Below, piece by piece: positions 1 to 31,187 of a DNA stretch of 31,187 nucleotides (its first letter is position 1; the number at the start of each line of letters is the position of its first letter). This DNA is from Promethearchaeota archaeon (GTDB taxonomy: Archaea; Asgardarchaeota; Lokiarchaeia; Sigyniarchaeales; SOKP01). The stretch spans positions 20,950-52,136 of the forward strand of contig JBHLMQ010000017.1 in NCBI GenBank assembly GCA_048938005.1, in the 5' to 3' direction. The notes below the pieces were generated by a model. It ran no database searches and had not been told where the DNA came from. It saw only the letters and a program-made list of their open reading frames with translations. The translations under genes were made by a program, and so were the position numbers.

Positions 1-150
1 GAGAGTTCCAAATTACTAAGTTTTAAAATTTTAAGAAATTTAATAATCCTCTAATTTTTTCTCAAGTAAAACCAAAAATTTAATATTAAATTCTGTATTT
101 ACTAACATTAAATCAAATAATTAAACATAACATTAATTAATTGAGTTCAA

Positions 151-648
151 ATGAGTTCTTTATCTGCTGTTCGGCCTAAAAATTTCCGCGAAAAGGTGTT
201 TTTTCGTAAACTCCGATCACAAGTGGATGGAAATGCAAAAGGTGAACATGCTTTAACACAAATTAGAGGTATTGGCAGAAGATTCGCTCAAGCTATCATT
301 AGAGTAGCTAAAGTCGACCCAAATATTAGAATAGGAGCACTTCCTGAAAAAGATTTGAATAGAATCGAAGAAATAATCATTAATCCGATCGAAAATGGTC
401 TTCCTAATTGGATGGTGAACCGACCAAAAGATTTGCGTACTGGTGAGGATCTTCATGTAATAGGAAATATATTGGAAATAACAATCAAAAGAGACATAGA
501 TAGAATGAAAAAAATTAAAAGTTATAAGGGTGTTCGCCATCATTTAAAATTAAAAGTACGTGGTCAACGAACAAAAAGTACTGGTCGTCATGGATTAGTT
601 GTTGGTGTTATGAGAAGGAAAAAAGGACAACAATTAAAATCTAAATAG
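151..648 (+). CDS. rps13: 30S ribosomal protein uS13 (archaeal S13)
   Basis: [13 protein letters not shown] helix-turn-helix; archaeal/eukaryal P-x-W-x-x-N-R-x-K-D segment; SYKGVRH and [11 protein letters not shown] signatures. Confidence 0.98.
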
Positions 649-662
649 TTAAGGGGGTAAAA

Positions 663-1166
663 ATGGGAGATCCTAGACGCTTAAAGAAGAAATTTAAAAA
701 ACCACTCCATCCATATCAAAAAGAACGAATGATGGAAGAACTCGAATTTCTGGGCAAATATGGCCTTAGAAATAAACGAGAATACTGGAAATCGCGTAGC
801 ACATTAGGAAATTGGCGAGATATCGCTCGCCGTTCTAGAACATTATCTAAAGAACAAGCCACAGAAGTTCAACAAACATTAATTAGAAAATTAAATCGCT
901 TAGGGATTATCGGACCAGAGGCAGAGTTTGAAGATGTACTCCTTCTAACAGTAGAAGATCTTTTAAAGAGAAGATTACAAACTCTTGTTTATGAAAAAGG
1001 ACTCGCAAGCACCATATATCAAGCAAGACAATATATTACCCATGGACACATACAAGTTAGAGGAAAAAAAATTGATGCTCCTTCCTATATTGTAAAAAAA
1101 GAGGAAGAAAATCTTATCAGTTTCACTCCTGATAGTCCATTATCAGTAGCAAAAGAAAAAAGTTAA
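663..1166 (+). CDS. rps4: 30S ribosomal protein uS4 (archaeal S4)
   Basis: MGDP start, [27 protein letters not shown]4 motif; SD-like AGGGGG upstream. Confidence 0.98.
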
Positions 1167-1179
1167 AGGTGTTTAATAA

Positions 1180-1578
1180 TTGAGTAGAAGAGAAGATATA
1201 AAATGGGCAATCGTCCATATTTTTTCAAGCTATAACAATACCATCGTAACTGCCACAGATGTCAGTGGAGCTGAAACTTTTGCCAAATGTAGCGGAGGAA
1301 TGGTTGTTAAGGCTGATAGGGATGAATCTAATCCATACGCTGCCATGCAGTGCGGATTTCGAGTGAGCGCTGAACTCAAAGATAAAGGAATCCGCGGGAT
1401 ACATATTAAAGTGCGAGCCCCCGGTGGAAATAAATCTCAAACTCCAGGCCCTGGAGCACAAGCCTGCATCCGCGCTCTCGCTCGAAGCGGGCTACAAGTC
1501 GGTAGAATTGAAGAAGTAACCCCTAAATCGCATGACCACTGCCGTAGAAAAGGCGGACATAGGGGTCGTAGGGTATAA
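1180..1578 (+). CDS. rps11: 30S ribosomal protein uS11 (archaeal S11), TTG start
   Basis: [29 protein letters not shown]-terminal [11 protein letters not shown]; AGGTG SD-like motif upstream. Confidence 0.98.
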
Positions 1579-1619
1579 AAATCTCTTAGGAAACTATCTT
1601 AATCAAGGATCTAGTGCAT

Positions 1620-1869
1620 TTATTTTTCTATAACTGAATTGTCCTTATTCTGGAATCTTTTCATAAATTTTTCTTTTTGTTCATAATAGTAATTAATGTA
1701 ATCATGCTGTCTTTTATCTTCTTCACTTCCCATGGGATGGTACCAGATACAATCATTTTCTTGGCATTCAATGCAATACCATGTTTCATATAAATCAATA
1801 TATACTATATCTTTACACTTTGTATAATAATCTCTCTGAGGTTGTTTCTTATTTTTCTGAGTTTTTCAT
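1620..1869 (-). pseudogene. Small Cys-containing hypothetical ORF with an apparent 1-nt frameshift right after the start codon
   Basis: Manual translation gives an 81-codon open frame (KTQKNKKQPQRDYYTKCKDIVYIDLYETWYCIECQENDCIWYHPMG...VIEK*, stop 1620-1622); the ATG at 1869 is out of frame by one base in an A5 run. Confidence 0.45.
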
Positions 1870-1992
1870 TCCGTATGATAATTTAATTTTAAAACTAAAA
1901 AAAATCTAAAAGTTAACATTTAATATAAAGTGGGAATTATACTATTTTGTATAATTTATTTGAAGTATTCATAATTAAATCAAAGTTGAAAA

Positions 1993-2211
1993 ATGCCTCA
2001 TTGTAACGACTGTGGATACAAGTTTAAAGGAACAAATATTAAAATCTGTGAAAAATGCGGTTCTGAAAACATTTCTTTGAATTCTGATGAATTTGACATC
2101 GAAAAATACAAAAAAGATATGAAGACCTATTCAAAACGAGTAGGGATAATAATAGGAATTATTTTTGTTATATTTTTAATAATTTTCATAAGTTTAATTA
2201 TTTCTATTTAA
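1993..2211 (+). CDS. Small zinc-ribbon protein with C-terminal transmembrane helix
   Basis: CNDC-x11-CEKC zinc ribbon, then a basic patch and a terminal ~21-aa hydrophobic helix. Confidence 0.8.
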   Translation: MPHCNDCGYKFKGTNIKICEKCGSENISLNSDEFDIEKYKKDMKTYSKRVGIIIGIIFVIFLIIFISLIISI

Positions 2212-2224
2212 TGGTTGAGAAAAA

Positions 2225-2398
2225 ATGAGATATAGGGTACATGAATTCCGATATAAACCAGGAATGAGAGGTTTGCTTAGTGAAAAAAAACAAAAAATTT
2301 TGGAAGATTTTTTAAATGCGTTAGAAGGAAAGGTTGTATCAATTATACATGTTCCGGATCTTCCGCTTCTTTTAATTATTGAGGAACTTGAAGTTTAA
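2225..2398 (+). CDS. Small hypothetical protein, 57 aa (not in ORF track)
   Basis: ATG 2225 to TAA 2398: MRYRVHEFRYKPGMRGLLSEKKQKILEDFLNALEGKVVSIIHVPDLPLLLIIEELEV; beta-alpha-beta-beta pattern; 13 nt after the previous stop and followed by a T-tract. Confidence 0.75.
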   Translation: MRYRVHEFRYKPGMRGLLSEKKQKILEDFLNALEGKVVSIIHVPDLPLLLIIEELEV

Positions 2399-2654
2399 TT
2401 TTTTTTATTTTCAGTTTATAATGTTCTTTTTAACACAGTTCTTTTTTTCACTCTTTAGAAATCTTTTGAGAACATATTCCAACTAATTTTAAATTTAAAT
2501 TTAAACGAATTTGCTATTTAGAATCAAAAATTCAGTGAATTCTAAAGATTCGTAAACATTTGATATCGGAAAAAAATATATTAATGAAATGTTTTTAAAT
2601 ACTTAAAGAGAAACTTTAAGAGATAATCAAATTAAATCAATCAAGTAACCTTTT

Positions 2655-4073
2655 ATGAGCGAAGAAGAAAAGTTCAAATCTATTATTCAAGAGATTAAGG
2701 ATATTTATTTGTACTTAACACAGGGAGAACCGAGTCCAGATGATGAGATCACAGCTCGAGAGAAATTAATTAAGATGATCGAAACTTTAAAAACTGTGAA
2801 TTCGTCCCATGTAGGATCGAATATGCGTCTTTTTGAAGATACTTTAAGTAAATTAGATAAGTGGGATACTTTAGAATTTTGGTTTATAGAATCTGAACTA
2901 CCAGAATTAATTCAAAAAATAATCAGTATTACTGAAGAAATACCCGAATTTAAGGTGGAAGAATATAAAGAAACACCCACTACCCAAATGCGCGAAGATT
3001 TAGAAAAAGCTAGCCTTGATATTGATGAAATTGTTGGCAAGGTTTCTGAACAATTTAAAGGGGAAATCGATGATCTTAAACAGGAGATTGACGTTTTAAA
3101 GTTAGAATTAGAAAAAAAAGATGAAACTATCAAACAAGCCACTCAAAAGAAAGTCATAAAAAAAATTATACCTAAAAAAGATGTAAAATTACCTCCTCCA
3201 AAAATCAAAATTCCCGTTATTAAAACACCAGAAAAACCTCCTAAAGTTAAAGCCCCTGGTATATCTGAGGCAGAAAAACCAAAAGTAAAGATTGAAGGAA
3301 AATCTATAGAACAAGTTCAATCAAAAATTGAAGAAGAACTAGAAAAAATAAAAGCTCCTCCTGTATTTCAGGAAAAATCAAAGATAAAACAAGAATCAGA
3401 AACACCAGAATTTACTGAAATGCCTGAAAAACCGAAAAAAAGTAAAGTAATATCTGAAATTATTGAAATCGATGTCTTAGAAGAAGAAAAAGACATACCA
3501 TTTAGTTTACAAGAGCCTAAGACTGTTGAAAAGTCTGAGGAAATTGAAGAACCGGAAATTGTTCAAAAACCCAAAATTACTTCAGTAAGTATAGAAGAAG
3601 TTGAGGCTGAGGATGTAAGTTCAACTGGAACTGATTTATTTAACGTTTTTTCTTCAGTTGGAGAAAAACCTATTGAAAAATTACCAACCTTGGACGATGC
3701 TTTTGCCGAGCCGTCAGTCAAAGAAAAGAAAAAGAAAGAAGATAAGAAAAAGAAGAAAGAAACAAAAAAGACTGATACAATGCCTTTCGTTGATTTTAGT
3801 GGTGCTGAATCCAAAATAGAGGGTATTGATGAATATGAAACATCTGATGTGGAAGAATTGCCTACAGATAAGGATTCCTTATATCAAGAGTTAATTGCTC
3901 TTGAGGGTAAACGATATTCATTAGAAAAAAGCTTTAAAGATGTTGAAAAAAGTTATAATACGGGTTCTATTGATGATCTTGAGTATCAAAAACAGAGTGA
4001 TGAACTCAGGTTAAAACTAGAAAGTATAACTACAAAAATTAACAAAATAAGACGAGTAATATCAAGTTTATGA
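2655..4073 (+). CDS. Hypothetical protein: N-terminal helical bundle, coiled coil, Pro/Lys/Glu-rich disordered linker, C-terminal steadiness-box-like helical hairpin
   Basis: 472-aa ORF; heptad region ~aa 110-165; PPPKIKIP-rich segment; C-terminal LYQEL...GSIDDLEYQK hairpin. Confidence 0.85.
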   Translation: MSEEEKFKSIIQEIKDIYLYLTQGEPSPDDEITAREKLIKMIETLKTVNSSHVGSNMRLFEDTLSKLDKWDTLEFWFIESELPELIQKIISITEEIPEFKVEEYKETPTTQMREDLEKASLDIDEIVGKVSEQFKGEIDDLKQEIDVLKLELEKKDETIKQATQKKVIKKIIPKKDVKLPPPKIKIPVIKTPEKPPKVKAPGISEAEKPKVKIEGKSIEQVQSKIEEELEKIKAPPVFQEKSKIKQESETPEFTEMPEKPKKSKVISEIIEIDVLEEEKDIPFSLQEPKTVEKSEEIEEPEIVQKPKITSVSIEEVEAEDVSSTGTDLFNVFSSVGEKPIEKLPTLDDAFAEPSVKEKKKKEDKKKKKETKKTDTMPFVDFSGAESKIEGIDEYETSDVEELPTDKDSLYQELIALEGKRYSLEKSFKDVEKSYNTGSIDDLEYQKQSDELRLKLESITTKINKIRRVISSL

Positions 4074-4076
4074 CTT

Positions 4077-4850
4077 TTATTCTTCTTCTAATTTGTTTAT
4101 TCTGAAAAATGGTGGCATTGTTAGTTTATGATGTGCAGATTTCATCATATCCTTAACTTTCTTTATAATATCTTTGTTTAAATCATCTAAATCCAATTTA
4201 TTGTCAATCCTGAAGATTATCTCATCTAAAAGATCATAATTTATACCAATTTCACCTTCATCCGTTTGATCTTCCCATAATCCTGCACTTGGGGGTTTTT
4301 CAATGATTTCTTCAGGAATATTTAATATTTTAGCTATTTCTTTTACTTCACATTTATAGAGGCCTCCAATAGGCTCAAAATCAACTCCACCATCACCATA
4401 TTTAGTAAAATAGCCAATTGCTAATTCAGTTCTATTACTAGTACCAGCAACCAGGAATTTTCCTAAAGACTGCCCAACAAAATAAATTGCCATCATCCTC
4501 AATCGAGGTTTTAAATTTGCCATTGCAATTTGATTAGAATCGAATAATGGGGATGAAATTTTCAAAAACTCGTCATAAATACTTGTTAACTCTATTTTGA
4601 TAAACTTTATTCCTAAAATTTTAGCTAATTTCTCCGCATCATTTAAATCTTGTGGAATTGATGAACATGGTAAACCTAATCCAATAACATTAGCCTTACC
4701 AATGGCATTAACGCATAACGTTGCTATTACAGCACTATCGATACCTCCACTAATCCCTACAACAATCCCGTTTACTTTTGCGTTTGCCACATATTCTTTT
4801 ATCCACTCTTGAATTTCTGAAATAATTTTTTTATAATCCAGTTTTCGCAT
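4077..4850 (-). CDS. nadE: NH3-dependent NAD+ synthetase
   Basis: SGGIDS PP-loop, N-x-K-P-R-L-R-M, GYFTKYGDGG, PSAGLWEDQTDE. Confidence 0.97.
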   Translation of the reverse strand: MRKLDYKKIISEIQEWIKEYVANAKVNGIVVGISGGIDSAVIATLCVNAIGKANVIGLGLPCSSIPQDLNDAEKLAKILGIKFIKIELTSIYDEFLKISSPLFDSNQIAMANLKPRLRMMAIYFVGQSLGKFLVAGTSNRTELAIGYFTKYGDGGVDFEPIGGLYKCEVKEIAKILNIPEEIIEKPPSAGLWEDQTDEGEIGINYDLLDEIIFRIDNKLDLDDLNKDIIKKVKDMMKSAHHKLTMPPFFRINKLEEE

Positions 4851-5008
4851 AATATTTTTTAACTCTATTCCTAATTAAAATACTTTTTTTAGCATAAACT
4901 TAAAAGATAAGATTATAATAAAAATTTTATAATTGTAAAATTAAAAATATAAACTTAATTAAATCTACTTGAATAAAATTTAATTAAAAATGTAAATATT
5001 GATATAGA

Positions 5009-5419
5009 ATGAGTGAGGAATTTAAAACAATTATAGATTCTTCTTTTGATAATGGAACGCCATTGTGGATTTATACAAAAGATTATATTTATGGTATGGT
5101 ACCAACTGCCGGGGATAAATGGCTTGAAGTATCTTATACTTTTGAAGATCCTGATGAACCCTTAATGAAAGGAGAGAAAAGTCCAGATTTTGCCTATCAA
5201 TTAATGATGGAAGAAATTTCTAAAGGCGTTACTTTTTATGTCGAAGATTTAAAAGTACCTTTATTGAAAGAGTTTTCTGGAGGCACTGGAAAATCTGGTT
5301 CTGATTTAATTAATGCTGTAATTGAAGAATTAATAAAAAATACTTCAAAATATACAAGCAATACTGATTTTCTAATTAAAAGTAAAGATGAGTTAGTTAA
5401 GTTGAAAGATAAATTATAA
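5009..5419 (+). CDS. Hypothetical protein (136 aa)
   Basis: Clean ORF with globular composition, divergent from nadE; no family recognised. Confidence 0.8.
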   Translation: MSEEFKTIIDSSFDNGTPLWIYTKDYIYGMVPTAGDKWLEVSYTFEDPDEPLMKGEKSPDFAYQLMMEEISKGVTFYVEDLKVPLLKEFSGGTGKSGSDLINAVIEELIKNTSKYTSNTDFLIKSKDELVKLKDKL

Positions 5420-5426
5420 AACTTAT

Positions 5427-5921
5427 TTAAATATATAATCCGCGCCGTTGTGGATGCTTTTTAGAAAATTCCTTATCAATACGCCTTCCTAATGCTGGTC
5501 CTACATTTGGATCTCGTTCACTTATTAATTTTTTTAAATAATTACCATGTTCTTGAGAATATTTTTCAATACCAGCAGCAATAATATTCTGATCTTTCTT
5601 AATAGGCACAATCATTCCGAATAAGCGAAGCATATCGTTTGGTGACATTTTTTTCCCAATTTTCTCGTCAATATCTTTATCCAAATTTCTAACAACTGTA
5701 CCCATGCTTAAAGCAGAATAAGGACTCAATTGTTTTGATTTTAACCAAAAAGCATTGGGTTTTTTAGTGATAAATGTATCTAAATTACCATCTTTATCTT
5801 TAGAGCCTATAACTCTCCAATCTTTTCTATCTTTATCGTACTCCTTTTTCATTTTTTTTACAACTGAACTTATTGGAGATACTCCGTAATAATCCTTTTC
5901 TTCCTCTTTATCACTAGTCAT
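5427..5921 (-). CDS. Uncharacterised archaeal protein (164 aa)
   Basis: Clean ORF; the WR..D..D..LK..P..G..R-x-L-D pattern recalls an uncharacterised archaeal family (from memory). Confidence 0.78.
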   Translation of the reverse strand: MTSDKEEEKDYYGVSPISSVVKKMKKEYDKDRKDWRVIGSKDKDGNLDTFITKKPNAFWLKSKQLSPYSALSMGTVVRNLDKDIDEKIGKKMSPNDMLRLFGMIVPIKKDQNIIAAGIEKYSQEHGNYLKKLISERDPNVGPALGRRIDKEFSKKHPQRRGLYI

Positions 5922-6098
5922 AGTCCCTATTATATTAAGGAAACTTAACTATAAAAATATAGAGAAAAATATAGATAAGTTGTTATTCGCTTAAGACTAA
6001 CATTAATTAGTTTATCTTATCTATTGGTAATAAAGCAAAATTATATAGATAAAAATTTTACGTTATTATAGTATATTTCAATTAAATAGCATATTTCT

Positions 6099-6839
6099 AT
6101 GGTTGAAATTAATATATATGAAACTAAAGAAGAAATGGGAAAAGCAGCTGCGATTAAAGCAGCAAAAATCATAAGAGATGCTTTAAAGATACATAAAAAG
6201 GTTTATTTTATCGCAGCTACAGGCACTTCTCAATTTGAATTTCTTAATAATTTAACACACCAAAGAGGAATTGAATGGGACAAGACAGTTATGTTTCATT
6301 TAGATGAATATATCGGATTATCAGCAGATCATCCTGCTAGTTTTCGAAAATATCTGAAAGAACGAATAGTTGATATAATACATCCGAATAGGGTTCATTT
6401 TATTAGAGGTGACGCAACAGATCCAAAGATGGAATGTAAAAGAATTAGTAAATTGATTTCTAAAGTAAAAATTGACATTGCTTTTGTAGGAATTGGCGAA
6501 AATGGGCATATAGCATTTAATGATCCGCCTGCAGATTTTAAAATAAAGGAACCCTATATTATTGTTGATTTAGATGAAAAATGTCGAAACCAGCAAGTAG
6601 GTGAGGGATGGTTTAGATCAATTGAAGATGTCCCGAAAAAAGCAATATCTATGTCAATTCAGGAAATTTTACGAGCAAAAAATATAATTTGTGTATGTCC
6701 TGATGAGAGGAAAGCAGAGGCTGTGCAAAATTGCCTTTCAGATGATATTAAAATAACACCAACTTATCCTGCTTCCATATTAAAAACTCATAAAAGTGTT
6801 TTTTGCTATCTTGATAAATTTTCTGCATCGTTATTATAA
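6099..6839 (+). CDS. nagB: Glucosamine-6-phosphate deaminase-like protein (NagB family)
   Basis: ATGTSQ, FHLDEY, HPASF, GIGENGHIAFNDP, PASIL motifs. Confidence 0.88.
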   Translation: MVEINIYETKEEMGKAAAIKAAKIIRDALKIHKKVYFIAATGTSQFEFLNNLTHQRGIEWDKTVMFHLDEYIGLSADHPASFRKYLKERIVDIIHPNRVHFIRGDATDPKMECKRISKLISKVKIDIAFVGIGENGHIAFNDPPADFKIKEPYIIVDLDEKCRNQQVGEGWFRSIEDVPKKAISMSIQEILRAKNIICVCPDERKAEAVQNCLSDDIKITPTYPASILKTHKSVFCYLDKFSASLL

Positions 6840-6853
6840 TAATATATTTTTAG

Positions 6854-8773
6854 GTGAGCATAATCGAAATTCCGTATCGAGTCGATCTCAAATTCAAAAC
6901 ATATATTGATCTTTTTGATCGTGCTGTAGAATCTAAGAATTATCAGTTATTGAAAAAATTGCTAAAATTAATACAAGAAAATGAATCTTTATTTCTAGAG
7001 GGCTATAATAAAAGAAAAAAGGAGGGTGTCTATTATACCAATGAAGAAATTTCGAAATTTATCATTTCAAAGTCAATAATTGAAATAATAAATAAAAAAT
7101 TAAACCATTTTAGAAATATTAACTTCGAGATTAAAAATTTAAAGGAAATCTATCATTTGCAACAAGATTTGAAGAGAGAAATTATTAAAATTCTTCTTAA
7201 TCTATCTATATGCGATCCTGCGTGTGGATCTGGAGTTTTTTTATTCTCTGCAGCTAATATTCTTTTTGAGTTAATCCAAAATTTAAGTAAAGAAGTTAAT
7301 CAATTTCGAATAAAAACACAAATCCTAAGAAATATTTATGGATTAGATATAAATCCACATGCAATTAAGTTATGCTCTCTAAAATTGTTCGCGTGGGTCT
7401 ATAAAGAAATTGAATTAAATAATACAGAATCTATTACTTCTATATTTTCAAATTTAAAAGTAGATAATAGTTTATTTTCAAAAGATTGGCCAAAAAAATT
7501 ATTTAATAGGAAAAATTTCGATATTATTGTTGGAAATCCTCCATATGGCAATATCTTAAGTAAGAAAGAGAAGGATGTTTTAAAATATCAAAATCTGTTT
7601 TATAATGATATTTATTGCGCATTTTTGATTAAATCTCTTGATTGGATAGATTCTGGAATCATAGGATTTCTAGTCCCTAAAAGCTTTCTTCTCAGACAAG
7701 GATATATCAAATTCCGGAATAATTTGCTTGATAATGCGTCAATTTTAAAGATTTATGATATTGGAGCTAATCTCTTTAAGAAAGCCACGAATGAAGTACA
7801 AATTGTAATTTATCAAAAAAATAAAAATCAAGAATATAATTTAGAAGTATTCGATTATCCAGAGTATCGAATTATTACTTACATGAACCAGAGATTTGAT
7901 AAGTTAAGAGTTTGTTTCAATATAGAATGCCCGTTGAGTCTAAAATCTAGAAAGTTATATGTATACACTTTCAAGAAGATTTGTCCTTATTGTGGATATA
8001 TTACGGTTGATTTAAATCGAATTAGAATTAAACCTAATGAAGAAGTATTTAAGTTAATTGATAAAATTGAAAATATTGGAGATTTAAATTATTTAAATCA
8101 TGTAGATTTTCCAAAAATGATTAGAGGAGAAGAAGAAAAAGGATTAAAGTTAGTGAGAAGAAAATTAAGGAAAAATACCTACGGTTCATGCTTTTTTATA
8201 AGCGCTAGGAATGATTTCAGATATTATGCTTTTAAAAAAAATAAATCGTTCAATATTGAAGAAATTGAAGCAAAAATCTTGAAAGGTAATAATTATGAAT
8301 ATTATAAGAAACCTAAATTGTTAATTAAGCATAATAATATAATCCCTGAAGCAATCTATACTGAAGATCGAGTATGCTTTACTTCATCGATTTATTCATT
8401 ACTTCATGATGATACTAATGAGTTAAAATTTTTATGCGCTGTTCTTAATTCAATTTTAATCCAATTTTACTGTACTTATGCTATAAACAATCAGAAAGAT
8501 ACAACTATTAATTTAAATCAATATATGATTAGGCATTTACCAATAGTTAAATCTAATAAGGAAATAAAAATTAAAATTGCTGAAAAAGTAGACACAATAA
8601 TGAATTTATTAATTTTGAACAATGGAATTGCCAATGAACGTACTTATCAGTTATTAAGAGAAATTGATAACATTATTTTTAATTTATATACAATATCGGA
8701 AAGCGAGAAAGATTTAATTATATCAAAAACAAAGAAACAAAATAAGCACTTTAATTTAGTTTATGGTACTTAA
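6854..8773 (+). CDS. N6-adenine DNA methyltransferase, gamma class (Eco57I/TaqI-like) with C-terminal target recognition domain; GTG start
   Basis: GVYYT motif X, ICDPACGSGVF motif I, YGLDIN motif II, FDIIVGNPPY motif IV; TaqI_C-like PKLLIK...LCAVLNS...LPI. Confidence 0.92.
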   Translation: MSIIEIPYRVDLKFKTYIDLFDRAVESKNYQLLKKLLKLIQENESLFLEGYNKRKKEGVYYTNEEISKFIISKSIIEIINKKLNHFRNINFEIKNLKEIYHLQQDLKREIIKILLNLSICDPACGSGVFLFSAANILFELIQNLSKEVNQFRIKTQILRNIYGLDINPHAIKLCSLKLFAWVYKEIELNNTESITSIFSNLKVDNSLFSKDWPKKLFNRKNFDIIVGNPPYGNILSKKEKDVLKYQNLFYNDIYCAFLIKSLDWIDSGIIGFLVPKSFLLRQGYIKFRNNLLDNASILKIYDIGANLFKKATNEVQIVIYQKNKNQEYNLEVFDYPEYRIITYMNQRFDKLRVCFNIECPLSLKSRKLYVYTFKKICPYCGYITVDLNRIRIKPNEEVFKLIDKIENIGDLNYLNHVDFPKMIRGEEEKGLKLVRRKLRKNTYGSCFFISARNDFRYYAFKKNKSFNIEEIEAKILKGNNYEYYKKPKLLIKHNNIIPEAIYTEDRVCFTSSIYSLLHDDTNELKFLCAVLNSILIQFYCTYAINNQKDTTINLNQYMIRHLPIVKSNKEIKIKIAEKVDTIMNLLILNNGIANERTYQLLREIDNIIFNLYTISESEKDLIISKTKKQNKHFNLVYGT

Positions 8774-8783
8774 ATTAGAGTGA

Positions 8784-9281
8784 TTATTCCTCTATTAATT
8801 TGAAGCAAAAATCACAATAATTATCTCCTAATCCCATAAATTTATTTCTTTCAAATTTTATTTTTGGATTAAAATCTTCAAAAGCCGCTTTATAAAAAGG
8901 AAAGCACATATTTTTGCAGATTAAAGGTATTCTATCTTGTCGGTTTGGATTTCTATCCATTATTGTTTTATAGGGACACTCTTTTATTTCAATAATTGCT
9001 TCTGATTCAGAAAAACGATTAACTAAATACTTCCAACCCTCTATAGACCATCGAAATGTAATTATCTCAATTAAATCATTTAAAGTATTTGTTTCAATAT
9101 TCAGATGTTTTTTAATCCTCCTAAAAATAATTTTCATGAGCCTTGTCCAAACAGCTCTATCAATTTTTAAAGCAATGTCCCACCCAACTTCTTTCTCTGT
9201 TTCTAACATCCACACACCATCCATGGTAAAAAAATTCTTTTCGAAATAAAATAGTTTATCTGTATCAGTTATTTTTCTCAT
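8784..9281 (-). CDS. DUF6125 / ATC-hydrolase (V4R-like) family protein
   Basis: FFTMDGVW N-terminus; ECPY...C...C metal-ligand pattern ending GDNYCDF. Confidence 0.75.
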   Translation of the reverse strand: MRKITDTDKLFYFEKNFFTMDGVWMLETEKEVGWDIALKIDRAVWTRLMKIIFRRIKKHLNIETNTLNDLIEIITFRWSIEGWKYLVNRFSESEAIIEIKECPYKTIMDRNPNRQDRIPLICKNMCFPFYKAAFEDFNPKIKFERNKFMGLGDNYCDFCFKLIEE

Positions 9282-9511
9282 TTGACAATCCTAACTATTA
9301 CGCAGTAATATTAATAAAGAAAAGTTCTTCATCTTATATATAGTATCAAGATAAAGTAAAAAAATGCATATTAAGACAAAAATTTCCTTTACTCTTATCT
9401 AATTTATTATATCTATTTATTCTTATTTCTGTTCATTAATTTTTAGTTTTTCAATCTTAGATTTTATAGAATAGAATTCCATAATCTTTAAATATGAATA
9501 TTGATTTACAT

Positions 9512-9531
9512 AAATTAGCCACATCTAAATT
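9512..9531. promoter_or_regulatory. Putative DtxR/MntR-family operator upstream of zupT
   Basis: aaaTTAG-ccacat-CTAAatt palindrome (TTAG-N6-CTAA) about 70 bp before a metal transporter and downstream of a TTTAAATA box at 9487-9494. Confidence 0.5.
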
Positions 9532-9595
9532 TTAAATTATTTGAATAACGAAAGTATTTTCATTATTCTTAACTATTAAGAAGGAGCTCTTAAAT

Positions 9596-10438
9596 ATGGA
9601 AGCTATTTTAACTGCTTTATTATTAAGTACAATAGCGGGATTATCTACGACGGTAGGCAGTTTTATTGCTTTTGTTCCCCGAAAACCAAGCAAAAAATTT
9701 TTATCCTTTATTATGGGTTTTTCCGGAGGTGTTATGATTCTTCTTTCATTTGTAGAATTACTTCAAGAAGGAATCCAAACAAATGGGCTCTTACCTGGGA
9801 TTTTATACTTTCTTTTAGGAATGGGTTTAATGCTATTAATAGATATGGGAGTCACCCATCATTATGAATATGAAGATGGTATTTACACAGAAGAAAATAA
9901 TAATTCAGCAAATAAACGTTCTGGGAGGCGGCAATATCACTGGAATCGTCGTCAACGTCACCGGAATCGTCGTCAATTATCTCAACAAACACGATTGAGA
10001 AAAACTTCATTATTAGTAACACTAGGAGTTTTTATTCATAATTTCCCTGAAGGTATGGCTACTTTTGTAGGAACTCTGAAAGATTTTGAACTTGGAATTT
10101 TAATTACTATAGCAATAGCTTTACATAATATTCCTGAGGGAATTGCTGTCGCAGTGACGGTATCCACTCATAATGAAAGTAAATTAAAACCATTCCTTTG
10201 GTCTTTTATATCAGGAATAAGTGAACCATTAGGAGCATTAGCAGTTGGATTATTTCTCTTTCCTTTTATTAATGATTACGTGTTAGGTGCTATGTTAGCA
10301 GTTGTTGGAGGTTTTATGATTTATATATCTTTAGATGAATTACTTCCAATGTCTCGTTCCTTAGGTAAAGAACACACATCCATATTAGGAATTGCTATGG
10401 GTATGTTTGTCATGGCAATAAGTTTGGCTTTATTATAA
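9596..10438 (+). CDS. zupT: ZIP-family zinc/divalent metal transporter
   Basis: HNFPEG (TM4) and ALHNIPEGIAV (TM5) signatures, about 8 hydrophobic helices, DELLP. Confidence 0.95.
   Translation: MEAILTALLLSTIAGLSTTVGSFIAFVPRKPSKKFLSFIMGFSGGVMILLSFVELLQEGIQTNGLLPGILYFLLGMGLMLLIDMGVTHHYEYEDGIYTEENNNSANKRSGRRQYHWNRRQRHRNRRQLSQQTRLRKTSLLVTLGVFIHNFPEGMATFVGTLKDFELGILITIAIALHNIPEGIAVAVTVSTHNESKLKPFLWSFISGISEPLGALAVGLFLFPFINDYVLGAMLAVVGGFMIYISLDELLPMSRSLGKEHTSILGIAMGMFVMAISLALL
9937..9976 (+). repeat. In-frame tandem duplication (21-nt period) in the ZupT variable loop
   Basis: tcactggaatcgtcgtcaa (9937-9955) and tcaccggaatcgtcgtcaa (9958-9976), 18/19 identical. Confidence 0.9.
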
Positions 10439-10602
10439 TATCTTACATGAGTTTTGAGATTTAAACGCTCTTGTTAAGAATTTAAGATATACCTTAGATT
10501 GGATATAATTAATAAAAAATAATAAAAAAATTGATATTAAAAAAATTAATAAAACCAATAATATTAGATTAAAAACTGGATGTATTGAATTATGTGAAAA
10601 TT

Positions 10603-11607
10603 ATGGCTGAATCCGAAATATGGGAATTATATCGAAAAATGTTGCGTAGCCGCCTATTTGAGAATGCAGTGATGAAATTATGGGAAGAAGGAATGATTTC
10701 AGGTGAGATGCACCTTGGAACCGGAGAAGAAGCAATTATAGCAGCAGTAGTTTCACAATTAGAAGAGGGTGATGCTATGGCAGTTGATCATCGTGGAACA
10801 GCACCATTCATTATGCGAGGAATAGATCCCGTTTTGATATTGCTAGAATTTCTGGGTCATTCTAAAGGACTCTGCGCTGGACAAGGTGGCCATATGCATC
10901 TCTTTTCAAAAGAACATTTGGCTGCCTCTTCGGGTATTGTAGGCTCATCAGGTCCAGCAGCCACGGGTTTTGCACTAGCTTTGAAATATCAAAAGAAAAA
11001 TAAGATTGCTGTTGCCTTCTTTGGAGAAGGAGCAATAAATCAGGGAATGATGCTTGAATCAATGAATTTAGCGTCTGTTTGGAACTTACCTGTTCTTTTT
11101 GTCTGTAAAGATAACGATTGGGCAATAACAACCACAAAAAATAATACTACCGGAGGGAAACTAATAGATAGAGCTAGAGGTTTCGGTATTGAAGGATACG
11201 AAGTTGACGGAACAGATGTAGAAGCAGTTTGGAAAGTCGTAAATGAAGCGATTTCTAAGATGCGTAATAATGGAGGACCTCAATTTATTCACGCACGATG
11301 TATACACATGGAAGGGCATTTTCTTGGAGATCCTTTACTTAGATACCATCGAAACCCTAACATGTTAACCGAAGCTGCGAATGCTCTCAAAATATATGCT
11401 GGTGAAAGTTTAGATGAGATTCTTTTGCTTGTACGTAAAATTGGAGGACAAACTAAAAAAAAGGGGGATCCTATAGTTTTTATTCAGAAAAAGTTAAAAA
11501 GCGATGCAGATCGCCTCAAACAGATAGAAGAAGAATTAACTAAAGAAATTGAACAAACTTTTAACAACGCGTTAAAAATTTTTAAGGGAGGGAAGAAAAG
11601 TGACTAA
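10603..11607 (+). CDS. TPP-dependent 2-oxoacid/acetoin dehydrogenase E1 alpha subunit
   Basis: GEMHLGTGEEA, GQGGHMH, TPP motif FFGEGA...DN, HMEGH; ATG 10603 preferred over TTG 10585. Confidence 0.92.
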   Translation: MAESEIWELYRKMLRSRLFENAVMKLWEEGMISGEMHLGTGEEAIIAAVVSQLEEGDAMAVDHRGTAPFIMRGIDPVLILLEFLGHSKGLCAGQGGHMHLFSKEHLAASSGIVGSSGPAATGFALALKYQKKNKIAVAFFGEGAINQGMMLESMNLASVWNLPVLFVCKDNDWAITTTKNNTTGGKLIDRARGFGIEGYEVDGTDVEAVWKVVNEAISKMRNNGGPQFIHARCIHMEGHFLGDPLLRYHRNPNMLTEAANALKIYAGESLDEILLLVRKIGGQTKKKGDPIVFIQKKLKSDADRLKQIEEELTKEIEQTFNNALKIFKGGKKSD

Positions 11608-12634
11608 GATGGGATTTAGTCAAGCTATTGTAAGTTCGATCGCACAAGCTATGGCAGAGGATGAAAATATTATTATTATGGGAGAAGATGTGCACGCCTT
11701 ACGGGTACCTAGACTCTTACCAAAACCAAACCTTTTTATTAGATTCGGTAAAGAAAGAGTGAGATATACACCTATAAGTGAAGGTGCTTTCGTTGGCGCT
11801 GCTGTTACTGCTGCTATGGCAGGTTTGCGACCTATTGTAGAGGTTATGTTAGTAGATTTTATTGGTGTTGCAATGGACGCCATCCTTAATCATGCAGCGA
11901 AAATATCATTTTTTTCAGGTAATAAATGGAATGCTCCTCTCGTTATCAAAACTGCTTGTGGTGGGGGTTATGGTGATGCTGGACAACATGAACAGAGCTT
12001 ATGGGGTTGGTTGGCTCATATTCCCGGATTATCGATTGTTGTTCCATCAAATCCCTCCGACGCAGGGGGATTGATGATTTCTTCAATCTATGAAGATAAT
12101 CCTGTAATTTATTTTGAACATAAATTGTTAGCTGATTATTGGCTGGATTATTTGGGGATTGGTGGTAGAACTAATGTTTCTTTTGATGTTCCAGAACAAG
12201 GAGCAGAAGGAGATGTACCTGATAAATGGGAACCAATACCTTTAGGAAAATTAAACCAAATAAAAGAGGGAAATGATATTACAATAGCTAGTATTGGAGT
12301 GGGTGTTCATCAATCTCTCAAAGCTGCTCACATTTTAGAAGAAAAAGGCATTTCAGCTGAAGTTTTAGATTTAAGGTGCTTAGCCCCATTAGATATAGAA
12401 GGCTTAAAAAATTCTGTTAGTAAAACAGAAGCAATACTAATTGTTGATGAAGATTACAAGAATTTTGGACTTTCTGGTGAAATATCTGCAACACTTTTAG
12501 AAGAAGGCTTATCATTTAAATACGGTCGTGTCTGTACCGAAAATACTATCCCCTATTCAAGAGAATTAGAAGATCAAGTACTTCCAAATACAAAAAGGAT
12601 CATTGATGAAACTGTCAAGATTTTAAAAAAGTAA
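11600..12634 (+). CDS. 2-oxoacid/acetoin dehydrogenase E1 beta subunit
   Basis: MGEDV, TPISEGAFVGAA, GLRPIVEVM, DLRCLAPLD; overlaps alpha by 8 nt. Confidence 0.93.
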   Translation: MTKMGFSQAIVSSIAQAMAEDENIIIMGEDVHALRVPRLLPKPNLFIRFGKERVRYTPISEGAFVGAAVTAAMAGLRPIVEVMLVDFIGVAMDAILNHAAKISFFSGNKWNAPLVIKTACGGGYGDAGQHEQSLWGWLAHIPGLSIVVPSNPSDAGGLMISSIYEDNPVIYFEHKLLADYWLDYLGIGGRTNVSFDVPEQGAEGDVPDKWEPIPLGKLNQIKEGNDITIASIGVGVHQSLKAAHILEEKGISAEVLDLRCLAPLDIEGLKNSVSKTEAILIVDEDYKNFGLSGEISATLLEEGLSFKYGRVCTENTIPYSRELEDQVLPNTKRIIDETVKILKK

Positions 12635-12739
12635 AATTTTATCGAAAATTAAATCAAAAATTTTTTGAAATTGTGGAAATTAACATATCTCCATAAGCAG
12701 AGGAATTTGAAAAAGAAAAGGAGAAAAAAGAGTAATTAA

Positions 12740-12898
12740 TTATTCCTTTTTCCTCAATATTGAGCTCAATTCGGTTTTAAGTAAATCCCGTATTGCTACG
12801 CGAATTACTTCCGAACGATTGGGATACAGGTTCATATTAACTAATTCCTCTATACCGGTAAGATATGCTTCAGGAATATGACAGGTTATTAATTTCAT
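12740..12898 (-). CDS. Ribbon-helix-helix (CopG/MetJ) regulator, CdrS/aCcr1-like, 52 aa (not in ORF track)
   Basis: Manual translation MKLITCHIPEAYLTGIEELVNMNLYPNRSEVIRVAIRDLLKTELSSILRKKE; YPNRSE-x-IR-x-AIRDLL signature; AGGGGT SD-like motif upstream. Confidence 0.92.
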   Translation of the reverse strand: MKLITCHIPEAYLTGIEELVNMNLYPNRSEVIRVAIRDLLKTELSSILRKKE

Positions 12899-12981
12899 TT
12901 TTTATTATAAAACCCCTTTTGATATCAAAACTTATCGTTTTTTGTTATAAATTACAAAATTTGATAAGATAATATATGCAT

Positions 12982-13011
12982 ATAATACTACGATAATACA
13001 TATAGAATACA
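12982..13011 (-). promoter_or_regulatory. Three phased direct repeats (GTATT on minus strand), putative RHH operator
   Basis: AATAC at 12984, 12995 and 13006 (exact 11-bp period); minus strand reads TGTATTC, TGTATTA, AGTATTA. Confidence 0.6.
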
Positions 13012-13099
13012 ATTATCAAAAGAACTTATTTGTCGGGAGTTTTTAAATAATTGAATATTTTTCTTTATTCAGAATTGATGATTTAAACTTTGATTATTG

Positions 13100-14230
13100 A
13101 TGAGCAAATTAGTTTTAGTAGACGGAGCTAAAGGTCATACTGGTACCTTTCTTATAAAAGAGATACTAAAATCAAAACCAGACTGGAAGATTATTGCTAC
13201 AGATTTACCATTATCAAAAAGAAATCAATTAATGACTAAAGAAACTATTTTTAGCAATAAATTCAAATACATGACAGAAATATTGGATAATGAGAAAATA
13301 TTATTCCTCCCTTCTGATCTAAGGGACATAGCTTCACTAGAGAATTTATTAAAAGATAGAGAATATGATATTATTTTTCATACTGCAAGTTTATATGATT
13401 ATTTTGCTCCATTAGATCTTCTAAGAAAGGTAAATGTCGAAGGTATAAGGAATCTTCTTAAAATCATATATAAAACCCAAGATATTGGTAAATTAAGATT
13501 TATACATTGGAGTACTTGCGGTGTTTATGGAGAACCCAAATATGAAAAGAATGAAAAGGATTATCCTATCCCCGCTGATGAGACTGCATCTTATAACCCT
13601 CCAAATAATTATAGTATCAGTAAAATGGAACAGGAAATGGTCTTGAAGGAGAGCATTAATAATTATGAATTAAAAGCTACTATTATACGACCAGCACCAA
13701 TCATGGGACCATATCAGATTTATGGTGTTTTGCATTTATTACAAATAGTAAATAAATCTGGATTTGGACCAGGCATCCATATATATCCTAAAAAGAAACG
13801 TTTAGCAATGCCCTTAATTCATGTTGAAGATTTAGTTAGATCGGCTATATTTTTAGCCGAGAATGATAACTCAATAGGTAAAGCTTATAATCTCGTTATA
13901 GATGCTTGTTTGCAAGAAGATTTCCTTGAATATCTTGCAGATTTATTAAATGTTGACTATTTTAATTTCCCAGTATGGTGGCCAGTTTACAAAATTTTTT
14001 CAAAGTTCCTTTTTTGGCTTAGTAAGCGGAAAGATAAGAAAGCAAGAAAATTAAATTCAAGACCTCCCATTGATTTATCAATGGCAGGTTATACACATCA
14101 TCAATATCTATTTTCTAATAAAAAGATCAAAGAGTTAGGATTTACATTCAAGTTTCCAGATTATAAAACCGCTACTAAGGATACAGTAGAATGGTATCTA
14201 AAAAATAAATGGTTGGAGAGTGAATACTAA
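13100..14230 (+). CDS. NAD-dependent epimerase/dehydratase (extended SDR, 3beta-HSD-like)
   Basis: GAKGHTG Rossmann motif, FHTAS, STCGVYG, YSISK (YxxxK), IHVEDL. Confidence 0.9.
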   Translation: MSKLVLVDGAKGHTGTFLIKEILKSKPDWKIIATDLPLSKRNQLMTKETIFSNKFKYMTEILDNEKILFLPSDLRDIASLENLLKDREYDIIFHTASLYDYFAPLDLLRKVNVEGIRNLLKIIYKTQDIGKLRFIHWSTCGVYGEPKYEKNEKDYPIPADETASYNPPNNYSISKMEQEMVLKESINNYELKATIIRPAPIMGPYQIYGVLHLLQIVNKSGFGPGIHIYPKKKRLAMPLIHVEDLVRSAIFLAENDNSIGKAYNLVIDACLQEDFLEYLADLLNVDYFNFPVWWPVYKIFSKFLFWLSKRKDKKARKLNSRPPIDLSMAGYTHHQYLFSNKKIKELGFTFKFPDYKTATKDTVEWYLKNKWLESEY

Positions 14231-14698
14231 ATGGGATTTTTGGAAGGATTAATTTTGAGCTTTGCTGCTGGTTGGATAAATTCTTATTTATATCGAAAAT
14301 ATTTACGTAAAAGAAACAAAGATTGGATAGTTTTTCTAGCAGTAATATTTCTCTCTACGTTGTGGACAGTTGATATCTTAATATATTTCGAGATAATTGA
14401 TATGGGATGGCTAAATTTCCTCCCTTGGGTAAGCATTCCATCTATTGATAAAGGCAAATATTTTTTATGGAATTCTTTTATTGTAATTGGGATTGACTTT
14501 AAAATTACGCAACAATCCGGAATGGAAATTATTGCCAGCTTTTTACTCATCTCATACTTATTTTGGTACTATTTTGGCTCAAAACTTGGAAAAGTTATTC
14601 ATGGTTATAAACCATACCAACAAGGTCATTATTTAATATTTAGACCAGTAAAGAAATTCATTAAGGATCGCGAAAAAGCATTAGAAGATTCTAAATAA
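14231..14698 (+). CDS. Hypothetical integral membrane protein
   Basis: 3-4 hydrophobic segments; starts immediately after the SDR stop. Confidence 0.8.
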   Translation: MGFLEGLILSFAAGWINSYLYRKYLRKRNKDWIVFLAVIFLSTLWTVDILIYFEIIDMGWLNFLPWVSIPSIDKGKYFLWNSFIVIGIDFKITQQSGMEIIASFLLISYLFWYYFGSKLGKVIHGYKPYQQGHYLIFRPVKKFIKDREKALEDSK

Positions 14699-14734
14699 TT
14701 ATTATATAACAATATTTTACAAAAATAACTCTTT

Positions 14735-15859
14735 TTATTCTATTATCTCATCTGGATTTACTTCCTTACCAGTAATAGAAGATTTTAATGCTGCTAAAGC
14801 AAATTGTGTAGTATATTTTCCTTCTTCTCCAGATAATACTGGTTCTTCATCATTCTTTATTGCGTCAATAAAATGATGGGTAGAATTAATAAATCCATAC
14901 TTCCAATCTCTTTCTATATCAACAATTTTTTCAAGTTTTTCATCTCGAAAGATAACTATTGGTGGAAAAATTTCTGATTTAGACATGATATTGTCTCCTG
15001 CTGTAGCTTGATTAATCCACATTATTCCTTCTGAGCCTGTAATCGATATAAATTCATCTTCAGAGTAATAAAGACTTGGTAAAGTCATATAGGGAGAATA
15101 ATTATATTCCATAGTTCCATATGTTGGGACAAGAAAATCTGAATCTTTAGGAGGTTTATATTTCCACATTATATAAGCAGGAACGTCTAAATTATTAAAT
15201 CTGTCTATCCATGAAAATACTTTTTCGATTTTTGCCCCAATTAAATGCTGGGCTAACCAAAATTTATGGAATCCATCATCAAATACAAAAGGCGATCCAC
15301 ACTCCAATCCACCACCACAAAGTTTTGGGTCTAATCGCCATATCCATGTAGTAGTAGTTATATCCCATCCGCCTTTAGTTCCTTCAAGTGTTTTAATGTG
15401 AATTGAATTTACTTCACCAATAACTCCTTCTTGTAATAATTGTTTTGCTTTCATAATTGGTGGATAAAAAGTGAAGTTTTCAAAGACTTTTAGTTTTACA
15501 TTATTCTCCTTACAGACTTTTATCATTTTATCACAGTCTTGAATAGAGTTTGCCATTGGTTTTTGTACACATATTCCTGAAATATCTTTCTGAGCAGCAT
15601 AAAGAGTTACTTCAAAATGTAAGTGTAGAGGTAATAAAATTTCTAGAATATCAACATTTTCGGCATCAAGCATTTCTTTATAATCATTATACATTTTAAC
15701 TTCAGAGTCCAGATTAAACTTTTCAATCTTTTCTTTCAGATGTCTTTGCTTACTGTCGCATAAGCAACTGATTTCAACGTCGTTACGATCTAAATATCCC
15801 AATATATTTAAATCAAAAATGACTCCACATCCAATAATTCCAACTTTTAATTTATCCAT
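14735..15859 (-). CDS. Gfo/Idh/MocA family oxidoreductase
   Basis: VGIIGCG, PLHLH, CVQKPMA (EKP variant), DDGFH. Confidence 0.93.
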   Translation of the reverse strand: MDKLKVGIIGCGVIFDLNILGYLDRNDVEISCLCDSKQRHLKEKIEKFNLDSEVKMYNDYKEMLDAENVDILEILLPLHLHFEVTLYAAQKDISGICVQKPMANSIQDCDKMIKVCKENNVKLKVFENFTFYPPIMKAKQLLQEGVIGEVNSIHIKTLEGTKGGWDITTTTWIWRLDPKLCGGGLECGSPFVFDDGFHKFWLAQHLIGAKIEKVFSWIDRFNNLDVPAYIMWKYKPPKDSDFLVPTYGTMEYNYSPYMTLPSLYYSEDEFISITGSEGIMWINQATAGDNIMSKSEIFPPIVIFRDEKLEKIVDIERDWKYGFINSTHHFIDAIKNDEEPVLSGEEGKYTTQFALAALKSSITGKEVNPDEIIE

Positions 15860-16004
15860 GATTTCTTACACAATAATTATTTACATACATTAATGATGAA
15901 CATTAAATAAGATGGCTTAAATATTTTGAATTATAAAATGTTTAAGAAAGTAGTTGTATAAATAATTTTATTATTATAATAAAGAATATACTTATAAACA
16001 ATTT

Positions 16005-16020
16005 AAAAAAGAAAAAAAAA
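16005..16020 (-). terminator. Oligo-T tract, probable terminator of the padR-hsp20 transcript
   Basis: Minus strand TTTTTTTTTCTTTTTT about 110 nt past the hsp20 stop. Confidence 0.55.
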
Positions 16021-16030
16021 TATTATTAAT

Positions 16031-16106
16031 TGGGGTGCTTTAGAGTTAAATTTTACAATATTGCTGCTAGTGAAACTATATTGTCTTATTTCTAAAGCGC
16101 TCCACC
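16031..16106. ncRNA. Candidate structured RNA: long hairpin (hsp20 3' UTR element or plus-strand small RNA)
   Basis: tggggtgctttaga (16031-16044) pairs with tctaaagcgctcca (16091-16104); inner stems acaata/tattgt and tagt/acta. Confidence 0.45.
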
Positions 16107-16126
16107 TCTAATTTCCTAAGCAAAGA

Positions 16127-16606
16127 TTAACTCTCGCTTATATCTATTTTTTTGGCTGGCTTTTTACCAAATGTCACCTTTAGGAGCCCGTTAGCCATTT
16201 TTGAAACTAATGTATCTGTATCCGCATCAACTGGTAAAGGAATATCCATGTTTACATCAATAAAAGTAAAACCTTTCCAGAAAGGCGGAAAACCAAATCC
16301 ATGAGGTGCTTTTTCTTCATCTGGTTTTTCCTTTACAGTTTCCATTTCAGGAATCTTCGGTTTCTCTGCTTTAATGTTAAGGTGTTTATTAATTAAAGAA
16401 ACTTTAACTTCTTCTTTAGTACGACCAGCTAACGGTACAGTAATCAAATAACTATCTCCAAGGTCTTCGACATTATAAGGTATATGACTCCCCATAAAAC
16501 CCCTCATAAAATGGTGAGCCATTTGTTTCATTTTTGCTACATCGCGAGGTCCGAATTGGAAACATCCAGCAAATCCTTTAGCTCCATGATGTCTTTCATC
16601 ACACAT
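16127..16606 (-). CDS. Small heat-shock protein (Hsp20/alpha-crystallin domain)
   Basis: PYNVEDLGDSYLITVPLAG-x-x-KEEVKV, IPLP, MANGLLKV, C-terminal IDI (IxI) motif; GGAGG SD. Confidence 0.9.
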   Translation of the reverse strand: MCDERHHGAKGFAGCFQFGPRDVAKMKQMAHHFMRGFMGSHIPYNVEDLGDSYLITVPLAGRTKEEVKVSLINKHLNIKAEKPKIPEMETVKEKPDEEKAPHGFGFPPFWKGFTFIDVNMDIPLPVDADTDTLVSKMANGLLKVTFGKKPAKKIDISES

Positions 16607-16654
16607 ACTATTTTACCTCCATATTTTTTTTCTATATATATTTATTGGTAAAAG

Positions 16655-17305
16655 TTAAAAATTTTCATACTCATTATCATCCACAATAGGGATGGTCTTA
16701 GTATTTGTATCTCTTTTCAATTTTAAACTTTTTAGAATTTCCTCATATTTTTCGATTTCTTTGCCAATTTCCTCCAATCTAAGTGAAATCCTCTCTTTAC
16801 TAAATCTTAAATCATTAACAATTCTTTCAACTCTGTTAATATTTGACAAAGAAAAGTCCTCTTGATTGATCTCTCTTTGAGTTGGTGCACAATGAAATGG
16901 AAAACATGACATAACTCCTTGAATTCCCTTTTCATGAGGCAACCAAGCATTTACGACTGTACGAATAAAATCTCCAAGAGTATTCATGCTTGGTTCAAGA
17001 TTGTTTTTTAGAACTTCCTTTAATCTTTCCTCGCCTTGAATTGTGATTCTATAAATCTTTTTTTGGCGATTGTTTTCGTCAATGAATTCTTCTATTTCTA
17101 CAAAACCTTTCTCCTCTAATCTACCTAATAAAGGATATATTGTTCCAGGAGAAGCTCTCCACATAGGTTTAAATTTCCTATTGATTTTTTGAATTATTTC
17201 ATATCCAGAAACCCCTTCTTGATTCCTAATTATAGAAAGTACTAAAATATCTAATCCTGAAAAAGGTCCACCTCGGTAGCCACTAAATCGTTTGCCAAAG
17301 AACAT
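16655..17305 (-). CDS. PadR family transcriptional regulator with C-terminal coiled coil
   Basis: SGYEI, SPGTIYPLL-x-RLEEKG, KKIYRIT-x-x-G. Confidence 0.94.
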   Translation of the reverse strand: MFFGKRFSGYRGGPFSGLDILVLSIIRNQEGVSGYEIIQKINRKFKPMWRASPGTIYPLLGRLEEKGFVEIEEFIDENNRQKKIYRITIQGEERLKEVLKNNLEPSMNTLGDFIRTVVNAWLPHEKGIQGVMSCFPFHCAPTQREINQEDFSLSNINRVERIVNDLRFSKERISLRLEEIGKEIEKYEEILKSLKLKRDTNTKTIPIVDDNEYENF

Positions 17306-17336
17306 CTTTTTAACTTCACCAATATATTTTTTTCCG

Positions 17337-17405
17337 ATATATCAGAGATTGAATACGAGAAACGATGTTTTAATACCAATTCATAATATATCTGAAATCG
17401 AACAT
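17337..17405. promoter_or_regulatory. Two imperfect 20-bp direct repeats, putative PadR operators
   Basis: atatatcagagattgaatac (17337-17356) and atatatctgaaatcgaacat (17386-17405), 15/20 identical; minus-strand TTTATATA at 17429-17436. Confidence 0.55.
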
Positions 17406-17509
17406 CATATAAAATAAGCAAAAACAGATATATAAATGTTTTGGGAAAAAATTAAAATTTTAATTCATTCAAAATGTTAATATATTTTTAATAGACTTTT
17501 ATTAATATC

Positions 17510-18292
17510 ATGCCGATTAAAGGAATAGACCACCAGCGATGTAATCTTTGCCAAGAATGTATTAATGAATGTATTATGAGGAATTTTAAAAAATCTAGGG
17601 AAGAACAACAAATTATTTTCGATAATTCTAAAGATTGCATATTATGTGGTCATTGTATTGCTGTGTGTCCTGAAGATGCAATAATTTATGAAGATATGAA
17701 GGATAGTGCCTTAGAGCTTGAAGAACTGAGTGAAACCATATCATATGAAGCGTTATATGAATTAATAAGGGTTAGAAGGTCAATCAGGCAATATAAAAAT
17801 AAGAAAGTTCCAAAAGAAATAATTGAAAAGATTATGGAATGTGTGAGATATGCAGCTACAGCTTTAAACAGGCGAACCTTAAAATGCCTTATAGTTTCTA
17901 ATAATCAAAAAATTAATGAATTTATAGACACTATTATCGATGCAATAGAGGAAGAAGAAAACCGAGAGATTTATAAAAAAAAGAGAGAAAATGGAATTGA
18001 TCCTTTTTTTCATAATGCTCCTCACCTCTTAATTTTCCATTCGGATAGTAGTTGGGATGCTACGAATGCAACTATCGCTATAACAAATGCAATGTTATGC
18101 GCCCAAACTTTAGATTTAGGTTCCTGCTGGATTGGAGGTGTTCAAAGATTTCTGATGAAGAACAAAGAGATTCAAAAAAAAGTTTTTGGGATAGATGATA
18201 AAATATTTGGAATTATGGTTTTAGGATATCCAGCGGTGAAATATTACCGAGCACCACCCCGTCCTCCATTAGAGATTAATGAAGTATATTAA
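17510..18292 (+). CDS. Nitroreductase with N-terminal 2x[4Fe-4S] ferredoxin domain
   Basis: CNLCQECINEC and CILCGHCIAVCP; RRSIRQY; LGSCWIG; LGYP. Confidence 0.94.
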   Translation: MPIKGIDHQRCNLCQECINECIMRNFKKSREEQQIIFDNSKDCILCGHCIAVCPEDAIIYEDMKDSALELEELSETISYEALYELIRVRRSIRQYKNKKVPKEIIEKIMECVRYAATALNRRTLKCLIVSNNQKINEFIDTIIDAIEEEENREIYKKKRENGIDPFFHNAPHLLIFHSDSSWDATNATIAITNAMLCAQTLDLGSCWIGGVQRFLMKNKEIQKKVFGIDDKIFGIMVLGYPAVKYYRAPPRPPLEINEVY

Positions 18293-18342
18293 TAAAAACA
18301 TTTATATCTCGTTTTAAAATCTCTCTTATTTTATAAAAAAGA

Positions 18343-18374
18343 TCGTGAAATGAAGCTTTCACGAAGAATTTTTT
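18343..18374 (+). terminator. Inverted repeat followed by T-tract (terminator or operator)
   Basis: tcgtgaaa-N6-tttcacga perfect 8-bp stem, then T6. Confidence 0.4.
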
Positions 18375-18544
18375 CCCCTCTTTTGTTATATATCTTTTAT
18401 TTGTGATATTTTCTCTTATCCAATTTAGAAAGGAATCCAATTCGATAAAAATTATCCAAGGAAAAAGATATATTATTTAATTTATAATATTCCTCAAATC
18501 TAATTAATGAGAATATTTCAAAAATATAATATTTCTGATAAAAA

Positions 18545-19342
18545 ATGGAAAAAAATGAGAATAATTTCAGTCAAATTAAAGGTCTATTAGTAGATATTGA
18601 TGGTACTCTTTATTTTAAAGGAAAAGCAATCCCCAGTGCAATTGAGACTGTCTCTAAGCTACGTGAAGCAGGTTTAAGACTTCTTTTTCTCACAAATACA
18701 GATAGCAAATCTCCTAAAACTGTTTTAAAAATCTTAAAAGATTATGGATTTACAATTAGTGAAGATGAGATTTTCACACCAATTATTGCTTTAAAAGAGT
18801 TTTTATCTAAATACACGGACAAAAAATCTTATTTTGTTACAACAGTTGAAGTAGAGAAGGAATTTCAAGGTTTTAGTCAAATTAATGGCTCAGAATTACC
18901 AGATTTTGTAATTATAGGTGATTTTCATGACAATTGGGATATGAATAGACTTAATGAGGCATTTAAATATGTATTAAAAGGTGCTAAACTTCTTGGAATG
19001 CAAGGCAATAGATATTATCTTGACAGTAATGGTGAACCAGTAATAGATACAGGTTCATTTGTACAAATGATTGCTAACGCGGCAAATGTAATTCCTAAAA
19101 TATTTGGAAAACCTTCAAAAGAATACTTTTTACATGCATTAAACAAAATCAATCTTGGTATTGATGATGTTATCGTGATTGGGGATGATCCTGAATCCGA
19201 TATTCAAGGTGCACTTAATGCAGGGATCAAAGGTATTTTAGTAAAAACAGGCAAGGGACAATATTTTGATTCTGCTAAATCAGAAATTGAACCATTTTTA
19301 GTAATTGATTCATTTAGTTCTTTACTAAATCTTCTTTTATGA
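18545..19342 (+). CDS. HAD-IIA hydrolase (LHPP/HDHD2-like)
   Basis: DIDGT motif I, LTN motif II, GKP motif III, IGDDPESDIQGA motif IV, LVKTGK. Confidence 0.93.
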   Translation: MEKNENNFSQIKGLLVDIDGTLYFKGKAIPSAIETVSKLREAGLRLLFLTNTDSKSPKTVLKILKDYGFTISEDEIFTPIIALKEFLSKYTDKKSYFVTTVEVEKEFQGFSQINGSELPDFVIIGDFHDNWDMNRLNEAFKYVLKGAKLLGMQGNRYYLDSNGEPVIDTGSFVQMIANAANVIPKIFGKPSKEYFLHALNKINLGIDDVIVIGDDPESDIQGALNAGIKGILVKTGKGQYFDSAKSEIEPFLVIDSFSSLLNLLL

Positions 19343-19548
19343 TGAGAATTTTTAAGAAATTTAATACTTACAAAAAATGGTGGATAAAGTTAATAACCTA
19401 TAAATTAAACCTTTTAAAACATTAAGAGACCAATTTTTGTTATTCTCTTTTAATAATAGAGTAATCTATTTTAACAAAAAGATTTATATATTCTATTTGG
19501 CGTATTTTTCATAAAAATTAATCTAAAAATAAATGGGATGTTTAATCC

Positions 19549-20553
19549 ATGGCTTTAAAAGAATATTTTGTTCGAGATCTAGTGATTGATGATGAATACG
19601 GGATAATAGACTCAAAAGCTACAATTCAAGATGCTGCGAAAAAGATGAAAGAATTAGGAGTCCCAGACTTAGTAGTAGTTGAAGGTGAGGAACAGAACGT
19701 TCTAGGAGTTATTGCTGATTTTGATATTGTACAAAATGTTGTAGCAGAAGGGAAAGACGTTAAATCTGAGAAGGTAATTTCTACAATGTATAAAATTACT
19801 CCTGTAACGTTAGATACTCCCGTCACTGATGCTTTTACAAGAATGCGTGATTTAAATGTTAATGTTGTACCTGTAATCGAAAATAAAAAACTTATAGGAG
19901 TATGTTCTATTCATGACTGTTGGAGCTTCATTCCTGATCAAAATGTAGATGAAATTGGCCTTATTCCAGTGAGAAATACAAAAGTCGTAGAATTCTGGTT
20001 TGCCAGTGTTTGTGCAATTTTAGGATTTACTTTAGGTATAATTCTACCTCTTGCGGGTATTTTTGGATTTTTTACAGGGAATCAAATAGATCTGCAAGCT
20101 TTGCTTTGGCAAGGACCTATCGGAGGAAATGTAACGTTCACTTTATTCGAGGCAAGGGGAGCAACGTTTATAGTGTCTTTCCTTGATTTGTACACTAAAA
20201 ATGGACCTATATGGCTAGTGATTGATATTTTTAGTATTTTATTGTTGATATCTGGGATTATATCGTTGTTTTCGATAATTTATACTAGTTTTTCTGATAC
20301 ACGAAATTTACAAACAGGTTGGATTATAAAAACTATAATACCTGGATTAGTTGTTTTCTTTATGGTTTTTGAGTGGATCTTATTCGGTATAGCATTTAAT
20401 ATTGCGACTCCACCACCTATTATTGCTATTGATGCAATAGGATTAACAATGTCAATTATTTCAATGATATTATTTTTATTAGCTATCAATCGAGACTATA
20501 TTTTCCGTGGAAAAGAGGAACCAGAAGCTAAAACAAGTGGGGTGTCAGGATAA
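19549..20553 (+). CDS. CBS-pair domain fused to a four-TM membrane domain
   Basis: Two CBS motifs (aa ~10-130: ATIQDAAKKM..LGVIADFDI; TPVTDAFTRM..VPVIE..LIGV), then 4 hydrophobic helices. Confidence 0.88.
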   Translation: MALKEYFVRDLVIDDEYGIIDSKATIQDAAKKMKELGVPDLVVVEGEEQNVLGVIADFDIVQNVVAEGKDVKSEKVISTMYKITPVTLDTPVTDAFTRMRDLNVNVVPVIENKKLIGVCSIHDCWSFIPDQNVDEIGLIPVRNTKVVEFWFASVCAILGFTLGIILPLAGIFGFFTGNQIDLQALLWQGPIGGNVTFTLFEARGATFIVSFLDLYTKNGPIWLVIDIFSILLLISGIISLFSIIYTSFSDTRNLQTGWIIKTIIPGLVVFFMVFEWILFGIAFNIATPPPIIAIDAIGLTMSIISMILFLLAINRDYIFRGKEEPEAKTSGVSG

Positions 20554-20556
20554 AGA

Positions 20557-22023
20557 ATGCCTCGTGGTGGTGGCTTTAGAGGTGGCGGTTTTAGAGGTGG
20601 AGGCTTTAGAGGTGGAGGCTTTAGAGGTGGAGGTTTTAGAGGTGGAGGCTTTAGAGGCGGAGGCTTTAGAGGTGGAAGACCTTTTGGAAGAACTGGCGCT
20701 ACACGAATAGTATCAAGATCTCCAAGAGGACCTTATACACATAGATATTACAGCCCTCATCGTAGATTTTATAGACCATATTGGTGGTATCATCGACCTT
20801 GGTATTGGAGATGGTGGTATTCCCCTTGGTGGGCAGGATATTGGTATCGACCTTGGTATTATAGTCCAGTGTATGTTGGTGGGGGGATATTATTCATGAT
20901 TGTCCTTGCTTTGATAATACTCCCTGCTGCTGGTGTAGCATTCTGGTTTCCTTTTAGCAATGCTGATTCAGGCGGCTATGTAAATTACAGTTCTACTGAA
21001 ACTTTATATCCTAATGATCTTTGGTATGAATCTGAGTATATTGAAAATGGAAAAGATATAACATTTTCTGTCACATCTTCATCAAGTGATATGACATTTG
21101 CTATTTGGGATCATTCTTATAACTCCCTTCCAACAACCGAAGAAAATATAGATATTGTATTTTCAACTCCTATCTTAATTAGTGGGCAATATTGGTATGA
21201 ATGGCTATATTTAAAACCAGATTCTTTAATTGAATATGACTTTAATGCTAGCGGTCCAATTGATTTCTTCATTGCTGATGGAAATGAATATGATATTTGG
21301 TATAACTGGGGTCCTGATCCTTCTTTTTATATACAAGATACTGTTCAAAATAATGGTACTTTTGGAATTAGTGCACCAGATATTTATTATGTTGTATGGT
21401 ATAACGATGGGGTATCTCCAGTTGACGTTGATTATACATTAAATTATACTTCAACATATGTAGTAGATTTTAGTGGCACATATGAGACACAAGAAGGTGT
21501 GAATTCGCACTCAGGTACGTTCCAAGTTAATCATTCTGGAACTTGGTATTTTTTTATCTATTTTATCCCTACAAATACAGAATCAGAATCCATGGGAATT
21601 GAATTTGATGTAACATACGATACAGGGGTAACTTATGTGGACAGATGGATTGGTGTTCAGTGGATTTTAATAATTGTTCTTGTAGTTGTTGTTATTATAA
21701 TAATAGCCGCAGTTGTAGCAAGAAGAGGTCAGAAAAAATTAAAACTTAAAGAACCAACAACACCAGCACCAAAAAAACCATCACCCTACAAAATTACTCC
21801 TTCAGAAGTAGAAGAAAAAGTAATCAATTGTACTCGATGCAATGCTTCAATAAAACCAGATGCTAAATTCTGCCCTAATTGTGGAGGAAAAATAGAAGGA
21901 AGACAAGTGGGTGTTCCTTCAATAACAACTCCCGCTACGGCAAAAACTTGTTCTTTGTGCGGAAGTAAACTTACTGGAACAGAAAGTTACTGTAAATGGT
22001 GTGGAACTAAAATAGAAAAATAA
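20557..22023 (+). CDS. Two-TM membrane protein: RGG repeat, W/Y/R/P-rich segment, GOLD-like extracellular beta domains, C-terminal double zinc ribbon
   Basis: (GGGFR)x7; TM at ~20878-20949 and ~21646-21720; beta-rich acidic region with NxS/T sequons; CTRC/CPNC and CSLC/CKWC. Confidence 0.9.
   Translation: MPRGGGFRGGGFRGGGFRGGGFRGGGFRGGGFRGGGFRGGRPFGRTGATRIVSRSPRGPYTHRYYSPHRRFYRPYWWYHRPWYWRWWYSPWWAGYWYRPWYYSPVYVGGGILFMIVLALIILPAAGVAFWFPFSNADSGGYVNYSSTETLYPNDLWYESEYIENGKDITFSVTSSSSDMTFAIWDHSYNSLPTTEENIDIVFSTPILISGQYWYEWLYLKPDSLIEYDFNASGPIDFFIADGNEYDIWYNWGPDPSFYIQDTVQNNGTFGISAPDIYYVVWYNDGVSPVDVDYTLNYTSTYVVDFSGTYETQEGVNSHSGTFQVNHSGTWYFFIYFIPTNTESESMGIEFDVTYDTGVTYVDRWIGVQWILIIVLVVVVIIIIAAVVARRGQKKLKLKEPTTPAPKKPSPYKITPSEVEEKVINCTRCNASIKPDAKFCPNCGGKIEGRQVGVPSITTPATAKTCSLCGSKLTGTESYCKWCGTKIEK
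20563..20676 (+). repeat. Coding 15-bp tandem repeat (GGY GGN GGY TTT AGA)x7 encoding GGGFR
   Basis: Seven units at 20566-20670 differing only at third codon positions. Confidence 0.97.
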
Positions 22024-22043
22024 TGTAATTCAATATTAAAATC

Positions 22044-22061
22044 TTTTTTCTTTTTTTTTTT
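22044..22061 (+). terminator. Oligo-T terminator of the CBS-4TM / RGG operon
   Basis: T6-C-T11 about 20 nt after the stop at 22023. Confidence 0.7.
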
Positions 22062-22086
22062 AATAATTATAAAGTCAAGAAAGAGA

Positions 22087-22293
22087 TTATTCTACTTCTT
22101 GAGTAGCGTTTGGAGCTTCATGATTCTTGGAAGAAATATAACTACCCTTTACTTCATTAATATCAACAGTCACTACTGTATGACCTAAATGCTTTTTTTC
22201 AAATTTCTTTATTTCTATTTGGTTAACGGGATTACTTGGATGAATAACGACATATGTTCTGCATTTAATACAGGCACGACATCGAACACTCAT
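22087..22293 (-). CDS. Small putative Zn-binding protein (68 aa)
   Basis: ATG 22293: MSVRCRACIKC...FEKKHLGH (CxxC plus HxxH). Confidence 0.8.
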   Translation of the reverse strand: MSVRCRACIKCRTYVVIHPSNPVNQIEIKKFEKKHLGHTVVTVDINEVKGSYISSKNHEAPNATQEVE

Positions 22294-22492
22294 AATTATA
22301 ATCAATGTTTATTTTTCTACTGTTACATATATGATAATTTATATATACGTAGCTGTCCAATTATTAAAAAAATTATGAAAATATTTCAAATTTTTGGTTT
22401 TAATTTAAAATTGTTGTATAATGATATAAGGAAATTAATACTTAATTCTTGAAAATTTTACAACATATATATTACTTTTTTCTTTAATTAGT

Positions 22493-24739
22493 TTAGATTT
22501 CCATCAAACTTGGAATTGTAGAATCAAATATATCTTTCATCTTTTCAATATTAACTTTAAAACTTTGAGATCTTAATCCTCTAATGCTTATTTCTGAATT
22601 ATTAATTAAAACACCTATTTTATTAATTTCAACGTTAAATTGTTTTGAAATTTCTAAAATAGTATCGTAATCGTTAGGATCTGTTTCTATAATAAATCTC
22701 CCCACTGATTCACTAAATAAAAATTCATCATCCCTTAGGGTTTCGTTATAGCTATGTGAAAAGTCTAAATCTGCCCCTAATTTGTGTTTGAAGCACATTT
22801 CAGCAATTGTAATGATAAGTCCACCCTTATTAACATCATGATTTGCTTTCACAAGATTTCTTTTATATAGCTCAAGAAGGAAATCCCAAGTAGCTTGAAT
22901 TTTTGCCTCATCAACTTTAGGAGGCCTTCCCCCTTCAATATTATAAATAACTGAGTGGTATTCTGACCCTCCTAATTCTGCTTTAGTTTCTCCTATAAGA
23001 AAAACATCATCCCCCACATTCTTAAATGGAAGAGTTATTATATTCTCTTCACCTTGAATAAGTCCTACAATCATTATCATAGGTGTAGCCTTAATTGCTG
23101 TTTTTTTAACTTCATCTTCATTATAGAAAGATACATTTCCACCCACTATCGGAATTCTTAAGGATCTACAAAAATCATTCATACCCTCAATAGCCTTAGA
23201 AAAATACCAAAAAGATTCGGGGATTTCAGGATTTCCAAAGTTACAGCAATTTACCATAGCCATCGGTCTTGCTCCATTTGCTATTAAATTTCCACCAACT
23301 TCAACTAATCCCCCTTTAACCCCTTCGTATGGATCTAAAAAACAGTGTTTTGAATTAATACCAACACTAGCAGCTATAAATTTATCTGTACCAATTATTC
23401 GAAGAACACCTGAATCTCCTTCCCCACATTTTACAACTGATCTAATCCCAACCTCATGGTCATATTGTCGATAAATCCATTCTTTACTACAAATATTTTC
23501 TGATGCTATTAATTTATAAATGATTTCATCTAAACCTAAGGATGGTTCAGGTGTTTCTTGAGATAATAAAGTATCTAAATAATTTGGTCTTTTTGCTTCA
23601 CGATTAAAGGTTGGAGATTCAGAAAGAGCTTTTGAAGGGATACTTACAGCAATATTATCTCCATCAAATACATTAAGAACTTTTGAATCATCAGTTCTTC
23701 CAATTACAGCAAAACTCATCTCATATTTCCTAAATATATTGAGAATGATCTCTAATCCTTCAGGTTTAACAATAAAAGCCATCCGTTCCTGTGATTCTGA
23801 AAGCATAATTTCATAAGAGTTCATTCCAGGTTCTCGTGTAAAAACTTTTCTTAAGTTTATCTTTGCTCCAGTATTTCCATCACCAGTTAATTCACTAGTA
23901 GCACACGTCAATCCACCTCCTCCCAAATCTTTTAAACCTCTTACAAATCCAGTCTTTACAGCTTCTAAAGTAGCTTCAATAATCATTTTTTTAGTAAATG
24001 GGTCGCCAATTTGAACTGCAGGTCTATCAGCTTCAGACATTTCAGTTAAAGTACGTGATGCGAATGTTACTCCATGAATTCCATCCCTACCCGTAGATCC
24101 TCCCATTAGGATTACGTAATCACCAGGATTATAAGCTCTACTAGGGGCGTGCTTGAAGTCTTCTATTGTACCCAATCCTATACAAGCCACATTTACTAGG
24201 CAATTACTTTCAAAACTTTCATCAAATTCAACTTCACCGCCTATCGTGGGGATTCCTGTACAATTACCATAATCTGCAATGCCTTTCACTACGTATTTAA
24301 ATAACCATTGTGAATGTGGATTCCCTTTTAAATGACCAAATCTCAAAGGATCTAGTAATGCAATAGGTCGAACACCCATACATAGAATATCTCTTATTAT
24401 ACCACCGATCCCTGTCGCTGCCCCGTGATAAGGTTCAATCGCAGAAGGATGATTATGAGATTCAATTCGAAATGCTAAGGCATAGCCATCTCCTATATCA
24501 ATAACTCCTGCATCTTGGCCAGGACCAGCTAAAACATAGTTATAATTTTTCTCAGCATCTTCAAATAACCTAAGTTTCGGACGTGATGATTTGTAAGAGC
24601 AGTGTTCGCTCCACATAACGTCAAACATGCCTAATTCAGTAATATTTGGCTCTCTATCTAATAATTGTTTAATTTTTTCAAATTCTTCATTTGTCATTTC
24701 CACATCTGCTTCTTCTCCGTTAACAATTACTTTCGTCAT
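22493..24739 (-). CDS. purL: Phosphoribosylformylglycinamidine synthase subunit PurL
   Basis: MWSEHCSYKSS, ESHNHPSAIEP, DLGGGG, LSESQERM, GGNVSFYNE. Confidence 0.98.
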   Translation of the reverse strand: MTKVIVNGEEADVEMTNEEFEKIKQLLDREPNITELGMFDVMWSEHCSYKSSRPKLRLFEDAEKNYNYVLAGPGQDAGVIDIGDGYALAFRIESHNHPSAIEPYHGAATGIGGIIRDILCMGVRPIALLDPLRFGHLKGNPHSQWLFKYVVKGIADYGNCTGIPTIGGEVEFDESFESNCLVNVACIGLGTIEDFKHAPSRAYNPGDYVILMGGSTGRDGIHGVTFASRTLTEMSEADRPAVQIGDPFTKKMIIEATLEAVKTGFVRGLKDLGGGGLTCATSELTGDGNTGAKINLRKVFTREPGMNSYEIMLSESQERMAFIVKPEGLEIILNIFRKYEMSFAVIGRTDDSKVLNVFDGDNIAVSIPSKALSESPTFNREAKRPNYLDTLLSQETPEPSLGLDEIIYKLIASENICSKEWIYRQYDHEVGIRSVVKCGEGDSGVLRIIGTDKFIAASVGINSKHCFLDPYEGVKGGLVEVGGNLIANGARPMAMVNCCNFGNPEIPESFWYFSKAIEGMNDFCRSLRIPIVGGNVSFYNEDEVKKTAIKATPMIMIVGLIQGEENIITLPFKNVGDDVFLIGETKAELGGSEYHSVIYNIEGGRPPKVDEAKIQATWDFLLELYKRNLVKANHDVNKGGLIITIAEMCFKHKLGADLDFSHSYNETLRDDEFLFSESVGRFIIETDPNDYDTILEISKQFNVEINKIGVLINNSEISIRGLRSQSFKVNIEKMKDIFDSTIPSLMEI

Positions 24740-25449
24740 TAAGAAACCCTCCGCTTAATAAATTCTAACATAGATTCAAAAAACAATTTTCCATGAGTTG
24801 TTCTTTTTGGACTCAAAATTGATTCTGAGGCTCGTTCTGGGTGAGGCATTAATCCAATGCAATTTTGCTCTAAGTTACATATTCCTGCAATATTTTCTAG
24901 TGAACCATTAGGATTTGCATCTTCTGTCAACTCTCCTTTTTCAGTAGAGTATCGAAATACAATCTGGTTGTTCTCTTCTAATTCTTTTAGATTATCAGTA
25001 TAATAACGTCCCTCTCCATGAGCGATAGGAATAGCAAGCACATCACCTAAATTCATTTTATTCGTAAAGGCTGTTTTATTGTTTTCTACTTTAAGATTTA
25101 TCCATTTGCAAACAAATTTGAGTGAATCATTCTGTAGTAATGCTCCTGGAAGGAATTGAGCTTCTGTTAAAACCTGAAAACCATTGCAAATTCCTATAAC
25201 AGGCCTTCCATCCTTTAACATTATTTTTGCTTCATCAATTGCAGGGCTATGAGCAGCAATAATTCCTGCTCTCAAATAATCTCCAAACGCAAATCCTCCC
25301 GGTAATACTACACCATCATAATTTGCTTCTTTAAAATGGTTATGCCATATTAAATCAGCTTTTACATTAATCACATCATTTAAAACGTGTATAGTATCTA
25401 AATCGCAATTAGCACCCGGAAATTGGATTACAGCTATTTTAATATTCAT
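24739..25449 (-). CDS. purQ: FGAM synthase glutaminase subunit PurQ
   Basis: FPGANCD, PGGF-x-x-GDYLR, GICNGFQ, MPHPER. Confidence 0.98.
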   Translation of the reverse strand: MNIKIAVIQFPGANCDLDTIHVLNDVINVKADLIWHNHFKEANYDGVVLPGGFAFGDYLRAGIIAAHSPAIDEAKIMLKDGRPVIGICNGFQVLTEAQFLPGALLQNDSLKFVCKWINLKVENNKTAFTNKMNLGDVLAIPIAHGEGRYYTDNLKELEENNQIVFRYSTEKGELTEDANPNGSLENIAGICNLEQNCIGLMPHPERASESILSPKRTTHGKLFFESMLEFIKRRVS

Positions 25450-25715
25450 GATTTCGATACTTTTAAAATAGTTAGATTTTGAGTCACTGGATTAAAAATT
25501 CTTAAGTCATTACACATTTTTTCTACTATTTCCTTGGCTTCATCTTCATCAGTAGCTTTAAGATTAATTCTTAAAAATTGTCCTGAACGGACATTGAAAA
25601 CCATATCATAACCTTTTTTAGCTAAAAGGTCTTTTTGAATAGTGGTACCAACAGGGTCTTTTGCTGCTGGTTTATTCATCAAAGTTATTTCTACTTCAAA
25701 TTCTTGGGGAGCCAT
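25446..25715 (-). CDS. purS: FGAM synthase subunit PurS
   Basis: KP-x-x-KDPVG, MC-x-x-L...NPV; start reassigned to ATG 25715 (89 aa); ATGA overlap with purQ. Confidence 0.93.
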   Translation of the reverse strand: MAPQEFEVEITLMNKPAAKDPVGTTIQKDLLAKKGYDMVFNVRSGQFLRINLKATDEDEAKEIVEKMCNDLRIFNPVTQNLTILKVSKS

Positions 25716-25941
25716 TTGTAAAAAAAAGAAGTTGTATATATTTTTATTAATTCTTATTAACTTAAAAATAATGCTCATCGACAAAAACGACAAGAATTAG
25801 TTTTTCTCGAGTTGGTTTAAGAAATTACATTAATCTAAAACCTAAATTTCTTAGAGAAAAAATTTTCGTTGAAATTAAAATTAATATAACAAAAGTTAGC
25901 GCACACCAAGGAGTAGAAGTTCTTTTAGTACGAGAAATAAA

Positions 25942-26145
25942 TTATATATACCCTATGCTTATAATTATTGCGAGTAGTAGAGCTAGCAGACCGAATAATA
26001 AAGCAAATTTGCTTCTCTTGGGTAGAACAGTTGCTTTGAAATCCTCATTTTTTTCATGTTTATAGCTTTTAATATCAAGTATAAGATAAACAAAACTAAG
26101 CACAAATAATGTAAAATTAATGAATAAAAGAATTAAGTAAAACAT
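25942..26145 (-). CDS. Small two-TM membrane protein
   Basis: Two hydrophobic helices around a charged loop; same strand as the flanking pur genes. Confidence 0.65.
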   Translation of the reverse strand: MFYLILLFINFTLFVLSFVYLILDIKSYKHEKNEDFKATVLPKRSKFALLFGLLALLLAIIISIGYI

Positions 26146-26191
26146 AATACAATAAATTACTCCGAATTATTATTTAAACTTTTCTTAAATG

Positions 26192-27178
26192 CTATAAATA
26201 ATTGGCTTCCTTTAAACTTTCATAAATCCTTTTTTTAACATCCGCGACTTCTGCTTTAAATTCTAATCCAGTAATTTTCTTATAACTTCTCATATACCTT
26301 TTTGCTAATTCTATTTTGATATCTTCGGAAATTGGAGGAATTTCTTCATCTTGTTTAATATCGGGAAAAATAGTGGGGTAAGTTTCCATAAGCCACCCTC
26401 TAAAAATTTCCTTATCTAAAATTTCTGGGGAGTCTCCTTTTTCAAATTTTTCATCATAAGTATCGAGGATCCAGAATCGAGATGAATCTTGAGTGTGTAT
26501 TTCGTCAATAACCATTAATTCGCCTTCTTTTAATCCAAATTCATATTTTGTGTCTACTAAGATAAGACCATTCTTTTCACAAAATTCTTGTCCAAATTTA
26601 AATAGTTTAAGCGCAGCCTCTTCCATCTCTTCATAAACGTCCTTTTCGACCATTCCTTTTTTTAAGATCTCTTTTTTCGAGAGGTATATATCATGCCCTG
26701 ATTCTGCTTTTGTAGAGGGTGTTATGAGTATCTCATCAAATTTTTGATTTTTTTTCATTCCTTTAGGAGGCATTATACCTGAAGTGGATTTCCCTTTGGT
26801 ATAATCACGCCACATACTTCCAGTTAGGTATCCTCTTGTAACCATTTCAACTGGAACTGTCTTACATTGATGAACGACAGCTACATTTGGATCCGGAGTA
26901 TCAATAACGTGATTTTTAACAATTTCTTTAGTTTTTTCAAACCAGAAGGATGAAACCTGATTTAACATTTGTCCTTTAAATGGAATTGTAGTTATTACTC
27001 TATCAAAAGCGCTCAGACGATCTGTTGCGATAATTATTCTTATATCTTTTTTTATATAATTATCTCTAACTTTCCCGCGATATAATTCCCCTAACTTAAA
27101 GAAATCTGTTTCTTTTAAGGTATAGTTTAATTGCTCCTTAATTATATTATCAATATTCTTAGCAACCATGGTAATCAT
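26192..27178 (-). CDS. purC: SAICAR synthetase (long form)
   Basis: GKVRDNY, TDRLSAFD, TPSTKA, LVDTKYEFG, DEIHTQDSSRFW. Confidence 0.97.
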   Translation of the reverse strand: MITMVAKNIDNIIKEQLNYTLKETDFFKLGELYRGKVRDNYIKKDIRIIIATDRLSAFDRVITTIPFKGQMLNQVSSFWFEKTKEIVKNHVIDTPDPNVAVVHQCKTVPVEMVTRGYLTGSMWRDYTKGKSTSGIMPPKGMKKNQKFDEILITPSTKAESGHDIYLSKKEILKKGMVEKDVYEEMEEAALKLFKFGQEFCEKNGLILVDTKYEFGLKEGELMVIDEIHTQDSSRFWILDTYDEKFEKGDSPEILDKEIFRGWLMETYPTIFPDIKQDEEIPPISEDIKIELAKRYMRSYKKITGLEFKAEVADVKKRIYESLKEANYL

Positions 27179-27231
27179 TAATAAAGAAACTCATAAAAAT
27201 CCTTATTATTAATAAAGAAATAAAAATTAGC

Positions 27232-27711
27232 TCAATCTACATCAACAGCTATTTTACATTTATTACATCTCCGTACTCCACGGAAAAGGGAATTCCCACA
27301 TTCAGGACATTGATATCTCATTTCCTCCTGTTCTACCCATTTTTCAGTGCCTAATTCTCTCCATTGTGGAATTGCTCTCATTATAACTTTTTTTCCAACA
27401 GCAATAGGGAATCTTTTAATATTCTTACATGGCCATTGATCACACTGATAACATCCTTCTAATTCTTTTTCTTTCACGCAACTCTTGATAGGACAAGTTT
27501 GACAGTATCCAAAGACAACTTCATCAGAAAGACAACCCAGGCATTGAATATCATCTATGGTTTCTGCAAAGGGTTTATACACGTTCATTAACTTTTCTTT
27601 AAGTTTAAGGTTGTTATCCCTATGGGCTATATATATCGCACATACACCACAATATAGTCCACATGGAGCTAATAGAGCTTTATTTATATCAGTCATATGA
27701 AATTCTCGCAA
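27232..27711 (-). CDS. DUF3795 Cys-rich protein with C-terminal zinc ribbon
   Basis: APCGLYCGVC, CLGC, CQTCPIKSC, CYQC-x-x-x-PC, CPEC...CNKC; start may be ATG 27696. Confidence 0.85.
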   Translation of the reverse strand: MREFHMTDINKALLAPCGLYCGVCAIYIAHRDNNLKLKEKLMNVYKPFAETIDDIQCLGCLSDEVVFGYCQTCPIKSCVKEKELEGCYQCDQWPCKNIKRFPIAVGKKVIMRAIPQWRELGTEKWVEQEEMRYQCPECGNSLFRGVRRCNKCKIAVDVD

Positions 27712-27713
27712 TT

Positions 27714-28088
27714 TTATTTTTTATAATAAATCCCATTATTAAATTCTTTACTTGAATATTTTGTTTTATTTTTTTCCATTTTTCTTATAAATATTTGACT
27801 TAAATCTAAGTCTAAAGCATTAATAAGACTTATAAGGTAAATAAATACATCTGCAATTTCATCAGAAATATTTCGTAGAAGTATATCATCAGACCATATA
27901 TCCTCTTTTGTGAAATCTTTAAATAATAATAACTGAGATAATTCTCCTGCTTCACAGTTTATAGCTTGAACCAAATTCTTTGGAGTGTGATATTTACTCC
28001 AATTACGATTTTCTACAAATTCTTTTACTTCATTTTTAAAAAAAGATATAGATGTATTTAGATCTTTATTTTCATTATTTTCATTCAT
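27714..28088 (-). CDS. MazG-like nucleotide pyrophosphohydrolase (DCTPP1-like)
   Basis: RNW-x-x-YHTPKNL, EAGEL, DEIADV, K-x-x-KN-x-x-KY. Confidence 0.92.
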   Translation of the reverse strand: MNENNENKDLNTSISFFKNEVKEFVENRNWSKYHTPKNLVQAINCEAGELSQLLLFKDFTKEDIWSDDILLRNISDEIADVFIYLISLINALDLDLSQIFIRKMEKNKTKYSSKEFNNGIYYKK

Positions 28089-28130
28089 AATAAATCAATG
28101 TTATATGATTAAGCTAAATATATGTAACAT

Positions 28131-28958
28131 TCACTTAAGTTTTCTAATAAAATTACATATTAATTCGTTAACTACATCTTTTCTTTGAGCAGGCGCGAAA
28201 TGTCCTGCCATATCAATGATTTCTAATGTAGAATTCGGAATCATTCTATGTAATTCTTCAGACATCTGCTCTGGAGCAAAATTATCAAGTCTTCCTCCAA
28301 TTATTAAAGTAGGACATTTAATTCCTGATGGATCATATTCCTTTATTTCATGTATCATTCGAAAAATTTGGTCTTCGATTTGCATGTATAATTTATCTTT
28401 TGTTAAATTTGATCCTACTAATGAATCAGATAAAGCAGTAATTATATATGGGATTGTTTTATCTAATATTTCTTCAACAGAATTAGCTAATACTTCTAAA
28501 AAATTCATTCGGATGAAATATGGAAGTAAATTATAAAATATATTTCTAACAACATTATCAATCATGATATATCCAGAATTCAATAAGATAAGAAATTTGA
28601 TATCTCCTGGGTGTTTCATTGTAAATAACTGACCAATCATCCCCCCAACAAGAGAATGCCCTATTATCCCACATTTTTCACTAATTTCTAAATGGTTTAA
28701 AAGATCTTCTAAATCTCGAATTATATCAAATCTAAGATTTTTTGAGAGATTTAATTCTTTGAGATGATCACTCCGACCATGCCCTAATGCGTCAAAAGCC
28801 AAAATCCTATAATTCTCTTTCAATATCTTTATTTGAGGTTTGAAAAAAGAAGCAGAAGACGCAAAACCATGAAGTAGAATAATTGTACAATTCTTTGAAT
28901 AAGGATTAATGTTTTCATAATAAAGATTATAACCCTCTTGGTTCTTGAAATAAGGCAT
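28131..28958 (-). CDS. Alpha/beta-fold hydrolase
   Basis: LLHGF, D-x-x-GHGRS, GHSLVGG nucleophile elbow, PTLIIGGRLD, AGH. Confidence 0.92.
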   Translation of the reverse strand: MPYFKNQEGYNLYYENINPYSKNCTIILLHGFASSASFFKPQIKILKENYRILAFDALGHGRSDHLKELNLSKNLRFDIIRDLEDLLNHLEISEKCGIIGHSLVGGMIGQLFTMKHPGDIKFLILLNSGYIMIDNVVRNIFYNLLPYFIRMNFLEVLANSVEEILDKTIPYIITALSDSLVGSNLTKDKLYMQIEDQIFRMIHEIKEYDPSGIKCPTLIIGGRLDNFAPEQMSEELHRMIPNSTLEIIDMAGHFAPAQRKDVVNELICNFIRKLK

Positions 28959-29085
28959 GTGAGATAGATACCTATAATATTCTATAATTTTTGAAATAAA
29001 AGATTCAAAAAATACTTTTCTAAATTTTAAAAATGAAATTGATAAAGCTCAATTCCAATAAAAAATAGTGATAAAGAAAAAATGA

Positions 29086-30558
29086 TTATAAATCTTTAGT
29101 TACTCGCTTCTTTCCGTAAATGTCAAGAAGAGCTGGCATAAAAATTCTATTTAATTTTTTATATAGTTTTGAATTTTCACTAATTGGAGTTTTAATTGTT
29201 GGAAATCTGACCATATTTTCAATAGCTTTCTCAATTGTATCATATCTCCTACATCCAAAAAATCCTAAGATAGCAGCACCCATAGCGGCACCATCTTTAA
29301 CCTCTGGCACTAATATTTGTTTTGAAGTCACATCAGCAAAAATTTGAGCTAATAAATCACTATTCATTCCTCCTCCATCAACTCTCAATTCAGTCGTAAT
29401 TACTCCGCCCATTGCTTCTGTCATTTGGAGATACATTCGAGCACCTAGAGCAGCAGTTTCCATTATTGCCCGTATCATATGTGCTCTAGTATGATTCCAA
29501 CCTAAACCGTGAAAAGTTCCTTTTCGGAATATAAATAAGGGAAGAAATAATAATCCTTCGCTCCCAGGTGCTACTGTAGCAGCTTCTTTAGCTAGTATAT
29601 CATAAACACTGATATTCTTCTCTTGACTCTCTTTAATTTGTAATTGCGAAAAATTTTCTGCAAACCATTTTAATGCAGTACCTGTTCCTGGAGTTATACC
29701 CTCAATATTCCATTTTCCCTTGATAACAGAAGGCAATGAAAAAATAGGAAAATCTCCAGCAGAATCAATAGGTTTGTCTACAACATAATCTAAAAATACA
29801 CCTGTTCCAGCAGTAGCTTTAACTTGGCCTTTCTGAATCACGCCTAACCCTAATGAAGAACATTGTTGATCTCCACCACCTAATATTACTGGAATATTTC
29901 TCTTTAAACCTAAAGCCTCAGCAGCAGTGCTAGTCAATTCACCAATGACTTCACCAGGATTATGTACTTCTGGCCATAATTCTATTGGTAGATCAAATGA
30001 TTCTGCTAATTCCTCATCCCATTTAAGTGTATTCCTATTTAAAATCCCGAAAACTCCATTTGTGGGGTCAGTAACACATTTCTCACATAATTTCATATAA
30101 ATATAGGTGTCAGGATGGATGATTTTCTCTGCTTTACTAAATAGATCTGGTTTATTATTCTTAATCCACAGTATTCTAGGAACTGATCTTCTAAGATCTA
30201 CTTCCCTTTTCCATTCTTTTGCTGTAGTCTCTTGTCTTTCATCTAACCATGTTAAAGCAGGATGGAGTACTTCTCCCTGCTTATCAATAATAGTAATTGT
30301 ACTGCGAAGAAATGTTGCTGATATACCAATAATATTTTCAGGACTAACTGTTGTTAACGCTTTATTACATGTATTTTTAACAGCATTCCACCAATTTATT
30401 GGATCTTGCTCTGAAATACCAACAGGTTGTTTAACAATAGGATATTCCTCATAAGCTTGTGTAATTACTTTACCGGTAATATCAAATATAATTGTTCTTG
30501 CTCCAGTAGTCCCAACATCAAATACACACATCATATCGCTCATATAATCACATAACAA
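29086..30558 (-). CDS. FGGY-family carbohydrate kinase (xylulokinase-like)
   Basis: DVGTTG, EQDP, GGGDQQ, APGSEGL, RVDGGG; start ambiguous (TTG 30558 or ATG 30543). Confidence 0.92.
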   Translation of the reverse strand: MLCDYMSDMMCVFDVGTTGARTIIFDITGKVITQAYEEYPIVKQPVGISEQDPINWWNAVKNTCNKALTTVSPENIIGISATFLRSTITIIDKQGEVLHPALTWLDERQETTAKEWKREVDLRRSVPRILWIKNNKPDLFSKAEKIIHPDTYIYMKLCEKCVTDPTNGVFGILNRNTLKWDEELAESFDLPIELWPEVHNPGEVIGELTSTAAEALGLKRNIPVILGGGDQQCSSLGLGVIQKGQVKATAGTGVFLDYVVDKPIDSAGDFPIFSLPSVIKGKWNIEGITPGTGTALKWFAENFSQLQIKESQEKNISVYDILAKEAATVAPGSEGLLFLPLFIFRKGTFHGLGWNHTRAHMIRAIMETAALGARMYLQMTEAMGGVITTELRVDGGGMNSDLLAQIFADVTSKQILVPEVKDGAAMGAAILGFFGCRRYDTIEKAIENMVRFPTIKTPISENSKLYKKLNRIFMPALLDIYGKKRVTKDL

Positions 30559-30599
30559 TGTTTTTAATAAATCTGATAATCAAAAATTTGAATTTTAAT

Positions 30600-31187
30600 T
30601 TATAATAATTTAATTAATAATTCAGATATATCTAGTATTTTATATTTTTCTTTCTCAGTATCTTCAATCCCATAACCTAATCCTAGCTCACAAAGAGGAC
30701 AAGCTGAGAGGATTATATTTGTTTCAGTTTCCTTTAATTCATTGATTCTATTCTGCGCTTCTCTAATAGCTAAATCTTTATCTGCCCAATGAGCAGTCCC
30801 ACTCCAACCACAACAATGTACATACTCCTTGTTAAATATTGGTTCAATTATTTCTAAATCAGGAATTTCATTCAGTACAGCTCTGATAGATTCCGTATCT
30901 TTTAGATTCCTTACTATAAGACAAGGATCGTGGATAGTAATCTTCCTGTATTCTTCTGGAATATTATTTGTAAAACATAAATCCCCATTATCTAGTAATT
31001 TTTTAAAGTATTGAGTAATATGTAGTATTTCCTTTTCGACATTAATTCCAACTTTCTGATATCTGTTAGTTAACGTTATTATACAACCAGGACAGTCAGA
31101 TACAATGATTGGAGCACCAGTAGTTTCAATAAGTTCTTTATTTTTATTCGCAAACTCTTTAGCAGTTGTTAGATCTCTTATATTAAA
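30600..31187 (-). CDS. CCG-domain Fe-S oxidoreductase (HdrD/GlpC-like), 5'-truncated by the window edge (not in ORF track)
   Basis: Manual translation: ...VSDCPGC...ILHITQY...TIHDPC...HCCGWSG...SACPLC...ILDISELLIKLL*; stop 30600-30602. Confidence 0.92.
   Translation of the reverse strand, partial: FNIRDLTTAKEFANKNKELIETTGAPIIVSDCPGCIITLTNRYQKVGINVEKEILHITQYFKKLLDNGDLCFTNNIPEEYRKITIHDPCLIVRNLKDTESIRAVLNEIPDLEIIEPIFNKEYVHCCGWSGTAHWADKDLAIREAQNRINELKETETNIILSACPLCELGLGYGIEDTEKEKYKILDISELLIKLL

Follow-up and report, generated by a model that had tools for sequence, protein, structure and literature searches.

We report a pair of abutting genes that forms one conserved, tightly coupled module in three families of Loki-type Asgard archaea (f1, f2 and f26). 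The pair lies in a 31,187-nucleotide stretch of contig JBHLMQ010000017.1 from a Promethearchaeota archaeon, referred to as the window in the following; its features are listed in Table 1. Tentatively, we read the module as a nucleotide-gated transmembrane tether or receptor. Our literature searches found no paper describing the gene 1/gene 2 pair, in agreement with the first-pass annotation of the sequence, which knew of no described system with this combination. That the two genes are paired is confirmed here; the GOLD domain itself has already been reported from other archaea. No PADLOC model of anti-phage defence matched either protein (0 families at E≤0.01).

Among the 301 genomes of the phylum, the gene 2 ectodomain was detected in 75, the full gene 1 in 77 and both in 74. 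All 74 carry the two genes directly adjoining on a single contig, in the same orientation and with gene 1 upstream; in the fetched loci they are separated by 0–3 nt or overlap slightly. The pair is conserved between families sharing 38–42% identity, and the ectodomain occurs as a single full-length copy per genome in nearly all cases. The flanking genes, encoding a HAD hydrolase and PurL, are kept within the genus only: at the nine loci fetched from other genera, the pair was always present and these flanks were never found. Both genes are also absent together, from g12 (0/4) and g16 (0/5), with f4 likewise at 0/4. The first-pass annotation had considered the genes one transcription unit and named rare adjacency of the orthologues as an observation that would speak against its interpretation; our gene-neighbourhood comparison clearly shows the opposite, and adjacency in 74 of 74 genomes with both genes supports one conserved unit.

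Table 1. Features of the gene pair, in coordinates of the window (residue numbers are those of the respective protein).
Feature	Position	Strand	Description and basis
TATA-box-like TTTATATA	19483..19490	+	A-rich BRE-like run before it; putative archaeal promoter of the pair (sequence; upstream regions of orthologs)
Gene 1	19549..20553	+	334 aa; CBS pair and 4-TM membrane domain (ORF, Pfam, AF2 model)
CBS pair (Bateman module)	19549..19923	+	Residues 1–125, cytoplasmic (Pfam PF00571; VIA structure comparison)
Gene 1 membrane domain	19978..20487	+	Residues 144–313, four helices, no known family (AF2 model; Pfam)
Gene 2	20557..22023	+	488 aa; double-pass membrane protein, both termini predicted inside
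15-nt tandem repeat	20566..20676	+	7.4 copies, encodes (FRGGG)n, GAR-like tail (TRF score 187, 91% matches)
RPFGRTGAxR motif	20677..20706	+	Residues 41–50, within the disordered tail (alignment; pLDDT below 50)
Arg/Trp/Tyr/Pro-rich juxtamembrane segment	20719..20877	+	Residues 55–107 (composition; conserved in orthologues)
TM1, signal-anchor	20878..20955	+	Residues 108–133 (helix 104–130 in the model; L119, L122 and P123 invariant)
Acidic ectodomain	20956..21648	+	Residues 134–364, two nested GOLD-like beta sandwiches (predicted model, VIA)
TM2	21649..21720	+	Residues 365–388, then basic stop-transfer RRGQKKLK (helix 360–396; R389 and K393 invariant)
Double zinc ribbon	21829..22020	+	Residues 425–488, two C4 sites (PF12773 DZR)
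T-rich tract	22042..22061	+	Candidate archaeal terminator (sequence, TRF row; role inferred)

The layout of the locus bears out what had been noted at first reading, namely genes 3 nt apart (the TAA stop of gene 1 at 20551–20553, the ATG of gene 2 at 20557), a promoter-like sequence near 19483 and a closing T-tract. The promoter-like box lies 66 nt upstream of the gene 1 ATG, and 11 of the 30 orthologous upstream regions scanned carry it at −66 to −68, these being all 10 loci of the window's genus and locus L038; one of the 11 reads TTTAAATA, and the remaining 19 regions have no box at this position. The T-rich tract begins 19 nt past the gene 2 stop and is a candidate terminator, since oligo-T terminators are in use in archaea.

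Homologs of gene 2 number 292 at E≤0.001, and those with a meaningful name are called ‘zinc ribbon domain-containing protein’. The topology of the protein follows from its charge distribution: residues 1–107 contain 20 Lys and Arg and no Asp or Glu, the ectodomain has 3 Lys and Arg against 35 Asp and Glu (net charge −32) and no Cys, and the stretch past TM2 is basic. Therefore, both ends are placed inside and the beta region outside, which supports the earlier proposal that the RGG tail and the zinc ribbons share the cytoplasmic side, with a beta region between two transmembrane helices on the other. The description of this region as sequon-rich does not hold as a conserved trait, as the ectodomain has five sequons in the window and 0–5 across 19 orthologs; two further sequons of the window protein lie in its cytoplasmic part.

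The ectodomain is modeled at a pLDDT of about 90 as two beta sandwiches, an outer one formed by residues of about 141–190 and 305–355 and an inner one spanning about 195–300, and the predicted model has the GOLD beta-sandwich fold. The outer sandwich matches the GOLD domain of p24beta1 (5azw_B; Z 12.5, rmsd 2.1, 90/93 aa, model residues 146..355; VIA), followed by 5gu5 (Z 12.4) and 7rrm_A (Z 12.2), so that the top three matches represent three p24 subfamilies; the inner one matches the p24delta1 GOLD domain (Z 10.0, model residues 200..298), and Foldseek likewise relates the ectodomain to GOLD (E 1.1e-3, TMt 0.70). These comparisons uphold the GOLD-like region proposed in the first-pass annotation, as a fold assignment made on a predicted model. 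On the sequence level, gene 2 of the window has no match to the GOLD family PF01105 at E≤1, while P0337, a distant relative, comes to E 0.0021 and so falls short of the cut-off. Non-GOLD binding modules match the ectodomain as well (PliG, the DeCLIC N-domain, SIDT1 and calpain; Z 9–11), and because the fold is common to many unrelated binding modules, it names no ligand.

On the cytoplasmic side, gene 2 starts with seven FRGGG repeats, which place 8 RGG within residues 1–40 (58% Gly, 20% Arg, 18% Phe; pLDDT 33–38) and thereby form an RGG/GAR low-complexity cluster within a disordered region. Orthologs differ in their RGG count, which spans 1–8 in the 21 compared. The motif that follows is far more constant, with P42, F43, G44, R45, T46, G47 and R50 invariant in 31/31 rows, and is a candidate docking motif. 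Altogether, residues 41–107 consist of 19% Tyr, 18% Arg, 15% Trp and 13% Pro, with no acidic residue. At the other end of the protein, the DZR family PF12773 is matched with 38 bits (cut-off 27.3) and was found in 34/34 aligned members. It comprises two consecutive C4 zinc ribbons, predicted as metal sites, whose 8 Cys are invariant across the alignment of 31 orthologs, as are G448 and R449 in the linker.

Gene 2 might instead be a surface or envelope protein, such as an adhesin, a surface-lattice anchor or a component of protrusions, whose tail would grip the inner leaflet and for which gene 1 would be an assembly or stability partner, with no signal involved. The ectodomain, which is large, well folded, very acidic, Cys-free, conserved and encoded once at full length in nearly all genomes, would suit this role, and in the relative P0241 this ectodomain is joined by a further extracellular part, a propeller of the WD40 type. 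Likewise, the Trp/Tyr/Arg/Pro-rich stretch directly before TM1 has a composition typical of membrane-interface peptides, and a GAR domain is reported to be modulated by phospholipids (PMC7290794). However, an envelope role leaves unexplained why a nucleotide-sensor module is kept adjacent in three families with the full pair and two with a smaller version (see below), and what the invariant cytoplasmic motifs and zinc ribbons are for; we consider it unlikely.

Gene 1 has 494 homologs at E≤0.001; among the 120 matches listed, identities range from 73 to 100% and the named proteins are ‘CBS domain-containing protein’ entries from Promethearchaeota or Lokiarchaeota MAGs. Its N-terminal part matches PF00571 in two stretches (E 1.1e-11; 45.2 bits, cut-off 24) and resembles 1xkf_A (Z 17.0, rmsd 2.3 over 120 aa) and the AMP-bound 2rif_A (Z 15.8) in VIA, so that Pfam and VIA together show a tandem pair of CBS motifs that fold into a single module. 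In CBS pairs, the ribose-phosphate group of adenosyl ligands is bound by a G-h-h-S/T-x-x-D/N motif; the corresponding stretches here read GVCSIHD in CBS2 and GVIADFD in CBS1, and G53, D57, D59, G117 and D123 are invariant in the ortholog alignment. The AF2 model (pLDDT 79) adds helices at 144–169, 221–251, 258–285 and 296–313, with an extracytoplasmic alpha/beta loop of ~50 residues (170–220) between the first two. Together with the PF00571 match, it upholds the first description of gene 1 as a CBS pair with four transmembrane helices.

The CBS domains of gene 1 also have stand-alone relatives, the nearest of which match at E values of 1e-21 to 1e-26. In the families f18 and f29, such a protein adjoins a membrane protein with an Arg/Gly/Ser-rich N-terminus at all 8 assessable loci (L039, L043, L044, L045, L047, L048, L052 and L054). 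These partners are shorter than gene 2, Arg/Gly-rich and in most cases of similar build, and for the one at L047 hhalign shows homology to gene 2 (probability 98.5%, E 2.5e-15, residues 189–296 of the window protein). As none of the 8 CBS proteins in these pairs has a transmembrane helix, any contact must be cytoplasmic. The link between CBS proteins and the gene 2 family is therefore old and probably acts in the cytoplasm, given that a CBS protein free of membrane helices adjoins a smaller gene 2 relative or an Arg/Gly-rich membrane protein. It is not universal, as the nearest CBS-only proteins in f20 (3 loci), f10 and f7 (one locus each) have other neighbors.

These observations bear on a second alternative, a CBS-gated channel or transporter, in which transport would be carried out by gene 1, probably as a dimer of 4-TM protomers, and gene 2 would be an accessory or regulatory protein. 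MgtE, CNNM/CorC, CBS-bearing ClC and the CBS domains of OpuA/OpuC ATPases all have a cytoplasmic CBS pair that is attached to, or works on, a membrane unit, and adenosyl ligands are known for many CBS-regulated transporters (PDB titles); the layout of gene 1 corresponds to that of MgtE, CorC and CBS-bearing ClC, and the CBS pairs of MgtE (2yvx, Z 11.8) and CNNM (7msu, Z 14.3) are among its structural matches. Furthermore, the intramembrane column 275 is always polar (23 Glu, 7 Gln and 1 Asp in 31 rows) and adjoins the invariant W276, which hints at a role within the membrane, and the helices contain invariant Gly and Pro. On the other hand, the four helices have no detectable relation to these families, the CBS pair comes first and the partner gene is obligate. 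In three diverse orthologs, Pfam matches of the membrane part at E≤10 did not rise above noise and included none to MgtE, DUF21 or ClC, and the whole protein matched none of these three at E≤1. By Pfam and the model, gene 1 does not fit MgtE, in which five membrane helices follow an N-domain and the CBS pair, as it has four modeled helices and its Foldseek matches to MgtE cover the CBS part alone (rmsd 23); nor does it fit CNNM/CorC, in which DUF21 precedes the CBS pair, as its CBS pair is N-terminal and a DUF21 match is missing in Pfam. Four helices per protomer are also few for a transport unit, and the CBS protein of the smaller version adjoins an Arg/Gly-rich membrane protein even though it has no membrane domain. 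The transporter reading is thereby weakened, and we regard it as improbable.

A third alternative takes gene 2 for an archaeal relative of the eukaryotic APD-type membrane RING ligases (PF16040/PF16041), which share the succession of a transmembrane helix, a luminal beta region, a second helix and a C-terminal zinc domain. In Pfam, APD1-4_N (PF16040) is matched by 13 of the 34 aligned gene 2 orthologs at E≤0.1 (best 3.2e-6), and three of ten orthologs scanned singly, five of which had been picked for hits already on record, reach its 27-bit cut-off. In an unbiased six-frame scan, 17 of the 301 genomes had a match at E≤0.001, 13 of the 17 inside gene 2 orthologs, and 5 genomes were over the cut-off, against 0 of 14 control genomes. 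Moreover, a structure search of the Atlas retrieved plant APD1-4 RING proteins (TM 0.47–0.52 over gene 2 residues 144–364), and f26 orthologs have an extra C-terminal Cys-rich domain with weak matches to zf-RING_4 (E 0.0017) and zf-UDP (E 0.0035 and 0.0068). However, PF16040 is found in a minority of the orthologs: gene 2 of the window does not match it at E≤1, nor does any of the 22 genomes of its genus, and PF16041 (APD1-4_M) does not appear among the families listed for gene 2 or its relatives in any of the Pfam scans. While APD1-4 proteins have a cross-braced C3HC4 RING, the zinc domain of gene 2 consists of two sequential C4 ribbons, and every RING-type match of gene 2 and its relatives lies below the cut-off, including zf-C3HC4_3 in 8 of 34 members at E 0.0057 or worse. 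Of the 150 listed matches of the ectodomain profile to 1.84 billion proteins, 149 were checked by regular expression and none showed a RING pattern; no ubiquitin-system gene adjoins the pair, and the APD1-4 family description includes no N-terminal RGG tail. A ligase-like function is thus very improbable. Finally, that the genes are chance or merely syntenic neighbors with unrelated functions is scarcely credible in view of their adjacency in 74 of 74 genomes, in fixed order, with gaps of 0–3 nt, across families of 38–42% identity and without retained flanks.

In the nucleotide-gated tether or receptor that we tentatively favor, the two proteins would work together and be coupled on the cytoplasmic side, where the CBS pair of gene 1 would act against gene 2, on its cationic tail, its zinc ribbon or both. 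The GOLD-like ectodomain would hold a ligand or a cell-surface partner, the tail and zinc ribbons would keep a protein or a polyanion at the membrane, and an adenosyl ligand on the CBS pair would decide on the availability of this cytoplasmic platform. RNA or ribosomes are our first guess for the held partner, followed by anionic lipid or a cytoskeletal protein. RNA binding, as proposed in the first-pass annotation, is plausible because of the composition of the FRGGG tail and its net charge of +20, but the data agree just as well with a lipid or a protein as the partner. In P0242, from our representative library, cytoplasmic TPR repeats replace the cationic tail on the same TM–ectodomain–TM cassette, a swap that we count as adaptor logic in support of a tether and that argues for a protein rather than an RNA partner. 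By analogy, solved structures in which a CBS pair is fused to a Zn-ribbon-like domain (3ghd, E 1.5e-4; TA0289, 2qh1, Z 15.4) hint at a CBS–zinc-ribbon link. As precedents, archaeal CBS proteins are reported to bind ribosomes via basic elements and to come off in response to ATP (10.64898/2026.01.19.700304), and archaeal zinc ribbons are reported to tether FtsZ1 to the membrane (10.64898/2026.07.16.738847). Against the model stands the membrane domain of gene 1, which it leaves unexplained.

Each part of the module has counterparts in known systems. Like gene 2, p24/TMED and other GOLD proteins (SEC14L/SPF, ACBD3) combine a non-cytosolic GOLD-type sandwich with a membrane anchor and a short basic cytosolic stretch. 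Gene 2 differs from p24 in that it has two sandwiches, one nested within the other, a signal-anchor with a long cytoplasmic tail at the N-terminus instead of a cleaved signal peptide, and a second transmembrane helix and zinc ribbons but no coiled coil; p24 proteins have one C-terminal transmembrane helix and a short sorting tail, the window protein has no PF01105 match, and its Z values are similar for non-GOLD binding modules. TA0289 (2qh1/1pvm) and 3ghd combine a CBS pair with a C4 zinc-ribbon-type domain, here split over neighboring genes, but are soluble single polypeptides and have no membrane, GOLD-like or RGG parts. The RGG repeats recall the GAR/RGG regions of FUS-type proteins, nucleolin and fibrillarin, and their spacing by Phe is reported for the GAR domain of the last (PMC9957100); those of gene 2, however, sit on an archaeal membrane protein and, at 1–8, are not conserved in number. 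According to their descriptions, the archaeal CBS hibernation factors ARC-P/ARC-A, HibA/AHA and the Sri family resemble the proposed module in that AMP/ATP-sensing CBS domains are joined with basic elements gripping rRNA, and ARC is likewise a two-protein system whose genes co-occur in genomes; as described there, these factors are soluble, with four CBS domains or HPF fusions and no membrane part. They show no homology to gene 1 beyond the generic CBS fold (E 2e-4 to 1e-6).

At its boldest, and with little probability in our view, the module could be an Asgard-specific, energy-gated platform, in which a GOLD-type receptor would hold RNA or ribosomes via its fibrillarin-like GAR tail and zinc ribbons, and a membrane-anchored CBS sensor would release or engage them by AMP/ATP. 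If true, the CBS-based ribosome hibernation factors recently found in other archaea, which are soluble, would have a membrane-bound equivalent, and gene 2 could be a precursor of the p24- and APD-type membrane proteins with GOLD domains in eukaryotes.

Among the close relatives of eukaryotes, Loki-type Asgard archaea have been studied best, and their conserved, uncharacterized genes are candidates for traits that preceded eukaryotic cell biology. The pair unites a GOLD-like surface domain, zinc ribbons, an RGG tail of the GAR kind and a CBS energy sensor, four modules that are strongly associated with eukaryotes or have a regulatory meaning, and it is a clean, testable target, given the small size of both proteins and the existence of cultured Loki-type strains. 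If true homology underlies the resemblance to GOLD or APD, a membrane-receptor family would join the links between Asgard archaea and eukaryotes. Should RNA, ribosomes or cytoskeletal proteins prove to be tethered to the membrane by the module, with nucleotides in control, it would show membrane-based organization of the cytoplasm in a compartment-free archaeon.

The two genes of the pair, encoding a CBS-pair protein with four transmembrane (TM) helices (gene 1) and a protein with an RGG tail, an ectodomain between two TM helices and a double zinc ribbon (gene 2), lie exactly where the first-pass annotation had placed them, in ORF coordinates, strand and the gap of 3 nt between them (see the table). 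We infer that they are co-transcribed. A scan of 30 orthologous upstream regions placed the TTTATATA box at -66 to -68 in the window's genus (ten of ten loci) and in L038, a locus from a genome of family f9, making 11 regions in total; it is absent from these positions in the remaining 19, and the loci of family f26 carry a GGAGGT ribosome-binding site in its place. A scan for bacterial-type promoters and terminators returned sites not above shuffles, as expected because the host is an archaeon, to which such a scan is not relevant. In its 3.7-Mb assembly, the window is contig 18, and 20 DNA runs, produced by 7 metagenome studies of sediment and mangrove, contain the stretch in whole or in part.

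Features of the locus and of the two predicted proteins (nucleotide positions in the window; residue positions in the protein)
Feature	Position	Strand	Details
TTTATATA box	19483-19490	+	66 nt ahead of the gene 1 ATG
Gene 1	19549-20553	+	ORF of 334 aa; TAA stop at 20551-20553
Gene 2	20557-22023	+	ORF of 488 aa; starts three bases past the gene 1 stop
T-rich tract	22042-22061	+	begins 19 nt past the gene 2 stop
Ferredoxin-nitroreductase and HAD hydrolase genes	upstream of the pair		
Small ORF, then purL-purQ-purS	downstream of the pair	opposite	
CBS pair	gene 1 residues 1-125		AF2 model; followed by a poorly modeled linker
Four long helices	gene 1 residues 144-169, 221-251, 258-285, 296-313		AF2 model
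Small alpha/beta loop	gene 1 residues 170-220		AF2 model; between helices 1 and 2
Two long helices	gene 2 residues 104-130, 360-396		model; flank the all-beta region

Several neighbors deserve a brief description. The purine biosynthesis cluster (22493-27178, minus strand) comprises purL (AIRS/AIRS_C), purQ (GATase_5) and purS, with purC (SAICAR synthetase) further on, beyond a gap. An ORF of 72 aa (22087-22305, minus strand), placed between gene 2 and purL, has a Cys cluster near its N-terminus and no Pfam family at E<=0.001; a counterpart occupies the same position in one genome of the same genus, covered by two overlapping fetched loci (L009 and L024). Elsewhere in the window, an Hsp20-family gene immediately downstream of a PadR-type regulator gene (16127-17305, minus strand) likely forms a stress-response pair with it.

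Among 41 relatives, the two genes adjoin in every genome that holds both on one contig. On a larger scale, 75 of 301 genomes of the phylum contain a strong match to the ectodomain, 77 a full-length match to gene 1 and 74 both, and in each of these 74 genomes gene 1 precedes the start of the ectodomain on the same strand by 387-555 nt, a distance that corresponds to the length of the N-terminal part of gene 2. The earlier view of the genes as one conserved unit is thus borne out by adjacent orthologues in 74/74 genomes; of the four genomes with a single gene, two have their match at a contig end or at most 270 nt from it. The pair occurs in the Loki-type families f1, f2 and f26 and on one 3.1-kb contig of an f9 genome, and both genes are absent from the genera g12 (0/4) and g16 (0/5) and from family f4 (0/4). 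In f26, the proteins are 39-44% (gene 1) and 38-42% (gene 2) identical to those of the window, with the arrangement kept in 5/5, and in the fetched loci the genes are separated by 0-3 nt or overlap shortly; the pair is conserved and probably co-translated. The genes flanking it in the window were found only inside the genus, and nine loci of other genera have nothing in common with the window's locus except the pair. Conserved adjacency within changing flanks provides strong comparative evidence for a functional unit. Locus L038 (G310:C264), from an f9 genome with a contamination of about 8%, carries a pair 73% and 65% identical to the window's together with the genus-type box; its contig has probably been mis-binned, which we favor over a transfer.

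At the start of gene 2, a 15-nt unit repeated 7.4 times encodes FRGGG. Gly (58%), Arg (20%) and Phe (18%) make up most of residues 1-40, whereas residues 41-107 are rich in Tyr (19%), Arg (18%), Trp (15%) and Pro (13%); the first 107 residues together include 20 Lys+Arg and no acidic residue. Within this N-terminal part, which is modeled as disordered (pLDDT 33-50), P42, F43, G44, R45, T46, G47 and R50 are invariant in 31/31 orthologues, as are P81, W82, R98, W100, P104 and Y106 (31/31). The number of RGG motifs varies from 1 to 8 per orthologue (n=21), which means that the repeats are not fixed in number. The all-beta region that follows (residues 141-355, pLDDT about 90) contains 3 Lys+Arg, 35 Asp+Glu and no Cys, with a net charge of the ectodomain between -22 and -38 in 19 orthologues, and TM2 is followed by the basic stretch RRGQKKLK. 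A double zinc ribbon forms the C-terminus (PF12773, 38 bits; cut-off 27.3), matched in 34/34 aligned members and featuring eight invariant Cys and, within its linker, an invariant G448-R449. Charge pattern and zinc sites predict that both ends are cytoplasmic and the beta region lies outside, which agrees with the topology initially proposed for the RGG tail, the ribbons and the external region. The description of the latter as sequon-rich did not hold as a trait: there are five sequons in the window's ectodomain and 0 to 5 across orthologues, and the sequons are given no weight here.

The likeness of this region to GOLD domains, also suggested in the first-pass annotation, is supported by the predicted model. 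Foldseek retrieved GOLD domains at full probability, with p24beta1 (5azw_A; E 1.1e-3, TM 0.70 by target) alongside p24gamma2, TMED1 and the SPF GOLD domain, and birnavirus capsid rows with poor TM-scores. When the Foldseek candidates were aligned with VIA-align, the top matches were three p24 subfamilies, 5azw_B (Z 12.5, rmsd 2.1, 90/93 residues), 5gu5 (Z 12.4) and 7rrm_A (Z 12.2), with SEC14L/SPF GOLD domains next (Z 11.3). These alignments span model residues 141..355 yet align only about 90-100 residues, and a second set falls on 200..298 (p24delta1, Z 10.0; ACBD3 GOLD, Z 8.7); we therefore read the modeled ectodomain as two GOLD-like sandwiches, the inner one (about 195-300) forming an insertion within the outer one. 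Scores come close to these for further binding modules (PliG, Z 11.2; DeCLIC N-domain, Z 10.5; SIDT1, Z 10.3), and the fold therefore names no ligand. On the sequence level, the window's ectodomain matches neither PF01105 nor any other Pfam family, and its profile retrieved from PDB sequences a single chance-level row (a kinase, E 0.57). In other archaea, namely methanogens, GOLD domains have been described as fusions to adaptin-like regions (PMC10936438).

Some gene 2 orthologues match APD1-4_N (PF16040) over the inner sandwich. PF16040 is a domain of plant membrane RING ligases, and a minority reading would make gene 2 a true relative of such ligases. The match is found at E<=0.1 in 13 of 34 aligned members (best 3.2e-6) and in seven of ten proteins scanned singly, three of them at the 27-bit cut-off, five of the ten having been chosen for a PF16040 hit already on record. 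An unbiased six-frame scan of the 301 phylum genomes yielded 17 hits at E<=0.001, five of which exceed the cut-off, whereas 14 control genomes yielded zero. Gene 2 orthologues contain thirteen of the 17, and three fall in other membrane proteins with Gly/Arg/Ser-rich N-termini (loci L039, L040 and L041); the hit in L042, in a soluble protein of 694 aa outside the gene 2 orthologues, looks like noise. In the window's genus all 22 genomes, including the window's own, lack a hit. An Atlas structure search also returned plant APD1-4 RING proteins (TM 0.47-0.52, gene 2 residues 144-364). Furthermore, in the f26 orthologues (552-577 aa; L025-L030) the double zinc ribbon is followed by about 60 extra Cys/His-rich residues, whose RING-type Pfam hits are weak and all fall under their cut-offs (zf-RING_4, E 0.0017; zf-UDP, E 0.0035 and 0.0068; Prok-RING_4, E 0.23). 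Against this reading, the zinc domain of gene 2 is built of two sequential ribbons, PF16041 has zero matches, and an ectodomain profile run against 1.84 billion representative proteins (167 hits at E<=0.001) revealed no C3HC4 RING pattern, as sought by regular expression, in 149 proteins checked among the best 150.

Two of these loci show further arrangements. L040 (G028:C34, 841-4169) holds a gene 2-type paralogue of 377-413 aa with an Arg/Gly/Ser-rich tail, TM, beta domain (APD1-4_N, 25.2 bits), TM and zinc ribbon; it has no adjoining CBS gene, and its neighbors are by appearance an ORF with a P-loop-like motif and a reverse transcriptase-like ORF. The protein of L041 (1925-3772, plus strand; 615 aa) combines a Gly/Ser/Arg-rich N-terminus, a TM helix, an APD1-4_N-like beta domain and a C-terminal multi-helix membrane domain, and is, by its predicted domains, another architecture on the gene 2-type cassette.

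The only Pfam family in gene 1 is the CBS pair (E 1.1e-11, two stretches). Its AF2 model, from a 28-row alignment, has a mean pLDDT of 79, and a putative inside/outside/inside/outside/inside path fits the loop charges. Structure searches with Foldseek and with VIA over 48,161 chains returned CBS pairs only, such as 1xkf_A (Z 17.0), the AMP-bound 2rif_A (Z 15.8) and the CBS-rubredoxin-like TA0289 (2qh1_A, Z 15.4), and thus say little about the membrane part. A CBS-gated transporter is a rival reading; MgtE rows did appear in the structure search, with the alignment confined to the CBS part. In three diverse orthologues the membrane part has no Pfam family even at E<=10, an Atlas feature search with residues 138-334 gave only unnamed clusters (0.81-0.83, within chance range), and NCBIfam gave just CBS-bearing families, far under their cut-offs. 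In an alignment of 31 orthologues, which represent three families, the helices conserve G163, P167, W222, W276, G298, L299 and A312, position 275 is polar in every row (E 23, Q 7, D 1), and the cytoplasmic C-terminal stretch conserves R315, D316 and F319. In a same-genus locus (L023:3117-4301, plus strand), gene 1 encodes 394 aa and its last ~37 residues are matched twice by BLAST, window residues 297-333 aligning to 298-322 and to 357-393, as if an internal segment near TM4 had been duplicated or inserted.

A smaller version of the module hints at the side on which the two proteins may act together. Stand-alone CBS-pair proteins of 135-158 aa have CBS pairs unusually near that of gene 1 (E 1e-21 to 1e-26), and we examined 13 of their loci as well as L039. 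In families f18 and f29, the CBS gene adjoins a gene for a membrane protein with an Arg/Gly/Ser/Tyr-rich N-terminus in all eight assessable loci, and is immediately upstream of it in six. The four complete partners (L039, L043, L044 and L047; 370-390 aa) consist of tail, TM, one beta domain, TM and one zinc ribbon; those of L048 and L052 are truncated by the contig end, in L045 a 164-aa tail-TM-zinc-ribbon protein is encoded ahead of the CBS gene, and the L054 partner is a 140-aa Arg/Gly/Ser-rich tail-anchored protein. L046 stops at the contig edge, and in f20 (three loci), f10 and f7 the stand-alone CBS genes have other neighbors. For the L047 partner, hhalign shows homology to gene 2 across the inner sandwich (probability 98.5%, E 2.5e-15), and a cationic tail beside a TM helix is common to all eight partners. 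Since the CBS proteins of all eight pairs have no membrane helix, whatever conserved relation joins the two families must be exerted in the cytoplasm; the comparison of these predicted proteins thereby shows the CBS-to-partner link to be old and probably cytoplasmic. In the three f18 loci of one genus, a hydrophobic ORF of ~130 aa is divergent from the CBS gene (L039:1332-1724, minus; L047:48-437, minus; L052:1480-1890, plus), with two to four helices in a hydropathy scan; hhalign (probability 0.2%) ruled it out as a split-off gene 1 membrane domain.

Other variants differ in what is joined to the cassette. In the library relative P0242, cytoplasmic TPR repeats replace the tail ahead of the same TM-ectodomain-TM cassette, and in P0241 a WD40-type extracellular propeller is added to it; the cassette therefore behaves like a transmembrane adaptor with different interaction modules. 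Structures have also been solved for CBS proteins that carry a fused Zn-ribbon-like domain (3ghd, TA0289); like these variants, they hint at a cytoplasmic link. Co-folding of full-length gene 1 with gene 2 residues 39-488 on row-matched alignments (31 genomes), without controls, gave an ipSAE of 0.20 in each of two runs, the mark being 0.32, and is counted neither for nor against binding.

Taken together, the pair may be a nucleotide-gated membrane tether or receptor, in which the GOLD-like ectodomain would bind something outside, the tail and zinc ribbons of gene 2 would hold a partner inside and the CBS pair would set the state of the module. We prefer this to its rivals, the transporter and ligase-like readings above and a purely structural surface protein. 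As candidates for the inside partner, we would rank RNA or ribosomes first, protein next and anionic lipid third. RNA or ribosomes lead because the FRGGG repeats resemble the fibrillarin GAR pattern as it is described in PMC9957100, because the tail is extremely positively charged, and because archaeal CBS proteins, according to a recent report, clamp ribosomes via basic elements and depart on ATP binding (10.64898/2026.01.19.700304). A protein comes next because in haloarchaeal CdpC the zinc ribbons are reported to bind FtsZ1, anchoring it at the membrane (10.64898/2026.07.16.738847); the TPR variant likewise suggests a protein. The RNA or condensate role envisaged in the first-pass annotation is no more than a possibility.

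Each domain of the pair is of a known kind, and the pair resembles in kind CBS-regulated membrane modules and GOLD-domain membrane receptors. Within the literature, supplementary gene tables aside, we found no paper on the pair, its two families or an archaeal APD-like protein, and the defence models of PADLOC gave no match. Public records name both proteins by generic domains only: the 494 homologues of gene 1, where named, are labeled 'CBS domain-containing protein', and the 292 of gene 2 (E<=0.001), where named, mostly 'zinc ribbon domain-containing protein'. The named homologues of both come from MAGs labeled Promethearchaeota, Lokiarchaeota or Lokiarchaeia, plus a few with other Asgard labels. 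Likewise, a one-genome-per-species scan found 112 ectodomain relatives, the best 80 of which are by title MAG records of Promethearchaeota, Promethearchaeia, other Asgard candidate phyla or an uncultured archaeon.
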